Shown in pieces: positions 1 to 64,000 of a stretch of 64,000 bases of DNA. A program made the position numbers and the translations under genes. Each line of letters starts with the position of its first letter. The stretch's first letter is position 1. This DNA is from Vicinamibacterales bacterium. Its GTDB lineage: Bacteria > Acidobacteriota > Vicinamibacteria > Vicinamibacterales > 2-12-FULL-66-21. The notes under the pieces were generated by a model. It did not search any database, was not told the DNA's origin, and saw only the letters and a list, made by a program, of their open reading frames with translations. The stretch spans positions 67,374 through 131,373 of the forward strand of contig JBMDXQ010000067.1 of NCBI GenBank assembly GCA_048594975.1, given 5' to 3'.

Positions 1-589
1 TCTCCCGCTGCGCGCTCCGGTAGTGAATCGCCCTGGCGACCATCTCCTTGCCCGTGCCGGTCTCGCCGGTGATGAGCACGGTGCTCTTCGTCTGCGCGAC
101 CATCTCCGCCGTCTTGATGACCTCCTGCATGCGGCGGCTGCGCCCGACGATGCCGTCGTGATCGAAGTCGGCATCGCGCTCGCGAATCAGGTAGCGGTGC
201 TGCGTCTTCAGCCGCTGGTGGTCGATCGCGCGGTGGACGACCACCAGCAGCTCGTCGATCTCGAACGGCTTCTGCAGATAGTCGAGCGCGCCCAGCTTCA
301 TCGCCTCAATCGCGCTCTCGATGGTGGCGTGCGCCGTCATCATCAGGATCTGCGGCCGATCGCCGGGCGCGCCGCTCACGACCAGCTCGCGGATCAGGTC
401 GAGGCCGGTCAGCTCGGGCATCAGGTTGTCGACGACCAGCACGTCGAACAGCCGCTGCGAGAGCTGCCGCTGCGCCTCGCGGGGACTGGTGGTGGCGACC
501 ACGTCGTGGCCTTCGCCGCGCAGCGCCGCGGCCAGCGCGTTCAGGATCTTGGCTTCGTCGTCGACGAGGAGAATCGAGCCGGTGGCCAT
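1..589 (-). CDS. sigma-54-dependent response regulator (NtrC family), N-terminal ~196 codons; C-terminus lies beyond the window edge
   Basis: Hand translation of the minus strand from ATG 589-587 gives MATGSILLVDDEAKILNAL...VVDNLMPELTGLDLIREL (receiver domain). It continues HDGIVGRSRRMQEV...TVLITGETGTGKE (AAA+ Walker A). It is missing from the ORF track because no stop lies inside the window. It starts 9 nt downstream of the kinase stop. Confidence 0.85.
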   Translation of the reverse strand, partial: MATGSILLVDDEAKILNALAAALRGEGHDVVATTSPREAQRQLSQRLFDVLVVDNLMPELTGLDLIRELVVSGAPGDRPQILMMTAHATIESAIEAMKLGALDYLQKPFEIDELLVVVHRAIDHQRLKTQHRYLIRERDADFDHDGIVGRSRRMQEVIKTAEMVAQTKSTVLITGETGTGKEMVARAIHYRSAQRE

Positions 590-598
590 AGCAACCCT

Positions 599-2353
599 CT
601 AACCACCCAGCGGCGCCGGCAGTTCGATGCGCACGTCGGTCCACTCACCCGGGCGGCTGGCGACGGCGATCGTGCCGCCCAGCCCTTCGATGATATTCCG
701 TGAGATTGCCAACCCGAGGCCGGTGCCGGTCCGTCGCGTCGTGAAGTACGGGTCGAAGACGCGCGGCAGGTCCTCGGGCGGGATGCCGGCGCCGGCATCG
801 TGCACCGCCACGACGACGCGGCCGGCCTGACCGCGGCGCGTGGTCACGCGGATCGGAGCACCGTTCAACGCCGCCTCGGGCCGCGCCGCCACCGCGTGCC
901 GGGCGTTGGCCAGCACGTTGACGAGCACCTGACGGAGGCGCTCGCCGTCGCTGACGATCGGTGGCAGACCGCGATCCAGGTCGAGGGCGACGCCCGCGTC
1001 CTGCTGGCCCCCGGCGCTCGCCCGTACCGCGTCCTCGCAGAGCGCGTTGAGATCCACCGCCGCGAGGTCGAACTTGATCGGCCGGGCGAAGTCCAGCACC
1101 TCGGTGACGATACGGTTCAACCGGGCGATTTCCTCGTCGATGTCGGCAACCGCGGCATGCATCTCCTCCGGGGTGAGATGCCCGCGCCGCAGCGGACGGA
1201 GTGCCGCCTTGATGATCATCAGCGGGTTGCGGATCTCGTGCGCCACCACCGTGGACAGCCGGCCGAGCGACGAGAGGCGCTCGCGCTGCGCCGCCTCGCG
1301 CTGGAACCGGGCAATCGAGTCGGTCATGGTGTTGAAGGTCGTCGCGAGCAGCCGCGCATCCTCGTCGTCCCAGCGGGTGCCGGCCGGCGGAATGCGGCGG
1401 GTGAGGTCGCCCGTGGCCGCCATCTCGCGCATCGCCGCGGTCACGGCGCCGAGCGGCCGCGTGACCGTCCTCGCGATCACGTAACTCACCAGCGTGGCGG
1501 CCAGCACGGCGAGCAGCGCGATGACCGCAAGAGTCCGGTGCAGCGCCGAGAGGAACAACAGACGCTCGGTTCGCGACCGCAGCAGGATGGCGCGGGCCGC
1601 GTGCTCGGGATCCGCGGACGCCAGCGTCCGGGTCGCGGCGATGTACTCGTTGCCGGCGAGCCAGACGCTCGGCGTCAGCCCATCGCGCCCGAGCAGCGGC
1701 GTCAGCGAGGTCCACAGCTCCCGCGGCAGCGTCGAGGCGTGGATGCGGCCGTCCATCGCGAAGGCGATCTCACTGTTGGTGAGCGCCTTGAACCGTGCCG
1801 CGGCGCGCGTGTCGAGCGCAAACCCGACGATGAGCGTGCCGAGCAGCTGCGGCAGCTGCGGATCGATCCAGATGGGGACCGACACCAGCTGCAGGATCCC
1901 GCCCTCGTGCGGCAGGAACAGCGCAGTCTCGCGGCCACGCGGAGCGCCGCGAATCGTCGCCAGCGCCTCCGGCGAGAGGCGCCCGATGGCCTCGTCGGTG
2001 ATGTCGGCGAGGAAGTCGCCCGCCGGGTTCAGCACCAGCAGCAGATCGGCACCGAGCTGCTTCCGGTAGTCCTCTGCCAGCGGGCGCACCGTCGGCGCAT
2101 GGTTCTCCCCGACGGCGGCCTTCAACTTCGGCAGGTCGGCTACGAGCCGGGCTTCCCGGCTGAAATGATCGAACAGCAGGCCGCGGTACTCCTCGACCAG
2201 GCGGCCCGCTTCCTCGACCCCGCGCGTCAGCTCCTGTTCCGCCGGCTCGGTCACCGCGACGTTGACGTTGTAGATCGCCACGGCGATCGCCAGCACCGCC
2301 AGCGCCGCGCTCGCGAAGAAGATCCGGTTGGTGAGCGACGAGAACGGCCTCAT
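599..2353 (-). CDS. sensor histidine kinase (periplasmic Cache-like sensor, HAMP, HisKA, HATPase)
   Basis: 584-aa ORF with two TM segments flanking a ~270-aa periplasmic region. H-box SSLGRLSTVVAHEIRNPL; ATPase boxes VLANARHA, HDAGAGIP, GTGLGLAISR. The start ATG overlaps the upstream stop (ATGA at 2350-2353). Confidence 0.9.
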   Translation of the reverse strand: MRPFSSLTNRIFFASAALAVLAIAVAIYNVNVAVTEPAEQELTRGVEEAGRLVEEYRGLLFDHFSREARLVADLPKLKAAVGENHAPTVRPLAEDYRKQLGADLLLVLNPAGDFLADITDEAIGRLSPEALATIRGAPRGRETALFLPHEGGILQLVSVPIWIDPQLPQLLGTLIVGFALDTRAAARFKALTNSEIAFAMDGRIHASTLPRELWTSLTPLLGRDGLTPSVWLAGNEYIAATRTLASADPEHAARAILLRSRTERLLFLSALHRTLAVIALLAVLAATLVSYVIARTVTRPLGAVTAAMREMAATGDLTRRIPPAGTRWDDEDARLLATTFNTMTDSIARFQREAAQRERLSSLGRLSTVVAHEIRNPLMIIKAALRPLRRGHLTPEEMHAAVADIDEEIARLNRIVTEVLDFARPIKFDLAAVDLNALCEDAVRASAGGQQDAGVALDLDRGLPPIVSDGERLRQVLVNVLANARHAVAARPEAALNGAPIRVTTRRGQAGRVVVAVHDAGAGIPPEDLPRVFDPYFTTRRTGTGLGLAISRNIIEGLGGTIAVASRPGEWTDVRIELPAPLGG

Positions 2354-3021
2354 CGGCGCTCGAGGACGAAGTTGGCCTCGACGTCGCCCCCCGACTCCGG
2401 CACGACGACGCGCCGCGTCGCCTGGGGCACGGACTCGTTCCAGGCGACGAGCGTGTACGACCCGGGCGGGACGTTGTCGATGCGGTAGCGGGCGTCGTCG
2501 TCGGTGACCGCGAAGAAGCGGTGCGCGAACACGAGAATGAACGCGCTCATATGCGAGTGGATCTCGCAGAACACCCGCACGATCCCGGGGCGATCGAACC
2601 GTACCGACTTGGCGCGTCCGGCCGGATAGCGTCCGAGGTCGAACGAGCGGGCACGCGACAGCGAGAACACGTTGTGGTACACGCGATCGCTGTTGGGGAA
2701 GTCGACGGTCGTGCCGGCGACGATCGCGAGCACGTGCGGGACGAAGCTCTCGTTCCGCTGGTCCATCTTCGGCCGGACGTCGTCGCGCTGCTCGAACGCG
2801 GCGCGCGGCGCCGTCTCGAGGTAGACGACGCTCGGCCGCCGATCGCCCGGCTCGGGCGCCGAGGCCATCGCCAGATCGCCGGCGTTCGGTCGCGGGACGA
2901 CGGGGGGCGGCGGATGACGCAGCTCGACCCGTCCGCGAATCGTGCCGGTGGCGGCGCCGCGAGTCGGCGCCGAGGCCGCCGCGATCGCAAGCGCCAGGAC
3001 GAGGGGGACAAACGGTGTCAT
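2350..3021 (-). CDS. secreted cupredoxin/plastocyanin-like domain protein
   Basis: 223-aa ORF with signal peptide MTPFVPLVLALAIAAASA. It has a type-1-copper-like ligand string HNVF...FCEIHSHM. The C-terminal YRIDNVPPGSYTLVAW resembles a carboxypeptidase-regulatory fold. The family call is by motif only. Confidence 0.55.
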   Translation of the reverse strand: MTPFVPLVLALAIAAASAPTRGAATGTIRGRVELRHPPPPVVPRPNAGDLAMASAPEPGDRRPSVVYLETAPRAAFEQRDDVRPKMDQRNESFVPHVLAIVAGTTVDFPNSDRVYHNVFSLSRARSFDLGRYPAGRAKSVRFDRPGIVRVFCEIHSHMSAFILVFAHRFFAVTDDDARYRIDNVPPGSYTLVAWNESVPQATRRVVVPESGGDVEANFVLERR

Positions 3022-3025
3022 CGCA

Positions 3026-4270
3026 TCAGAACCAGTAGGTCAGCTGGGCCGCCACGTAGGTGCGCTGCCGCACGCGACCGCCGTCCCGGTCGTTCCGCTG
3101 GATCGTCAGCCGCGCGACGAGGTTGCGCTGCAGGTAGCAGCCGACGGCACCTTCGAGCCGGATCACGGGGGCGTCCCACGGGATCGGCCGGTCGGGCGAG
3201 AGGGTTTCCCCGGTGATTCTGGAGAAGCGGATCGCGTCGGCACGGGCGCCCACGAACGCGCGCGGGGTGAAGCGGTAGCGGCCTTCCAGCCAGCCACCGA
3301 TCGCACGCACGGTGCGCGGCGACATCCCGGCGCCGATGAAGGGAAGATCCCATGCGGTCCAAATCGCCTCGCCCCGCAGCAGCCAGTGATCGCGCGAGTA
3401 CTCCGCGTCGGCGCCGATCGCGCGCTGCACGTAGCTCGCTTCCGGCGCCAGCGCCGTGACCCGCTGCGAGAGCCAGGCGCCGCGCGCCGCCGACGCGCCG
3501 ATCACGAGGCCGAAGAGCGGGCGAACGGCCACACGGGCCGAGAGCTGCTTGCCGCCGTTGTCGTCGTCGACGCGCGGGTTCGAGAGGGTGCCGTTGGTGA
3601 CCGAGCCGACCAGTTCCGTCGGGCCGACGCTCCACCGTGCCTGGACGCCGAAGTCCCATCGAAACGCCGAGATGAACGGCACTCCCGGACCGACCTCACG
3701 GCTGCCAATCGGATAGCTGACCTGCCAGCCGCGGCCGCGCATGCGGAGCAGATCGTCGGCGGAGGCGGGCACTGCGTCCGGACGGAGCGACGTCAGGTAC
3801 TGGTAGGCGAGGGGATAGCCGATCACCGGGTTGTCGGCGCCGTACGCACGGCGTCCGAATGCTCCGAAGGACGGCGGAATGCGGCCGGCCTGCACGTCGA
3901 ACTGGCGGGTGCGCCAGGGGCGCACGCGTACATAGGCCGCGTAGGGGCGCGGTCGGTCGAGGTCCTCCGACCGGACCTCGCCGACGAGGGCGAGGCGCTC
4001 GTACGGACGCCACGCGCCCGACAGGGCCAGCCGAAGCATGCGCAGCGCGTTGTGCTCGTAGTCGGTGTAGTTGAAGTAGGCGCTGTGATCGGGGGCGCCG
4101 ATCGAGACGCTGATGTCGCCGCTCGCCACGAGCCGTCCGTCGAACGCCTTGGCCGGGCCCGCCGGCAGCGTCTGGGCGGAAGCCGCGCTCGCGGCGCACA
4201 TCGAGAGCAGCAGGAGGGCGCGGCACGCGGGAGTGGTGAGCGGCATACCGGGGATGGGCCGAAGCGGCAA
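3026..4270 (-). CDS. outer-membrane beta-barrel (porin-like) protein
   Basis: 414-aa ORF with signal peptide ...LLLLSMCAASAASAQT. It shows an alternating beta-strand pattern and ends ...AAQLTYWF, the terminal aromatic typical of OM barrels. It lies 4 nt upstream of the next gene in the same operon. Confidence 0.5.
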   Translation of the reverse strand: MPLRPIPGMPLTTPACRALLLLSMCAASAASAQTLPAGPAKAFDGRLVASGDISVSIGAPDHSAYFNYTDYEHNALRMLRLALSGAWRPYERLALVGEVRSEDLDRPRPYAAYVRVRPWRTRQFDVQAGRIPPSFGAFGRRAYGADNPVIGYPLAYQYLTSLRPDAVPASADDLLRMRGRGWQVSYPIGSREVGPGVPFISAFRWDFGVQARWSVGPTELVGSVTNGTLSNPRVDDDNGGKQLSARVAVRPLFGLVIGASAARGAWLSQRVTALAPEASYVQRAIGADAEYSRDHWLLRGEAIWTAWDLPFIGAGMSPRTVRAIGGWLEGRYRFTPRAFVGARADAIRFSRITGETLSPDRPIPWDAPVIRLEGAVGCYLQRNLVARLTIQRNDRDGGRVRQRTYVAAQLTYWF

Positions 4271-4362
4271 TTATAATCGGCTGGATCCGCCGGCCGTTCC
4301 GCAGCCGCGTGAACTACAGTAAGCTGTTCATATCCAAGGTCTTCGGCGTCTCAGGAGGAGGA

Positions 4363-4623
4363 GTGGCCTACATCATCTGCGAACCGTGCATCGGGACGAA
4401 GGATACGGCCTGCGTCGACGTCTGCCCGGTGGACTGCATCCACCCGAGAAAGGACGAGCCGGACTTCGAATCGGCGGAGATGCTCTACATCCACCCCGAT
4501 GAGTGCATCGACTGCGGCGCGTGCGTGCCGGCGTGCCCGGTGGAAGCCATCTTCACGCTCGACGAGACGCCAGAGAAGTGGAAGAACTTCATCCCGGTCA
4601 ATGCGCAGTACTATCAGAAGTAG
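4363..4623 (+). CDS. ferredoxin (two Fe-S cluster motifs)
   Basis: Cluster motifs CIGTKDTACVDVCPVDCIHP and CIDCGACVPACPVEAI. I prefer GTG 4363 (VAYIICEPC, a canonical ferredoxin N-terminus), directly preceded by AGGAGGAGGA, over the track start at 4309. Confidence 0.85.
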   Translation: MAYIICEPCIGTKDTACVDVCPVDCIHPRKDEPDFESAEMLYIHPDECIDCGACVPACPVEAIFTLDETPEKWKNFIPVNAQYYQK

Positions 4624-4631
4624 CCGTGTCC

Positions 4632-4662
4632 GTGCTGAATGACGAATGCTGAGTGCCGAACG
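4632..4662. repeat. YGAATGC-type heptamer arm (degenerate left arm of inverted-repeat element A)
   Basis: The sequence GTGCTGAATGACGAATGCTGAGTGCCGAACG is the reverse-complement type of the arm at 4795-4836. Confidence 0.7.
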
Positions 4663-4752
4663 ATCAAGGCCTGGCCGGCGGATGCCCGATGAGCCGGCGG
4701 AGGGCACCGGTATTGCGAGAAAACAGGCCATACGGCGTCGGCCTGACGGGTT

Positions 4753-4784
4753 TTCGGCAGTTCGGCAGTTCGGCCGTTCAGCCC
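4753..4784. repeat. 8-nt tandem repeat TTCGGCAG x4 (last copies degenerate)
   Basis: The sequence ttcggcag ttcggcag ttcggccg ttcagccc reads directly into the heptamer arm. Confidence 0.7.
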
Positions 4785-4794
4785 GCAATCAGGC

Positions 4795-4836
4795 GTTCAG
4801 CATTCGGCATTCGGCATTCGGCATTCGGCATTGACA
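4795..4836. repeat. GCATTCG heptamer arm ending GCATTGACA (right arm of element A)
   Basis: The sequence is GTTCAGCATTCGGCATTCGGCATTCGGCATTCGGCATTGACA. It ends 11 nt before the nuoB ATG. Confidence 0.85.
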
Positions 4837-4847
4837 AGGATCAGTGA

Positions 4848-5372
4848 ATGCTGAACAACCGCTTCGAAGACAACATCATCACGACGAACCTCGACAAGGT
4901 CCTCAACTGGGCCCGGCTGTCGTCCATCTGGCCGATGGGGTTCGGGCTTGCGTGCTGCGCCATCGAGATGATGGCGACCGCGGCATCGCGCTTCGACCTG
5001 TCGCGGTTCGGCATGGAGATCATGCGCGCCTCACCGCGCCAGTCGGACCTGATGATCGTCGCCGGCACGGTCACGAAGAAGATGGCCCCCGTGCTGCGGC
5101 GGCTCTACGACCAGATGCCCGAGCCAAAGTGGGTCGTCTCGATGGGCAGCTGCTCGAACGCCGGCGGCCCGTTCCCGACCTACAGCGTGCTGCAGGGCGT
5201 CGACAAGGTCGTGCCCGTCGACGTGTACGTGTCTGGCTGCCCGCCGCGGCCCGAGGCGCTCCTCTACGGGCTCATGCGGCTGCAGGACAAGATCCGGCGC
5301 GAGGGCCGCGTGCTGCGCAAGGAGAGCACCGTCGCTGAACGGACCGCGGCCGCCGCGCGCGCGGCAGTGTAG
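4848..5372 (+). CDS. nuoB: NADH-quinone oxidoreductase subunit B
   Basis: Contains [25 protein letters not shown] and GCPPRPEAL, the conserved Cys motifs of NuoB/NQO6 (cluster N2). AAGGA lies 7 nt upstream of the ATG. Confidence 0.9.
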
Positions 5373-5381
5373 GGGAGACCA

Positions 5382-5852
5382 GTGAGGAGACTCGGGCACG
5401 TCCTTCGCACGCTGTTTCTCGTCGACATCGCCAAGGGCCTGTGGCTGACGCTGAAGTACACGCCGCAGCCGGCCTTCACGTTCCAGTACCCGGCCGAGCG
5501 GCGCCCGGTGGCGCCGCGGTTCCGGGGCATCCTGCGCCTGCAGGTGGAGCCCGAAACCGGCGCGCAGACCTGCATCGTGTGCGACCAGTGCGCGAAGGCG
5601 TGCCCTGACGATCTGATCGTGCTCGGCGGACACCGCGAGCCAGGACAGAAGATCAAGATTCTCGACTACTTCGACTTCAATCTCTCCCGCTGCAGCTTCT
5701 GCGGCCTGTGCGCGGAGGTCTGCCCGACCAAGCCGGTAAAGGCGCTCATCATGAGCGAGGACTACGAGCTCGGCAGCTACTCGCGCGAGTCGCAGATCCT
5801 GCGCGTCGACGAGATGTACGACGGCGTGCCGATCGAGCAGTACACGCGGTAG
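5382..5852 (+). CDS. nuoI: NADH-quinone oxidoreductase subunit I-like 2x[4Fe-4S] protein
   Basis: Contains FQYPAERRPVAPRFRG plus CIVCDQCAKACP and CSFCGLCAEVCP in NuoI-like spacing. The GTG start is preceded by AGGGGAG. Confidence 0.8.
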   Translation: MRRLGHVLRTLFLVDIAKGLWLTLKYTPQPAFTFQYPAERRPVAPRFRGILRLQVEPETGAQTCIVCDQCAKACPDDLIVLGGHREPGQKIKILDYFDFNLSRCSFCGLCAEVCPTKPVKALIMSEDYELGSYSRESQILRVDEMYDGVPIEQYTR

Positions 5853-5912
5853 CCGGCCGGCCGGCGAAAGGTGCCGCCCGCATCGTCGACGGCAGACCGA
5901 CAGGCGGCCGAG

Positions 5913-7682
5913 TCACTGGCACCCCAGGACCTGTGGTATCCGTTCCGACGGAGGTACGTCGGGCCGGGGCACGACCCTGTAGAGGAAGGTCGTGTGGGTG
6001 CATGGCCTTGGCTCCGGGTCCTTCGCGACAAGCGCGACGTATTGCTGTGACGCGAACTTCTCCTGGAAGACGGGCACCTCCCAGTCGTCGAGGAGGATGA
6101 ACGGTTCGTAACCTGCCAGACGCAGGTGCTCGATCGCACGATCGAGCCAGTCTCGGTCAATGTAGTCATAGCGGACCGTCAGCCGGCCGGAGTAGTACCG
6201 GACGGTCCCGCTGTGCTGCATCGTGATCAGGATCGCGTTCGTCGGCAGGGTGCGGTCCACGTACTGTCCGATTTCCTCATACTTCTGCTCGCCGTAGCCA
6301 ACCCTGTGTACATCCCATTGATAGAGGTTGGTGCCGCCGTGGTAGACCATCCCGAGCGCGAAGAGCATCACGACCGCGGCGCGAGCCCGTTTCCCGAACC
6401 GCTCGGTGGCGAGCCAGACGACGTCTGACGCCAGAATGAACATCAAGGGATACGCCGGAAGCAGGAAGCGCGTCCACCACCAGGCGTCGAACGGGAGGTA
6501 GAGCAGGTAGCACGTGAAGAGCAAGGCGATGAAGGCCAGGAGCGCCGCCCGCACGTGTGCCAGATGGTCTCGCCGCAGCAGGAACACAGGTGTGAGCAGG
6601 AACAGGAAGATGAGGGGCCCCTGTGACTGCAGGACCCACCTCGGATAGCGCGTCAGGTTGATGGGCACATGCGCCCAGGCGAAGAGCCCCGTGTTGTCAC
6701 CGTATCCTGACGTGAACGGCGATCCGTAGAGCTCGTTGAACAACCAGCCGATGAACAGTGGAAACGGCGCAAGGGTCACACTGAATGCAGCCGCTCGTGC
6801 CAGCCACGAACGCGCATCCGTTCGCGCGGGCCGCCAGGCGGCCAGCACCAATGGCACGATGGCGAGCGGCACGAGATTGGGCCGCACCAGGATCGCCGCG
6901 CCGGCCAGGACGCCCGACACCGCCGCACCGGCCACGGTCTTGCGACAGGCGAGGAGCAAGGACGCCGTCCATAACGCGGTGACCGGGACATCGCTCATCA
7001 GCGACAGCGTCAGCATGAAGACGGTCGGATTCGTGCTGAGGCCCAGCGCAGCGATCGATCCAACCACCGGGTGCGACACGCGCGAGCCGAGCGCGTAGGT
7101 GAGCAGGACCAGTGCCGCGCCGGCGACCCAGGGCACGGCGTAGACGCCGATGTCGCCGAGGACGAGTGAGAAGGCGAGTATCAGCAGCGGCATGCCCGGC
7201 GGGTAGGTAGGGACGATCGTGTAGTTTTCGGCCGGGCGGTAGCCAAGCGGCGAGAACGACCACTCGGCGTTCGGCCAGGGGATCGAGGCGACGAAATCCT
7301 GGCGGATGTGCAGATCGCCCGTTCGCCACAGCTGCGCCTGGGTGACGTAGCCGTAGACGTCCGCGCCGCCCGTCGCGCGCGTGCCGAACGTCGCACCGGA
7401 CCAGAGCAGGAAGACAGCTGCGAATCCGACGAGCGCCTGGAGCAGGGGAAGCCGGCTCGCCGTCTGGGCGGCCTTCCGCAGCCGGGCGTGGAGTGGGTCG
7501 TGCAGAAATGCAGCGAGGATTGCGCAGGCGAGCGCCACGAAGGCAGCCCGCTCGGCCCCGCGGACCGACAGCGGTACGCTCAGGACGTGCACGCGGAAGC
7601 CGCCGGTCAGCCAGGCCCAGATCGCCAGCAGCGCCGCGACGACGGCGGCGGCGAGGAGGACCTGCGCCAGGCGCCGGCGCAC
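5913..7682 (-). CDS. polytopic membrane protein, GT-C-like (ArnT/PMT-type glycosyltransferase architecture)
   Basis: 589-aa ORF with at least 10 hydrophobic helices followed by a ~130-aa soluble C-terminal domain. The function is inferred from architecture only. Confidence 0.5.
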   Translation of the reverse strand: MRRRLAQVLLAAAVVAALLAIWAWLTGGFRVHVLSVPLSVRGAERAAFVALACAILAAFLHDPLHARLRKAAQTASRLPLLQALVGFAAVFLLWSGATFGTRATGGADVYGYVTQAQLWRTGDLHIRQDFVASIPWPNAEWSFSPLGYRPAENYTIVPTYPPGMPLLILAFSLVLGDIGVYAVPWVAGAALVLLTYALGSRVSHPVVGSIAALGLSTNPTVFMLTLSLMSDVPVTALWTASLLLACRKTVAGAAVSGVLAGAAILVRPNLVPLAIVPLVLAAWRPARTDARSWLARAAAFSVTLAPFPLFIGWLFNELYGSPFTSGYGDNTGLFAWAHVPINLTRYPRWVLQSQGPLIFLFLLTPVFLLRRDHLAHVRAALLAFIALLFTCYLLYLPFDAWWWTRFLLPAYPLMFILASDVVWLATERFGKRARAAVVMLFALGMVYHGGTNLYQWDVHRVGYGEQKYEEIGQYVDRTLPTNAILITMQHSGTVRYYSGRLTVRYDYIDRDWLDRAIEHLRLAGYEPFILLDDWEVPVFQEKFASQQYVALVAKDPEPRPCTHTTFLYRVVPRPDVPPSERIPQVLGCQ

Positions 7683-7687
7683 GGTCC

Positions 7688-8176
7688 CTACTGCCTGCCT
7701 TCCAGCGCCCGCCGCGCCTTCAGTCGTTCCTCGCGCCGCACCTGCGCCTCAGCGGCGCGCTGCCGCTCGGCTTCGGTCTCGAGCCGCAGCCCGGGAATGG
7801 GCAGCCGGTTGCCGTCGCGATCGATCGACACGAAGGTCAGATAGGCGCGGCTGGTCAGCCGCCGCACGCCGGTCAGCGTCTCTTCGGAGAAGACCTCGAC
7901 TTCGACCTCCAGCGACGTGCTCCAGACGGCGGTCACGACCGACCTGAGGATGATGAGATCGCCCACCTTGATCGGGTGCAGGAACTGCAGCCCGTCGACC
8001 GCGGCGGTCACTAGCAGCGTCCGCGTGTGGCGGTGGCACGCGATCGCGCCGGCGATGTCGATGAGGTGCATGACCGTGCCGCCGAGGATGAACCCGAGGG
8101 GGTTGGCATCGTTGGGCAGGACGACCTGCACCATCTCCGTCGCCGACTCAGAGGGTTTCTTCGCTGGCGCTGTCAT
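7688..8176 (-). CDS. acyl-CoA thioesterase (hotdog fold)
   Basis: The stretch VLPNDANPLGFILGGTVMHLIDIAGAIAC...LQFLHPIKVGDLI is typical of YciA/BFIT-type thioesterases. 162 aa. Confidence 0.8.
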   Translation of the reverse strand: MTAPAKKPSESATEMVQVVLPNDANPLGFILGGTVMHLIDIAGAIACHRHTRTLLVTAAVDGLQFLHPIKVGDLIILRSVVTAVWSTSLEVEVEVFSEETLTGVRRLTSRAYLTFVSIDRDGNRLPIPGLRLETEAERQRAAEAQVRREERLKARRALEGRQ

Positions 8177-8183
8177 CGTCCCG

Positions 8184-8276
8184 TGTCAATGCCGAATGAC
8201 GAATGGTGAATGCCGAACAGACGCTCACGCGCTGCGCGTTCATTCGCCATTCGGCATTCGTCATTCAGCATTGACA
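8184..8276. repeat. inverted-repeat element B (archetype): two GCATTCR-heptamer arms with TGTCAATGC / GCATTGACA termini
   Basis: Left arm 8184-8218: TGTCAATGCCGAATGACGAATGGTGAATGCCGAAC. Right arm 8238-8276: GTTCATTCGCCATTCGGCATTCGTCATTCAGCATTGACA. The loop is 19 nt. The outer 21 nt are complementary at 20/21. Confidence 0.9.
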
Positions 8277-8280
8277 AGCG

Positions 8281-8544
8281 TCAGTTCCCACAATGGCGGT
8301 CGACGAAGGCCTTCAATGTACAGCGGAGTTCGGGCGGGAGATCCTCTTCCTTGATGGAGCGGAGCAGCGAGAGGGTACAGCGGTAAGTCCTGAGCTGCGC
8401 GACGCAGCGGGGGCACGCCGAGAGGTGGCGTTCCAGGCGGCCGTGGACGTCGGCCGGCAGCCGGCCCTCCACGAAGTCCGCGAGGAGCGCCACCAGGTCC
8501 GTGCAGCGCGAGGCCTTGTGAGTCACGACGGCCTCCCGCTGCAC
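8281..8544 (-). CDS. small zf-HC2 (anti-sigma-factor-type zinc finger) protein without TM segment
   Basis: 87 aa. The stretch CTDLVALLADFVEGRL...RLERHLSACPRCVAQL matches the zf-HC2 pattern. GTG start. Confidence 0.6.
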   Translation of the reverse strand: MQREAVVTHKASRCTDLVALLADFVEGRLPADVHGRLERHLSACPRCVAQLRTYRCTLSLLRSIKEEDLPPELRCTLKAFVDRHCGN

Positions 8545-8545
8545 G

Positions 8546-8632
8546 GATGGTCAATGGTCGAGGGTCGATGGCAAGGACCGATCACTTGCCGCATCCGGCT
8601 CGTCACTCGGTGCGCTTGACCATTTTCCATTC
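8546..8632. repeat. inverted heptamer repeats (GATGGTC type)
   Basis: The run GATGGTC AATGGTC GAGGGTC GATGGCA (8546-8573) faces GACCATT TTCCATT (8618-8631). It directly abuts the GTG start at 8544. Confidence 0.6.
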
Positions 8633-8637
8633 GCGCG

Positions 8638-11600
8638 TCAGAAGTCGTAGCCAATCCAGACGGCGAAACGCACCTTGCGGAACCAGTCGCTCCCCCCCTG
8701 GTAGGCGAAGACGGCGTCCTCCCATTCACGGTTGAAGAGGGTGCGCCACGCCCAGTCGAAGTGGATCGGGAACCCGAGCGCGAACGTCTCCAGGCCGAAG
8801 CCGTACGAGGCGCGGCCGTCCACCAGCTTGAATCCGTCGATGTTCTGGACCGGGCCGAATACCGGCCGGACGGTCAGGCCGGTCGCGTCGGTGGTGTACC
8901 CCAGGAGCGGCTGGTAGGGAATCGTGCTGCTCGTCCACACCTTCATCGGCTGGTCAACGTAGCCGGCAGCGCCGAGGTTGACGAAGGCGATGCCGCGCAG
9001 TCCGCCGACGACGCCGATGGGCGTCAGCGCCGCCTCGATGAGCGGGAAGCGGAGCTCGGCGTTGCCGAAGAATCCCTTGTGGCCGAGGAACGAGAGGTAG
9101 TCGTAGCCGCGCAGCTCGGAGTTGCCGCCGAAATAGAAGTAGGCGGGGTAGTCCCCCCAGCTGTTGAAACCGCGCAGGCGAAGGGCAACCACGCCGTTGG
9201 TCGCAAGGCGGAGGTAATAGCGCGCGTCCACGTCGGCGGTCTGCCGCGACAGCGTGCGGTCGCCGATCTGGGGGGCGTACTCGTAGCCGACGCGGACCGT
9301 GTTGCCGGCGAGCGGCCCGTACTCCCGGAAGACCGTCGTCTCCTGCACGTAGGCGATGCCGAAGGGCATGAACGTGCCGTTGGCGAACAGGACGCGGCCG
9401 TACTGCTGCATCTGGTACGCGTCGGCCAGGTCCTGCAGATCGGGCTCGTTGAACCCCTGCTTGAACTGCATGACGCCGGTGGACAGCTCGACGCGCGCGT
9501 AGCGATTGAAGGGGTAGATCGCGAAGGCGGTGCCGCCCCGCGCCGTCTGGGTGGCGATCGCCTGGTCGCGATCGAGCCAGCCGTACTCGTATCCGTAGAG
9601 GATGCCGGGCTGGTAGCCGTAGTAGAACTGCGTCTGGGAGAACCCCTGCAGCGCGTACTGGAAGCGCCGCGAGAGGTTCACGTAGGAGAACGACAGCGTG
9701 CGGTACTGCTGCACCGATGCGGCGAACATGTTGAACTGCTTGTCGCCGAGCACGTCGCTGAAGGTGACCTGCGTGCCGCCGAACAGGTCGCCGCCGCTGG
9801 TGACGCCGAGGGCCACGGGCGGGCGTCCCTCGAGGAACATCTTCTCGAACGTCCCCTTGCGGCGGATGTTGCCGCGGACGAGCGTATGCGTCATCGGGGG
9901 CGTAAAGTCGATGATCGGTCCAGGCGTCCCGAAATCGGCGCTCGCCACCGTCGCCATCGGTTCCTCGCGCGCCAGCGTGTGGATGCCGAACTCCTGCTTG
10001 TAATAGGTGACGAACGCGATCTTCGTCTTCGCCTGGTCCTTCAGCACGATCGGCGAGACGTTGCCGGTCAACGTGTCGGTATACTGCTTCAGCTCGCCGG
10101 TCTTCAGGCTGAGCGTCCAGATGTTGTAGATGTTGCCGTTACGCGCGACCTCGGGATCGATCGGCTGGTTCGGGTCGGTGGCCGTCGACGGGAACACGAT
10201 GGTCTCGCCGTCGATGAACTGGGCGCCGCCGTCGTCGTGCGTGCCGAACGTGATCTGCGTCTTCTGCCCGGTCACCAGGTCCAGCTTGAAGAGCTTGTCA
10301 TTGCCGCTGACCCGCGCAATGTAGACCAGCGACTTGCCGTCGGGCGCATAGGTTGGCGAGTAGTCGCCGAACTCGTCGTTGGTCAGGTTGCGGATCTCGC
10401 CGGTCTCGACGTTGACTGCGAACAGGTCGTGAACGCCGCCGCGCATCCCCGCAAACGCGATCTCCTTCCCGTCGGGGCTGATATCCGGGGACTCCGGCGC
10501 GTCGACGGTCTTCAGCTCGAACCGCTGCTCGATCCGGCGATTGACCACGTTCTGCAGGATCAGCGTCTTCTGCTTTTCGGTGCGGACGAAGTAGGCGATG
10601 CGATCGTTGACCGGCGACCACGACATCCACGGGACGGCGTTGCTGCGGAACCCGCCCGGGCTGGAGATGTACTCGTAGCCGGCGTCCTTGCTGAACCCGG
10701 AGGTCAGGTTCTGGACGACCTTGCCGTCCTTGGTCGAGAGCAGGATGATGTCGAGCTCCTGGTCCTTGCGGTTGCCGGCCATGACCGCAATCAGGTCGCC
10801 GGTCGGCGACGGCTCGATCGAGATGACCGTGACGTACGGCGTCCTGTCCCGCTTCGGCGCCAGGTTGCGGCCGTAGTCGGTGGGCCGCTCCTTGTCGCGG
10901 AACGCCTTGAAGCGGTCCTTCATGAACTTCTCGAACTGCTCGTCGAACTCTTCACCCTTCAGCCGGAACGCCTCCTCGTAGGCGCTTTCGCCGCCGCCGA
11001 TGACCGCCTTGCGCAGCGCGAAGAGGAACTGCCGGAGGCCTTCCTGGCCCCACTTCGACTCGATGAACTCGAAGGCGGCATGGCCCATCGAGTAGATGAG
11101 GCGGCCCGCCTCGTAGCCGCTCTCGAACTCGCTCATCTTCGGAATGGTGTCGGTGATCGCCGCGTCGCGAACCTGCATCAGGTCGAACGGGTTCCAGTAC
11201 CGCGCCATGTAGTTGGCGAGGCCCTCGTCGACCCACCGCGGCAGACCGCGGCGAAGCAGCGAGCGCGGGATGATGTCGAATTCGAAGATGTGCGTCAGCT
11301 CGTGCGTGATCAGGCGGTAGAGCTGATCCGGCGGCTCGTCGATGGGCAGCACCATCCGGTCGCGGTACGGCTCGGCGAACGCGAGCACGCCCTCCGGGAT
11401 CTCGCCCGGCTCGATGTTCTGCTGCTGGAACTCACTCGCGGTCTTGAACAGGATCATCGGGACCTTGTGCCCGAGGTCGTGCTTCAGGTCGGAGCTGATC
11501 GTCTGGTAGGCGCTCTCGGCGTAGCTGGTGATCCGCTCCAGGTGCGACTCGATGTCGGGGTAGTAGAAGATCTCGAAGTGGTCCGTTGTGTAGATGTGCC

Positions 11601-11826
11601 ACCTGAAATTGTCGTAGCGAATGCGGTTCTTCGAGTAGTACGGAATGTATCCCGTCTGGCGGTACGCCTGCGGGCCGCCGGAGGCCAGCGCGGCGGCACG
11701 CTCCCTCAGCAACCGGCACGGCGCCTGGTCGGCCCAGGCGGGGCTGGTGGCACCGGCGGTGGCGCGCAGCGCCAGCAGGAAGACCACGGACGGCAGGGAG
11801 CCGCGCGCGTCGGAGCGCGTGCGCAT
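8638..11826 (-). CDS. outer-membrane fusion protein: peptidase_MA-like domain + PD40/TolB-like beta-propeller + Omp85/surface-antigen-like C-terminal barrel
   Basis: 1062 aa with a signal peptide. The N-terminal third carries HELTHIFEF ... WVDEGLANYMA (HExxH plus EGxA). PD40-like repeats include ISPDGKEIAF and SPTYAPDGKSLVY. The C-terminal ~350 aa is beta-rich and ends FAVWIGYDF. Confidence 0.6.
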   Translation of the reverse strand: MRTRSDARGSLPSVVFLLALRATAGATSPAWADQAPCRLLRERAAALASGGPQAYRQTGYIPYYSKNRIRYDNFRWHIYTTDHFEIFYYPDIESHLERITSYAESAYQTISSDLKHDLGHKVPMILFKTASEFQQQNIEPGEIPEGVLAFAEPYRDRMVLPIDEPPDQLYRLITHELTHIFEFDIIPRSLLRRGLPRWVDEGLANYMARYWNPFDLMQVRDAAITDTIPKMSEFESGYEAGRLIYSMGHAAFEFIESKWGQEGLRQFLFALRKAVIGGGESAYEEAFRLKGEEFDEQFEKFMKDRFKAFRDKERPTDYGRNLAPKRDRTPYVTVISIEPSPTGDLIAVMAGNRKDQELDIILLSTKDGKVVQNLTSGFSKDAGYEYISSPGGFRSNAVPWMSWSPVNDRIAYFVRTEKQKTLILQNVVNRRIEQRFELKTVDAPESPDISPDGKEIAFAGMRGGVHDLFAVNVETGEIRNLTNDEFGDYSPTYAPDGKSLVYIARVSGNDKLFKLDLVTGQKTQITFGTHDDGGAQFIDGETIVFPSTATDPNQPIDPEVARNGNIYNIWTLSLKTGELKQYTDTLTGNVSPIVLKDQAKTKIAFVTYYKQEFGIHTLAREEPMATVASADFGTPGPIIDFTPPMTHTLVRGNIRRKGTFEKMFLEGRPPVALGVTSGGDLFGGTQVTFSDVLGDKQFNMFAASVQQYRTLSFSYVNLSRRFQYALQGFSQTQFYYGYQPGILYGYEYGWLDRDQAIATQTARGGTAFAIYPFNRYARVELSTGVMQFKQGFNEPDLQDLADAYQMQQYGRVLFANGTFMPFGIAYVQETTVFREYGPLAGNTVRVGYEYAPQIGDRTLSRQTADVDARYYLRLATNGVVALRLRGFNSWGDYPAYFYFGGNSELRGYDYLSFLGHKGFFGNAELRFPLIEAALTPIGVVGGLRGIAFVNLGAAGYVDQPMKVWTSSTIPYQPLLGYTTDATGLTVRPVFGPVQNIDGFKLVDGRASYGFGLETFALGFPIHFDWAWRTLFNREWEDAVFAYQGGSDWFRKVRFAVWIGYDF

Positions 11827-12044
11827 GTTTCACCTCGGGTAGCGACGGGCAGGTCGTCTGCTGGTCGCGATGTTACTGTAGCTAAGACGGTTGTCGCAAC
11901 GACAACGTCCCCTCCAGGGCGGGTCGCCCGAGATCAGCAAGTCACGTGCCTGCCGCCGAGCTCGAAATCCGGGCACGCGGCAGCCGTGGCCCTGAAAAAG
12001 TGTCCCCCGCGCCGCACATCCGTCCTCCTTTGTAGAAGGATGTC

Positions 12045-12235
12045 TCGCCTCGGGACTCGGCAGTCGGGCCGCGGCGCTTGGGATCGCTCGGCGCTCGGGC
12101 TCGGGGGTCGGGCTCGGGGTTCGACGCTCGGCGCTTGGGATTCGGTTTGGGGATTACGGATTCAGGATCAGCCATCAGGGATTCAGGATTATTCAGGATC
12201 AGGGATGATCAGGGATTAGAGATCAGGGATTGTAC
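12045..12235. repeat. ~190-nt tract of degenerate 7-nt tandem repeats (CTCGGGN drifting to GGATTCA / TCAGGGA), single orientation
   Basis: NYGG recurs at 12050, 12057, 12064, 12071, 12078, 12088, 12095, 12108, 12121, 12128, 12135 and 12142. It is followed by GGATTAC GGATTCA GGATCAG ... GATCAGG GATTGTA. Confidence 0.8.
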
Positions 12236-12302
12236 AATTCCGGAATAAACGGTCGCCCCTGGGGTGTTCTCTCCCTTGGGGCGCCATACGCTGTGATCTT
12301 CG

Positions 12303-12851
12303 ATGGCGCGCCGCCGCCCCGGTGACGGGGCCGACGAGACGTTCACGAACGAGGCCCTGTCCTACGTGGACAGCCTGTACGGCACGGCGCTGCGCCTGAC
12401 GCGTCAGGTCGCTGACGCGGAGGACCTGGTCCAGGACACCTACCTCAAGGCGTTCCGGGCCGAGGCGCAGTTCCAGCGCGGTACCAACCTGAAGGCGTGG
12501 CTGTTCACGATCCTTCACAACACGTTTCGCAACCGCCGGCGCGACGCCGGCCGCAGCCCGATCGACGTGGACAGCGAGGTGGTGGAGCAGGCCATGGACA
12601 CGGGCGCGGTGCAGGACACGCCGGAGGCGCTGCTTTCGCGATCCACGCTCGACGCGGACCTGCAGGCCGCGCTCGACGCTCTCCCCGAGGCCTTCCGCCA
12701 GGCCGTCTGGCTGCGGGACGTCGAAGAATTCTCGTACGCGGAGATCGCCGACATCGTCGGGGTTCCGATCGGGACGGTGATGTCACGGATTTCGCGGGGA
12801 CGCAAGCTGCTGCACGATCGGTTGGCCGCGTCCCGACCGGTGACGCCATGA
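12303..12851 (+). CDS. ECF-type RNA polymerase sigma-70 factor
   Basis: Region 2: DLVQDTYLKAF...WLFTILHNTFRNRRRD. Region 4: FSYAEIADIVGVPIGTVMSRISRGRKLL. Confidence 0.9.
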   Translation: MARRRPGDGADETFTNEALSYVDSLYGTALRLTRQVADAEDLVQDTYLKAFRAEAQFQRGTNLKAWLFTILHNTFRNRRRDAGRSPIDVDSEVVEQAMDTGAVQDTPEALLSRSTLDADLQAALDALPEAFRQAVWLRDVEEFSYAEIADIVGVPIGTVMSRISRGRKLLHDRLAASRPVTP

Positions 12852-12893
12852 CACCAGCCTGCCTGCTCCGCTACAGAGCGCTGCCCATCTCCC

Positions 12894-13661
12894 ATGCCTG
12901 AGCCGCCCTGCACCTGCCGCGACCTCGAGCCGATGCTCGCGCCGTACATCGACGACGAAGCGTCGCCGCGCGACCGCGAGTCGATCGATGCCCATCTCGA
13001 GCGGTGCCCACCCTGCCGTGACCGGGTGGCCGGCGAGCGCGCCGCCCGCGACCTCCTGCGTGCCCGGCGCCGGGCGCTGCGCGGCGGCGCCTCCGACGTG
13101 CTGCGTGCGCGCTGCGCCGCGCATGCCACGCTCGCGCAGGGCGCGACGCGCGCGGCACCGATCCTCCGCCGTCTCGTGCCGCTCTCGCTCGCCGCCACGC
13201 TCGTGCTCGCCGTCGCCGGGATTTTTCTCTTCGGCGTGAACCACGAGGCGATCGCGGCGCAGCTGGCGCTCGATCACGTGAAGTGCTTCGACGTGATTGG
13301 TGAAGAGGGGACCAGGGATCCGAAAGTCGCGGAAGCCACCTGGGTAGCGCGGCGCGGCTGGGCGATCGGGGTCCCGCCGCCCTCACCCGAACTCGACCTG
13401 GAGCTGGTTGGCGTACGCCGGTGCTTCTCGGCCGACGGCGCCGCCGCGCACTGCATGTACCGCTGGCGCAACCAGGCGCTGTCCGTCTACATCATCCCGC
13501 ACACGCTCGACGATCTCCCGGCGGCGCCGCAGGCGATGGAGAAGTTCGGGCAGCAGGCGATAATGTGGTCGAGCGGCGGCCGTACCTACCTGGTGGTGAC
13601 GCGCCGGCGGTCCGAGGGCCTGGACGGCGTCACCGGACATATCCGGCGCCACGTGAGATAG
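12894..13661 (+). CDS. membrane anti-sigma factor (zf-HC2 N-terminus)
   Basis: Contains CRDLEPMLAPYIDDE...HLERCPPCRDRV and a single TM (LVPLSLAATLVLAVAGIFLFGV), followed by a ~140-aa outer domain. It begins 42 nt after the sigma gene. Confidence 0.75.
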   Translation: MPEPPCTCRDLEPMLAPYIDDEASPRDRESIDAHLERCPPCRDRVAGERAARDLLRARRRALRGGASDVLRARCAAHATLAQGATRAAPILRRLVPLSLAATLVLAVAGIFLFGVNHEAIAAQLALDHVKCFDVIGEEGTRDPKVAEATWVARRGWAIGVPPPSPELDLELVGVRRCFSADGAAAHCMYRWRNQALSVYIIPHTLDDLPAAPQAMEKFGQQAIMWSSGGRTYLVVTRRRSEGLDGVTGHIRRHVR

Positions 13662-13740
13662 CACCGGTGGGGGCGTCGCGCACCGGCGTCTGTCGCAGCG
13701 TCGCTCGAGGCACACGGAGCACACAGGAAGGAAGTCGTCG

Positions 13741-14292
13741 ATGAAGACCCGGTGGATAGCGGCGGCGGTCGTCGCGCTCGCGCTTGCGGTGGTCACGGTG
13801 CCGGCCCTGTTGAACGGATCGGACGACGACGCCGAGCGCGCCGAGCCCGCGCTGGCCGGCGCGCCGTCGTGCAAGTCGCCACACGGCAAGGCCCGGCTCG
13901 ATCTCAAGGTGAAGGACATGAACGGCGCGACCGTAAACCTTGCCGACTTCAAAGGGAAGGTGATCCTCCTGAACTTCTGGGCGACGTGGTGCGGACCGTG
14001 CAAGGTCGAGATCCCCGAGTTCGTCCGCGCCTACGATCAGCACAAGGACAAGGGCTTCGTCGTCCTCGGCGTGTCCATCGACGACACGCCCGATCAGCTG
14101 CAGGCGTTCGCGAAGCAGTACAAGATCACCTACCCGATGCTCCTCAACCAGGAGAACGTGGAAGAGGCGTATGGCCCGCTCTACGCCGTGCCGGTGTCGT
14201 TCTTCATCGCGCGGGACGGATCGATTTGCCGCAAGCAGATGGGCGAAGTGAAGAAAGAGCTGCTGGAGCGGGAACTGAGAGCGCTCCTGTAG
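13741..14292 (+). CDS. TlpA/ResA-family thiol:disulfide oxidoreductase
   Basis: Has a signal/anchor. The stretch KGKVILLNFWATWCGPCKVEIPEF carries the thioredoxin CxxC in a TlpA context. Confidence 0.9.
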   Translation: MKTRWIAAAVVALALAVVTVPALLNGSDDDAERAEPALAGAPSCKSPHGKARLDLKVKDMNGATVNLADFKGKVILLNFWATWCGPCKVEIPEFVRAYDQHKDKGFVVLGVSIDDTPDQLQAFAKQYKITYPMLLNQENVEEAYGPLYAVPVSFFIARDGSICRKQMGEVKKELLERELRALL

Positions 14293-14307
14293 TATGATCG
14301 CCCCAGC

Positions 14308-14529
14308 ATGTTGAAAGGGTTCACACACGCGCGGCTTGCCTGCGGCTGCCGTATTGGTTTCCGCGAGGGCGTCGAAGGTAGTCCCGTCACCGTGGTGGTC
14401 GACGAGAAGGGCCCAGGTTGCGTGCTGAGCCTGCACGTGCGCGACCTGCCGCTGTTCGACTACCGCGAGGCCCTGCGCCCCTCGACGCGGCTGCAGCCGC
14501 CGGGCGAGGAAGAGTACGAGGAATCGTAG
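14308..14529 (+). CDS. hypothetical small protein (73 aa)
   Basis: The ORF starts 16 nt after the TlpA-like gene. Codon third positions are GC-biased like neighbouring genes. No recognisable motif. Confidence 0.4.
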   Translation: MLKGFTHARLACGCRIGFREGVEGSPVTVVVDEKGPGCVLSLHVRDLPLFDYREALRPSTRLQPPGEEEYEES

Positions 14530-14715
14530 TCAGTCGTCCGACCCGGCCGGGCGATCGTCGGCGTCTCCCATTCCTCTCCCGGATTCCCGCAGCGCCCGCC
14601 GCAGCAGGAACTCGATCTGTCCGTTCAGGCTGCGCAGGTCGTCGTCTGCCCAGCGCTGAACGGCCTCAAGGACCGAGCGGTCGATCCGAAGCAGGAACGC
14701 CTTGCGAGCTGCCAC
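14530..14715 (-). CDS. ribbon-helix-helix (Arc/CopG-like) DNA-binding protein
   Basis: 61 aa. The stretch KAFLLRIDRSVLEAVQRWADDDLRSLNGQIEFLLRRAL fits a beta-strand plus two helices of the RHH fold. It lies 6 nt downstream of the SPFH gene. Confidence 0.5.
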   Translation of the reverse strand: MAARKAFLLRIDRSVLEAVQRWADDDLRSLNGQIEFLLRRALRESGRGMGDADDRPAGSDD

Positions 14716-14721
14716 CGGGCG

Positions 14722-15630
14722 CTACTGGTAGATCGTGCCGGTGTTGATGATCGGCTGCGTGGCGCGCTCACCGCACAGCACCACGAGCAGGTTGCTGACC
14801 ATCGCCGCCTTGCGCTCGTCGTCCAGCGCGACGATGTCGCGGGTGGACAGCATGTCGAGCGCCATCTGCACCATCCCGACCGCACCCTCGACGATGCGCT
14901 GCCGCGCCGCGATGATCGCCCCGGCCTGCTGCCGCTGTAGCATCGCCTGCGCAATCTCCGGCGCATACGCGAGGTGGCTGATCCTCGCCTCCATCACCTC
15001 GACGCCGGCACGCGCCAGGCGCTCCTGGATCTCGCGCTTCAGGTGCTCGGCGACCTCGGCGGTGTTGCCGCGCAGCGACATCTGGCTCTCGTCGTGCGCG
15101 TCGTAGGTGTAGCTGGTGGCCAGGTTGCGCAGCGCCGCCTCGCTCTGCACCTTGACGTAGTTGTTGTAATCGTCCACCTGGAACACCGCCTCGGCGCTGT
15201 CCACCACCTTCCACACGACGACCGCCGCGATCTCGATCGGGTTGCCCTCGTTGTCGTTGACCTTGAGCCTGCCGCTCTCGAAGTTGCGCACTCGAAGCGA
15301 GATGCGCTTCTTGGTGTACAGCGGGTTCGCCCAGCGAAGGCCGTCGGTTCTCGTCGACCCGACGTAGTCGCCGAAGAACTGCAGCACCCGGGCCTCGTTC
15401 GGATTGACGACGAAGACGCCCGTCGTCAGGAAGATCGAGAGCGCCAGCACGATGGCCGAGCCGAGCAGCACCGGCAGGGATCCGTCTTCGGCGCTGCGGA
15501 TGAGCACCCACAGCGAGCCTCCCGCAACCAGGACAAGGGCAATGAAAATTGGGAGCCCTGGGAGCGCGGGGTATTCTCTTTCGCGGATCGTGAACTCGCG
15601 GACCATCGGGGACCTCCTCGGCGATTTCAA
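14722..15630 (-). CDS. SPFH/band-7 (stomatin/prohibitin-like) membrane protein
   Basis: N-terminal TM helices. The SPFH core reads [32 protein letters not shown]...[14 protein letters not shown]...[22 protein letters not shown]. Confidence 0.85.
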
Positions 15631-15707
15631 AGTGATATCATTTTGAAAGCCTACTCGTCCATACGGGCGTGCGGTCGTTCCGGTTCCACGACGGCTGCGT
15701 CATTTGT

Positions 15708-17138
15708 ATGTGGTTGAAAATACGCCATTTGGCAATCGTCCATGTTGTCACGGCAAGCCTTGCTCCTGCAGCGTCCACCCGGAGTGAGGAGGCCTTCGCG
15801 GCAGCCGTCAGCGAGGCGGACCTGCGGCGTTCGGTACGTGAACTGGTTGCCTTCGGACCGCGGATGGGGGGAACGCCGTCGAACGAGAAGTCCGCCGCCT
15901 ACCTCGCCACGCATTTCCGGAAGCTCGGCCTCGAGGTGACGGTCGCGGACGACGACCCGGAGCTGGCGCACTGGGAGGACGCCTGGCGGGTGGCGCTGGA
16001 CGACGGCAGCACCATCGAATCCGCCTACCCGCTGGGCTTCTCACCGTCGGCTCCGGCGGGCACGCGCGGCAGGCTGCAGTTCGTACCCGACCTGCGCCGC
16101 GCCGCCCCCCAGCCCTCGTGGAAGGGACGCGTCATCTACACGGAAGCGGAGATTGGCGGCGCCTACGCCGTCATCGCGGCGAGCGGCCACCATCCGGTCG
16201 CCATCCTCACGAGCGCTCCGAACGATCCGGAGCGATACGTCGACTGGTCGCGGATCGGTTCGCTTCCCGAGCGGACGGACAACCCGTTCCCGGCGTTCGC
16301 CGTGTCCTACGTCGACGGCCGCTCGCTGCGGGCCGCTGCCGCGCTGGGACGTTCCGTGTCGGTGCAGCTGACGGCAACGGTGCGCGAAGGACGCCCGCGC
16401 ACCGTGATCGCGACGCTGCCCGGCCAGAATCGCGAGTCCTACTACCTGGTGTGCGCGCACGGCGACTCGGACTCGGGCGGCCCGGGCGCCGACGACAACG
16501 CGTCCGGCGTGGCGACGGTCATGGAGATCGCGCGCGTGTTCACCACGTCGATCCGGTCGCGGTCGCTGGCCATCCCGCGCCTGTCCATCCGGTTCGTGGT
16601 CTGGGGCTCGGAGTACGCGTCGGCGCGCGCCTACATCGAACGCGAAGGCGACCGGCTGCGCCTGCTCGAAGGGGTGATCAACTTCGATCAGACGGGCACC
16701 GGCGCGGAGCGGGAGGCGATCTACTTCGAGTCGAACGAGGTACCGTGGAACGAGCCGCTGCTCCGGACCCTCGAGCGGGTCGGCGCCGATTACGTGAACC
16801 GCCCCGGTTTCTGGACCGAGTACGCCACCAACCCGTCGCAGGGCGGCACCGATTCCTACGCCTTCCTGCCGCGGCAGTACCGCGGCCGCGGCTACACGCC
16901 GCTGCAGATCCCGTCGACGACGCTCTACACTGCCGCCTGGGACAGCCTGCGCGAGGTGCGGCAGACCCCGGGCTGGGAATCCGGCGGCACTGCCGACCCG
17001 GCGACGGTGCGAATCGACTATTCGCTCTACTACCACTCGTCGGGCGACACGCCCGAGAACACCACGGAGCGCGAACCGCAGAACATGGTCAGGGCCGTCA
17101 AGGCGGCAGGCATTGCGCTGCTACGGCTCCTTTGGTGA
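15708..17138 (+). CDS. M28-family aminopeptidase
   Basis: Contains HGDSDSGGPGADDNASGVATVMEIARVF and FVVWGSEYASARAY, the M28 zinc-ligand contexts. The start is uncertain: ATG 15708 is preferred, and the track GTG 15669 is possible. Confidence 0.8.
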   Translation: MWLKIRHLAIVHVVTASLAPAASTRSEEAFAAAVSEADLRRSVRELVAFGPRMGGTPSNEKSAAYLATHFRKLGLEVTVADDDPELAHWEDAWRVALDDGSTIESAYPLGFSPSAPAGTRGRLQFVPDLRRAAPQPSWKGRVIYTEAEIGGAYAVIAASGHHPVAILTSAPNDPERYVDWSRIGSLPERTDNPFPAFAVSYVDGRSLRAAAALGRSVSVQLTATVREGRPRTVIATLPGQNRESYYLVCAHGDSDSGGPGADDNASGVATVMEIARVFTTSIRSRSLAIPRLSIRFVVWGSEYASARAYIEREGDRLRLLEGVINFDQTGTGAEREAIYFESNEVPWNEPLLRTLERVGADYVNRPGFWTEYATNPSQGGTDSYAFLPRQYRGRGYTPLQIPSTTLYTAAWDSLREVRQTPGWESGGTADPATVRIDYSLYYHSSGDTPENTTEREPQNMVRAVKAAGIALLRLLW

Positions 17139-17144
17139 CATGTT

Positions 17145-17879
17145 TCACTCAAAGCCAATGCGCAGATCGGCCGCGAGCGGCAGGTGATCGGAAGCGATGA
17201 GGGCGGTGCGCGATCGCAGCAGGTGCACGCCGCGGACCTCCACCGGCCCTTCGTAATAGATGTGGTCGAGGTGCACCATCGGGAAGAGACCGGGATACGT
17301 GCGCCGGCGCTTCAGGTGCGCGTAGATGTCGATGCTCTCGAAGAGCGAGCTGAGCGTGCTGGTAGCCAGGCCGCGCATCCACTCGTTGAAGTCTCCGAGG
17401 ATGACCTTGGGCCCGGTGACGCGGCGGTCGTGCACGAAGGAGGCAAGGCGTCCGGCCTGGTAGCGGCGCTCGAGGACCGCCGTCCCGAGATGCACGTTGT
17501 AGACGTGCAGCAACCGGCCGGCGCCGAGATCGAGATCGGCGCGCTGGCACGCGCGCGGCTCGCAGGTGCGCCAGGACAGGTCGTACTGCGAGTGGTGGAC
17601 GATCGGCAGGCGGCTGAGCACGACGTTGCCGAACAGGTGTTTGCGCAGGTGCCGCACCGAGGCCATCATCCAGCCCATGCCGAGCGCGGCGCCGATCTCC
17701 TCGGCCTGCCCCGCGCCGCCCGGCCCGGCGCCGACCACTTCCTGCAGCGCCACCACGTCGGCGTCGAGCTCACGCAGCACTCTGACGATCCGTGCCGGTA
17801 CCGTCCGGCGGTCGATGCCGCGGCAGCGGTGAACGTTGTAGGTGGCGACGCGCACGTCGACGTGGCGCCGCGTCGTCAC
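17145..17879 (-). CDS. endonuclease/exonuclease/phosphatase (EEP) family protein, YbhP-like size
   Basis: Contains VRVATYNVHRCRG...DADVVALQEV...ILGDFNEW...SDHLPLAADL. The GTG start overlaps the upstream stop (GTGA at 17876-17879). The 769-aa track ORF is read-through in this frame. Confidence 0.8.
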   Translation of the reverse strand: MTTRRHVDVRVATYNVHRCRGIDRRTVPARIVRVLRELDADVVALQEVVGAGPGGAGQAEEIGAALGMGWMMASVRHLRKHLFGNVVLSRLPIVHHSQYDLSWRTCEPRACQRADLDLGAGRLLHVYNVHLGTAVLERRYQAGRLASFVHDRRVTGPKVILGDFNEWMRGLATSTLSSLFESIDIYAHLKRRRTYPGLFPMVHLDHIYYEGPVEVRGVHLLRSRTALIASDHLPLAADLRIGFE

Positions 17880-19135
17880 TGCTGCCGCTCCAGGATCCAG
17901 ACGAAGGGGCCGACGATCTTCTCCCACACCGGCCGGCGCGTCCAGCGTTCCAGCGTCACCTCGTCGCTGTCGCGCACGTCGCGGACGAAGTCCTCCAGCA
18001 GCCGCGCGGCCACCTCCGGGTCGCGCATGGCGACGTTCACCTCGTCGTTGTGCTCGAAGGAACGGTTGTCGATATTGGTCGTGCCGATGACCGCCCAGAG
18101 CTCGTCGATGATAAGCACCTTCGCGTGCATCATCACGTCGCGGTACTCGTAGAGGCGGATGCCGGCGCGCAGCAGGCTGCCCCACATGCGGCGGCTGGCC
18201 AGCCGCACCCAGCGCTGGTCGGTGTGCAGCCCGGGGACGACGATGCTGATCTCGACACCGCGCCCGGCCAGCTCGATGAGGGCCCGCCGCAGCGCGCGGT
18301 CGGGCAGGAAGTACGGCGTGGTGATGCGGACGTTTCGGTCCGCCCCCTCCATGAGCAGCTGGAACGTCACCCGCGACGCGGTGGCGCGATCCGCCGGCGA
18401 GCTCTTGACCACGAAGGCGGTCGTCCTGCCCGCCGGCTCGAGATTGGGGAAGTACCCCGGGCCAGTGAGGATCTCGCCGCAGCACTCCAGCCAGTTCTCC
18501 GCCGTGACACCCTGCAGTGCGGCGACCACCGGCCCCTCGATGCCGACCATGGTGTCGCGCCAGCCGCGCCGCTTCGACGCGTCCGGGCCCGGCTCCCACC
18601 AGTCGGCGATGCCGGCGCCGCCGACGAACGCGATCCGCCCGTCGACGATCAGCAATTCGCGGTGGGTCCGGTTGTTCAGGCGTGCCAGCGAGTACCAGCG
18701 GAGGCGCTGGTAGGACTCGATGCGGCACCCCGCGCGGCGCAGCCGGCGCACCGGGCGGCCCCAGAAGAACAGGCTGCCGATCGCGTCGACGACGATGGTG
18801 ACGTTGACGCCGGCGCGCGCCCGCTCCGACAGCACTTCGATGAATCGGTCGGCGACGCGTCCCGGTTGGAAGATGTAGCACTCCATGTTGACCGAGCGCG
18901 TCGCGCCGCGGATCCCCTCGAGCATCGCCGGATAGAAGGCGTCGCCGTTGGTGTACACCCGCACCGCGTTGCCGTGGTGCAGCGCCGCCTGGCAGGTGGA
19001 CTGCAGCGTGTAGAGGAAGCCCTGGTCGTGCAGTGACGTCCGGTGCGCCAGGTGGTAGTTGATGCCGGGCGTGAACAGGAAGACGAGCACCAGCCACGCG
19101 AGGAACACCCCGCCGGCGACGGCGAGCCATTCCAT
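17876..19135 (-). CDS. cardiolipin synthase-like PLD-superfamily protein (ClsB-like length, one N-terminal TM)
   Basis: Starts MEWLAVAGGVFLAWLVLVFLF. The second HKD motif is intact: MMHAKVLIIDELWAVIGTTNIDNRS. The first motif reads NNRTHRELLIVDGRIAFVGGAGIAD (H-R-E). The ATG overlaps the upstream stop (ATGA at 19135). Confidence 0.8.
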   Translation of the reverse strand: MEWLAVAGGVFLAWLVLVFLFTPGINYHLAHRTSLHDQGFLYTLQSTCQAALHHGNAVRVYTNGDAFYPAMLEGIRGATRSVNMECYIFQPGRVADRFIEVLSERARAGVNVTIVVDAIGSLFFWGRPVRRLRRAGCRIESYQRLRWYSLARLNNRTHRELLIVDGRIAFVGGAGIADWWEPGPDASKRRGWRDTMVGIEGPVVAALQGVTAENWLECCGEILTGPGYFPNLEPAGRTTAFVVKSSPADRATASRVTFQLLMEGADRNVRITTPYFLPDRALRRALIELAGRGVEISIVVPGLHTDQRWVRLASRRMWGSLLRAGIRLYEYRDVMMHAKVLIIDELWAVIGTTNIDNRSFEHNDEVNVAMRDPEVAARLLEDFVRDVRDSDEVTLERWTRRPVWEKIVGPFVWILERQQ

Positions 19136-20865
19136 CAGCGGGACTGGGGCGGCGGCGCGGCGAGCGACACGACGCGGAGATCGGCGACCCGCCGCGTCCG
19201 CTCCTCGAGCTCGATCGGCGTGGCGCGCGCGACGAGCCCCTCGACGACCTCCCGCCGGTACACCTCGCTCTCGTCGAGATCGTACGTGGCCAGCAGGTGG
19301 TACTGCCCCGCCGGCAGCCCCCGGACCCGGAAGCGGCCGTTCTCGTCGGTCCGCAGCAGGCGGAAGCGGCGGCTGGTCCGCGTCCAGAAGCGCGGCAAGG
19401 CGGGGATGAACGCCACAAGCACCCGCGGCGCGCCGCGGGTGCGTTCGTCGGCAACCGTTCCGCTCACCTCCGCGGCGGCATCCGTGATGACCACCCTCAC
19501 GTCGTCGATCTGCTGCCGGCTGTCGACGTCGAGGCCGCTGTCGGTAACGTCCTCGCCGCGGTAGGCGACGCTCTTCAGCACCCACGGGTCCCGCAGTCCC
19601 TCGACGAAGACCCGGTGGCTGCCCGGCATGAGGCCGCGAATCCGGAACCCGCCGTTGCGGCCGACGACCCCCGTCAGCGAATCGCCGACGTTGCCGCCCG
19701 CGGCCATCGGCGCGCGCACGCGCAGGCTTCCATACGGCGGCCCCCCCTCTGATACCGCCTCGGCCACTACCGATCCAGCCATCGTGCCGCCGGGAACGAG
19801 CGTCATCGCCAGCCGGTCCACGTCCCGGCCTTCCACAGTGATCGTGAAGGTGGCGAACAGGGTGGTGCCGCCCGGTTCGACCTCACCGCGGGCGCGGACC
19901 TGGTAGCGCCCCGGAGCCACGTTGCGGAACGCGAACGAGCCCTCCGGCGTGATCTGCACGTCGCGCGTCGCAATCGCGTCCAGCACGTGGTCGGCCGTCG
20001 GGCTCATGATGATGACGCCGCTCGTCAACGGCCGCCGGTCGAGGGTGGACAGCGTTCCGCTGACACGGGCCGGGCGGATGATCTTCAGGATGATCACGGC
20101 CTGCTGCGACGGCTCGATGCCGGGGACGACGGTCACGCGCGAGGCCTCCTCGAGGCGCGGCGTGCCCGGGAAGTACGTCGGGGTATACGTGAGCGGACCG
20201 GTCTCGTCGCCGACGTTGGCGAACGCCGGATCGAGCGCGCTGACGTAGTACGCGCCCGCAGGCAGTCCGCTCAAGCGGTAGGCACCACGGTCGTCGCTCG
20301 CCGCCGCCGCCATCGCGACGAGCGACACCTGGCCGTTGCGCGTCCGCGGCGCGAGCGCCTCGACACGCGCGCCGGCAAACGGCCGGCGGTCTTCGTCCAG
20401 GACCTGCCCGACGATGACGCCGGCCGGCGGCAAGGCGATCTCGATGCTGGTCGCCTGCTTTCCCGCGACGAGCGCAACCGTCGAAGGCGGAGCAGTTCCG
20501 CGCTCGCCGTACTGCCGCGTCGCATACCCCGTCCGCGCGGCGGAGACGGAGTACTCGCCGGCAGGCAGATGGTGGAACGCGTAGGCGCCGTCGCTGCCGG
20601 TGACGGCGACGCGCGGCTCGGACAGGGCCGAAGACGTCAGGACGACGCGGGCACGCGACAGCGGCGTGCGAGTCTCGGCGTCGACGACGACGCCGCGCAA
20701 CGACGCGGTTCCCGCCAGCTGCACCTCGATCCCGCGGGGAACGGCGAGGGTGCTGGCGGCACGATGCGGCGAAACCAGCCGGGTCACCGGCGGTGGCAGC
20801 GAGGCGCCGCACGACAGGGTCACGGCGAGCGCGGCCGCGGCAAGCGCGCCGCCGTTCTGGCTCAT
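19135..20865 (-). CDS. secreted protein with repeated carboxypeptidase-regulatory-like (CarboxypepD_reg) domains
   Basis: 576 aa with a signal peptide. It has repeated modules of the form LRGVVVDAETRTPLSRARVVL...GAYAFHHLPAGEYSVSA and GRFRVRGLPAGQYHLLA. Confidence 0.7.
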   Translation of the reverse strand: MSQNGGALAAAALAVTLSCGASLPPPVTRLVSPHRAASTLAVPRGIEVQLAGTASLRGVVVDAETRTPLSRARVVLTSSALSEPRVAVTGSDGAYAFHHLPAGEYSVSAARTGYATRQYGERGTAPPSTVALVAGKQATSIEIALPPAGVIVGQVLDEDRRPFAGARVEALAPRTRNGQVSLVAMAAAASDDRGAYRLSGLPAGAYYVSALDPAFANVGDETGPLTYTPTYFPGTPRLEEASRVTVVPGIEPSQQAVIILKIIRPARVSGTLSTLDRRPLTSGVIIMSPTADHVLDAIATRDVQITPEGSFAFRNVAPGRYQVRARGEVEPGGTTLFATFTITVEGRDVDRLAMTLVPGGTMAGSVVAEAVSEGGPPYGSLRVRAPMAAGGNVGDSLTGVVGRNGGFRIRGLMPGSHRVFVEGLRDPWVLKSVAYRGEDVTDSGLDVDSRQQIDDVRVVITDAAAEVSGTVADERTRGAPRVLVAFIPALPRFWTRTSRRFRLLRTDENGRFRVRGLPAGQYHLLATYDLDESEVYRREVVEGLVARATPIELEERTRRVADLRVVSLAAPPPQSR

Positions 20866-20882
20866 GGCGATATCATAGACCG

Positions 20883-21245
20883 ATGATCCGGCGTTCGCAC
20901 CTCGTTGTCGCGGGCGCCGCGGCGGTAGTCGCGTGGTTCTGGTTCGTCGGGTTCGGCCGGGACCGGCAGCTGCAGCCGGCGATCGCGATCCGGGAAGGCA
21001 CCGTCATCGTCCAGAACACCACGCGGCGCGACTGGCGCGACGTCGTCGTGACGGTGAATCACCATTTCCGCGGCGGGACGACGCGGCTGGCGGCCGGGGG
21101 GCGGCTCGACGCGCCGCTCAGCCTGTTCGAGACGAGCTTCGGGCAGCGGTACGATCGCAGCCGCCAGCACGTGTTTCGCATCGAGGTCGCGGCGACCGAT
21201 GCGGTCGGCGAGCCGGTGCACCTGGCTTGGGAGGCCACGAAGTAG
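20883..21245 (+). CDS. hypothetical membrane-anchored protein (120 aa)
   Basis: Starts MIRRSHLVVAGAAAVVAWFWFVGF (N-terminal TM) and then has a soluble domain. No recognisable motif. ATG 20883 is chosen inside the longer track ORF. Confidence 0.4.
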   Translation: MIRRSHLVVAGAAAVVAWFWFVGFGRDRQLQPAIAIREGTVIVQNTTRRDWRDVVVTVNHHFRGGTTRLAAGGRLDAPLSLFETSFGQRYDRSRQHVFRIEVAATDAVGEPVHLAWEATK

Positions 21246-21252
21246 CGACGGA

Positions 21253-21408
21253 TTGAACTCAGGGGGCCACGGAGGCCACGGAGATTTTGGAAGGGGATTC
21301 AACGTCCCGCGGCCGGATCAGCAGGGACCACCGATCGACCCTGTAAGCTCCGAGCCTCCGTGCCCTCTGAGTTGACAACGCTCCGCGACCTCTGTTCCCT
21401 CTGTGGCC
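21253..21408. repeat. imperfect inverted repeat built from GGCCACGGAG / CCTCCGTG-type short tandem units
   Basis: Left arm 21253-21283: TTGAACTCAGGGGGCCACGGAGGCCACGGAG. Right arm 21348-21377: CTCCGAGCCTCCGTGCCCTCTGAGTTGACA, with further CCTCTGTT CCCTCTGTGG units extending to 21408. Confidence 0.6.
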
Positions 21409-21421
21409 CACGAGGATCACT

Positions 21422-21721
21422 ATGAAGCTCAAGTCGGAATTCGAGACCACGTGCCCCTGCTGCCACGCGACGCTCGTCGTCGACGTGAACCTCCGCCGCA
21501 TCGTGCGCCACGAGGAGCCGGCGAGCGGCAATCGGCCGGAGCTGAGCGACGCGCAGCGCATCCTCGCCGAGGAGGCCGCCCGGCGCGAGGCGATCTTCCA
21601 GCAGTCCGTGGTCAGCGAACGGACGCGCGGCGACGCGCTCTCGAAGCGGTTCGAGGAAGCACTGAAACAGGCCCGCGAGGAACCGATCACCAAACCGACG
21701 CGCGACTTCGATCTCGACTAG
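21422..21721 (+). CDS. hypothetical small protein (CPCC motif + charged helical tail)
   Basis: 99 aa. Starts MKLKSEFETTCPCCHATLVVDV and continues with a helical Glu/Arg-rich region. No family recognised. Confidence 0.45.
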   Translation: MKLKSEFETTCPCCHATLVVDVNLRRIVRHEEPASGNRPELSDAQRILAEEAARREAIFQQSVVSERTRGDALSKRFEEALKQAREEPITKPTRDFDLD

Positions 21722-21727
21722 CGGGCC

Positions 21728-22432
21728 TCACCACGGATCGAAGCTGAAGTGCGGATCGCGCGGCAGCTCCGTCCACGTGTGCGCGCCGGCGTAACGCGCC
21801 GGCTTCTTGCCCGGATGTTCCCGGCGGAATTTGAAGTAGCGGGCGCGCAGTCGATCGGTCCGCCGGTCCGAGGTGCGGATCGGGCGGTGCGGCCACCCGA
21901 GGAGCAGCCGCTCGACCTTCCACACGTTGCCTTCCAACAGCCGCCAGTCATAGTTGCCGAGCGCGCGCAGGTCGACGACCGCGTAGCCGGTGACCCGTCC
22001 GCTGAAGTCGACGTACGGATCCACGTAGCTGAGCGCGAGCGCCCGCGCGGTGCGGAACACCGGCCTCCGGCCGTGCAGCCCGGGATCACGCGATCGTGCC
22101 ACGGACCCCCACCGCCCGCCGCGGCGAAACACGAAGATCACGTGATCGAGCTCGTCGATCGACTCGAAGCTCAGGACGAGTGGCGGATAGCCGTGCTGCT
22201 CGAGGACCACGGCCGCGGCGAGTGCCGCCTCCAGGCAGTGGACGGTCCGGTGGCGGACGATGCCGCGGAAGCTGCGCAACGTGGCGCCGCCGGGGGGCGG
22301 TTCGGTGTTGTAGGGGAGGCGGTTCAGGAAGCGCTGCACGTCGCCGGGCGTGCGCAGCCGTTGAATGAGCCGGCGCTCGGCAGCGGTGAATCGATCGAGG
22401 CCGGGAACCGGCGCCCCGCCGCCGCCACGCAC
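21728..22432 (-). CDS. hypothetical protein, possibly transglutaminase/papain-like Cys-His-Asp fold
   Basis: The candidate catalytic context is TVHCLEAALAAAVVL ... ELDHVIFVF. The GTG start overlaps the SCO-gene stop by 1 nt (TAGTG). The upstream part of the 380-aa track ORF overlaps the SCO gene and is rejected. Confidence 0.4.
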   Translation of the reverse strand: MRGGGGAPVPGLDRFTAAERRLIQRLRTPGDVQRFLNRLPYNTEPPPGGATLRSFRGIVRHRTVHCLEAALAAAVVLEQHGYPPLVLSFESIDELDHVIFVFRRGGRWGSVARSRDPGLHGRRPVFRTARALALSYVDPYVDFSGRVTGYAVVDLRALGNYDWRLLEGNVWKVERLLLGWPHRPIRTSDRRTDRLRARYFKFRREHPGKKPARYAGAHTWTELPRDPHFSFDPW

Positions 22433-23271
22433 TAACGCAGCCCGTCTCGCATTCGCGCGAGCAGTTCGGCCGGCGTCCAGTCGTTGCCCGAGAGGATCGC
22501 GACGAGCTGCCCGTCCTGTCCCACCACCGCGGTGCGCAGGTTGTGGACGATCTCGGCACCCGGTCTGTCGGGGCGGATGATCGAGACGCCGAAGCGTGAC
22601 GCGAACCGTTCCACCTCCTCGCGCGAGCCGGTGAGCAGCGTCCAGACCGCCGGGTCTGCCGAGACGCGCGCGGCATGCGCGGCGAGCACCGCCGCGGTGT
22701 CGTAGTCCGGATCGAAGCTCACCGAGACGAGGCGCGCGCGCCCACGCAGCCCCGGATCGCGCGCGATGCCGTCCTGCACTGCGGCGAAGTGCCGGTCCAG
22801 GCGCGGGCAGAAGTCCGGCAGCGGACAGCGCGTGTATATGAACGTGACGGCCAGAACGTGGCCGTTCCACTCGGAGAAACGCCGGGCGCGGCCGGTCTGA
22901 TCGGTGAACGCCGCGTCCGGCACGGGCTCACCGGCTTTGACCACGTCCACCGGCGCGGGCGGGGGCGTCTCGGCGAGCGGCGCAGTCCCGATTCGGCGAA
23001 CGGTCGAGAGGAACGCGCGGTTCTCTTCGAGGACGAGCGTGGCGGTGACCAGCTCGCCCGGCTGCCGCGACTCGAGCAGCCGCCTGTCGCCCACTTCGAA
23101 CGCCATGGTCATGGCCGGCATGAAACCGGGAATGTCGTCGTGCCGGATCGTGAGGCGGCCACCGGCAGCGTCGACGGCCACGATCTGGCCACGGAGCTCG
23201 TACTGGCGGTTGCGCGAGCAGGCAGGCAGCAGCGCCGCGGCCGCGATCAACAGAACGGTGAGGACGCGCAC
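22432..23271 (-). CDS. SCO1/SenC-family copper chaperone with N-terminal CusF-like metal-binding domain
   Basis: Lipoprotein-like signal (LLPACS). The stretch RHDDIPGFMPAMTMAFEV is CusF-like. VTFIYTRCPLPDFCP carries the SCO CxxxC. Confidence 0.8.
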   Translation of the reverse strand: MRVLTVLLIAAAALLPACSRNRQYELRGQIVAVDAAGGRLTIRHDDIPGFMPAMTMAFEVGDRRLLESRQPGELVTATLVLEENRAFLSTVRRIGTAPLAETPPPAPVDVVKAGEPVPDAAFTDQTGRARRFSEWNGHVLAVTFIYTRCPLPDFCPRLDRHFAAVQDGIARDPGLRGRARLVSVSFDPDYDTAAVLAAHAARVSADPAVWTLLTGSREEVERFASRFGVSIIRPDRPGAEIVHNLRTAVVGQDGQLVAILSGNDWTPAELLARMRDGLR

Positions 23272-23510
23272 GGTCTCATCACTCTAGCTCGGGCGTTCGC
23301 GGCGCGCAAAATGTGACCGAGCTTCGCCGCGCCCCCGGCTCACGGTATGCATCTGTTATACTCGGCGCCGGATGAGAGCCCGCCCCTTGCCTGCGCAGGT
23401 CGCACCGTCCTCCCGCACAGCACCGTGTGAGCTTTCCGGCGGCGACGCCCTGAGCGCGGGGGTGGTCGCGTGACGATGGATCGCGCGTCATGGCAGGAGT
23501 AAGTGACAGC

Positions 23511-23879
23511 ATGGGCAGGAGACTCTACGTCGGGAACCTCCCTTATTCAGCCACGGAGGACCAGCTCACCGAACTGTTCAGCCGCGCAGGCAAGGTCGAC
23601 AATGTGCGGGTCATGCGTGACATGGCGACAGGACGGGCGCGCGGCTTCGCGTTCGTGGAAATGGGGACGGATGAGGATGCGCAAAAGGCCATCAGCGAGT
23701 TCCACGAGCACCAGATGGAAGGACGCGCGCTGGTCGTGAACGAGGCGCGACCGAAGCCGGAGGGCGGGTTCGGCGGCGGGGGCGGCGGCCGCGGGCGCGG
23801 CGGCTTCCGCGGGGGCGGCGGCGGGCGCTTCGACGACGGCGACTTCAGCGGCGGACGAAGGAAGGAACCCAGGTGGTGA
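23511..23879 (+). CDS. RRM-type RNA-binding protein with Gly/Arg-rich tail
   Basis: RLYVGNLPY is RNP2 and RGFAFVEM is RNP1. The C-terminus reads GGFGGGGGGRGRGGFRGGGGGRF. AGGAG lies 12 nt upstream of ATG 23511. Confidence 0.9.
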   Translation: MGRRLYVGNLPYSATEDQLTELFSRAGKVDNVRVMRDMATGRARGFAFVEMGTDEDAQKAISEFHEHQMEGRALVVNEARPKPEGGFGGGGGGRGRGGFRGGGGGRFDDGDFSGGRRKEPRW

Positions 23880-23885
23880 GTTGCG

Positions 23886-23922
23886 GCAATGCTGAATGCT
23901 AAATGCTGAATGCTGAATGCCG
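23886..23922. repeat. YGAATGC heptamer arm (left arm of element C)
   Basis: The sequence GCAATGCTGAATGCTAAATGCTGAATGCTGAATGCCG lies immediately after the RBP stop codon. Confidence 0.85.
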
Positions 23923-23966
23923 TGATGAGTGACTAAAGGCCGCCCTTGACGGCGGAGCGTAACGGG

Positions 23967-24004
23967 AAGGCCGGCGCCTACGGGCCGCCGGCCTTTTTCT
24001 TGTT
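23967..24004 (+). terminator. Rho-independent terminator of the RNA-binding protein gene
   Basis: A 10-bp stem AAGGCCGGCG / CGCCGGCCTT and a 9-nt loop are followed by TTTTCTTGTTT. It is the only clear stem-plus-T-tract structure in the window. Confidence 0.75.
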
Positions 24005-24020
24005 TAGCTCACTTGCCCGA

Positions 24021-24085
24021 GCATTCGGTCCCGCGTCCAGAGGTCGGCATTCAGCACTGACCCGCGCCATTCGTCCACTGACACG
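24021..24085. repeat. degenerate GCATTCR arm (right arm of element C)
   Basis: The sequence is GCATTCGGtcccgcgtccagaggtcGGCATTCAGCACTGACccgcGCCATTCGTCCACTGACA. It is eroded relative to the other copies. Confidence 0.5.
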
Positions 24086-24087
24086 CG

Positions 24088-24840
24088 TCACTCGTCCACG
24101 ACCCAGCCGTCGCGCAGTTGGATGATCCGGCTGCCGTACGCCGCGTTGGTTTCCGAGTGCGTGACCTGCAGGATCGTCGTCCCGCCCTCGTTGAGCTTCT
24201 TGAACAGCTCCATGATCTCGCGGCCCTGGCTCGAGTGCAGGTTGCCGGTCGGCTCGTCGGCGAGGATCACTTTCGGGTTCGAGATGACGGCCCGCGCCAC
24301 GGCGACCAGCTGCTGCTGCCCGCCCGAAAGCTGGTTGGGGTACAGGTCCTTCTTGCCCACGATCTGGAACTTGTCCAGGATGTCGCAGACCATGCTCTCC
24401 CGCTCCGACTTGCGGATGTCGCGGTACGACAGCGGGATGTCCAGGTTCTCGTAGACCGTGAGGTGGTCCAGCAGGTGATAGCTCTGAAAAACGAACCCGA
24501 TGTACTGCTTGTGCAGCCTGGCGCGATCCTTGGCCGCCAGCCGGTGCACCGGCTGATCGAGGAAGTAGTACTCGCCGGTCCAGGCGCTGTCGTGCATCCC
24601 GACGATGTGCAGGAGCGTTGACTTACCCGCGCCCGACGGGCCCATAATGGAGACGAACTCTCCTTCCTTGACGTCCACGGTGATCCGCCGCAGCACGTAA
24701 GTGCGGCTCGTGCCGTGCGCGTACGACTTCTCGATGTTGCGCAGCGCAATGAGCGCGTTCGGCGCGAGCGCCTCGGCGGGCGCGTAGTCGGCCTGGGGTG
24801 CAGGCTGGGAGGAACGCGAGAAGAAGGCCATGTCCGTCAA
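24088..24840 (-). CDS. ABC transporter ATP-binding protein (MacB/LolD-type)
   Basis: Walker A is GPSGAGKSTLLHIVG, the signature is LSGGQQQLVAVARA, and Walker B is ILADEPTGNL. Confidence 0.9.
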   Translation of the reverse strand: MTDMAFFSRSSQPAPQADYAPAEALAPNALIALRNIEKSYAHGTSRTYVLRRITVDVKEGEFVSIMGPSGAGKSTLLHIVGMHDSAWTGEYYFLDQPVHRLAAKDRARLHKQYIGFVFQSYHLLDHLTVYENLDIPLSYRDIRKSERESMVCDILDKFQIVGKKDLYPNQLSGGQQQLVAVARAVISNPKVILADEPTGNLHSSQGREIMELFKKLNEGGTTILQVTHSETNAAYGSRIIQLRDGWVVDE

Positions 24841-24977
24841 ACCCTCCGTGGCTCCAATGTCTTCCGTTAGACGGGGATACGAGCGCTACGGTTCTGCATT
24901 ATATAGGGTGGCGCGCACCGGCGGCATCGGTCTTGAAGCTATATGGTTGCGGCCGTCGTCTTATCTATAAGGGCTCC

Positions 24978-25544
24978 ATGAACCTCGTGATCTGGGTGCT
25001 CGCCTCGATGCTGGCCGCCGGGCCGGCCGTCCAGTCCGCCTCGAACGGCGCAGCGGCGGCCAACCCCGCGCCCCAGGAGCCAGCGAGCGGCCAGGCGCCG
25101 GCCGCCGGAACGGAAGCGCTGCCCGTCTCCCTGGACCGAATCCAGCGCCAGCTGTCGAAAACGCCTCAGATACGGCCGTCCGAAGTGACGCCGGTGTTCC
25201 GCGTCGAGGTAATCGGCGAGCTGCCGCCGATCGAAGTCCTGCTCGGCCCGGACTACCTCGTCGGCAAGACGCCCACCGCCGGCACTGCGATGACGCACCA
25301 GGAGTTCCGCGACATGGTTACGCCGCCGGAGTTCCGCGGCACCGCCATGTACACGCAGGGCGAGGCGATCACCATCATGGCGACCGCGGTCGCGCTGCAG
25401 TGGGCGCTGCAGAAGGCGGTGCAGAAGTACCGCGAAGCCATCAGCGCGCGCGAGCGCGAAGCGGCACGCCAGGAAGTGCAGAAGGCGCTCGAGGAGCTCG
25501 AGAAAGCACGCGCGGCCGCCGGCCTGCCGAAACGGGTTCCTTGA
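24978..25544 (+). CDS. hypothetical secreted protein with C-terminal coiled-coil
   Basis: Signal peptide MNLVIWVLASMLAAGPAVQSA. The codon bias is gene-like. The C-terminus reads REAISAREREAARQEVQKALEELEKARAA. It is opposite in orientation to both flanking transporter genes. Confidence 0.5.
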   Translation: MNLVIWVLASMLAAGPAVQSASNGAAAANPAPQEPASGQAPAAGTEALPVSLDRIQRQLSKTPQIRPSEVTPVFRVEVIGELPPIEVLLGPDYLVGKTPTAGTAMTHQEFRDMVTPPEFRGTAMYTQGEAITIMATAVALQWALQKAVQKYREAISAREREAARQEVQKALEELEKARAAAGLPKRVP

Positions 25545-25581
25545 GGTCCGCGGGCGCCGTGCCGCTCTCGCCGGCGCTCTT

Positions 25582-27984
25582 CTACTCCGCGCGCAGCGCC
25601 TCCACCGGATCGACGCGGGTCGCGCGGCGCGCCGGCAGCACGCAGGCCAGCGTCGCCACCGCGACGAGAATCGCCGCCGTCGACCCCAGCGTCACCGGAT
25701 CCCACGGCGCGACGCGAAACAGCAGCGTCGCCAGCGTCCTCGCCACGAGCAGCGATCCCGCGACGCCGAGCACGACCCCCGCCGCCGTGATCGTCAATCC
25801 GTCGCGCAGGATCAGCCGGAACACCTCGCCGCGCCTTGCGCCGAGCGCGATGCGCACGCCGATCTCGGTGGTCCGCTGCGCGACCGCGTACGCCATCACG
25901 CCGTAGATCCCGATCGCCGCCAGCACGAGCGCGAGCGCCGCCAACCCCGCGCCGAGCAGCGCGAAGAAGCGGGGCTGGGCGATCGAGTCGCTGACCATCG
26001 CCGACAGCGTCGTCACGCCGATGACCGGGACGGTGCGATCGATCGATGCAATCGCCTGCCGCAGCGGTGCGGCGAGCGCTGCCGGGTCGGACCTGGTCTT
26101 CAGGATCGCGAACGTGCCAGGCTCGCTGACCTGCCAGTACGGGAGGAACGTCTCGACGCGCGGGCTCCCGGCGGCGCCGCGGGTCTTCGCGTCCCGGACG
26201 ATGCCGACGATCGTGAGCCACGGCGACCGCTCGTCGAAGCGGATCCGCCTGCCGATCGGATCCTCGCCGGGGAAGTACCTCGAGGCCATCGTCTCGTTGA
26301 CCACGACGGAGGGGGCGGCCTCGCCCGCGGGAAACGTGCGACCCCGCTTCAGCGTCATCCCCATCGCCTCGAAGTAGCCGGCGCTGACCAGCCGGTACCA
26401 GGTCACCGGCGCCTCCGACGGAGTACGCGGCCCGGCGCGGCCCTCGATTCGAAAGTCCGTGTCGTTGTCTCCGCTCAGCGGCAGCACGGAGGCGAGCGCC
26501 GCCTTCTCCACGCCGGGGAGCGCGGCGATGCGCTCGAGTACCTGGTCGTAGAAGGCGCGGCGCCTCTCGGCCGTGTCGTAGGTCGTGCGCGGCGGGTTGA
26601 TGCCGCCCACGAGCACGTTCTGGGGGTCGAAGCCCAGGTCCGCCTGCTGCAGCCGCACGAACGTGCGCAGCAGCAGGCCGCTGCCGGTCAGCAGGACGAG
26701 CGCCAGCGCCACCTCGGCGGCGATGAGGCCGTGGCGGAGCGCGCGCCCGCGCCCGCCGGCGCTGCCCCTCGCCCCCTCCTTCAACGCCTGGGTGAGGTCG
26801 CCGCGCGAGGCCTGCATCGCCGGGGCGATGCCGAACAGGATTCCGGTGATCGTGCTGAGCGCGGCAGCGTAGCCGAACACCGGCCAGGCGAGGCGAATTT
26901 CACCCACCCGCGGCGCGCTCGCCGGCGCGATCGCCACGAGTGCGTCGACCGCCCAGACGGCGAGCAACATGCCGGCGATGCCGCCAATCCACGAGAGGGC
27001 CAGGCTCTCGGTGAGCAGTTGGCGCACGACGCGGCGGCGGCCGGCGCCGAGCGCCGCGCGAATGCCGAGCTCGCGGCTGCGCCCGGAGCCGCGGGCGAGC
27101 ATCAGATTGGCGATGTTCGCGCAGGCAATCAACAGCACGAACGCGACCGCGCCGGCAAGCGCCAGCAGCCCCTTCCGGAAGTCCCCGACGACCCGCTGGT
27201 GCAGCGGTTGGAGCAGGAACCCCACCTTCTCGTTGTACTCGGGGTGCGTGCTCTCGAGCTGGCGGGCGAGCGCGGACGCGGCCGCCTGCGCCTGCTCGAG
27301 CGTCAGACCGTCCCGCACGCGCGCGACCGCGCGCAGCGTAACCGCGCCGCGGTTCGGGTTGGCCGTGTTCAGCTGGCGCGGACGCCAGATCTCCGCGGCG
27401 CTGGCGACGATCGGCCGGAACGACGCCGGCGCGACCCCGATAATCTCGTGCGCCTCGCCGCTGAGCGTGATCCTGCGGCCGACGGCAGCCGGGTCGGCGC
27501 CGAACCGGCGCTTCCACAGGCCCTCGCCGATGATGACGACGCGCGCCGCGCCAGGCACGTCATCCTCCGCTCGGAAATCGCGGCCGGGCGCGGGCCGCAC
27601 CCCGAGTACGCCGAAGTACTCGTGCGACACTCGCTCGCCGAGGAGCGGCTCCGGTTCGGAGTCGCCGAGCAGGGCGGGCCGCCAGTTGGTGATGATCGCC
27701 ACGCCCGCGAACAGGTTCTCCTGGAGGCGCCAGTCGACGTAGTTGCCGGGCGTCGCCCATTCGTCGGCGGGGCCGCCGCGCGCGCGGACGTCCTGCCAGA
27801 CCATCACCAGCCGCTCGGGATTGGCATACGGCAGCGGCGTCAGCAGCAGCGCGTGGACGACGGTGAAGATGGCGACGTTGGCGCCGAGGCCGAGGGCCAG
27901 CGTGAGCACCGCCACGGCGGTGAAACCGGGCAGCCGCGCCAGCATGCGCAGGGCGTACCGGAGATCCTGGGCGAGCGTGGTCAT
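25582..27984 (-). CDS. ADOP-family (duplicated orphan) MacB/FtsX-type ABC permease
   Basis: Begins MTTLAQDLRYALRMLARLPGFTAVAVLTLALGLGANVAIF, the hallmark N-terminus of this family. 800 aa with two FtsX-type TM blocks. ATG 27984 is directly preceded by GAGGGGGAG. The track ORF reaching 28800 is upstream read-through. Confidence 0.85.
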   Translation of the reverse strand: MTTLAQDLRYALRMLARLPGFTAVAVLTLALGLGANVAIFTVVHALLLTPLPYANPERLVMVWQDVRARGGPADEWATPGNYVDWRLQENLFAGVAIITNWRPALLGDSEPEPLLGERVSHEYFGVLGVRPAPGRDFRAEDDVPGAARVVIIGEGLWKRRFGADPAAVGRRITLSGEAHEIIGVAPASFRPIVASAAEIWRPRQLNTANPNRGAVTLRAVARVRDGLTLEQAQAAASALARQLESTHPEYNEKVGFLLQPLHQRVVGDFRKGLLALAGAVAFVLLIACANIANLMLARGSGRSRELGIRAALGAGRRRVVRQLLTESLALSWIGGIAGMLLAVWAVDALVAIAPASAPRVGEIRLAWPVFGYAAALSTITGILFGIAPAMQASRGDLTQALKEGARGSAGGRGRALRHGLIAAEVALALVLLTGSGLLLRTFVRLQQADLGFDPQNVLVGGINPPRTTYDTAERRRAFYDQVLERIAALPGVEKAALASVLPLSGDNDTDFRIEGRAGPRTPSEAPVTWYRLVSAGYFEAMGMTLKRGRTFPAGEAAPSVVVNETMASRYFPGEDPIGRRIRFDERSPWLTIVGIVRDAKTRGAAGSPRVETFLPYWQVSEPGTFAILKTRSDPAALAAPLRQAIASIDRTVPVIGVTTLSAMVSDSIAQPRFFALLGAGLAALALVLAAIGIYGVMAYAVAQRTTEIGVRIALGARRGEVFRLILRDGLTITAAGVVLGVAGSLLVARTLATLLFRVAPWDPVTLGSTAAILVAVATLACVLPARRATRVDPVEALRAE

Positions 27985-28157
27985 CTCCCCCTCGCTAGCC
28001 AGCCGCATGCCCGCGCGGACCGACTCCCCGAGAGCCGGATCGCGCGCGAAAACGTTGACCTGGCTGGAGAGGGTCGAGCGGGGGTTGTTCACAACCGGAC
28101 GACATGCGTCCGCTGCCGGGACGCCGGCCTGGTCGGAGCAGACGGGCGTTGGGCACC

Positions 28158-28233
28158 CCCCTCCCAAAGAGGGGCTGCCTCCTTTGCCGGAAAGGAGGCA
28201 GCCGCTTCTGGCGAGCCTGGCGGCCTTCGCCAG
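28158..28233. promoter_or_regulatory. cluster of three hairpins in the divergent ADOP / liaF-like intergenic region
   Basis: First: CCCCTC-n5-GAGGGG (28158-28174). Second: GGCTGCCTCCTT-n7-AAGGAGGCAGCC, a perfect 12-bp stem (28173-28203). Third: CTGGCGA-n12-TCGCCAG (28208-28233). GCCGGAAAGG recurs at about 28186 and 28271. Confidence 0.4.
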
Positions 28234-28338
28234 CCGGAATCGCCGTTTACCGCCGCGGCGGCGGTATTCGCCGGAAAGGGCGGGAGCCGCCGGAGTCGGC
28301 GACGTATCGTGGAAACGGAAGGACGTGACGTGACCGCT

Positions 28339-28719
28339 ATGGACCAGAGCCAGCCGGTGCCCGGCGGAGGGACCGACCGCCACGTCCTCTTCGGGGTGGC
28401 GCTCGTGGTGCTCGGCGCGCTGATACTCGTGGATCGCCTGGCGATCTTCGACCTGACCCTCAACAACTGGCCGATCGTGATCATCGCCTTGGGGCTGGTC
28501 AAGCTCATCGATCCTTCGTGCTCGCGCCGGGTCGGGCGGTCGCGGCGCCCGGGTGCGTGGCTGCTCTTCATCGGCGGCTGGGGGATCGTGAGCGAGCTCC
28601 ACCTCCTCGGGTGGGAATACCGCACGTCCTGGCCGCTGCTGGTCGTGGGCGCGGGCCTGATGCTCGTGTGGCGGTGGTATGAGGGGCCGGACGCGTGCGA
28701 GCGGCCCCGGGAGCGCTGA
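28339..28719 (+). CDS. small polytopic membrane protein, LiaI/LiaF-TM-like (DUF5668-like)
   Basis: 126 aa with four hydrophobic helices (LFGVALVVLGALILV, WPIVIIALGLVKLI, WLLFIGGWGIVSEL, WPLLVVGAGLMLVW). This is the same helix pattern as the N-terminus of the next gene. Confidence 0.5.
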   Translation: MDQSQPVPGGGTDRHVLFGVALVVLGALILVDRLAIFDLTLNNWPIVIIALGLVKLIDPSCSRRVGRSRRPGAWLLFIGGWGIVSELHLLGWEYRTSWPLLVVGAGLMLVWRWYEGPDACERPRER

Positions 28720-28747
28720 CGTGAACAGGTGTGCCGGACCCCGGTCG

Positions 28748-29419
28748 ATGCCGCAACTGATCCTCGGCCTGATCATCGTGCTCGTCGGCGTGATGTTCAC
28801 GCTCGACTCGCTGGGGATTGCGGACGCCGAGTACTACCTCCGCTACTGGCCCATCGGCGTCATGGCGATCGGCGCCGCGAAGCTCTGGCAGGCGCGGGAC
28901 GGGCACGGCGGCACGTTCGGCGGCGTGCTGCTGCTGGTCATCGGCGGCTGGCTGCTGCTCTCGGAACTGCACCTGCTGCGGGTGAGCTTCTGGGATCTCG
29001 TCTGGCCGATATTGCTGCTGGCGCTGGGCGGTTCGCTCGTCTGGCGGAGCGTGACGAGCCGACGGCTGCCGGTCTCCGACCGCGACGGCAATTCGACGCT
29101 GTCGGCGATTGCCGTGCTGAGCGGCGTCAGCCGCGGCAACAACTCCCGCACGTTTCGCGGGGGCGATCTGACCGCGATCATGGGCGGCTGCGAGATCGAT
29201 CTGCGGCAGGCGGCGATCGACGGCGAGGCGGTGATCGACGTCTTCGCGCTGTGGGGCGGGATCGAGATCCGCGTGCCCGAGGACTGGACGGTGATCGGGA
29301 AGGTGACCCCGTTCATGGGCGGATTCGACGACAGGACGCGTTCGCGGCAGGGCAGCGGCGCGCATCGCCTCGTGATCCGCGGCATGGTGATCATGGGCGG
29401 GGTCGAGGTGAAGCACTAG
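28748..29419 (+). CDS. LiaF-like cell-envelope stress accessory protein
   Basis: The N-terminal TM block has the same type as the previous gene. The C-terminal beta-rich domain reads GDLTAIMGGCEIDLRQA...VFALWGGIEIRVPEDW...RGMVIMGGVEVKH, as in LiaF/DUF2154 proteins. Confidence 0.6.
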   Translation: MPQLILGLIIVLVGVMFTLDSLGIADAEYYLRYWPIGVMAIGAAKLWQARDGHGGTFGGVLLLVIGGWLLLSELHLLRVSFWDLVWPILLLALGGSLVWRSVTSRRLPVSDRDGNSTLSAIAVLSGVSRGNNSRTFRGGDLTAIMGGCEIDLRQAAIDGEAVIDVFALWGGIEIRVPEDWTVIGKVTPFMGGFDDRTRSRQGSGAHRLVIRGMVIMGGVEVKH

Positions 29420-29567
29420 CCCGATGACGACCAGGCCGTTCCGCCAACGCCCGGTCTCCGACTCCCGACGCTCCACGGCCCGGATCCGGGCCAAATGCCT
29501 CGTGTCCGGGAGCCGGGCATCGGATGGCGGGAGTTGTGGCCGGCGCGTCTCGGCGCGCTGCTAGACC

Positions 29568-30656
29568 ATGCATCCGATCCTGGCGCACCGGCGGCGCCTC
29601 GCGCTGTACCTGCTGTTCTGGGCCGCATTCGGCGCGCTGCTCGCGGTGCTGCTGTCGCTGCAGTCGGATCTGCCGCGCTGGGTGGCGGCGCTGGTGGCGC
29701 TGCCGCTCTCGCTGGTGTACGGGAGCGTGTGCCTCTCCGCCTGGTACGTCTCGCGCAGCCTGCCGCTCGCGCGCACCGGCACGATCCGCATCGCCGCCAC
29801 CGCGACGACCTCGGCGTTGGTGACCGGCGCCGCGTGGCTGCTCATCGCGCGCGGCTGGCGGCGCGTGCTGGAATGGCTCGGCGCACTCGATGCCACCGCC
29901 GGCACGGCCGGGACGCAGGTGCTGTTGTTCGGCTTCGGCGTCCTGCTCTACCTGCTCTCGCTGGCGGTCAGCTACCTGCTCGCCGCGTTCGAGCAGTCGC
30001 AGGAGGCGGAGCGGCAGGGCCTGCAGGTGCAGGTCTTCGCCCGCGAGGCGGAGCTGCGGTCGCTGCGTGCGCAGATCGACCCGCATTTCCTGTTCAACAG
30101 CCTGCACTCGATCAGCGCGCTCACCATGATCGATCCGCAGGCGGCGCGGCGCATGTGCGTGCTGCTCGCCGATTTCCTGCGCGAGAGCCTGGCGCTCGGC
30201 GCGGAGGCGCGCATCACCCTCGGCCAGGAGCTGCGCCTCGCCGAGCGCTACCTCGAGGTCGAGCGTGTGCGCTTCGGCGACCGGCTGCAGGTGACGATCG
30301 ACGCGGGCGGTGCCGAGCGCGTCCTGGTGCCGCCGCTGCTGCTGCAGCCGATCGTGGAGAATGCCGTCACCCACGGCATCGCGCACACGCTCGACGGCGG
30401 CACGGTTCGGATTGCGGCGGCGGCGAGCGCCGCGTCGGTGCGCATCACCGTCGAGAACCCGTGCGATCCCGGCCGGCCGAAAGCCACGGGAACGGGTGTG
30501 GGCCTGGCCAACGTGCGCGCGCGGCTGCGCGCCCTGCACGGCGACGAGGCGCGGGTGACGGCGTTCGAAACCGACGGCCGCTGGCGGGTGGAGGTTGCGC
30601 TGCCGGCGGTGGCCGCGGAATCATCGCTGGAGCGGAGCGCAACACCCCATGACTGA
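29568..30656 (+). CDS. LytS/YehU-type sensor histidine kinase (intramembrane-sensing, no large periplasmic domain)
   Basis: Has 4-5 N-terminal TM helices. The His_kinase box reads RAQIDPHFLFNSLHSISAL. The HATPase region reads PLLLQPIVENAVTHGI...GTGVGLANVRARL. Confidence 0.85.
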   Translation: MHPILAHRRRLALYLLFWAAFGALLAVLLSLQSDLPRWVAALVALPLSLVYGSVCLSAWYVSRSLPLARTGTIRIAATATTSALVTGAAWLLIARGWRRVLEWLGALDATAGTAGTQVLLFGFGVLLYLLSLAVSYLLAAFEQSQEAERQGLQVQVFAREAELRSLRAQIDPHFLFNSLHSISALTMIDPQAARRMCVLLADFLRESLALGAEARITLGQELRLAERYLEVERVRFGDRLQVTIDAGGAERVLVPPLLLQPIVENAVTHGIAHTLDGGTVRIAAAASAASVRITVENPCDPGRPKATGTGVGLANVRARLRALHGDEARVTAFETDGRWRVEVALPAVAAESSLERSATPHD

Positions 30657-31404
30657 CACCGGACGGCCGCTGCGCGTGGTGATCGTGGACGACGAGCCGC
30701 TCGCCCGGGCGGTGGTGCGCGAGTACCTCGCCGCCTTTCCCGAGGTCGAGGTGCTGGCGGAGTGCAGCAACGGTTTCGAGGCGGTGAAGGCGGTCGCGGA
30801 GCGCAAGCCGGATCTGATGTTCCTCGACGTGCAGATGCCGAAGTTGAGCGGCTTCGAGGTGCTCGAGCTGGTCGGCGGCGAGGTCGCGGTGGTGTTCACG
30901 ACCGCCTACGATCAGTACGCGCTGCGCGCCTTCGAGGTGCACGCGGTGGACTATCTGCTGAAGCCGTTCAGCGCGGAGCGCTTCGGCCAGGCGCTGGCGC
31001 GGGCCCGCGCGCGCCTCGCGGCGCGCGAGCCGCTGCCGGTCGAGGCGCTGCTCGCCGAGACGCGGCCGAAGCCGGGCACGCCGGCCGAGCGGGTGCTGAT
31101 CCGCGACGGCGCACAGGTGCACGTGCTCGCCGTGGACACGATCGACTACGTCGAGGCGCAGGACGACTACGTCTGTTTCAAGGCGGACGGGAAGCCGTAC
31201 CTGAAGGACCAGACGCTCGCCGCGGTGGAGGCGTCGCTCGACCCGACGCGCTTCGTCCGCATCCACCGCTCCTACCTGTTGAACATCGAGCGCATCGCCC
31301 GTGTGGAGCTGTACGCCAAGGACAGCCGGGTGGCGATCCTGCGCGACGGCACGCGCCTGCCGGTGAGCCGCGCCGGCTACGCGCGGCTGGCGAAGCTGCT
31401 CTAG
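30649..31404 (+). CDS. LytTR-family response regulator
   Basis: The receiver reads RVVIVDDEPLAR...PDLMFLDVQMPKLSGFE. The C-terminal LytTR domain reads HVLAVDTIDYVEAQDDYVCF...FVRIHRSYLLNIERI. The ATG overlaps the kinase stop by 8 nt. Confidence 0.9.
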   Translation: MTDTGRPLRVVIVDDEPLARAVVREYLAAFPEVEVLAECSNGFEAVKAVAERKPDLMFLDVQMPKLSGFEVLELVGGEVAVVFTTAYDQYALRAFEVHAVDYLLKPFSAERFGQALARARARLAAREPLPVEALLAETRPKPGTPAERVLIRDGAQVHVLAVDTIDYVEAQDDYVCFKADGKPYLKDQTLAAVEASLDPTRFVRIHRSYLLNIERIARVELYAKDSRVAILRDGTRLPVSRAGYARLAKLL

Positions 31405-31445
31405 GCGCCGCGCTGCCCCGGCTTGACAGCGGTCCCCGTCCAGTG

Positions 31446-31484
31446 CTAACTACATAGTTAGTTAAACTAACTGACTGGTTAGTT
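31446..31484. promoter_or_regulatory. candidate TetR operator: two adjacent palindromes in an AT-rich island
   Basis: CTAACTA-ca-TAGTTAG spans 31446-31461 and AACTAAC-n6-GTTAGTT spans 31465-31484. Both use the half-site (A)ACTAAC/GTTAGT(T). The site ends 3 nt before the TetR ATG at 31488. Confidence 0.6.
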
Positions 31485-31487
31485 GAG

Positions 31488-32138
31488 ATGCGCCGTTCCC
31501 GACCGGCCGCCGCTGCCCGTCCCGTCGCCGACGATCGGCCCACCCGCGACCGGGTGTTCGCCGCCGCCGCCGCCGAGTTCGCCGCGCACGGCTTCGCCGG
31601 CGCCAACATCGACCGCATCGCCGCCGCCGCCCGGCTCAACAAGGCGATGATCTACTACCACTTCGCCAGCAAGGCCGAGCTCTACGCCGAGATCCTCCGC
31701 GACATGTTCGGCGCCGTGGCGGCGCGCGTGCAGCAGTCGGCCGCCTCGGCCGCCGCCCCGGAGGACAAGGTGCGGCAGTTCGTCCTCGCCATCGCCGCCG
31801 AGGCGGAGGCGCGGCCGCACTTCCCGCCGATCTGGTTCCGCGAGATCGCCGAAGGCGGCGTCCACCTCGACGCCGGCACCCTCCAGCACGTCGCCGCCGT
31901 GGTCGGCACGCTCCGCCGCATCATCGAGGAGGGCGCCCGCGCCGGCCGGTTCCGGCGCATCAACCCGTTCCTCGTCCACGCCGGGATCATCGGGCCGCTG
32001 CTGCTGTTCTTCGCGAGCCAGCGGCTGCGCGCGCGGATGGAGAAGGCGGGCGTGCCGCTCACCGCGCTGAGCCGCGACCAGGTGCTGCGCCACATCCAGG
32101 AGCTCGCGATCGCAACGCTCGAAGGACGGACGTCATGA
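31488..32138 (+). CDS. TetR/AcrR-family transcriptional regulator
   Basis: The HTH region reads RDRVFAAAAAEFAAHGFAGANIDRIAAAARLNKAMIYYHFASKAELY. Confidence 0.9.
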   Translation: MRRSRPAAAARPVADDRPTRDRVFAAAAAEFAAHGFAGANIDRIAAAARLNKAMIYYHFASKAELYAEILRDMFGAVAARVQQSAASAAAPEDKVRQFVLAIAAEAEARPHFPPIWFREIAEGGVHLDAGTLQHVAAVVGTLRRIIEEGARAGRFRRINPFLVHAGIIGPLLLFFASQRLRARMEKAGVPLTALSRDQVLRHIQELAIATLEGRTS

Positions 32139-33211
32139 CCACAGCACGGACCGGGGCCGGGCGAGGACGGCGCGCGGACGGCAAGCGCCCGCCGTGGCGG
32201 CGGCGCCGCTGCGGGACGGCCGCCGTCGTCGCCACCGTCACCCTCGCGCTCGCGGCGCCCGGCTGCGGAGGCGACGGCGAGGACGCACTCCCGCGCGCAT
32301 CGGGCTACGTGGAGGCGACCGAAGTCCGCGTGTCACCGGAGGTGGGGGGCCGGGTCCTCGAGATCGCCGTCGAGGAGGGGCAGCGGATTGCCACCGGGGC
32401 CGTGATCGCGCGGCTCGACACCGCCGACGTCCAGCTCGCGCTGGCGCGCGCGCGCGCCGAGCGCGATCAGGCCACGGCGCAGCTGAAGCTGCTCGAGGCC
32501 GGTGCGCGCGTCGAGGACATCCGCCAGGCGCGTGCGCAGGCGGAGTCGGCGAACGCGGAGGTGGCCGCCGCCGAATCCGAGCTGCAGGCGGCGGCCGCCG
32601 ACCTGCAGCGCTTCGAGCAGCTGCTCAAGGCGAACGCCGGATCGCGGAAGCAGCGCGACGATGCGGCGACCCGCCGCGAGGTCGCGGACGCGCGCGTCGC
32701 GGCGGCGACGGACCGCGCCCGTGCGGCCGCGGAGGCGGTCGCGCGGCTCCGCGCCGGTTCGCGTCCGGACGAGATCGCCGCCGCCCGCGCGCGCGTCGCG
32801 GCGATCGATGCGCAGATCGCGATGCTCGCCAAGGCGGAGCGCGACGCCACGCTGCTCGCGCCGCTCGCCGGCGTGGTCACGTCGAAGCTGGTGGACGCCG
32901 GCGAGATGGTCGCGCCACGCACGCCCATCGTGGTCGTCACCGAGCTGGACAAGGCATGGGCAAACGTTTACGTCGACGAGCCGGTGGTGCCCCGGCTCCG
33001 CCTCGGGCAGAAGGCGACAGTGTTCACCGACGCCGGGCAGCGCCTCGAGGGCACGGTCACCTTCATCTCGCCGAAGGCGGAGTTCACGCCGCGCAACGTG
33101 CAGACGGCGGAGGAACGCGCGAAGCTGGTGTACCGGTTGAAGGTGGCGGTTGACAACCGGGAAGGCATCCTCAAAGTCGGGATGCCCGTCGAAGTGGAGC
33201 TCGGTTCGTGA
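32135..33211 (+). CDS. HlyD-family periplasmic adaptor (YbhG-like)
   Basis: Has a lipoprotein-like N-terminus, a lipoyl-like region (GYVEATEVRVSPEVGGRVLEI), a long Ala/Arg coiled-coil and a beta-barrel C-terminus. The ATGA overlaps the TetR stop. Confidence 0.85.
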   Translation: MTTARTGAGRGRRADGKRPPWRRRRCGTAAVVATVTLALAAPGCGGDGEDALPRASGYVEATEVRVSPEVGGRVLEIAVEEGQRIATGAVIARLDTADVQLALARARAERDQATAQLKLLEAGARVEDIRQARAQAESANAEVAAAESELQAAAADLQRFEQLLKANAGSRKQRDDAATRREVADARVAAATDRARAAAEAVARLRAGSRPDEIAAARARVAAIDAQIAMLAKAERDATLLAPLAGVVTSKLVDAGEMVAPRTPIVVVTELDKAWANVYVDEPVVPRLRLGQKATVFTDAGQRLEGTVTFISPKAEFTPRNVQTAEERAKLVYRLKVAVDNREGILKVGMPVEVELGS

Positions 33212-33392
33212 GCGGACACCAGGCCCGCGCGCGAAGTGCGCGTCGAGCGCGTGGCAGCCGTCAGCCGCCGCGGCGCGCGAATGCGCGACGAGGCAGCGCC
33301 GGGGGGGAGGCCCCCGGCGCACACAGAAAAGTGGGGCATTGAGAGAAGAACGACCCCCGCGTGATTCGCGGGTTCGGGGAGAGCCCTCGTCC

Positions 33393-34313
33393 ATGACGAT
33401 CATCCAGCTCGAGAACGTGACGAAGCGCTACGGCGCGACCACCGCCCTCTCGGGCGTCGCATTCGCGATCGAGCGCGGGGAGATGTTCGGCATCATCGGG
33501 CCGGACGGCGCCGGGAAGACGACCCTGATCCGCGTCCTGTGCGGGCTGCTGCGCGTCGACGGCGGCCGCGTGGACATCATGGGGCGCGACCCGGTGCGCG
33601 ACCACCGGCAGATGACCGACGGCATCGGTTACCTGTCGCAGCGCTTCAGCCTCTACGGCGATCTCTCAGTCGACGAGAACATCGCCTTCTTCGCCGACAT
33701 CCACGGCGTGACCGACTACACGGCCCGGCGCGATCGCCTGCTCGACATGACCCGTCTCGCGCCGTTCCGCGACCGCCGGGCCGATCGGCTGTCAGGGGGG
33801 ATGAAGCAGAAGCTGGCGCTCGCCTGCACGCTCGTGCACGAGCCGGAGATCATCCTGCTCGACGAGCCGACGACCGGGGTGGATCCGGTCTCGCGGCGCG
33901 AGTTCTGGAAGCTGCTGTCGGAGTTCCTCGCTCACGGCCTGACCATCGTCATGGCCACGCCCTACCTCGACGAGGCGGAGCGCTGCTCGCGGATCGCGCT
34001 GCTCAGCGAGGGCCGCGTCCTCGCCGTGGACGTCCCACGGCGGCTGCAGGAGCGGTTCGAAGGGGAGTTGTACGAGGTCGTGGCCGCGCCGCACCGCTCG
34101 GCGTTCGCCGCGCTCGCGGGCGTGGACGGCGTGCTCGACCGACAGACGTTCGGCGAGCGGATGCACGTGCGCGTGCCCGCCGGGCGCGGCGTGGACATCG
34201 CCGCGGCGATGCGCCGCGCGCTCGAGGAGGCGAGCGTGCGGGTGGAGTCGGTCCGCCGGATCGTGCCCTCGCTCGAGGACGTGTTCATCGACCGGGTACG
34301 GAGCGCGCGGTGA
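33393..34313 (+). CDS. ABC transporter ATP-binding protein (ABC-2 type), first of two
   Basis: Walker A is GPDGAGKTTLIRVL, the signature is LSGGMKQKLALACTL, and Walker B is ILLDEPTTGVDP. ATG 33393 is chosen; the track ORF starts upstream in the 181-nt gap. Confidence 0.9.
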   Translation: MTIIQLENVTKRYGATTALSGVAFAIERGEMFGIIGPDGAGKTTLIRVLCGLLRVDGGRVDIMGRDPVRDHRQMTDGIGYLSQRFSLYGDLSVDENIAFFADIHGVTDYTARRDRLLDMTRLAPFRDRRADRLSGGMKQKLALACTLVHEPEIILLDEPTTGVDPVSRREFWKLLSEFLAHGLTIVMATPYLDEAERCSRIALLSEGRVLAVDVPRRLQERFEGELYEVVAAPHRSAFAALAGVDGVLDRQTFGERMHVRVPAGRGVDIAAAMRRALEEASVRVESVRRIVPSLEDVFIDRVRSAR

Positions 34314-34346
34314 GCGCGCGGCAAGGATGCACAGGCGGGTGAAGCC

Positions 34347-35654
34347 GTGAAGCGATTGCTATTCGTGTTGTTGGTGCTGGCCGCCGGCCGGGTGACGGTG
34401 GCGGCGCAGGAGATCCCGCTCACGCTCGACGAGGCGGTCGCCCGCGCGGTGAAGGAGAGCCCGCGGGCGGCGGAGCTTCGCGCCCGGGAAGAGGGGTCGC
34501 GTGCGGCAGTCGAGTCGCGCGCCGCTGCGGCGCGCCCGCACCTGTCGGTCCAGGGCGGATACACCCGCACCAACCACGTGCCGATCTTCGCCGTTCCGCG
34601 CGACGGCCGCCTGGTCGTGCTGTACCCCGACGTCCCCGACAACTTCCGCTCGCGCCTCGACGCCACCTGGCCGATCTACACCGGCGGGCGCACCGAGTCG
34701 CTCGTTGCCGCCGCACGGGCCGAGGCCGAGGGGGCGCGGCAGGATCTCGGCGCGGTCGAGGCGGACCTGGCCTTCGAAGCGGCGCGGGCGTACTGGAGCG
34801 CCGTGACCGCGGCCGAGGGCGTCCAGGTCGTCGAACAGTCGCTCGCGCGCCTGGACGTGCACATTCGTGACCTGCGCGTGCGGTTCGACACCGGGTTCAT
34901 CCCGCCGAACGAGGTGCTGACGGCCGAAGCGCAGCGGGCGCGCCAGCAGGTCCTGGTGATCGAGGCGCGCAACGCCGCCGAGCTGGCGCTCGCGGACCTG
35001 CGGCGGCTCGTCGACCTTCCCGCCGGCGTGCCCGTGAAACTGGCGACGCCGCTGACGGCGCCGGGGCTGCCCGCGGCGGCGATCGACGAGCAGATCGCTC
35101 AGGCGAAAGCCGCGCGGCCGGAGCGCTCCGCGCTCGTGCATCGCATCGAGGCAGCCGCCGCGCGCGTGCAGGCCGCCGGATCCTCGAGTCGTCCCGCGGT
35201 CGCGATCGCCGGCGGCTTCGACTACAGCCGGCCGAACCCGCGCTTCTTCCCGCGCGTCGATACGTGGCAGGACTCGTGGGACGTGTCGGTCCACGCCTCG
35301 TGGTCGCTCTGGGACGGCGGGCGGCGTGTGGCGGAGGTGGCGGAAGCGTCCGCCGCCGAACGATCGCTGCGCGCCCGGCTCGAGGAGTTCGACAGCGTCG
35401 TCGCGCTCGACGTGCGCCAGCGCCGGCTCGATCTCGAAGCGGGCATCGCCGCCGCTGGCGCCGCCGCGGAGGGGGTGCGCAGCGGTGCGGAGGCCCGCCG
35501 CGTGGTGGACGAGCGCTTCGCCGCCGGGGTCGCAACCAGCACGGAGCTGCTCGACGCGCAGGTCGCGCTCCTGCAGGCGGAGCTCGATCGCACGCGCGCG
35601 CTCGCCGGCGCGCGCATCGCCGAGGCGCGATTGCGGCGCGCGCTCGGCCAGTGA
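34347..35654 (+). CDS. TolC-family outer-membrane efflux protein
   Basis: 435 aa with a signal peptide. The two OEP repeats include LTLDEAVARAV, RPHLSVQGGYTR and the coiled-coil pattern ...ELLDAQVALLQAELDR. Confidence 0.85.
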   Translation: MKRLLFVLLVLAAGRVTVAAQEIPLTLDEAVARAVKESPRAAELRAREEGSRAAVESRAAAARPHLSVQGGYTRTNHVPIFAVPRDGRLVVLYPDVPDNFRSRLDATWPIYTGGRTESLVAAARAEAEGARQDLGAVEADLAFEAARAYWSAVTAAEGVQVVEQSLARLDVHIRDLRVRFDTGFIPPNEVLTAEAQRARQQVLVIEARNAAELALADLRRLVDLPAGVPVKLATPLTAPGLPAAAIDEQIAQAKAARPERSALVHRIEAAAARVQAAGSSSRPAVAIAGGFDYSRPNPRFFPRVDTWQDSWDVSVHASWSLWDGGRRVAEVAEASAAERSLRARLEEFDSVVALDVRQRRLDLEAGIAAAGAAAEGVRSGAEARRVVDERFAAGVATSTELLDAQVALLQAELDRTRALAGARIAEARLRRALGQ

Positions 35655-35721
35655 ACGCTGCCCGCAGGCCGGAACACCCGCGCGACGACCGCCGGCGCTC
35701 CTTCAGGTCGGCCCGACGACG

Positions 35722-36669
35722 ATGAATGCCATCGAGGTCAGAGATCTGACGCGCCGCTTCGGCAAGTTCGTGGCCGTCGACCGCGTGAGCTTCGACGTCC
35801 GCGAAGGGGAGATCTTCGGCTTCCTGGGCAGCAACGGCGCCGGCAAGTCGACGACGATTCGGATGCTCTGCGGGCTGCTGCAGCCGACCTCGGGCGCGGC
35901 GCGCGTCGGCGGCGTCGACGTCCGCCGCGACCCCGAGTCGGTGAAGCGACGCATCGGCTACATGTCGCAGCGATTCTCGCTCTACGAGCTGCTCACCGTC
36001 GGGCAGAACATCGCCTTCTTCGCCGGGCTCTACGGGCTGCGCGGCGAGCGGCTCGCGGCGCGCCGCCGCTTCGTGCTCGACATGGCGGGGCTGCAGGGAC
36101 GCGAGGACGTGCTGACGCGCGACCTCTCGGGCGGCTGGAAGCAGCGGCTGGCGCTCGGCTGCGCCATTCTCCACGAGCCGCCGATCCTCTTCCTCGACGA
36201 GCCCACCGGCGGCGTCGACCCGATCTCGCGCCGCGAGTTCTGGCAGTTCATCGACGGCCTCGCGAGCGGCGGCGTGACCGTGCTGGTGACCACCCACTAC
36301 CTGGACGAGGCGGAGCGCTGCCAGCGCGTCGCGCTGATGCACCGCGGGCGCATCGCCGCGCTCGGGACGGTGGCCGAGGTCAAGCGTGTATTCCGCGACC
36401 GCGCCATCGTCGAGATCCGCGCCGACGATCCGGTCCGGGCCATGCGCGAGCTCGACGCGATGCCGGAGGTCGAGAAGACGAGTCTGTTCGGCACCGCCGT
36501 CCACGCGATGGTCGCGCGCGGGACCGCGACCACACGGTCGCTCTCGGATCGGCTGCGCGCCGCTGGCATCGCCGTCACCTCCGAGGCCCGGGTAGAGCCT
36601 TCGCTCGAAGACGTGTTCCTCGACGTCGTCGAGCGCAGCGAGCGGGAAGCGGCCGAGGGGGCGGCATGA
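35722..36669 (+). CDS. ABC transporter ATP-binding protein (ABC-2 type), second of two
   Basis: Walker A is GSNGAGKSTTIRML, the signature is LSGGWKQRLALGCAI, and Walker B is LFLDEPTGGVDP. Confidence 0.9.
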   Translation: MNAIEVRDLTRRFGKFVAVDRVSFDVREGEIFGFLGSNGAGKSTTIRMLCGLLQPTSGAARVGGVDVRRDPESVKRRIGYMSQRFSLYELLTVGQNIAFFAGLYGLRGERLAARRRFVLDMAGLQGREDVLTRDLSGGWKQRLALGCAILHEPPILFLDEPTGGVDPISRREFWQFIDGLASGGVTVLVTTHYLDEAERCQRVALMHRGRIAALGTVAEVKRVFRDRAIVEIRADDPVRAMRELDAMPEVEKTSLFGTAVHAMVARGTATTRSLSDRLRAAGIAVTSEARVEPSLEDVFLDVVERSEREAAEGAA

Positions 36670-37769
36670 ACAAAGCGCTCGCCGTCGGCCGCAAGGAGCT
36701 GCGCCAGATCGTGCGCGACCGGCGCACGCTGATGATCCTGCTGTTCTTCCCGGCGTTCGTGCTGGTGATGTTCGGCTACGCGCTGAACTTCGACATCCGC
36801 AACGTCGCGCTCGCCGCCGACGACCGCGACGGGTCGAGCGAGAGCCGTGAGGTGGTCTCGGCGTTCGTGAACTCCGGCTACTTCGAGTTCGTGGCAGCGG
36901 CGCGCACACCGGCCGAGGTCGAGCGGCTGATGGACACCAACGAGATCCGCACCGTCCTGGTGATCCCCGAGGGCTTCGGGCGGCGCGTGCGCGCGGGCGA
37001 GACGGCGGAGATCCAGGTGCTCATCAACGGCGACAACGCCAATACCGCGCTGACCGTCCTCGGCTACGCGACCGCCATCCTGCAGTCGCTCTCCGCGCAG
37101 TACCGCCTGGTGGCGGTCACGCCGCCGGTGACGGTCGAGCCGCGCATCTGGTACAACCCGGAGCTGCGCAGCAGCCTCTTCCTGGTGCCCGGGCTGATCG
37201 CCTACATCGCCATGCTCACCGCGATGATCGCCACCGCGCTGTCGGTCGTGCGCGAGAAGGAGCACGGGACCATGGAGCAGGTGAGGATGGCGCCGCTGAG
37301 CACGCCGCAGTTCATCGTCGGCAAGACGATCCCCTACCTGGTCATCTCGCTCGCATCGTCGATCCTCATCCTGGTCACGTCGCGCATCCTCTTCGGCCTG
37401 CCGATGCGCGGTTCGTGGTGGCTGCTGCTGTTCGCCATCACGCTGTTCCTGGTCGGCGCGCTCGGCACCGGGCTGTTCGTGTCGACCATCGCGGAGACGC
37501 AGGTGGTGGCGTTCCAGATGGCGCTCATTCTCGCCTTCCTGCCCACCTTCGTCCTCTCCGGCTTCATCTTCCCGATCGCCAACATGCCGCCGCCCATCCA
37601 GCTGGTCACCTACGCCATCCCGGCGCGCTACTTCCTCGTCGCGCTGCGCGGCATCGTGCTCAAGGGGGTGGACGCGCCGCTCATCGCAACGCAGCTGTGG
37701 GCGCTCGCGGCCTATTCGTTCGTGGTGCTGGCGCTGGCATCGATCAGGCTGAAGCGGAGCTGGGTCTGA
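36666..37769 (+). CDS. ABC-2 type transporter permease (YbhS/YbhR-like)
   Basis: 367 aa with an N-terminal TM, a large periplasmic loop and a C-terminal block of five TM helices. The ATGA overlaps the ATPase stop. Confidence 0.85.
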   Translation: MNKALAVGRKELRQIVRDRRTLMILLFFPAFVLVMFGYALNFDIRNVALAADDRDGSSESREVVSAFVNSGYFEFVAAARTPAEVERLMDTNEIRTVLVIPEGFGRRVRAGETAEIQVLINGDNANTALTVLGYATAILQSLSAQYRLVAVTPPVTVEPRIWYNPELRSSLFLVPGLIAYIAMLTAMIATALSVVREKEHGTMEQVRMAPLSTPQFIVGKTIPYLVISLASSILILVTSRILFGLPMRGSWWLLLFAITLFLVGALGTGLFVSTIAETQVVAFQMALILAFLPTFVLSGFIFPIANMPPPIQLVTYAIPARYFLVALRGIVLKGVDAPLIATQLWALAAYSFVVLALASIRLKRSWV

Positions 37770-37771
37770 CG

Positions 37772-38878
37772 ATGTGGTCGATCTTCCGCAAGGAGTTCCT
37801 CGAGCTGCGACAGAACCCGCGCATCTTCGGGATCGTCATCGTTGCGCCGATCATCCAGCTGACCATCCTCGGCTACGCGGCCAACACCGACGTGCGCAAC
37901 GTGCCGGTCGTCTTCGCCGACGGCAGCCGCACCGCGCTGAGTCGCACGCTCATCGCGCGCTTCGAGGGATCCCCGTACTTCGACGTGCTCGACACGGTGA
38001 CCACGGTCGAGGAGGTCGACGCGTACATCGAAGGCGGTGAGGCCTGGCTGGCGATCGCCATCCCGGCGGACTACGAGGAGCGGATCGCCGAGGGAGGAAC
38101 GGCGCGGCTGCAGCTGGTGGCCGACGGCAGCGACGCCAATTCGGTCACTATGGCGCTCGGCTACGCGTCGAACCTGGTGGCCGCGCACGCCGGCGAGCTG
38201 CTCGAGCAGCGCGCGCCGGGCGGATCAGCCGGCGCCCTCGACGCCCGGATACGCGTGTGGTTCAACCCGCAGCTCCTGAGCCGCGATTTCTTCATCCCCG
38301 GCGTGCTCGCGCTCCTGCTGCTCGTGGTCACTTCCAACCTGTCGTCGATGGCCATCGTCCGCGAGCGCGAGGTGGGCACGTACGAGCAGCTGAGCGTCAC
38401 GCCGCTCTCGCGCTGGGGGCTCATTGTCGGCAAGCTGCTGCCCTACGGCCTCATCGGGATGATCGACGTGTTCCTGGTCATCGCCGTGGCGGTGCTGTGG
38501 TTCGAGATCCCGGTGCGGGGCAGCGCCCTGCTGCTCATCGCGATGTCAGCCGTCTACCTGCTGGCCACGCTGAGCCTCGGCCTGCTCGTCTCGACGATGT
38601 CGCAGACCCAGCAGCAGGCGATGATGACGACGGTGTTCGTGTTCCTGATGCCGATGATCTACCTGTCAGGTTTCATCTTCCCGATCGAGAACATGCCGTA
38701 CGTCATCCAGCTGGTGACCTACCTGATTCCGCTGCGCTACTTCCTCGTCATCGTCCGCGGCATCTTCCTGAAGGGTGTCGGGATGGAGGTGCTGTGGCCG
38801 CAGGCGGCCGCGCTGGCGGCGTGGGGGCTGGTCGTGCTGTCGCTGGCGATCATGCGCAGCCGGAAGACGATGGCGTAA
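37772..38878 (+). CDS. ABC-2 type transporter permease (paralogue of previous gene)
   Basis: Starts MWSIFRKEFLELRQNPRIFGIVIVAPIIQL and has the same architecture as the previous gene. It begins 2 nt after the previous stop. Confidence 0.85.
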   Translation: MWSIFRKEFLELRQNPRIFGIVIVAPIIQLTILGYAANTDVRNVPVVFADGSRTALSRTLIARFEGSPYFDVLDTVTTVEEVDAYIEGGEAWLAIAIPADYEERIAEGGTARLQLVADGSDANSVTMALGYASNLVAAHAGELLEQRAPGGSAGALDARIRVWFNPQLLSRDFFIPGVLALLLLVVTSNLSSMAIVREREVGTYEQLSVTPLSRWGLIVGKLLPYGLIGMIDVFLVIAVAVLWFEIPVRGSALLLIAMSAVYLLATLSLGLLVSTMSQTQQQAMMTTVFVFLMPMIYLSGFIFPIENMPYVIQLVTYLIPLRYFLVIVRGIFLKGVGMEVLWPQAAALAAWGLVVLSLAIMRSRKTMA

Positions 38879-38932
38879 CCTCGGGGCTGGGCGCTCGGGG
38901 CTCGCTCGAATGTTCGAGGGCTCGGCCGAGAA
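38879..38932. repeat. GCTCGGG-type short-period repeats around palindrome CTCGAA-tg-TTCGAG
   Basis: The sequence is CCTCGGGGCTGGGCGCTCGGGGCTCGCTCGAATGTTCGAGGGCTCGGCCGAG, with the palindrome at 38905-38918. It resembles the CTCGGGN units at 12050-12130. Confidence 0.5.
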
Positions 38933-39116
38933 CGGATCGCGGCTGAGCGAAGCGAGCGCAAAGGAAGCGCATGAGAGCCTTCAGCCGGGCAGTGTCCAGG
39001 GTGGGGCCTCGGCGCACAAACGGAGCTGTGCCCCACGCGCACCAAGAAAAGGCTGCAGCGAGGCGTCAGGCCCGCCGGCCTTGGCGGGGGCCACCGTCGG
39101 GAGAGGGAATCGCAGC

Positions 39117-39728
39117 ATGCGCCCCATCAGCGGTTTCGAGCGTCCGGTGGTGCAGTGGGTCTTCGTCGGGCTGAGCCTGGTGCTGATCGCCTCGGCCGGC
39201 GGTGCCGCGTGGGCAGCGCGGCGAGCGAACGCGACCGCGGCGGCGCTCCGCGCGGCGGAGGAAGGGGGCCGGCTGGAACGGCAGCACCTCGAGGCGCAGC
39301 TCGCCCGCGAACGCTCGACACGGGAGGCGCTGTCGCTGGAGCTCGCCCGGCAGCGCGAGACCGGCGGGGGGCCCGCGCGCGTCATGCCGACGCTGACCCT
39401 GACGCCGGTCGGGACGCGGGGCCACACGCCGCCGCAGCCGACGGTCACCACCCAGCACGCCACGCAGCTGATCGAGTTGCGGCTGATGCTTCCCCCGGGC
39501 GCGGACCGCTATGCCCGGTTCGAGGTGGTGCTGCGCGACTGGTCGACGGGGGACCTCGCCTGGTCGCGCGGCGGCCTGGGCGCCGGCACCATCGATCGGC
39601 AGCGCATGCTCAGCACCTTCGTCACCGGCGACGTCTTCCGCGCGACCGCCTACGAGCTGCTCGTCTCGGGGATCACCGGGAATGGGCAGCGCCGCGAAGT
39701 CGCCTCGTACGAAGTCGCGTTCAGATAG
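39117..39728 (+). CDS. hypothetical membrane-anchored protein (203 aa)
   Basis: Has an N-terminal TM (VVQWVFVGLSLVLIASAGG), a coiled-coil and a beta-rich C-terminal domain. GGGAGAGGG lies upstream of ATG 39117. Confidence 0.45.
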   Translation: MRPISGFERPVVQWVFVGLSLVLIASAGGAAWAARRANATAAALRAAEEGGRLERQHLEAQLARERSTREALSLELARQRETGGGPARVMPTLTLTPVGTRGHTPPQPTVTTQHATQLIELRLMLPPGADRYARFEVVLRDWSTGDLAWSRGGLGAGTIDRQRMLSTFVTGDVFRATAYELLVSGITGNGQRREVASYEVAFR

Positions 39729-39734
39729 CGCGGC

Positions 39735-41477
39735 TCAGTACCTCCAGCTTTTCACGTCGGCGCCGGGCGGCGCCGTCTTCAGCATCCGCTCGATCGCCTT
39801 CGGAATGAACATCTGGTGATACCGCAGCCGGGACAGGGCGTTCGGCCGGGTGTGATCGCCGTTCCAGCAGTGCTCTGCGCGGTCTCCATAGTCCACCTCG
39901 CCGCCGTAGTGAGGATTCTTCGTCGCCTCGAGGAAGTCCTCGACGAGGTACACCGCGTTGTTCAGGTAGTAGTTATCCATGTCGCCGACGTAGATGTGGA
40001 GCTTGCCTTCGAGCTTCTTTCCCAGCCCCTTCTCCCAGTCGCGGCGCAGGATGTGCGAGAGGTCGTAGTTGCCGCGCCAGAACTCGGCGACCGAGCGATC
40101 GATGACGCCGGTGCGCTTGTCCCAGATCCGCTGTGGGTAACCGTCAGGTCCGACGGGCGAGTAGACGGCTTCCCAGATGTCCCACTGCTGGCCGGATCGG
40201 GTCTTCGTGCCGAGCACCAGTTCGAGCCGGTTCATCTCCTCGAGGGTGGCGTCGACGTGGCCCAGGTAGTTTCGACGGCCCGGTCGCGGCGTCTTCTTCC
40301 ACGTGTCATCCAGGTAGTAGGCGCTCCTGTCGGTGTAGATGTCCACCACGGTGAACGCCCGGAAATCGATCGGGTCCGGGCATGCGATATAGGCGCCGTT
40401 GAACTCTTCCGGGTAGAAGACCTGCGCGGCCATCGCTTCCCAACCGCCTGTGGACCCGCCGTACATGAACCGCGCCCATCCCTGTCCGATGGCGCGGTAC
40501 TTCTTCTCGAGGTAGGGCAGCAACTCCTTGACGATGGCGTCGCCGTACGGTCCGACGTTCTGCGAGTTGACCGCGTAGGAGTCGTCGTAGAACGGGTTGG
40601 CGTGCTGGATCTCGATCACGATCACCCGCGGGAACGCGGGCCCGGTCCACTCCTTGAAGAGCTGGTGCGCGTGCTCCTGCTGCATGCGGTTGTAGCCCTT
40701 CAGCCGGAAGCGTGCCGAGAAGTCGGGGACGAGATTGGGATCCGGTGGCTCCTCCCTGAAACCGCCGAACGTGTGCGGGAAGTGGCCGTGGTTGATGAAG
40801 AGCGGATACCGTGCGTCGGGATGCGTGTCCCAGCCCTCGGGCAGCAGCACGTTGGCGCCGAGGTGCATCGGACGGCCCCAGAACCTGGTCAGCAGTTGGC
40901 TCTGGATTCGCTCGTGGCGGATGTACCTCGTGTCCATCGGCGGGGGAATCGGTGGAATCGTCCGGTCGAGGGTGAGCGCGATCGTCCCGGCCCGCGGTCC
41001 GAGCGCGATCCGCACGGGAGTCGAGTACAGGTTGCCCGGTGCCCGCGCCCACTGCTGGCCCTCGCCACGGTCCATCGGCATCTTCACCGTATGCCCGTCG
41101 CCGCGACGGAATGTCTCGTACTTGTGAAGCAGCGCCTGTACCGTGTACGTGGCGGGCGGGATGTCAGTGACGCGGTCCGGGGGGAAACCTGGAACGGAGC
41201 CGTCGATTGTCGCGGTCGTGCCCGGCTTCCAGGCCTCGACGTCGATGCCGAAGACGGGTTGGCCAGACGGCCCGTCGTTCACCTGGAACCGCGGCTCGGT
41301 CCCTTCGACCCTGGAGACGACTACCAGCAGCCGGCCGTCGAGCGGCACGTCGCCGGCCGACGGCGGCAGCGCGACCGTGAAGCGCAGCGGCCCGGGCTGC
41401 GCGGGCTGCCGTCCGGCGGCGGCGAACGATGCGGCAAGCGCGAGCGCGCTGAGGCCGGCGAGAAGATGGCGAGGCAT
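39735..41477 (-). CDS. secreted alpha/beta-hydrolase (esterase-like) protein
   Basis: Signal peptide MPRHLLAGLSALALAASFAAAG. The stretch FMYGGSTGGWEAMA carries the GxSxG nucleophile elbow. ATG 41477 is chosen; the 812-aa track ORF is read-through across the next gene. Confidence 0.6.
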   Translation of the reverse strand: MPRHLLAGLSALALAASFAAAGRQPAQPGPLRFTVALPPSAGDVPLDGRLLVVVSRVEGTEPRFQVNDGPSGQPVFGIDVEAWKPGTTATIDGSVPGFPPDRVTDIPPATYTVQALLHKYETFRRGDGHTVKMPMDRGEGQQWARAPGNLYSTPVRIALGPRAGTIALTLDRTIPPIPPPMDTRYIRHERIQSQLLTRFWGRPMHLGANVLLPEGWDTHPDARYPLFINHGHFPHTFGGFREEPPDPNLVPDFSARFRLKGYNRMQQEHAHQLFKEWTGPAFPRVIVIEIQHANPFYDDSYAVNSQNVGPYGDAIVKELLPYLEKKYRAIGQGWARFMYGGSTGGWEAMAAQVFYPEEFNGAYIACPDPIDFRAFTVVDIYTDRSAYYLDDTWKKTPRPGRRNYLGHVDATLEEMNRLELVLGTKTRSGQQWDIWEAVYSPVGPDGYPQRIWDKRTGVIDRSVAEFWRGNYDLSHILRRDWEKGLGKKLEGKLHIYVGDMDNYYLNNAVYLVEDFLEATKNPHYGGEVDYGDRAEHCWNGDHTRPNALSRLRYHQMFIPKAIERMLKTAPPGADVKSWRY

Positions 41478-41515
41478 GGCCGCGAGTGTAGCGCAACTGG
41501 CACGGCACGAAACGC

Positions 41516-42214
41516 TTACGTCCGTGCCGCGGCGATGAACCGTGCCGCGAACTCCGGGCCGAGCCCCTGCTCCTCGTGCTTGAAGTAAACGAACGCGTCG
41601 GTCACCGGGAGCCCGCGCACCACCTTCGCCCAGCGCTCCAGGTCGGCCTGCTGATACCCCTCGTCGCGCAGCCGGCAGTACGCGTAATCGGCCGTCGTCT
41701 CGATCGGCGTCGAAAGCTTCTCGCTGTCGGCGATGCACAACGCGAGGTTGCGGTTCCGCAGAACATCGTACACCGCCGGGTCGAACCAGGAGGCGTGGCG
41801 GAACTCGAAGGCAGCGCGCAGGCCTTCGGAAATCCCCTCGACGAAGCTGCGCAGCACGTCGACGTCTTGCTTGAAGGTGGGCGGCAGCTGGAAGAGCAGC
41901 GCGGCGAGCTTCGGGCCGAGCGTCCGCGCGGTGCGGCAGAAGGCCTGCAGCGCGTCCTCGCAATGACGGAGCTTCGCGTCGTGGGTGATGCGGCGCGGCG
42001 CCTTCAACGTGAACGAGAAATGCTCGGGCGTCGCACCCGCCCACGCCGCGAGCTGCTTCTCGGTCGGCATGCGGTAGAACGTGTAGTTGATCTCGACCGT
42101 CGGCAGCCGCTCGGCATAGTAGGCCAGCATCTTGTCGGTGCTGAACCTCTCCGGGTAGAACGTCCCGCGCCACTCGGGGTAGTTGTAGCCGGAGGTGCCT
42201 ACCAGGATCTGCAT
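41516..42214 (-). CDS. DUF72 (UPF0759) family protein
   Basis: Starts MQILVGTSGYNYPEWRGTFYPE...VEINYTFYRMP, the characteristic DUF72 N-terminus. Confidence 0.85.
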   Translation of the reverse strand: MQILVGTSGYNYPEWRGTFYPERFSTDKMLAYYAERLPTVEINYTFYRMPTEKQLAAWAGATPEHFSFTLKAPRRITHDAKLRHCEDALQAFCRTARTLGPKLAALLFQLPPTFKQDVDVLRSFVEGISEGLRAAFEFRHASWFDPAVYDVLRNRNLALCIADSEKLSTPIETTADYAYCRLRDEGYQQADLERWAKVVRGLPVTDAFVYFKHEEQGLGPEFAARFIAAART

Positions 42215-42216
42215 CG

Positions 42217-42901
42217 TGTCAATGCTGAATGCTGAATGCCGAATGCTGAACGCCGAATGCGTCGGTCAGTGTAGCAGGAACTGCGTGCTCTTCTTCCGGC
42301 GATCGTGCAGTTCCTGTGCACAGGGAGGCGCGGACCAGCCTCAGTCAACAGGGTGGCTGCACGAGACGTGCGTTACTGCAGACATGTCTCCGCCGTACGA
42401 TATCCAGGCGCGTGCCTTCGAGTTCGCTGTGCAGGTCGTTTTGCTCTTCCAACAGCTACCGACGGCCGATGAGAGCACATGCATCCTCGTCAGACAGCTG
42501 CTGGATGCGGCAACATCCGTCGGCGCCAACCTCGACGAGACTGACGGGGGGCACACAAAGCCGGACGTCCGGGCGAAACTCGCCACCGCTCGGAAGGAGG
42601 CGAAGAAGAGCGTCTAGGCTTCGGCTGATCGCCGCGACGGACGCGCCATTCCGTGCGCGCGTCGTGCCACTGCTCGCCGCGGCCAATCAGATTGCGTCCA
42701 TCATCACGGCCATCAAGCGGAATCCGAGAGGAACAACCATCGCGGTGGCGTTGGAGTGCAGGCACTCCGGGACGCCGACCGCCCGTCGGCATCGGCATTC
42801 GGCTCATTCAGCATTCGTATTCAGCATTCAGCATTATTCAGCATTCGCATTCCGCATTCGCATTCCATTCGGCATTCGTCATTCAGCATTCGGCATTGAC
42901 A
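42217..42901. mobile_element. composite inverted-repeat cassette: GCATTCR-heptamer arms (42217-42260 and 42795-42901) enclosing a four-helix-bundle protein gene
   Basis: The left end is TGTCAATGCTGAATGCTGAATGCCGAATGC.... The right end is ...GCATTCGTCATTCAGCATTCGGCATTGACA, with about 15 units. The termini match those of the gene-less copies elsewhere in the window. Mobility itself is inferred, not shown. Confidence 0.45.
42384..42726 (+). pseudogene. four-helix-bundle protein (23S rRNA intervening-sequence protein / Avd-like family), apparent +1 frameshift
   Basis: Frame A reads MSPPYDIQARAFEFAVQVVLLFQQLP...ILVRQLLDAATSVGANLDE...KLATARKEAKKSV and stops at 42615-42617. The family-typical continuation ...RLRLIAATDAPF...LLAAANQIASIITAIKRN is in the +1 frame. 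The switch falls in the GAAGAAGAG run near 42603-42612. Confidence 0.7.
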
Positions 42902-43868
42902 GAGTCTCGTTCACAAACTCCATGATCCGCTCCTCCGCCCAGTAACAGTCGCGTCCATCCCCGCCGGTGGTCACGAACCCGCAGTGGCCGCCGTGCCGCG
43001 TGACGAGCAGCGTGATGTTCGGGTTCGAGGTCAGTCGCCGATCGCGGAACGGGGCAAGCGGGACGAACGGGTCGTCTTCCGCGGTGATGATCAGCGTCGG
43101 CACGCGCGCGCGGTCGATCACCCGGGCGGCGCTGACCCTGAAGTAGTAGTCGTCCGCGCCGGCGAAGCCGAAGTGCGGCGCGGTGATGCGTTCGTCGAAC
43201 TCGCGGACGGTGCGGATCCCGTGCAGCCGATCGAGCGGAAAGCGCTCGGGGTGCGTCCGCGCCTTCCGCCGCATGCGGCGCTTCAGGCCGCGGACGAAGT
43301 TCCACTGGTAGACGACGTTCTGGCGGCGCTCGAGCGCGCGGACGCATTCCCCGACCTCGAGGATCGGGGACACCGCGCAGACGGCGCGCAGCGCCGGCGG
43401 AGAAGCGCCGCCGAAGTCGCCCGCCAGCTTCAGCGCCAGGTTGCCGCCGAGCGAGTAGCCGGCGACCACGACGCGGTCGATCCCCTCGGCGGCGAGCTCG
43501 GCGACGACGTGCGCCGCGTCCTCGGTCAGCCCCGAGTGGTACAGCGTGTCAGACAGCTCCTCGGTCCCGCCGCAGTTCCGCTGGTTGAGGAGGAGGACGT
43601 TCAGACCGGCGGCAAACGCCTTCTCGGCGAGGCCGCGCATGTAGTGCGCCGCGCTCGACCCCTCGAGCCCGTGCAGCGCCAGCAGCGCCGGATGGCGCGG
43701 CGGGTCCGCCTGCCAGTGGCAGTGGGCGAGCACCCGCGTGCCCGGGGCGACGTCGAAATAGCGATCGGCAGGCGGCGGCAGCCGGGGGAAGCGCCGCGGC
43801 TTCCCCCAGGCGTAAAGCGTCATGACGTGGCCGTTGCGCAGCCCGCGTCGGGGCACGAAGTCGATCAT
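42879..43868 (-). CDS. alpha/beta hydrolase, YheT/ABHD1-3-like
   Basis: Contains ALHGLEGSSAAHYMRGL and VVAGYSLGGNLALKLAG (GxSxG). The last codons (...SMPNAE) and the TGA stop are encoded by the heptamer repeat arm. Confidence 0.8.
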   Translation of the reverse strand: MIDFVPRRGLRNGHVMTLYAWGKPRRFPRLPPPADRYFDVAPGTRVLAHCHWQADPPRHPALLALHGLEGSSAAHYMRGLAEKAFAAGLNVLLLNQRNCGGTEELSDTLYHSGLTEDAAHVVAELAAEGIDRVVVAGYSLGGNLALKLAGDFGGASPPALRAVCAVSPILEVGECVRALERRQNVVYQWNFVRGLKRRMRRKARTHPERFPLDRLHGIRTVREFDERITAPHFGFAGADDYYFRVSAARVIDRARVPTLIITAEDDPFVPLAPFRDRRLTSNPNITLLVTRHGGHCGFVTTGGDGRDCYWAEERIMEFVNETLSMPNAE

Positions 43869-45332
43869 CTAGCGGATGGTGTAGACGAACAGCCGGCCGC
43901 TCGAGAACGCGACCGGCAGATCGAGCAACTGCTCGGTGACGAAGTAGTCCAGCCGGTAGCGCGCCGCGAGCTCACGGGCACGGGCGGCGGTCAGCAGGTG
44001 GTAGTCGCGGATGGCCGCATAGCGCTCCTGCGTCCGCAGCGCCACGTCGCGATCGTACATGCCGAGGGCGGCATCCTTGAACGCCTCGACGAAAACGTCA
44101 CGACGGCCGGCGAGCCGCACGCTCGTGCCGTAGACGGCGGCGTGCAGCGGATCGGCGAGCCAGCCGCTCCCCACCTCCGTCGTCTGCGCCCACGCCATCA
44201 CCCGTCCCCAGTCGTCGTCGCGCACGGTGACCTGCGCGACGGGACGGTCGGGGAAGAGCACGACCTTCTGATAGCCGCCGCGGACGGCGGAGGCGAGCGC
44301 CAACGCTACTGCAACCAGGCGCCCGCGACGGGCGCGCGCGCGACCGCCCTCGGCCAGCCACCACACGGCGTAGAGAACGGTGACGAAATCGAGCACGAGA
44401 AAGACGCGGCCGGGCTGCAGCTGGACGGCGAGCGCGACACGCGCGGCGGTCAGCGGCACGGCGACCGCGAACACCGCGGCCAGCGCCAGGCAGCCGGCGA
44501 CCAGCCCGCGATCCTGCGCGGTGGCCACCCCGGCGCGCTGCCGGGCGCCGTGGAGGAGCAGGATCGCCGGCACGAACGCCGCGTTGACCGCCCATGCGTC
44601 CCACGACCAGCGCAGCGGGAAGATGTAGTCCTTCTCCCCGAGGGCGGCCATCCACGCGTCGTCCATGATCGTCAGCCGAGGCGCGAGCGGGCCGGCCGTG
44701 ACCGTCCACACGGCCATCGCGGCGGCAGCGCCGGCGGCGACGGCGAGCCGCGTGCGCAGCGGCGGCTCCGCCACGAAGACGGCGACGCCGAGCGCAATCG
44801 CGAACCATGCCGCGGTCGTGGGATGAAGCGCCCCAGAGGCGGCGAGCGCCAGGACGACCCCGGCGTGACGGCGCCTCAGGAACGCTGCGAGCGCCAGCAC
44901 ACCGAGGCCGAACGCCAGCTGCCGGGGGTGGAAGTAGCCCTCGAGCGTATTCGTGCCGGAATCGGGGACCGCGTGCCTGAGCGTCAGCGCCGCCAGCAGC
45001 GCGACCGCCGCCCAGGTGGTGCGACAGATCACCCGACCGACCGCCCACGCGGCAATCGCGAGCAGTGCAAGGCTGACCACATAAAGCAGGGCGCAGGCCG
45101 CGGGCACGGAGAGGCGGGTTGCGCGGACGATCGCGGCAACGACCTCGTCAGCGCCGGTCAGCGGCGCCTGCGCCGCGAGCACCGGCCGGTCGCGTGGAAA
45201 CAGCGAGGGGTCGAGCCGGAGCAGGACCGCCGGGATGTAGAACGCCTGGTCGGACGCGCCGTAGCGGTACCCGGCGGAGTTGAGGGTCGCGAGCACCAGG
45301 AAGGGAAGCAGGCAGGCGGCAAACGCCTTCAT
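43869..45332 (-). CDS. polytopic membrane protein of unknown function (GT-C-like architecture)
   Basis: 487 aa with about 11 TM helices and a ~120-aa soluble C-terminus. Its stop is directly adjacent to the hydrolase start, and its ATG overlaps the DinB-gene stop (ATGA). Confidence 0.5.
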   Translation of the reverse strand: MKAFAACLLPFLVLATLNSAGYRYGASDQAFYIPAVLLRLDPSLFPRDRPVLAAQAPLTGADEVVAAIVRATRLSVPAACALLYVVSLALLAIAAWAVGRVICRTTWAAVALLAALTLRHAVPDSGTNTLEGYFHPRQLAFGLGVLALAAFLRRRHAGVVLALAASGALHPTTAAWFAIALGVAVFVAEPPLRTRLAVAAGAAAAMAVWTVTAGPLAPRLTIMDDAWMAALGEKDYIFPLRWSWDAWAVNAAFVPAILLLHGARQRAGVATAQDRGLVAGCLALAAVFAVAVPLTAARVALAVQLQPGRVFLVLDFVTVLYAVWWLAEGGRARARRGRLVAVALALASAVRGGYQKVVLFPDRPVAQVTVRDDDWGRVMAWAQTTEVGSGWLADPLHAAVYGTSVRLAGRRDVFVEAFKDAALGMYDRDVALRTQERYAAIRDYHLLTAARARELAARYRLDYFVTEQLLDLPVAFSSGRLFVYTIR

Positions 45333-45826
45333 GCCTCGTCCGCGGTCGCACCGTACATCGCCGGCAACGGCACGTCCTGCAGGCGCAGGTAGACGCTCAA
45401 TTGCCCGCGATGATGGATGGAGTGGTTCATGACGAAGGACCGCAGGGCGGCGATGCGCGGAAGCGAGAAAACCTCCTCGCCGCCGCGCTGCAGCGTCCAG
45501 CGCGCGTGCAGCTCGGGATCGCCGGCAACGGCGATCTGCTCGCGTGCTGCCGCGACCCGTTCATCGAACGCCTTCACCAGCGCGTGGCGTGATGCCTGCG
45601 GCTGGCCCAGGCCGTCCTCGCCCAGGTCCGCCAGGTCGAAGAACTCCGCCTTTAGGATCGTGCTCGCCCACGACGGCAGGTTGGCGAGATGTGCGGTGAG
45701 CTCCCCGAGCGTTCGCGATCGGTCGTGTGGCCTCCAGCCGAAATACTGCTCCGGCACGCGCTCGAGCAGCCGGCGGGTGGTCGCCATCTCGTGATCGTAT
45801 TCGGGCAGCAGGGCATCGCGGAGCAT
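45329..45826 (-). CDS. DinB-family (DinB_2) four-helix metal-binding protein
   Basis: Starts MLRDALLPEYDHEMATTRRLLERVPE, continues ...LGELTAHLANLP and ...FVMNHSIHHRGQLSVYLR, giving the His triad pattern of the DinB superfamily. ATG 45826 is chosen inside the longer track ORF. Confidence 0.8.
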   Translation of the reverse strand: MLRDALLPEYDHEMATTRRLLERVPEQYFGWRPHDRSRTLGELTAHLANLPSWASTILKAEFFDLADLGEDGLGQPQASRHALVKAFDERVAAAREQIAVAGDPELHARWTLQRGGEEVFSLPRIAALRSFVMNHSIHHRGQLSVYLRLQDVPLPAMYGATADEA

Positions 45827-45850
45827 GGGGGATTCTACGCTGTAAAACGC

Positions 45851-45882
45851 TGTCAATGCTGAATGCTGAATGCCGAATGCTG
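45851..45882. repeat. solo YGAATGC heptamer arm with TGTCAATGC terminus (element E)
   Basis: The sequence is TGTCAATGCTGAATGCTGAATGCCGAATGCTG. It lies 24 nt upstream of the DinB-family ATG, and no partner arm is visible. Confidence 0.8.
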
Positions 45883-45888
45883 GGGTGT

Positions 45889-45927
45889 GCACGTCGACGT
45901 CCAGTGGCGTGCAGGAAGTCGACGTGC
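45889..45927 (-). terminator. hairpin downstream of the BNR-protein gene (terminator-like, no U-tract)
   Basis: The stem GCACGTCGAC (45889-45898) / GTCGACGTGC (45918-45927) is a perfect 10 bp with a 19-nt loop. It lies 30 nt after the stop at 45957. Confidence 0.35.
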
Positions 45928-45956
45928 TGGAAGCAGCCTGGATTCGAACGGGGCGC

Positions 45957-48900
45957 TCAGCGAAGCGAGTCCGGTTCGACGACGACGGTCTTGACGAAGT
46001 CCTTGCCGCCGACTGAGAGCTTGACCACGTAGGTGCCGGCATCGACGGCCTGCGGGTTGACAAACGTCGCGCCGCGGCCACCGCGGCCGGCGGGGCCGCC
46101 GCGGCCGCCGCGCCCTTCCTGGCCCTCCGCCTGCGGCGGGGGGTTGCGCGACAGGTTCCAGTGCACGCGATTCAGGCCCGCGTCCTTCGTCCCGGGCAGG
46201 TCACGGACGACGTTCCCGTTCATATCGGTGATCTGGATCCGGACGTCGCCCTGCGGCGCTGCTTTCAGGAAGTAGCTGATGGCCGTCCCGCCCGGCGGGT
46301 TGGCGCCGCGGAAATGCTTGGCGCCGCCGACCCCTCGCGCCGACGTGGTGTCGGCAATCCAGCGTGTCGCTGGACGGACGTCGAACAGGTGGGCGTCGGC
46401 CGACAGCACCGGGCCGGTCATCTGTTGCAGCGGCGTGATGTCGTCGATGATCCAGATGCTGCGCCCGTGGGTGCCGACGATGAGGTCGTTGTCGCGCGGG
46501 TGCACGAGCAGGTCGTCCACGCGCACCGTCGGCAGGCCGGTCATGAACCGCTTCCAGTCGCGGCCGCCGGTCAGCGAAATGTAGAGCGCGTATTCCGTCC
46601 CCAGGTACAGCAGGTTCGGGTTGCGGGGATCCTCGCGGATGACGTTGACGTTGCCCTCCGGCAGGTTGCTGACAAGCGAGGTCCACGTCGCGCCGAAGTC
46701 GGTCGTCTTGAAGACATACGGCTTGTGATCGTCCGTGCGATGCCCGTCGAAGGACACGTAGCAGGTGCCGGGCGCGAAGTGCGAGGGCTCCACGCGCGAG
46801 ACGTGCGTCTCGTCGGGCACGCCCGTGATGTTCTTCGTCACGTTGGTCCAGGTGGCCCCGAAGTCGCGGCTGACCTGCACGTGGCCGTCGTTGGTGCCGA
46901 CCCAGACCACGCCGGCCGCGGCGGTCGACTCGCCGAGGGTGACGACGTTGCTGTACGACGCGGCGCCGTCGTGCTTCGAGGCCAACGGCGCCTTGCCGTC
47001 CACGCCCATGATCGGCCGATCGTTCCGGCCGATGTTGCGGGTGAGGTCGGGCGAGGCAGTCCAGGACTCGCCGCGCGACCCGGACCGGAACACCCGGTCG
47101 CCGCCAAGATACACGGCGTCCGGGTCGTGCGGCGACAACATGAACGGCGTGCTCCAGTAGAAGCGGAAGAACGTGCCCTCTGGCGGCGGCGGGAAAACGT
47201 TGCCGAGGGGGGGGCCGCCGCCGCGCCCGCCACGTCCGCCGGCTGCCTGGTCCGGTTGCCCGGCGACTTGCGCGGGCTGCCCGGCTGCCTGCCCTTGCTG
47301 ACCGGCCTGCGCCGGCTGCCTGGCAGCCTGGGGCTGCGGCCCGGGGCCGCCGCGGCCCGCCGGGGCCGGCCCGCGCGGCCGGATGCTCTCCGACGTCCCC
47401 TGCCCGAGATCCAGCCGGTTGGTATTGCCGTCCTGCGACTCGGAGTAGACGATCCGCCAGTCCCTCGGATCGTTCGCGGTATAGAACCCGTCGCCGCCGC
47501 CGACGCGGAACCAGTCGCTGTTCAGGATGCCGTTGGTGTTGCGGACGGCGCTGGGCCCGCACCAGCTGCCGTTGTCCTGCAGGCCGCCGCAGACGTAGTA
47601 CGGCTTCCGCATGTCGGCGCTGATCGCGTAGAACTGCCCGGTGGGCATCGTCGCGAGCTCTTCCCAGGTATCGCCCTGGTCGTAGCTCACGTCGATGCCG
47701 CCGTCGTTGCCGATGATCAGGTGTCGGCCGTTGCGCGGGTCGACCCAGAGCGTGTGATGGTCGCCGTGGCTCTGCCCGACCATCGGCTGAAACGTCTTGC
47801 CGCTGTCGGTCGACTTCGACGCGCTCGCGCCGAGCGTATAGACAATCTGATCGTTGGTCGGATCGCAGCGGATCTTGCTGTAGTACATCGGGCGGTTGTT
47901 GTTGTTGCTCATGAACCGCCAGGTCTTGCCGGCATCCTCCGAGCGCCACACGCCGCTGCGGGTCGGGTCTGGTGGCGGAGGCGCCGCGCCACGGCCTCCG
48001 CCACGTCCAGCGCCGGTGCCGCGCTGCCCGGGCGGGACCAGGCTGCCGTCGTCGTTGACCCCGGCCCCGGTGCCGCCGCTCGGGCCGACCTCGATCTGCA
48101 CCATCACGACGTTCGGCTTGGAGCGGCAGATGTCGATGCCGATGCGGCCGATGATCGGGTTGTCCGGCCAGCCGTTGCCGCTCATCCTCGTCCACGTCCG
48201 TCCCGCATCGGTCGTCTTCCAGAGGCCGCTGCCCGGACCGCCGCCGTTGAACCCCCAGGGCTGCCGGCGCCGCTGATACGACGCCGCGTACAGCGTGTTG
48301 GGGTCAGTCGGGTGCATGACCAGGTCGATGAAGCCCGTTTCGCCGTCGACGCTCTTCGAATGCAGCCAGGTCTTGCCCCCGTCGGTGGTCTTGTAGACAC
48401 CGCGCTCCGGGTTAGGCCCGAACAGGTGGCCTACGGCGGCGACGTACGCGATGTTCGGGTCCTTGGGGTGGACGGCCATCTTGGCAATCGTCTGCGTCTC
48501 GCGCAGCCCCATGAACTCGAACGTCTTGCCGCCGTCGACCGACTTGTACACGCCGCCGCCGAACGACGAGCTCTGGCGGTTGTTCGGCTCACCGGTCCCG
48601 ACGTAGATGACGTTCGGGTTCGAGGGCGCGATAGCGATGTCGCCGATCGAAGACACCGGATAGGTGTCGAAGATGGGGTCGAACGTGGTGCCGTTGTTGT
48701 CCGTTTTCCAGATGCCGCTGGTCGCGTAGCCGATGTAGAAGGTCGAGGGGTTGGCCTCGTCCACTGCGATGTCGTCGATCCGTCCGCCCATGACGGCGGG
48801 GCCGATCGAACGCCAGACGAACCGCTTCAGGATCGGGTCGTCCGAGGCGTTGATCGGGGGCGGCAGCGGCGGGGCCTGCTGCTGGCCCCCGCCCTGGGCG

Positions 48901-48980
48901 AGAAGGCCGCGGGCGGCCAGCAGGCACAGGCCGATCCCTATCCACGTCAGCAGGCGCGCGCGCAGATGTCCTGTCACCAC
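45957..48980 (-). CDS. secreted BNR/sortilin-Vps10-type double beta-propeller protein (glycosidase-like)
   Basis: Has about ten S/T-x-D-x-G-x-T-W/F motifs (KSVDGGKTF, KTTDGGKTW, KTTDAGRTW, RSEDAGKTW, KSTDSGKTF, SYDQGDTWE, SRDFGATW, KTTDFGATW ...). AAGGAG lies before the GTG at 48980. Confidence 0.8.
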   Translation of the reverse strand: MVTGHLRARLLTWIGIGLCLLAARGLLAQGGGQQQAPPLPPPINASDDPILKRFVWRSIGPAVMGGRIDDIAVDEANPSTFYIGYATSGIWKTDNNGTTFDPIFDTYPVSSIGDIAIAPSNPNVIYVGTGEPNNRQSSSFGGGVYKSVDGGKTFEFMGLRETQTIAKMAVHPKDPNIAYVAAVGHLFGPNPERGVYKTTDGGKTWLHSKSVDGETGFIDLVMHPTDPNTLYAASYQRRRQPWGFNGGGPGSGLWKTTDAGRTWTRMSGNGWPDNPIIGRIGIDICRSKPNVVMVQIEVGPSGGTGAGVNDDGSLVPPGQRGTGAGRGGGRGAAPPPPDPTRSGVWRSEDAGKTWRFMSNNNNRPMYYSKIRCDPTNDQIVYTLGASASKSTDSGKTFQPMVGQSHGDHHTLWVDPRNGRHLIIGNDGGIDVSYDQGDTWEELATMPTGQFYAISADMRKPYYVCGGLQDNGSWCGPSAVRNTNGILNSDWFRVGGGDGFYTANDPRDWRIVYSESQDGNTNRLDLGQGTSESIRPRGPAPAGRGGPGPQPQAARQPAQAGQQGQAAGQPAQVAGQPDQAAGGRGGRGGGPPLGNVFPPPPEGTFFRFYWSTPFMLSPHDPDAVYLGGDRVFRSGSRGESWTASPDLTRNIGRNDRPIMGVDGKAPLASKHDGAASYSNVVTLGESTAAAGVVWVGTNDGHVQVSRDFGATWTNVTKNITGVPDETHVSRVEPSHFAPGTCYVSFDGHRTDDHKPYVFKTTDFGATWTSLVSNLPEGNVNVIREDPRNPNLLYLGTEYALYISLTGGRDWKRFMTGLPTVRVDDLLVHPRDNDLIVGTHGRSIWIIDDITPLQQMTGPVLSADAHLFDVRPATRWIADTTSARGVGGAKHFRGANPPGGTAISYFLKAAPQGDVRIQITDMNGNVVRDLPGTKDAGLNRVHWNLSRNPPPQAEGQEGRGGRGGPAGRGGRGATFVNPQAVDAGTYVVKLSVGGKDFVKTVVVEPDSLR

Positions 48981-49057
48981 GAACTCTCCTTGTGCTGGTG
49001 AGACGGCCGAGCCGGATTCGGGCAGAGTTTACGACAGGAGAAAGGGAAGTGCTTACT

Positions 49058-49138
49058 GAATCGGGCGATCGGCTGATCGGGTAATCCGCCATCGGGCAAT
49101 CTCACGATCGCCCGATGGCGCAATCGCCCCGATCGCAT
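49058..49138. repeat. GATCGG/CCGATC-type short repeats with an 11-bp inverted repeat
   Basis: The repeat run reads AATCGGGCGATCGGCTGATCGGGTAATCC.... ATCGGGCGATC (49060-49070) is the reverse complement of GATCGCCCGAT (49106-49116). Confidence 0.6.
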
Positions 49139-49140
49139 CC

Positions 49141-49710
49141 TCACTTGAAATCGACCCTCGGCGCTTTCTGCGCCTCGGGCGCCGCTTCCCAGTAGGGATA
49201 TTCCTTGAAGCCGAAGACCTTCGCCGTGATATTGGACGGGAACCGGCGGCGCAGGGTGTTGAACTCGGTCACCCGCTCGTTGTAGCGCATCCGCTCGACG
49301 GCGATGCGGTTCTCGGTGCCGGCCAGTTCGTCCATCAGCTGACGGAAGGTCGCGTCCGATTTCAGCTGGGGGTAGTTCTCGACGATGACCAGCAGCCGCG
49401 CGAGGGCCGCGGACTGTTCGTTGGCCGCGGCAATCTGCTGCTCCGGCGTCGTGGCGCTGTTCAACTTGGCCCGCGACTCGGCCACGCGCGTGAAGATCTC
49501 CTTCTCCTGCGCAGCGTATCCCTTCACCGTCTCCACCAGGTTCGGGATCAGGTCGTTGCGCCGCTGCAGCTGGTTCTGCACCTGCGACCACTGGCCCTTG
49601 ATCGCCTCCTCGCTTCCGGTGAACTTGTTGTAGGAGCAGCCGCTGAGGGCGACGGTTGTGAAGGCCATCGCGGTGATGCGGGCGATCGCCCCGATCGGTT
49701 TCTTAGCCAT
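49141..49710 (-). CDS. lemA: LemA family protein
   Basis: Has a lipoprotein-like N-terminus (ALSGCS). The LemA signature reads QWSQVQNQLQRRNDLIPNLVETVKGYAAQEKEIF...RMRYNERVTEFN. Confidence 0.9.
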   Translation of the reverse strand: MAKKPIGAIARITAMAFTTVALSGCSYNKFTGSEEAIKGQWSQVQNQLQRRNDLIPNLVETVKGYAAQEKEIFTRVAESRAKLNSATTPEQQIAAANEQSAALARLLVIVENYPQLKSDATFRQLMDELAGTENRIAVERMRYNERVTEFNTLRRRFPSNITAKVFGFKEYPYWEAAPEAQKAPRVDFK

Positions 49711-49862
49711 GTGTCCTCTTCATTCGGTGCGCCTGGGGCCCCACATTCCTTGATGCCTTGATGCGCCGGCCCCCCCCGGGCGCTGCCCCGTCGCGCGCCG
49801 TGGCGGCTGAAGGCTCTCACGCGCCACTTACGCGCGCTGCCTGCGCGGCGGATGTCGCCTGG

Positions 49863-49915
49863 CAATCCACAATCAGGCAATCCGGCGCAATCCACAATCC
49901 TCAATCCCCAATCAC
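49863..49915. repeat. CAATCCN heptamer tandem array (7-8 units)
   Basis: The run is CAATCCA CAATCAG GCAATCC GGCG CAATCCA CAATCCT CAATCCC CAATCAC. It begins at the TPM-gene stop codon (49912-49914). Confidence 0.8.
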
Positions 49916-50739
49916 CAGGATCCGGAAGCCCCCCCTCCTCCCGACCGTCCGCCCCCGAAGCCCCCGAAGCCGCCGCCGCCGAACCCGCCCCCCCCGAAGC
50001 CGCCGAACCCGCCGCCGAAACGGCCGCCGCCGAAAGGGCCGACGCCGCTGTCCCATCCGCTCCACGGGCCGCCGACGATCCACGGCCCACGGCGGCGGCG
50101 CCGCCGAGGCCCGCCCATGCGACCGAGCAGGCTGAGCACGATCAACGCGATGACGACGATCAGACCGACGGGCAGCCCGGAGCCACGTGGTTCGGCCGGC
50201 GCGTGCCTCCGCGGTACGTCCTGGAGCGTGGTGCCGCGGCGCTCGGCGATGCGGTTGATGACGCGGGTTGTCGCGGCGAGAATGCCGCCGCTGTAGTCCC
50301 CGGCCGCGAACCGCGGCCGCATCACCGAACGGATCGTGTCACCGGCGAAGCCGTCGGTGATGAACGCCTCGAGGTCGTAGCCGGTCTCGATGCGGGCGCG
50401 CCGATCGTCGACCGCGACGACGATCAGCAGGCCGTTGTCCTTCCCGCGTGCCCCGATGCCGCGGCCGCCGTTTTCGAACATCTTCAACGCGTACGACTCG
50501 ATGTCGTACGGTGCAGTGGTGCGCACCGTCGCGACGACCACGACGTCCCCCGATGCCGCCTGCAGCGCGCGGATCCGCCGGTCGAGCACCCGTTCGGAGT
50601 CGGCGTCGATGACGTTCGCGAAGTCGTTCACCGGCGCTGTGAGGACAGGAGGGTCCTGGGCGCTGACGATGGCAATGCCGAATGCTGCATGCAGAATGCT
50701 GAACGCGAGCACGCTGCGAAGGCTCAGGACTCCCCACAT
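49912..50739 (-). CDS. TPM-domain (YgcG-like) protein with TM segment and Gly-rich tail
   Basis: The TPM core reads VNDFANVIDADSERVLDRRIRALQAASGDVVVVATV...NGLLIVVAVDDRRARIETGYDLE. It has a TM (LPVGLIVVIALIVLSLL) and a GGGFGGFGGG tail. ATG 50739 is chosen. Confidence 0.85.
   Translation of the reverse strand: MWGVLSLRSVLAFSILHAAFGIAIVSAQDPPVLTAPVNDFANVIDADSERVLDRRIRALQAASGDVVVVATVRTTAPYDIESYALKMFENGGRGIGARGKDNGLLIVVAVDDRRARIETGYDLEAFITDGFAGDTIRSVMRPRFAAGDYSGGILAATTRVINRIAERRGTTLQDVPRRHAPAEPRGSGLPVGLIVVIALIVLSLLGRMGGPRRRRRRGPWIVGGPWSGWDSGVGPFGGGRFGGGFGGFGGGGFGGGGFGGFGGGRSGGGGASGSW
50672..50704. repeat. YGAATGC heptamer arm lying inside the TPM signal-peptide coding region (left arm of element F)
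   Basis: The sequence GCAATGCCGAATGCTGCATGCAGAATGCTGAAC encodes, on the minus strand, ...AFSILHAAFGIA.... Confidence 0.8.
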
Positions 50740-50756
50740 CGTCCGCCGCTCAACAA

Positions 50757-50796
50757 TCAGCATTCCGCGTTCGGCATTCAGCATTCAGCATCTGAC
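50757..50796. repeat. GCATTCR heptamer arm (right arm of element F)
   Basis: The sequence is TCAGCATTCCGCGTTCGGCATTCAGCATTCAGCATCTGAC. It lies between the TPM start and the stop of the upstream gene. Confidence 0.8.
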
Positions 50797-50809
50797 CCGC
50801 ATCTTCAAC

Positions 50810-51457
50810 TCACTTCCAGCCATCGACGTAGCCCCAGATGCGCTCGACGGCGGCGACGTAGCGGGCGAGCAGCGCCGAGGGCTCCGCGATCGTGTTCACC
50901 GAGGACAGCTCCTGCACGAGGCTGCGGTCGTCCTCGGCGACCGCCGCGGGGGCGAGACGCTCCAGGTTGCGCAGCAGCGCCCTGTACGCGGGGGTGGATC
51001 CGGCGATGAGCCGCGCGAGGTCGTCGGCGCGTCCCTGCGTCTCGAGAAACCCTTCGCGCAGGTGAATGAGGTGGCTCTTCGCCTGTGCCTCGACGGCGCG
51101 CCGCAGATCCGCGTCCCGCACGGCGCAGCCGGGGAACGGGCTGGTGCCAGCGACGACGACGTGATCGTCGATGATGGCGCCGTACTCGATCGGGAACACG
51201 TCGAGCGTCCGCAGGAACTCGTACCGCGACAGGATCAGCGGCGTTGCCAGCCCATCGCGGTGCCAGTCGCCGGTGAGCGGGATGCACGCCGCCAGATCGG
51301 CAAAGGTGAGTTCGCCGACCAGCGCGAGCGAGTGGAGCGGCCGGTCGGCGCCGTAGGCGACCACCGACTCCAGGCGGCCGCCGAAGACGCGCCGCAGATC
51401 GGCCGCAAGACGATCAAGCGCGGCCCGCTCGGTCGAGTTCAAGGCCAGCGAAGCCAT
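50810..51457 (-). CDS. hypothetical protein, degenerate nucleotidyltransferase-like N-terminus + helical C-terminal domain
   Basis: 215 aa. The stretch LDRLAADLRRVFGGRLESVVAYGADRPL resembles the minimal-NTase strand-helix context but lacks the G[SG] and DxD signature. This is a weak call. Confidence 0.4.
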   Translation of the reverse strand: MASLALNSTERAALDRLAADLRRVFGGRLESVVAYGADRPLHSLALVGELTFADLAACIPLTGDWHRDGLATPLILSRYEFLRTLDVFPIEYGAIIDDHVVVAGTSPFPGCAVRDADLRRAVEAQAKSHLIHLREGFLETQGRADDLARLIAGSTPAYRALLRNLERLAPAAVAEDDRSLVQELSSVNTIAEPSALLARYVAAVERIWGYVDGWK

Positions 51458-51594
51458 CCCACAATTATCGCCTGTCCCGCGGCGCGTGCGACGGCCGGTC
51501 CGCCGCGAGCACGCGACGAGCGGTCCACACGAGCCCGATGGGAGGGGGCGCGCACGGGTTGCGGGAGTTGTGGCCTAATAGAGGGTCGTTTCAG

Positions 51595-52557
51595 ATGCAA
51601 CTGCGCACACTGAACATCGGCTGCTTCGGCGGCGGCACCGGGCTGCCCAGCCTGCTGGGAGGGCTGAAGTCGAACCCCTGGCTGCAGCTGAACGCCGTGG
51701 TGACGATGTTCGACAGCGGCGGTAGCTCCGGTCAGCTGCGCGACGAGCTCGGCGTCCTGCCGCCGGGCGACGTCCTGCGCTGCGCGCTGGCCCTGGCCCG
51801 CAACGAACGCGAGGCGCGCCGGGTGCTGCTCTCGCGGCTGCCGACGCTGGAGCACCGGCGGCTCGGCGGCCACACCGGCGGCAACCTGCTGCTGTCGATG
51901 ATGGAGCGCTACAGCGGCGATTTCCTCGCCGCCGTCGAAGGCCTGCGCGCGCTCCTCGGGTGTGCCGGCCGCGTCTGGCCGGTGAGCGTCCAGCAGGCCA
52001 GCCTGTGCGCCGAATACGGCGACGGCACGAGCACGCGCGGCGAAGTGGAGGTCGATGCCGGGCAGAGCGCCGGCAACGTGATCACGCGCCTGTGGCTCGA
52101 GCCCGACGTGCAGCTGCACGAGGCGGCGGCCGCGGCCATCCCGCGGTTCGAGGCGGCGGTCATCGGTCCGGGCAGCTTCTACACCAGCCTGATGCCGATC
52201 TTCCTGGTCCGCGGCGCGGTCGAGGCGGTGCGGCAGGTCAAGGGGCCGCTGGTGCTCGTCACCAACCTGCTGACCGAGGGGCGCGGGATGTGGCACTTCA
52301 CCGCCGCCGAGGAGGTCCGTCAGATCGGGCGGACGATCGGACGGCCGATCGACGTTGCCATCGTCAACACCGCCCGGCCTCCGGAGGCGACTCTCGCCAG
52401 GTACGCCGAGGAACACAAGCTGCCGCTCGCGATCGGCGATCTCCCGCCCCACTGCGAGGTGGTCACCGGCGAGTTCTGGTGCGGCGACATCGCCCGCCAC
52501 GACCGGCGTCGTCTCGCGCAGGCCGTGTGGGCGGTGTTGGCGAAGCGGTTGCTTTAG
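51595..52557 (+). CDS. YvcK/CofD-family (UPF0052, gluconeogenesis-factor-like) protein
   Basis: Contains IGCFGGGTGLPSLLGGLK, VTMFDSGGSSGQLRDELGVLPPGD and IGPGSFYTSLMPIFLV. GAGGG lies upstream of ATG 51595. Confidence 0.85.
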   Translation: MQLRTLNIGCFGGGTGLPSLLGGLKSNPWLQLNAVVTMFDSGGSSGQLRDELGVLPPGDVLRCALALARNEREARRVLLSRLPTLEHRRLGGHTGGNLLLSMMERYSGDFLAAVEGLRALLGCAGRVWPVSVQQASLCAEYGDGTSTRGEVEVDAGQSAGNVITRLWLEPDVQLHEAAAAAIPRFEAAVIGPGSFYTSLMPIFLVRGAVEAVRQVKGPLVLVTNLLTEGRGMWHFTAAEEVRQIGRTIGRPIDVAIVNTARPPEATLARYAEEHKLPLAIGDLPPHCEVVTGEFWCGDIARHDRRRLAQAVWAVLAKRLL

Positions 52558-52607
52558 CCGCGTGCCTAACGTAGCCACGTGCTTCACGTGCAACGTGCCA
52601 CGTGCGG
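52558..52607. repeat. CACGTGC-type 7-9-nt tandem repeats
   Basis: The run is CCGCGTGC CTAACGTAG CCACGTGC TTCACGTGC AACGTGC CACGTGC GG. It lies between the yvcK-like stop and the DUF4920 start. Confidence 0.75.
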
Positions 52608-52633
52608 CGACCTCCGGTCCGGCCGCCTGTGAC

Positions 52634-53095
52634 ATGATTGGACAATCCTGGAGGTTCGTGACGAACGCATCGATCATGGCGCTCGTACTGGCGCTCGCGG
52701 TTCCGGCGGGCGCGGAGGAGAAGACGCTCGGCGCGGGCGTCACGTTGAAGGAGGCGACGCCGATCGCGTCACTGGTGAACGAGCCGGCCCAGTTCGCCGG
52801 TAAGAAGGTACGGATCGATGGCGTGGCAACCGCTGTCTGCCAGGAAAAGGGCTGCTGGATCGCGATCGCGGCCGACGAGACTGCCGGGGCGCCGACAGTG
52901 CGCGTGAAAGTAGAAGACGGCGTGATCGTCTTTCCGGCGAGCGCCAGGGGCAGACGTGTCTCGGCCGAGGGGGTCTTCGAGGCGATCGCGGCCGGCGATG
53001 CGCACGGGAAGCATGCCGGCGAGCAGAGCGCCAAGACGGATCTCAGGGCATCGGCGAAGTACCAGCTGAAAGGCACCGGCGCGATCATCCGCTGA
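52634..53095 (+). CDS. DUF4920-like secreted protein
   Basis: Signal peptide ...MALVLALAVPAGAEE. Contains VRIDGVATAVCQEKGCWIAIA (the CxxxGCW motif I associate with DUF4920). 153 aa. Confidence 0.6.
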   Translation: MIGQSWRFVTNASIMALVLALAVPAGAEEKTLGAGVTLKEATPIASLVNEPAQFAGKKVRIDGVATAVCQEKGCWIAIAADETAGAPTVRVKVEDGVIVFPASARGRRVSAEGVFEAIAAGDAHGKHAGEQSAKTDLRASAKYQLKGTGAIIR

Positions 53096-53119
53096 CTATC
53101 GGAACGCTCGACTTCTCGT

Positions 53120-53159
53120 GGAACCGGACAGCAGACGCTCGTTCAGCGTGTCCGGTTCC
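53120..53159 (+). terminator. strong hairpin after the DUF4920 gene (no T-tract)
   Basis: The stem GGAACCGGACA (53120-53130) / TGTCCGGTTCC (53149-53159) is a perfect 11 bp with an 18-nt loop. It lies 28 nt upstream of the uup ATG, so it could equally be a leader structure. Confidence 0.3.
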
Positions 53160-53186
53160 GCGAGAGGTTGACCGTCCCGGTCTTCC

Positions 53187-55139
53187 ATGCCCCACCTCAC
53201 CCTCTCCTCGGTCTCGATGGCGTTTGGCCACCTGCCGCTCTTCGAGGAGGCCAGCCTCCAGGTCGACGCAGGGGAGCGCATCGCGCTGATCGGGCGCAAC
53301 GGTTCCGGGAAGTCGACCCTGCTGCGGGTGATCGCGGGAGAGCTGTCCCCGGACGGCGGCGCGATCTGGCGCAGCCCCGGGCTGCGGGTTTCGCGACTCG
53401 ACCAGGACGTCCCCGCGGCGGCCGACCGGTCGGTGTTCGACGAGATCGCCGATGGCCTGGGTGACGTCGGCACGCTCGTCGCCGCGTATCACCGTGCGGC
53501 CATGGAGGTCGCCGCCGACGGCTCCGGCATCGGACGGCTCGCCGAGCTGCAGCACCGGCTCGAAGAGCGTGACGGCTGGCGCCTCGAGCAGAAGGTGGAG
53601 ATGGTGGTCTCCCGGCTGGCGCTGCCGGCCGACCGTCCGTTGCGCGAGCTCTCCGGCGGCTGGCGGCGCCGGACGATGCTCGGGAAGGCGCTGGTGTCGG
53701 CACCTGACCTGCTGCTGCTGGACGAGCCCACCAACCACCTGGACATCGACGCGATCCGCTGGCTCGAGGAGTACCTGCGCTCGCATCCCGGCGCGCTGCT
53801 GTTCGTCACGCACGACCGCGCGTTCCTGTCGGCGCTTGCCACGCGGATCGTGGAGCTGGACCGCGGAACGCTGTCCTCGTGGCCGGGGACGTACGAGGAG
53901 TATCTGCGCAGAAAGGCAGACGCCACCGAGGCGGAGGCGCGCGAGCTGGCGCGCCTCGACCGAAGACTCGCGCAGGAGGAGGCGTGGGTGCGCCGCGGCG
54001 TCAAGGCACGGCGCACGCGCAACGAGGGCCGCGTGAAAGCGCTGCAGGCGCTGCGCGCCGAGCGCGCGGCGTACCGGACGCAAAGCGGCGCGGCGCGGAT
54101 GGCCATCGACGCCGCCGACCCGTCAGGACGCGTGGTGTTCGAGGCCGAGCACGTCACCAAGCGCTACGGGGTCACGCCGGTCGTGCTGGACTACTCGCAG
54201 CGCATCCTGCGCGGCGATCGCGTCGGCCTCGTCGGGCCGAACGGTGCCGGCAAGACTACCGTGTTGCGCCTCCTCGTCGGCGAGATCGCGCCCGACGAGG
54301 GTGTAATCAGGCGCGGCGCGGGGCTGCAGATCGCCTACTTCGATCAGCAGCGGGAGCAGCTCGATCCCGACCGCAGCGTCGCGGCATCGGTGAGTGACGG
54401 CGATACGGTCGTGGTCAACGGCCGGGCGCGGCACGTCATCGGTTACCTGGCGGATTTCCTCTTCCCACGTGAGCGCGCGCTCTCGCCGGTCCGCTCGCTC
54501 TCGGGCGGGGAGCGCAACCGCCTGATGCTCGCACGGCTGTTCGCGAAGCCGGCCAACGTGCTGGTGAGGGACGAGCCCACCAACGACCTCGACATCGACA
54601 CGCTCGAGCTGCTCGAGGAGCTCGTCGCCCAGTTCGACGGCACCGTCCTGCTCGTCAGCCACGACCGCGTCTTCCTCGACAACATCGTGACCAGTACGCT
54701 CGCCTTCGGGGGCAACGGTCGGGTGGCCGAGTACGTCGGCGGGTACGAGGACTACCTGCGGCAGAGCCGCCCCGGAGCCGGGAGCCGGGATGCGGCGCAC
54801 GCGAAGCCGAGTCCCGCGACGCCCGCGCCGGAGCAGCGCGTGCGGCCCGACCGGGGCGGGAGCGAGCGGGGGTCGAGACCCACGAGCGGCGAGAACAGCG
54901 GACAGCAGGCCGGCAAGAAGAAGCTGTCCTACAAGGAGCAGCGCGAGCTGGCGTCGCTGCCCGGAGACATCGAGGCGCTCGAGGCCGAGCAGCAGAGGCT
55001 CAGGGCCGAAGCGGGGTCGCCGGGGTTCTACATGGAAACGCCGGTGCACATTCACGCCGTGCTCGCCCGGCTCGAAGCCGTCGCCGCCGAGATCGATGCC
55101 GCGCTCGGCCGCTGGATGGAACTGGAAGAACTCCGATAG
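53187..55139 (+). CDS. uup: ABC-F family ATPase Uup
   Basis: Has two ABC cassettes ([11 protein letters not shown] / LSGGWRRR; [11 protein letters not shown] / LSGGERNR). The C-terminal domain reads [29 protein letters not shown], typical of Uup. 650 aa. Confidence 0.9.
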
Positions 55140-55228
55140 GGCCCAGGGGCAACGCCATTCCTGTCAAAGGCCGACGCGGGCCAACTACCGAGCGTCCGAC
55201 TCGCAACTGCGAACCGACCGGGGCGTAA

Positions 55229-56164
55229 CTACTTCGTGTCCGGGAGCTTGAACCGGGGACTCGACAGGTCTCCAACGTAGCGGATGTGGCGGACGGCGGC
55301 GCGCAACACGTACACGCGAAGGTTGTTGCCGGCCGGGTCGTTCGGCGTGACGAAGAAACCAGGGTCGTGCGGACGGAAGCCGAGCGTCGCGCCGAGCAGC
55401 ACCTCGCCGTCCAGGAACGTGACCTCGAGCCGGCGTCCGTGTTGGGGACCGACGAACCAGCGGCGCTCCACGTACTCGGAGTTCCCATCGAAGTCCCGGA
55501 CGAAGAAGATCGCCTTCAGCTGCTCCACCGGAACGAAGATCGGCGGCCCGACCACACCCCCGACGAACGAGGAGAGGTGGAAGTGGCCACGCGAGGGGTG
55601 GAAGTCCTGGCTGAAGCCCTTCACCACGCCGCCGTCGATGTAGCGGACGACCAGTTTGTTCCAGCCAGCCTGCTCCAGCAGCCCGGTGACCGTCGCCTGG
55701 TGCTCCTTGGCCGCCGCCTCGGTTGGGCTCCCGGCGTTGGGGAACCGGATGGGACGGTCGAACGGACCGGCCCCGCGAAACACCAGGCCGCGATCGATAC
55801 GCGCCACCTCGCAGCGCAGGACGCTCAGGCTGACCGTCTCTTCGAGGGTCGGCCCGACCAGGGTCAGCGATACGCGCGAACCCGGCCGCAACGCCCAGCG
55901 CGTTTCGATCAGCGCGCCCGTGGCCGACAGATCGACGAGCGAGGCGCCGGTTTCGGAGTTCAGGCGGATCGCTTTGAGCCAGGCGAGGTCCTCTGCGGAA
56001 TACCGCTCGTGCATGCGGCGGTTCCGCTTGGCTGCTTCCGCGCGTGCGGCGCGATGCAGTATGGCCGGCGGGACGGATGACAGCTCGATCACGGTCTTGT
56101 CCTGGTCGAACGCGCGCTGCGTCACGGACGATCGTGAGGAGAGCAACGTCGGTGCCACCGACAT
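55229..56164 (-). CDS. PilZ-domain protein with duplicated uncharacterised C-terminal module
   Basis: The PilZ motifs are intact: RRMHER (RxxxR) and DLSATGALIE (DxSxxG). The C-terminal 170 aa contains two similar ~60-aa modules. ATG 56164 is chosen inside the longer track ORF. Confidence 0.7.
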   Translation of the reverse strand: MSVAPTLLSSRSSVTQRAFDQDKTVIELSSVPPAILHRAARAEAAKRNRRMHERYSAEDLAWLKAIRLNSETGASLVDLSATGALIETRWALRPGSRVSLTLVGPTLEETVSLSVLRCEVARIDRGLVFRGAGPFDRPIRFPNAGSPTEAAAKEHQATVTGLLEQAGWNKLVVRYIDGGVVKGFSQDFHPSRGHFHLSSFVGGVVGPPIFVPVEQLKAIFFVRDFDGNSEYVERRWFVGPQHGRRLEVTFLDGEVLLGATLGFRPHDPGFFVTPNDPAGNNLRVYVLRAAVRHIRYVGDLSSPRFKLPDTK

Positions 56165-56326
56165 CGTCTCACCGCATCCGTATTCACGAAGGAAAAGGAG
56201 CGTCGGAACCGCGCGGTCCAGGATTGCTTCAGCGCGCGCCCCGTTTTGGGACACGTGTATCGGGAAACGTGATCGGCTGCATACAAGAATGTGTGGAGCG
56301 AACGGTGTCGAACGGCTACTCGCAAG

Positions 56327-56418
56327 GACCAACCACCACGTGTCGACGGCACCAACCGCCAACCGCACCAGGAACCAACGTCCGACGACCAGCGTCAGGG
56401 ACCAACCGGGCGTCGGAC
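56327..56418. repeat. CCAACCG-type heptamer-like repeats plus 8-bp-stem hairpin
   Basis: The repeat run is GACCAACCACCA ... CACCAACCGCCAACCGCACCAGGAACCAACG ... GACCAACCGGG. The hairpin is GTCCGACG (56380-56387) / CGTCGGAC (56411-56418). It lies downstream of the acyl-CoA synthetase stop. Confidence 0.6.
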
Positions 56419-56445
56419 GATGGACGGTGGAAGGTGCGCGTTCGC

Positions 56446-58716
56446 CTACCTGGCCGTAGGCAGCTGGGCGTTGGGCGCTGAGTCGAACACGTCGACCCAG
56501 CGTTCCATCTCGGCGCGCATCGTGTGCGCGAAGCGATCTTCGACGAAGACGTTCAGCAGACGCAGCGCGCGGTCGGCGGCGCGGAACGTAGGAATCCCGG
56601 CGCGCTGCAGCTCGCGCACGAGCGGGTCGTAGAGCGGCCCGGCGTCGACCACGGCGACCCATGGTTTGGAGCACTCGGCGCGGACGCGTGCGAGCCGGCG
56701 CGCGATCGAGCCGTCACGCAGCAGGTCCTCGCCGTGCTGCGGCGATGCCGGCAGGGTGTTGAGCGCCGGCGTGGCGGGCACGCACCCGACGATGCCCACG
56801 TCCACGTGCTCGTCCTCGAGGATCCGCCGCACCGCCGCCTCGTACCCCGCATCGTCGGTGATCGGCGTGAGATCCAGCGGGTTGTGCACGTCGACGACGG
56901 TCGAGAGGCGCGACATCTCGAGCAGCGTCGAGAGCCGCGCGCGCGTTTCATCGGTCAGCGCCGCCAGCTCGAGCTCCCCGAGGTTGTCGGCGATCGCCAC
57001 GCACTCGTACCCGGCGTTCGAGACCGCCCCGAGCCGCCGGCCGTAGACCGGGCGCGACTGCAGCAGCGTGAAGAGCGCGATCAGATCGGTGAAGTCGTCG
57101 AGCGTCTCGGCGACGATGGCGCCGGCGGTGCGGGCGAGCTCGCGCGTGACCGTATAGTCGCCCGCGACCGACGCGGTGTGGCTCGCGGTGGCCTGGGCGC
57201 CCGCCGCCGTGCGCCCCGCGCGGTAGAGCACGACCGTCGAACCGCCCGCCGTGATCCGCCGGATCGCGTCGAGCGTAGCCGCGCCGTCGAGCGTCCGGAA
57301 ACCTTCCACGTAGACGCCGAACACCCGCAACTCGGGATCGTCCTCGAGGTACGCGAGGTAATCGGCGATCGTCAGGTCCATCTGGTTGCCGACGGTAATG
57401 CAGTAACGCGGCCGGATCGCCGCCAGGCGCGTCATCCGCGACGCGGCGAACGCGCCGCTCTGCGCGACGATTGCCAGCGGCGACGGCGCGCCGCCCGCCG
57501 TCCCCAGCTTGTAGTCCGGCAGGAACATCGTGTCGTAGCGCCCGGGGTGTGACTGGATCCCGAGGCAGTTGCCGCCGTTGACCACCGGCCCCTGCCACTC
57601 GCTGCGGCGGGACTGCATGAGCGCGCGGTGCATGTCGCCCACCAGGGCATCGGTGCCCGCCTTCTCCTCGAGACCGCCCGGGATCACGATGACGCTTTCC
57701 GCCTTGCGGTGCTCGATCGCCTCGATCAGCGCCTCCGGGACGTGGACCGCGGGAATGCTGAGCACCAGGAGATCCACCGGCGCCGGCAGCGCCGCAATCG
57801 ACGGCACGGCCTGGCACCCTTCGATCTCCGCCGTGGACGGCTTGATGACGAAAATCGACCCGCGCTCGAAGCCCTCGCGCAGGAGGTTGTTGAGGATGAC
57901 GTGACCCGGGTTCAGGCTCGTCGAAACGCCCGCCACCGCGATGGTGCGCGGCATGAGGAGATGGCGGAGCTTGTGCGACGGACGCGGCGGCGCGACGTGC
58001 AGCGGGTCGTACCCGACGATCGCGAGCACGTCCAGCGCCACGAGCTCGCCCTGGTGCACCACGAGCGGGTTCACCTCGATCGCGCGCAGCCCTTCCGGCC
58101 GGCACTCCGCGGCCAGCGTGCACAGGCGCGCTACCGCCTCCCGCAGCCGCGTCACCGTCGTGCGCGCGGGCTGGTTGCGGAGCCGGCCGGTCGCGAGCGG
58201 CGTGAAGAGCAGGCGCGCGATCGCGGCCTCGATCGCGCTGGCGCTGGTGCGGCCCGGCGAGAACACCGCGACGTCGCGCCCCGGCCGGACGCCGCCGGCG
58301 AGGAACTCCGTGGCCACGCCGCCGGCGCCGATCGACACGACCGGACCGAACTGGTCGGTCCAGCGCAGTCCCAGCAGCCACTCGCCGCCGGGCGAGGGAT
58401 CGTAGGGGATGAACTCCGCGATCGAGAAGCCGTCCACCGCGTGTGCGGCCAGCCGGGTGGTCATCGCCGCGATCGCCGCGGCGACCGCATCGCGCGTGCT
58501 CTCCACGACCGCGACGCCGCCGACGTCGGTCTTGTGCGGGATCTCGGCCGAGACGACCTTGACGACGAGGCGGGCGGTGCCGAGCACCGCCAGGTCGAGC
58601 AGCTCGGCTTCCGCCGCGGTCGCGGCGAACAGCCGCCGCGGGCAGCGGAGGCCGGTCTTCTCGATCAGCTGAAAGGCTTCCGGTTCGAGCAGGGTGGTCA
58701 ACGGGGTCTCAGGCAC
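56446..58716 (-). CDS. ADP-forming acyl-CoA synthetase (acetate--CoA ligase family), fused ATP-grasp + CoA-binding/ligase domains
   Basis: The N-terminal ATP-grasp reads LVVKVVSAEIPHKTDVGGVAVV. The CoA-binding region reads RTIAVAGVSTSLNPGHVILNNLL. The ligase domain carries the phosphohistidine context GAQATASHTASVAG. The GTG at 58716 overlaps the iorB end by 19 nt. The upstream part of the 963-aa track ORF is rejected. Confidence 0.8.
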   Translation of the reverse strand: MPETPLTTLLEPEAFQLIEKTGLRCPRRLFAATAAEAELLDLAVLGTARLVVKVVSAEIPHKTDVGGVAVVESTRDAVAAAIAAMTTRLAAHAVDGFSIAEFIPYDPSPGGEWLLGLRWTDQFGPVVSIGAGGVATEFLAGGVRPGRDVAVFSPGRTSASAIEAAIARLLFTPLATGRLRNQPARTTVTRLREAVARLCTLAAECRPEGLRAIEVNPLVVHQGELVALDVLAIVGYDPLHVAPPRPSHKLRHLLMPRTIAVAGVSTSLNPGHVILNNLLREGFERGSIFVIKPSTAEIEGCQAVPSIAALPAPVDLLVLSIPAVHVPEALIEAIEHRKAESVIVIPGGLEEKAGTDALVGDMHRALMQSRRSEWQGPVVNGGNCLGIQSHPGRYDTMFLPDYKLGTAGGAPSPLAIVAQSGAFAASRMTRLAAIRPRYCITVGNQMDLTIADYLAYLEDDPELRVFGVYVEGFRTLDGAATLDAIRRITAGGSTVVLYRAGRTAAGAQATASHTASVAGDYTVTRELARTAGAIVAETLDDFTDLIALFTLLQSRPVYGRRLGAVSNAGYECVAIADNLGELELAALTDETRARLSTLLEMSRLSTVVDVHNPLDLTPITDDAGYEAAVRRILEDEHVDVGIVGCVPATPALNTLPASPQHGEDLLRDGSIARRLARVRAECSKPWVAVVDAGPLYDPLVRELQRAGIPTFRAADRALRLLNVFVEDRFAHTMRAEMERWVDVFDSAPNAQLPTAR

Positions 58717-59291
58717 GATGCCTCCACGTGGTCGTGGCCGGCGCGAAACGCCGCCAGGTTCTTCTGGACGACCGCCGGTCCCTTGCGGGCGAAGCGTTGC
58801 TCGATGCAGCGCTCCAGCGCGGCCGCGGGCAGCGGCAGCCAGCGCGCCGCGGCGCCGGCCATCACCATGTGGGTGGCCTGCGCCAGGCCGGCGCGCTTCG
58901 CCAGCGCCGTGGCGTCGACGAGGAACGCGTGCGGCAGGGATCGAATCGACGCGAGCAGTTCCTCGAGGGGCGGGTAGTCGTCCACGTTGGCCACCGGCAG
59001 GGTGGCGGTTACGACCGTGCCGCCGGGTGCGAGGTATTCGAGGTAGCGAAGGCTCTCGAGCGGCTCGAGGCTCAGGATCATCGACGCGGCGCCGAGCGCT
59101 ACGAGGTCGCTGGCAATCGGCGCGCTGGCGAGCCGCAGGTGTGCCGTGACCGCACCGCCGCGTTGCGCCATGCCGTGCACCTCGGACTGCTTGACGAACA
59201 GCCCGGACTCGAGCGCGCCGGCCGCGATGATCCCGGACAGGGACAGCACGCCCTGGCCGCCGACCCCCGCGAGCACGATGTCGAACTTCAT
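58698..59291 (-). CDS. iorB: indolepyruvate:ferredoxin oxidoreductase subunit beta
   Basis: Starts MKFDIVLAGVGGQGVLSLSGIIAAGALESGLFVKQSEVHGMAQRGGAV, the typical IorB/2-oxoacid oxidoreductase gamma-type N-terminus. The ATGA overlaps the iorA stop. Confidence 0.8.
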   Translation of the reverse strand: MKFDIVLAGVGGQGVLSLSGIIAAGALESGLFVKQSEVHGMAQRGGAVTAHLRLASAPIASDLVALGAASMILSLEPLESLRYLEYLAPGGTVVTATLPVANVDDYPPLEELLASIRSLPHAFLVDATALAKRAGLAQATHMVMAGAAARWLPLPAAALERCIEQRFARKGPAVVQKNLAAFRAGHDHVEASCLRPR

Positions 59292-61036
59292 ACCGTGGCG
59301 CCTTCCTTGGATGGCACGGACTCCCGCACGCCGCCAAGCCCGTCGCTCGCGGGGGCTCCAGGCCCCGCTCCGTTCCGGGCGGAGTGCTGTGTGGCCGCCG
59401 CCTTGCGCGCCTTCACCGCCTCGAGGCACGGCCGCGCCGCGATAATCACCGACAGCCCGCAGTGCTCGAGCTCGCGGCGGATGATCGCGGCGTTCTCCGC
59501 CCGGCGGCGCGGGTGTACGTCGATGACGTGGCAGTGCGCGGGATCGACGCCCAGGCCGACGACGAGCGGCTGCAGCCGCGACGAGGGCAGCAAGGTGGGC
59601 TGCGCGCCGGTCATCGCCACGACCTCGTTGTCCGCGATGATCAGCGTCAGGTCGGCGTTCGCGGCGACCGCGTCCATGAGCGGTGTCACGCCCGAGTGCA
59701 GGAACGTGCTGTCGCCGATCACCGCGACGGCCGGGCGCACGCCCGCCTCACTGGCGCCGCGCGCCATCCCGATCGAGGCGCCCATGCACACGCAAGACTC
59801 GACCGCCTGCAGCGGCGGCAGCGCCGCCAGCGTGTAGCAGCCGATGTCCGAGGTGACGATGCCCGGCCGTCCGGCCGAGGACGGATCGCGCGGCAGCTCG
59901 TCGAGCGCCGCCTGCAGCGCCTCGAACGTGTCGATGTGCGGGCAGCCGGCGCACAGCTGCGGCGGCCGTTGCGGCAGGGGCATCGGCGACACGAGGCCGC
60001 TGCGCACGGTCAGGCCGAGCGCGCGGCGCACGGTGTCCGGCGTGAGCTCGCCGTCGGGCGGCAGCGCCCCGGACCCGCGCCCGGCGATCTGGAGTCGGGA
60101 CGGCAGGACGCCGCGCAGCGCGCGTTCCAGGAACGGGTACCCGTCCTCGACGACAAGGATGCGCCGCACGTGGGCGGCCAGCCGCCGCACCTGCTCGACC
60201 GGGAGCGGGTAAACGCCCACGTGCAGCTGCGACGGTCGACCGTCGAGGTCGGGCGCGTTCTCCGCGTAGTAGTTGCCGGCGATGCCGGCGGTGACGACGC
60301 CGAGGTCGCGATCGTGCAGCTGCAGCTCGTTGAACGGCGTCGTTTCCGCGTACTGAAGGAACAGCTGCTGCCGGTCGAGCAGCGCGCGCCAGCGGCGGCG
60401 TGCGATCGAGGGCAGCAGGATCCAGTCGGCCGCGCAGTTCGCCGGCTTGGCCGGCGGCTTCTCCGCGACCGGGGCGGCCAGCCGCACCGCGGCACGGCTG
60501 TGCGCCAGCCTCGTGACCAGCCGGATCATGACCGGAATGGCGAAGCGCTCGGAGAGCTCGAACGCCTCACGGGTCATGTCGTAGGCCTGCTGCTGGTCGC
60601 GCGGCTCCAGGCAGATGATGCGCGCGAAGTCGGCGAGCACGCGGCTGTCCTGCTCGTTCTGCGAGCTGTGCATGCCCGGATCGTCGGCGACGGCCACCAC
60701 CAGGCCTCCGGTGATGGCGACCAGCGCCGAGTTGATGAACGGGTCGGCGGCGACGTTGAGGCCGACGTGCTTCATCGCGACCAGCGCGCGCCGCCCGGCA
60801 ATGGACGTCCCCAGCGCGGCCTCGTAGGCGGTCTTCTCGTTGGCGCACCAGGAGGCACGCGGCGCGGCGCGGCCCGACGCCGCCGCTTCGCGCTCGAACT
60901 GCAGGATGTACTCGAGTATCTCGGTCGACGGGGTGCCGGGATAGGCGTACGCTGCGGTGATGCCTGCATCGATGGCGCCAAGGGCGACGGCCTCGTCGCC
61001 GAGCAGGACCCGGACGGGCATGGCGGCTCCGGTCAA
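59288..61036 (-). CDS. iorA: indolepyruvate:ferredoxin oxidoreductase subunit alpha (TPP-binding)
   Basis: Contains LLGDEAVALGAIDAGITAAYAYPGTPSTEILEY, then QLCAGCPH and the TPP motif IGDSTFLHSGVTPLMDAVAANADLTLIIADN. Confidence 0.85.
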   Translation of the reverse strand: MTGAAMPVRVLLGDEAVALGAIDAGITAAYAYPGTPSTEILEYILQFEREAAASGRAAPRASWCANEKTAYEAALGTSIAGRRALVAMKHVGLNVAADPFINSALVAITGGLVVAVADDPGMHSSQNEQDSRVLADFARIICLEPRDQQQAYDMTREAFELSERFAIPVMIRLVTRLAHSRAAVRLAAPVAEKPPAKPANCAADWILLPSIARRRWRALLDRQQLFLQYAETTPFNELQLHDRDLGVVTAGIAGNYYAENAPDLDGRPSQLHVGVYPLPVEQVRRLAAHVRRILVVEDGYPFLERALRGVLPSRLQIAGRGSGALPPDGELTPDTVRRALGLTVRSGLVSPMPLPQRPPQLCAGCPHIDTFEALQAALDELPRDPSSAGRPGIVTSDIGCYTLAALPPLQAVESCVCMGASIGMARGASEAGVRPAVAVIGDSTFLHSGVTPLMDAVAANADLTLIIADNEVVAMTGAQPTLLPSSRLQPLVVGLGVDPAHCHVIDVHPRRRAENAAIIRRELEHCGLSVIIAARPCLEAVKARKAAATQHSARNGAGPGAPASDGLGGVRESVPSKEGATV

Positions 61037-61178
61037 GGACGCGTGTTGAGTGCGAACCGGCTATGAACGACGGCACACGCCGGCGGTCAGGGCGCTGCTC
61101 GCGCCCGGCTGCGCGGCGCACGTTTGACCCTGCAGCAACTCCCGTGCTAGGTGCTAACCGCCTCGCAGACATCGAGTT

Positions 61179-61249
61179 GGCGGGGATTCCGCGGTGGTGA
61201 CGGGGTGCGGTTGCGGGATTTCGGCGGTCGGCGGTGCGGAAAAGCGGAG
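61179..61249. repeat. G-rich short-period (about 7 nt) repeats GCGGNNN
   Basis: The run is GGCGGGG ATTCCGC GGTGGTG ACGGGGT GCGGTTG CGGGATT TCGGCGG TCGGCGG TGCGGAA AAGCGGA. It lies between the iorA start and the LigD-PE stop. Confidence 0.5.
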
Positions 61250-61258
61250 GACGTCGGA

Positions 61259-62161
61259 TCAGGAGCGGGCGGGTTTCTTCTTTCGCCTCCCTGCGCCCGT
61301 GTTGCGCCGGGCGGGCCGGTGGGGCGGCTTGTCTGCTTTCCTCACTGCGCGTGCGGCCCCACCCCCGCTCGCTGCTCGCGCCTTCGGCGCGGGCGCCCTT
61401 CGGGCTTGCCGGCTCGCTTCGCTCGCCGGCCTCGTACCCGTGGTCCGCCGATCCGCAGACGCAGACTCGCGCAACGATTTCAGCGCCGCGGCACGCTCGA
61501 TGATCTTCTTCAGCATGGCGCCGGTCTCGCCGCCTTCGGCCGGCCGGTTCGACACCCACACGTCCGGGTTGTCCGCGGCGAGGATGTCCTCGAAGTCGCC
61601 GTCGCTCTTCACGCTGCGCGGCGCGAACTCGGTGATGTCCAGGTCGCCGGCCCACTCGTCGCGGTGCTTGATCAAGAGCCAGCTCCGGCCGTCCGGCGAA
61701 CCGTAGCGGCCGCCGGTGCGCACCAGCACCCACGATCCTTTCAGCTTGAAGCCGTCGAGCGTGAACTTGAGATCGCCCTTGCGAATCGCCGCGTCGACAT
61801 CAGCGACCTGCGGCGTCCACGTGCCCTCGTCCCAGAGCAAGACGATGCCCGCGCCGTACCCGGAAGGAATCACCCCCTCGAAGGTGCCGTACTCAATCGG
61901 GTGATCCTCCACCTGCATCGCCAGCCGCTTCGTCTTCGGGTCGAGCGAGGGACCCTTGGGCACCGCCCAGGACAGCAGCACGCCTTTGTATTCCAGGCGG
62001 AAGTCGTAGTGCAGGTGGCTGGCGAGGTGCTTCTGCACGCAGAAGAACAGGCCATGCTCCGGCCTCGCCGTTTTCGCGCGTTCGGCGGCGAGCTTCAGGT
62101 CTCCCGCCGGTTCGGGCGAGGCCTGGAAGTTGCGCTTCTGCTTGTATTTCTCGAGGACCAT
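61259..62161 (-). CDS. stand-alone LigD-type 3'-phosphoesterase (PE) domain protein with basic low-complexity tail
   Basis: Contains FCVQKHLASHLHYDFRLEYKGVLLSWAVPKGPSLDP...AMQVEDHPIEYGTFEGVIP...KGDLKFTLDGFKLKGSWVLVR, the LigD PE signature. The last ~90 aa are Arg/Ala/Lys-rich (…RRNTGAGRRKKKPARS). Confidence 0.8.
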   Translation of the reverse strand: MVLEKYKQKRNFQASPEPAGDLKLAAERAKTARPEHGLFFCVQKHLASHLHYDFRLEYKGVLLSWAVPKGPSLDPKTKRLAMQVEDHPIEYGTFEGVIPSGYGAGIVLLWDEGTWTPQVADVDAAIRKGDLKFTLDGFKLKGSWVLVRTGGRYGSPDGRSWLLIKHRDEWAGDLDITEFAPRSVKSDGDFEDILAADNPDVWVSNRPAEGGETGAMLKKIIERAAALKSLRESASADRRTTGTRPASEASRQARRAPAPKARAASGGGAARAVRKADKPPHRPARRNTGAGRRKKKPARS

Positions 62162-62355
62162 TCGGCACTCGCAGGCCGCTCGCTCGTTTCACGCGCTTCG
62201 CGCGCGGGCCGGCTTGTGGCCTTGCCGCCTCGCTTTCGCGGCGGCCTGCCGTCTGTGCGCAGGCTCCGGCGCGTTGCACCGCCGCAGCGAAACCTCCTTC
62301 GAGCATATCCGATTGGTCTAACTCCTGCCTCGGCCGTGATACCTTACGCGGGCTT

Positions 62356-63771
62356 ATGTCGATGTACCTCACCGCCGTGATCGTGTACTTGACGATTCTC
62401 GCCGCCATCGGCGTGTGGCGATCACGCCAGGTCCAGACCGGCGACGACTTCCTTGTCGCGGGCCGTACGCTGCCGGCAAGCGTGCTGGTATTTACGCTCC
62501 TCTCCACCTGGATTGGATCCGGAAGTCTGTTCGGCGGTGCGGGTCTCGGCTACCGCACGGGTTTCCCGGCGCTCTGGCAATCGGCGGGCGCGTGGGTCGG
62601 CATCGCCCTGGTCTATTTCATCGCCCCGCGGGTGCGGCGGATCGCGCAATACACCGTGCCGGACATCCTCGAGCTCCGCTACGGCCCGGCAGCGCGGGTG
62701 CTGGGCACGCTCACGATCGTACTGGCGTACACGACCATCGCGGCCTACCAGTTCCGCGGCGGCGGTCGCCTCCTGCACCTCGTCTCCGACGTCCATCCGA
62801 TCACGGGTGCGTTCATCACCGCGGTGTTCTGCATCGCCTACACGGCGTTTGCCGGCATGCTGTCGATCGCCTACCTCGACGTCGGCAACGGCCTGATGAT
62901 GACCATCGGCGTGGCGCTCGCGGTGGTGTTTCTGATCGGGCACGGCGGTGGTGTGACGCCGGCATTTGCCGCCCTGCGGCCGGACCAGGTGACGCTGTTC
63001 GGGGTGATGTCGCCGCGCGAGGCGTTCGCGCTCTTCCTGCCGACGATGTTCCTCCTGCTCGGCGAAGCGAACATGTACCAGAAGTTCTTTTCGGCCAAAT
63101 CCGAGCGGGCTGCAAAGCTGGCGGTGGTCGGGTGGATCGTCGGCACGGTGCTGGTCGAGACCCTGATCGATTCGGTCGGCGTGTTCGGCAGCGTCACCAT
63201 CCCGGGGCTGAACACCTCGGATTCGGAGACGATCGTCATCCGGGTGGCGCTGGACGTGCTGCCGGCGCTGCTCGGCCTGCTGCTCCTCTGCGGCGCCGCC
63301 GCCATCATCGTGTCGACCGCCAACAGCTTCCTGCTGACGCCGGCGACCAACCTGATGCGCGACGTCTACCAGCGCTTCGTGAACCCTTCGGTGACGGACC
63401 GGCAGGTCCTCCTCTACACGCGGCTGCTCGTCGTCGTGCTCGGCCTCGTCGGGTTCGTGGCCGGCAATTACTTCCCGACGATCCTCGCAATGGCGCTCTG
63501 GGCGTACACGATGTACGGCGCGGGGATCACGCCGGCGCTGCTCGCGGCCTTCGTCTGGCCGCGGGCGACGCGCGTCGGCGGCGTCGCGTCGATTGCCGTG
63601 GGGATGGCGACCACACTGCTCTGGGAGATCATCGGCCTGGCGCGCGGCACCCGCGGCCACCCGGCCTACCTGCTCGGCCTGCAGACGGTGTATCCCGCGC
63701 TGGTGTTCTCGATCGCCGCGCTCGTCGCGGTGAGTCTCGCGACGCCGGAGGAGAAACGCGCCGCGTTGTGA
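62356..63771 (+). CDS. sodium:solute symporter (SSS) family transporter
   Basis: 471 aa with about 13 TM helices. The N-terminus reads DFLVAGRTLPASVLVFTLLSTWIGSGSLFGGAGLGYRTG, typical of the SSS family. The substrate is not inferable. Confidence 0.85.
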   Translation: MSMYLTAVIVYLTILAAIGVWRSRQVQTGDDFLVAGRTLPASVLVFTLLSTWIGSGSLFGGAGLGYRTGFPALWQSAGAWVGIALVYFIAPRVRRIAQYTVPDILELRYGPAARVLGTLTIVLAYTTIAAYQFRGGGRLLHLVSDVHPITGAFITAVFCIAYTAFAGMLSIAYLDVGNGLMMTIGVALAVVFLIGHGGGVTPAFAALRPDQVTLFGVMSPREAFALFLPTMFLLLGEANMYQKFFSAKSERAAKLAVVGWIVGTVLVETLIDSVGVFGSVTIPGLNTSDSETIVIRVALDVLPALLGLLLLCGAAAIIVSTANSFLLTPATNLMRDVYQRFVNPSVTDRQVLLYTRLLVVVLGLVGFVAGNYFPTILAMALWAYTMYGAGITPALLAAFVWPRATRVGGVASIAVGMATTLLWEIIGLARGTRGHPAYLLGLQTVYPALVFSIAALVAVSLATPEEKRAAL

Positions 63772-63805
63772 GGGCGCTGGATTCGGGGCGTGGCACAATG
63801 GCCTC

Positions 63806-64000
63806 GTGCGCGCGCTCCTCATCTCGACCTACGACCTGGGCCGTCAGCCGTTCGGCCTGGCCTCACCCGCGGCGTGGCTGCGGGAGGCCGGCGTAGAGGT
63901 CGCCTGCGCGGATCTCGCGAAGCAGAAGCTGAGTGCCGAGGCGGTCCGTACGGCCGAGCTGGTCGGATTCTTCCTGCCGATGCATACCGCGACCCGGCTG
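63806..64000 (+). CDS. N-terminal fragment of a B12-binding-domain/radical-SAM-like protein (runs off window)
   Basis: Hand translation from GTG 63806 gives VRALLISTYDLGRQPFGLASPAAWLREAGVEVACADLAKQKL...LVGFFLPMHTATRL. It resembles the N-terminus of B12-binding radical SAM proteins. Only 65 codons are visible. Confidence 0.4.
   Translation, partial: MRALLISTYDLGRQPFGLASPAAWLREAGVEVACADLAKQKLSAEAVRTAELVGFFLPMHTATRL

Follow-up and report, generated by a model that had tools for sequence, protein, structure and literature searches.

The tandem-heptamer hairpins dispersed through a 64-kb stretch of DNA from a soil acidobacterium of the Vicinamibacterales (the window) are, with a probability that we put at roughly 0.6, the form taken in Vicinamibacterales by a cross-phylum class of small passenger elements that resemble rRNA intervening sequences (IVSs) and travel on operon transcripts. 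The best reading of the ~100-nt hairpins is that they are gene-less copies of a cassette encoding a PF05635 four-helix-bundle protein. In the literature, a search of incomplete coverage returned no paper in which PF05635 genes outside rRNA are tied to inverted heptamer arrays. ORF-bearing rRNA IVSs, the PF05635 family and dispersed heptamer repeats have long been three unconnected puzzles, and the data indicate that all three belong to a single kind of element.

Heptamer hairpins in the 64-kb window

An earlier reading of this DNA, made from the sequence only, had described six hairpin loci in the window and had proposed a genome-wide comparison of the motif with shuffled sequence. All six loci were present at the same positions (Table 1). 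GCATTCR doublets (GCATTCRGCATTCR, at most one mismatch) matched 31 times in the window, against 0.09 expected from shuffles, and the terminus TGTCAATGC matched six times, against 0.19 expected; the observation is thus confirmed within the window. Left arms have the layout TGTCAATGC(YGAATGC)n and right arms (GCATTCR)nGCATTGACA, the two arms being inverted.

The archetype, E2, spans 93 nt (8184-8276). Its sequence (8180-8280) folded as RNA at -54 kcal/mol (z = -7.75), a value equalled by none of 200 shuffles, and as DNA at -35.2 kcal/mol (z = -7.25). The stem consists of 6-bp helices with single mismatches between them. Pairing of the outer 21 nt at 20 positions was reproduced; the 19-nt loop reported with it was not, because the stem reaches further in. 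Conserved outer ends had also been reported, and this fails at the first, third and sixth loci, where the termini are degenerate.

Pfam agreed with the neighbours named in the sequence-only reading (DUF72, 4HBT thioesterase, NuoB-like and DinB), and its distances from arm to start codon (2, 7, 11 and 24 nt) were right; a ferredoxin gene, as corrected here, lies upstream of the first locus. Siting at gene boundaries, which it had claimed for all copies, needs two corrections in the window: the left arm of E6 lies inside a coding sequence, and the last codons and stop codon (42879-42881) of an alpha/beta hydrolase gene lie within the right arm of E4. The interior of E1 is 128 nt long, E3 is orthologous to an element of another species (L049, 2564-2693), and no partner arm was recognisable for E5.

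Table 1. Arms of the six hairpin loci and the enclosed gene, in window coordinates
Feature	Position	Strand	Description
E1 left arm	4632..4662		3 degenerate units, terminus TGTCCGTGC; starts 9 nt past ferredoxin stop codon
E1 right arm	4785..4836		(GCATTCG)x5, GCATTGACA, then AAGGATCAGTGA and ATG 4848 of NuoB-like gene
E2 (archetype) left arm	8184..8217		7 nt upstream of thioesterase start codon (minus strand)
E2 right arm	8236..8276		stop codon of zf-HC2 anti-sigma gene (minus strand) 4 nt away
E3 left arm	23886..23922		7 nt past stop codon of RRM-protein gene
E3 right arm, eroded	24021..24085		adjoins stop codon of convergent ABC ATPase gene
E4 left arm	42217..42260		terminus 2 nt from DUF72 start codon (minus strand, 42214)
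Broken PF05635/TIGR02436 four-helix-bundle gene	42384..42740	+	inside 685-nt E4 locus (42217-42901)
E4 right arm	42795..42901		~14 units with indels, terminus GCATTGACA
E5 solo arm	45851..45882		TGTCAATGC and 3 units, 24 nt from DinB start codon
E6 left arm	50672..50704		degenerate terminus TGGCAATGC; inside TPM-domain gene CDS, signal-peptide region
E6 right arm	50757..50796		degenerate terminus GCATCTGAC; 14 nt from stop codon of 50810..51457 (minus strand)

The interiors of E1, E3 and the L049 element contain terminator-like hairpins, and the GCATTGACA terminus carries an outward TTGACA at both ends. The elements might thus be ordinary cis signals, either intrinsic terminators or outward promoters whose -35 box would be the terminal TTGACA. 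We consider this barely credible. A scan of 8000-8500, around the archetype, returned no terminator-like site and no promoter, and no T-run follows the arms; intrinsic terminators were rejected as a class on these two grounds. The terminus is 0-24 nt away from start codons, which leaves too little room for a -35 box, and TTGACA is absent from the arms of other lineages. The whole window was also without Rfam matches at gathering thresholds, and 20 related PF05635 loci gave one tRNA and no rRNA; the hairpins therefore match no described RNA family, and the 20 related loci all lie outside rRNA. Residence in a 23S or 16S rRNA helix was likewise rejected for the window elements, since their neighbours are protein-coding and no Rfam family occurs in the window.

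A PF05635 gene lies between the arms of the long copies

The sequence-only reading had overlooked an ORF within E4, and hence also the connection with rRNA intervening sequences. This PF05635 gene reads as an N-terminal segment (42384-42617) up to an in-frame TAG, followed from ~42628 by the remaining, C-terminal coding sequence in the +1 frame; it runs antisense to the neighbouring genes. After repair, the protein matched Pfam with E = 1e-12, and in tblastn the gene matched P0003, P0018 and others in two segments. An intact PF05635 copy was found in another long element, L009 (E = 2.5e-16 for Pfam and 8.5e-22 for TIGR02436). The closest homologues (L058, L066, L135-137, L138 and L139) all had TGTCAATGC/GCATTGAC-type arms. 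The gene between the arms was PF05635 in seven of seven long copies and a transposase in none, and no armless gene of the Vicinamibacterales PF05635 clade was found among the loci examined. Short hairpins, including the archetype, contain no ORF; such ORF-less hairpins (~50-175 nt) are far commoner than the ORF-bearing form.

These cargoes bear on the classes to which the family had been assigned, namely REP-like or MITE-like. Neither assignment could be kept, as the full-length cargo is a four-helix-bundle gene and not a RAYT or DDE transposase. A classical MITE was rejected on the same evidence, because the autonomous-looking copies encode PF05635 and the short ones have no conserved core: in a comparison of the interiors of 31 short copies, nothing was common beyond short words that resemble heptamers. 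No target-site duplication was visible at the two pairs of filled and empty orthologous sites compared. In REP elements, an imperfect palindrome of 20-40 nt with a conserved head tetranucleotide forms the unit. The arms here have a different structure, three to five tandem heptamers plus TGTCA, and they enclose no RAYT. Mobilization of the hairpins in trans, by a RAYT (an IS200/IS605-like Y1 transposase) encoded elsewhere, would account for ~100-nt hairpin doublets in intergenic DNA, for their variable interiors and for the lack of a visible target-site duplication, which is also expected of IS200/IS605-type mobility. It accounts neither for the heptamer arrays nor for the PF05635 genes between them, and no transposase domain was found among the 10 arm-flanking window genes scanned, which makes this origin very unlikely.

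The insertion sequences IS1397 and ISKpn1 insert into the loops of REP/BIME elements. By this precedent, the hairpins could be a family in their own right, and the PF05635 cassette could be a mobile gene of other origin that targets hairpin loops. The excess of ORF-less over ORF-bearing hairpins is compatible with such targeting, as is a leader of ~110-125 nt between arm and ORF in L138 and L139, in which a common TTCTGCGTACTTTC motif suggests an internal organisation of the cassette's own. We nevertheless regard loop targeting as decidedly unlikely, since PF05635 genes had heptamer arms in every lineage examined, the Vicinamibacterales clade yielded no gene without them, and arms occur even inside 23S rRNA, where a prior heptamer hairpin is unexpected.

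Dispersal and polymorphism in Vicinamibacterales

The family comprised 57 loci in at least 11 Vicinamibacterales species, and the non-repeat terminus TGTCAATGC was kept across at least 11 species in about 100 arms. The hairpins do form a dispersed family at gene boundaries, as had been proposed; 79 of 90 termini were no more than 45 nt from such a boundary. Tandem 7-nt units, dispersal, intergenic position near gene ends and variable unit number were all found. Both neighbours were called for 13 hairpins, of which seven lay between co-directional genes, six between convergent genes and none between divergent genes; within the window, five of the six elements were co-directional. The pairing was strict, with inverted arms in every paired copy. 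When arms were read inward, stop codons closed two to three frames in 73% of them, compared with 7% of random 37-mers. The terminus pattern had no match in a phage collection.

Orthologous stretches among species representatives were 69-84% identical to the window, and an exact-protein search with the thioesterase next to the archetype found no record. Orthologous spacers of the S10 operon were filled, empty or occupied by hairpins of other heptamers, which is the presence/absence polymorphism that had been suggested as a check of dispersal. One orthologous spacer held three different heptamers, and at one locus in contigs 94-96% identical the unit number was 3, 3 and 5. The variable seventh positions of paired units formed Watson-Crick pairs in 40 of 68 cases, against 35.9 expected (p = 0.21); the stem is thus without independent support from compensatory change. 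The sense RNA stem was the more stable in three hairpins and the antisense stem in four, a count from just seven usable hairpins.

The heptamer repeats could also have arisen in situ by replication slippage and have been kept for a host function, as mRNA-stabilising or mRNA-processing hairpins, translational insulators or, in G-rich versions, quadruplexes, with PF05635 genes as occasional neighbours. Differing unit numbers in near-identical contigs, three heptamers in one orthologous spacer, and stop-rich arms that adjoin start codons are all in line with such growth. Since the short copies have no common interior and no target-site duplication is visible, slippage in situ could explain part of the pattern, and copy-and-paste mobility stays putative. 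As a full account, however, local growth is rather unlikely: it does not predict a non-repeat terminus kept across species, strictly inverted pairs, empty orthologous sites, arms at all seven genes of a single PF05635 clade, or the same gene and arms inside Coxiella rRNA, and AATGCYG arms cannot form a G-quadruplex.

The same architecture in other phyla

The family had been taken as lineage-specific. This view was abandoned, because PF05635 genes of gut Bacteroidales, of Xanthomonas and of metagenomes with 32-67% GC were found to be flanked by arms of other heptamers but the same architecture. Dereplicated metagenomic PF05635 loci had inverted period-7 arms (defined as inverted arms with at least three exact heptamers in common) in 22 of 47 cases, compared with 2 of 199 pseudo-gene controls; by this strict criterion, arms occur at only about half of PF05635 loci. 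Period 7 was essentially the sole tandem period beside PF05635 genes. Units were mostly AATGNNN or AATTNNN, with ~4.4-4.7 periods per array, usually 4-5 units. The PF05635 gene had the same orientation as its upstream neighbour in all 27 scorable loci and as its downstream neighbour in 23 of 27, and the gaps to the neighbours were ~40-150 nt. No reverse transcriptase was present among the called or Pfam-annotated neighbours at the loci whose neighbours were examined. The PF05635 family is large, as one Xanthomonas query matched more than 6,600 database clusters at E <= 1e-15, and its PDB relatives 2RLD and 2GSC have five chains each.

In Xanthomonas, a PF05635 gene of the XCC0516 type lies between accB and accC. 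Its inverted arms of four GGGAATN units are identical at 25 of 30 positions, and they pair with each other when the entire 448-nt insert is folded. The heptamer of these arms is that of the published GGGAATC family. X. campestris has 186 copies of this family and X. citri has 183, most of them with four units, and there are 70-75 convergent pairs per genome; ~90% are intergenic, mostly between co-oriented ORFs, and few lie between divergent ones (Rehm et al. 2015, PMC4692102). Rehm et al. interpreted them as G-quadruplexes, which speaks for growth in situ, and mentioned neither XCC0516 nor any linked gene (PMC4692102). As a class, the elements were seen in core operons, at accB/accC, rplW/rplB, rpsC/rplP and lysS/gpsA.

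Proposed mechanism and significance

Our preferred reading, passenger elements on operon transcripts, leads to the following model. The complete form would be a PF05635 gene enclosed by two inverted arrays of ~4-5 heptamers each, the heptamer in Vicinamibacterales being AATGCYG with a TGTCA cap. The elements fill short intergenic spacers, hardly ever those of divergent gene pairs, and are presumed to be transcribed together with the host operon. In the RNA, the arms would pair into a stem of ~30 bp, a series of 6-bp helices between which the seventh position stays free. By analogy with the Coxiella IVS, RNase III may cut this stem, which would excise the insert and separate the flanking cistrons. 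Arms read inward are TGA-rich and would halt incoming translation, and an arm often ends just before the Shine-Dalgarno sequence or start codon of the next gene, which may make insertion within an operon tolerable. More speculatively, each array of 4-5 heptamers might dock one four-helix-bundle homopentamer, with one subunit per heptamer. Both RNase III processing and the binding of pentamers to heptamers are inferences.

A wider proposal is tentative, and we hold it to be somewhat less probable than not. PF05635 proteins may be sequence-specific binders of heptamer arrays, which together with the arms would constitute a hitherto overlooked class of pan-bacterial, operon-riding selfish elements. 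The GGGAATC repeats of Xanthomonas, the window family and probably the cyanobacterial STRR and TAACTGA repeats, intergenic heptamers that have long lacked an explanation, would then be ORF-less copies, and the members in rRNA would be the classical ORF-bearing IVSs.

Elements in core operons may shape mRNA processing and translational coupling. Annotation is also affected, as stop codons, the C-terminal residues of proteins and even a portion of a signal peptide can come from the arms.

Comparison with known systems

rRNA intervening sequences with a conserved ORF were reportedly first described in 1993, and PF05635 structures were solved in 2006-2007. To our knowledge, the PF05635 'four helix bundle protein' family has no known function beyond that of its diversity-generating retroelement (DGR) homologue Avd, and DGRs are not known to have heptamer arms. 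Avd is a pentameric nucleic-acid-binding four-helix bundle (PDB 4DWL). This DGR accessory protein is homologous to PF05635 (PMC10053308).

The comparison with cyanobacterial STRR repeats made in the sequence-only reading is apt, as the window family also consists of tandem heptamers that lie between genes and near start codons. TAACTGA-type repeats occur in Beggiatoaceae, cyanobacteria and Bacteroidetes, with several heptamer types per genome (MacGregor 2015, PMC4679880). STRR and TAACTGA repeats share with the window family the intergenic position near start codons, the occurrence of several heptamer types per genome and the stop-containing units, whereas they have mostly been described as direct repeats, with one inverted case in the Maribeggiatoa genome, and a linked protein is unreported (PMC4679880). 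The arms of L126 and L127 contain TCAGTTA, the reverse complement of TAACTGA, a clue that such repeats may belong to PF05635 cassettes. The GGGAATC/GGGNATC repeats of Xanthomonas and Nostoc are, like the window family, tandem heptamers in convergent pairs with few copies between divergent ORFs; they differ in unit sequence, the AATGCYG unit being incapable of a G-quadruplex.

REP, BIME and REPIN elements are similar to the window family in being abundant ~100-nt intergenic hairpins, without a visible target-site duplication, between convergent or co-directional genes. They differ in that they are associated with a Y1 transposase, while the protein here is a four-helix bundle without known catalytic activity and the arms are heptamer arrays.

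The closest counterpart is the rRNA IVS. The ORF of the 23S rRNA IVSs of Coxiella and Leptospira belongs to PF05635, as does that of the long copy in the window. In Coxiella, the IVS has a 28-bp stem that is cut by RNase III, and its 5' arm contains two to three tandem GACAGAT heptamers in strain-variable number (PMC4990558). IVSs lie in rRNA helices and the window elements adjoin protein-coding genes; window-type elements also differ in having many dispersed, mostly ORF-less copies per genome. Both kinds have an ORF that is enclosed by inverted repeats at the two ends, which pair into a long stem, as at the paired copies here, an ORF in sense orientation in the host transcript, and ORF-less versions. 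Excision by RNase III, a feature of Coxiella and other rRNA IVSs (PMC4990558), is predicted for the heptamer hairpins as well.

Heptamer hairpins and their gene context in the window

The coordinates proposed from the sequence alone for six hairpin loci built of GCATTCR heptamers (E1–E6) were confirmed by direct reading of the loci and by an independent scan. With at most one mismatch, GCATTCRGCATTCR matched 31 times in the 64-kb window (69% G+C) against 0.09 expected from dinucleotide shuffles, and TGTCAATGC matched six times against 0.19 expected. The layout was constant, with a left arm TGTCAATGC(YGAATGC)n and a right arm (GCATTCR)nGCATTGACA, which puts the conserved ends of the hairpins on the outside. 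The archetype E2 folded at −54 kcal/mol as RNA (z = −7.75) and at −35.2 kcal/mol as DNA, and its stem consisted of successive 6-bp helices with single mismatches between them. An Rfam search of the whole window found no family, and neither a sigma-70-like promoter nor a terminator-like site was found in a scan of the archetype.

Heptamer hairpin elements of the window and their neighbouring genes
Element	Position	Neighbouring genes	Orientation
E1	4632–4836	ferredoxin; NuoB-like gene	both +
E2	8184–8276	zf-HC2 anti-sigma gene (stop 4 nt away); 4HBT thioesterase (start 7 nt away)	both −
E3	23886–24085	RRM-protein gene; ABC-ATPase gene	convergent
E4	42217–42901	alpha/beta hydrolase; DUF72	both −
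E5 (solo arm)	45851–45882	upstream of DinB	
E6	50672–50796	two genes	both −

Genes were placed by a GC3-based gene map and Pfam. The neighbouring genes were co-directional at five of the six elements and divergent at none. Two arms overlap coding sequence. The right arm of E4 contains the hydrolase stop codon (42879–42901; protein end …SMPNAE), and the left arm of E6 (within 50672–50739, minus strand) encodes signal-peptide residues ~12–23 (…AFSILHAAFGIA…) of a protein whose TPM domain begins at residue 37; the N-terminal coding region of this gene thus appears to have taken up repeat DNA.

Some ORF-less copies (window 4663–4784 and 23923–24020; 2599–2647 of L049, L-numbers denoting loci in other genomes or metagenomes) have a terminator-like interior, in which a T-run follows a GC-rich hairpin, and their arms appear to bracket an ordinary terminator. 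A GC-rich palindrome, GCACGTCGAC…GTCGACGTGC, directly follows the solo arm E5 (45883–45925). Other intergenic tandem short-repeat families lie at 12040–12230, 49860–49920, 4753–4790 and 52555–52605. Their units are CGCTCGG, GGGATTC/GGATCAG (which resembles the GGGAATC type of Xanthomonas), CAATCCN (similar to the complement of the preceding unit), TTCGGCAG and ACGTGCN, so that more than one heptamer family, indeed several, is present in this genome. In another Vicinamibacterales MAG (L013 4485–4585, minus strand), the nuoA–nuoB spacer holds two direct arrays, GGTGAATGGTCAGY and GATCAGC, which begin at the nuoA stop codon and form no inverted pair; its nuoB is 77–78% identical to the NuoB-like gene that E1 precedes.

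Dispersal and polymorphism in Vicinamibacterales

Species-representative genomes, a set without the window's own genome, were scanned once with TGTCAATGCYGAATGCYGAATGC. The scan gave 57 loci from 11 Vicinamibacterales/Acidobacteriota subdivision-6 MAG species, with 27 loci from one MAG, and three further contigs (two 'Verrucomicrobia' MAGs and one uncultured isolate) that were mutually 94–96% identical. Most copies were compact hairpins of 46–174 nt, invariably of the same arm polarity. Each arm comprised the terminal unit and typically three to four in-register units, past which the repeat decayed sharply; no conserved core was found among the interiors.

A gene boundary lay within 45 nt of 79 of the 90 arm termini with enough flank; 38 termini faced a start codon (median ~13 nt) and 41 a stop codon (median 5 nt). 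Where both neighbours were called, seven hairpins lay between co-directional genes, six between convergent genes and none between divergent genes. Read inward, stop codons closed two to three frames in 71/97 arms, against 7% of random 37-mers. The terminus was often directly followed by AAGGATCA and a start codon (window NuoB-like gene, L010, L042, L047), and at six of the 38 start-facing termini the start codon was fused to it as GCATTGACATG. Seven loci listed with such a fused start (L008 1803, L023 769, L038 4591, L040 7412, L045 2769, L052 7452, L055 613; L040 and L045 are orthologous copies) have no room for a Shine–Dalgarno sequence; if the stem is cut, their mRNAs could be leaderless.

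Presence/absence polymorphism at orthologous sites, anticipated by the sequence-only reading, was found when three species were compared across their S10 ribosomal-protein operon, where the flanks are 76–90% identical. No target-site duplication was visible at the filled and empty sites of this operon.

Orthologous spacers of the S10 operon in three species
Spacer	Species 1	Species 2	Species 3
rplW–rplB	46-nt GCATTCR hairpin	empty (TAAGGATCATG)	CCAACTN-unit hairpin, same TGTCAAC end
second spacer	filled	filled	empty
rpsC–rplP	GATTTNN hairpin	AGTCCNN hairpin	GAATGCN hairpin

Some copies are old, since E3 and L049 2564–2693 are orthologous. One solo arm had 3, 3 and 5 units across contigs 94–96% identical. 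In-situ slippage producing arrays that serve a host function would account for changes in unit number and for the absence of a conserved core, but it does not explain why a non-repeat terminus is conserved, why some sites are empty or why the association with the gene is constant, and we consider it unlikely.

Long copies carry a four-helix-bundle gene

A gene in the long copies had been overlooked in the sequence-only reading. Between the E4 arms lies an ORF (42384–42740, plus strand) broken by a stop and a frameshift, which after repair matched PF05635, '23S rRNA-intervening sequence protein' (E = 1e-12). A 621-nt element (L009 7199–7819) carries an intact 127-aa homologue (PF05635, E = 2.5e-16; TIGR02436 'four helix bundle protein', E = 8.5e-22). 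DNA could be read for seven further close homologues (L058, L066, L135–137, L138, L139), and wherever a flank was available in these seven it bore an arm of the TGTCAATGC/GCATTGAC type.

In both L139 and the window, the cassette (PF05635 gene with its enclosing arms) immediately precedes DUF72 and abuts the DUF72 start codon. L139 1270–3402 and window 41516–43868 have in common DUF72 (74.5% identity) and the hydrolase (71%), but gene order and orientation differ (L139, 4HB+ DUF72+ hyd−; window, DUF72− 4HB+ hyd−, 4HB being the four-helix-bundle gene), which suggests that the inverted arms served as rearrangement breakpoints. A leader of ~110–125 nt separates the left arm from the 4HB start codon (L138 1400–1500; L139 1370–1500; L135 1230–1344). 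It contains a TTCTGCGTACTTTC-like motif in both L138 and L139 and TGCGTAC in L135, and may be an internal promoter or regulatory site.

The same architecture in other lineages

A metagenome scan with the L009 protein as query gave 77 loci (33–60% identity, 32–67% G+C). When the sequences on either side of the PF05635 gene were compared, the best inverted repeat at most loci was a tandem heptamer array, its unit depending on the lineage (AATGACA/AATGACC/AATGTCA, AATTTGA, AATGTTG, TAAACNC, AAATCCC, AAGACNN). Seven was the near-exclusive tandem period beside PF05635 genes (upstream at 26/64 loci, downstream at 29/64; controls, 12/411 windows). Dereplication gave 58 clusters, 47 of them testable; inverted arms of period 7 with three or more exact heptamers in common were present in 22/47 against 2/199 random pseudo-genes, and many arm-negative clusters were visibly heptameric though degenerate. 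Arrays typically spanned 4.4–4.7 periods, equal to five AATG or AATT cores. At 27 scorable loci, the upstream neighbour always had the orientation of the PF05635 gene and the downstream neighbour had it at 23; the gaps at these loci were about arm-sized. ORF-less arrays of the same types lay elsewhere in the metagenome loci (25 in 142 kb), at a density resembling the 11 arms in 64 kb of the window.

In gut Bacteroidales, the gene order is lysS–PF05635–gpsA, and the protein matches PDB 2RLD (E = 2.5e-35). The arm encodes the last residues (…SNVEC) and the stop codon of lysS (L114 2930–2953); arms provide the final codons and stop codon of the upstream gene both here and at the window hydrolase. 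Other PF05635 genes have been reported from operon or variable locations: between cmr3 and cmr2 in Pleurocapsa (PMC3936711), between gmk and nadD in Flavobacterium, and among the strain-specific genes of Arthrospira. The PF05635-gene arms of L126/L127 (2860–2900) have TCAGTTA/GTCAGTG units, the reverse complement of the TAACTGA repeat known from Beggiatoaceae, cyanobacteria and Bacteroidetes; judging by this match, the published TAACTGA family may belong to the same class.

We checked in Xanthomonas the prediction that the dispersed heptamer family of a genome is the heptamer flanking its PF05635 gene. The XCC0516-type gene (PDB 2GSC) of X. campestris and X. citri is sense-oriented between accB and accC and has an array of four GGGAATN units on either side, the two arrays being inverted relative to each other. 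The array GGGAATC GGGAGTG GAGAATC GGGAATC and its mirror were identical at 25/30 positions, with mismatches at seventh positions. This heptamer is the published dispersed GGGAATC repeat, with 186 occurrences in X. campestris and 183 in X. citri, mostly of four units, including 70–75 convergent pairs; 89–93% are intergenic, mostly between co-oriented ORFs and between divergent ORFs in only 7–8% (Rehm et al., 2015; PMC4692102). That study read the repeats as G-quadruplexes and nowhere mentions XCC0516.

Discussion

Our best reading, with a probability of roughly 0.6, is that the hairpins of the window family belong to a class of operon-riding elements found in many lineages, whose complete form is a PF05635 cassette and whose short hairpins are copies lacking the ORF. 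The lineage-specific, REP-like or MITE-like family first proposed gives way to this reading: other heptamers flank PF05635 genes in metagenomes, gut Bacteroidales and Xanthomonas, and REP/RAYT and classical MITE each fail at least one tested defining feature. The same is true of the terminator and promoter readings.

The 428-nt 23S rRNA intervening sequence (IVS) of Coxiella carries a PF05635 (S23p) ORF. Its terminal stem, 28 bp long, is cleaved by RNase III in vitro, and the ends have been mapped in vivo; two or three tandem GACAGAT heptamers, depending on the strain, lie towards the 5' side, and the 5' cut is at the first of them (Warrier et al., 2016; PMC4990558). To the anatomy, dispersal, polymorphism, cargo, in-operon sense orientation, gene-boundary fit and inward stop-richness observed here, this precedent adds a possible mechanism. 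The element would be co-transcribed with host genes, its arms would pair in the RNA, and RNase III would cut the stem, so that the insert would be released and the cistrons split from one another.

Within each unit, the seventh position is free: it was mismatched in all four Xanthomonas units, and no covariation between arms was found at this position. Such freedom agrees with a stem interrupted every 7 nt and with a 6-nt core being the part that is recognised. Speculatively, one four-helix-bundle homopentamer docks per array of about five heptamers. Avd is a pentamer, and PDB 2RLD and 2GSC contain five chains each. The title of Lin et al. (2006), as cited in PMC3936711, refers to 'five four-helix bundles'.

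Heptamer repeats, ORF-bearing IVSs and the PF05635 fold are already known. In the searchable, incomplete literature, we found no report that PF05635 genes outside rRNA generally lie within inverted arrays of 4–5 heptamers, sense-oriented in operons, or that a genome's dispersed heptamer hairpins are the ORF-less form of the cassette. Within the searchable literature, no family of this kind had been described for Acidobacteriota before that of the window. It makes directly testable what PF05635 proteins do and what function bacterial heptamer repeats have. That the PF05635 cassette targets pre-existing hairpins is improbable in our judgement, since the Coxiella IVS, like the window family, is a unit of PF05635 gene and heptamer arms, there inside rRNA, which speaks for arms that move together with the gene and against arms that were present beforehand as its target.
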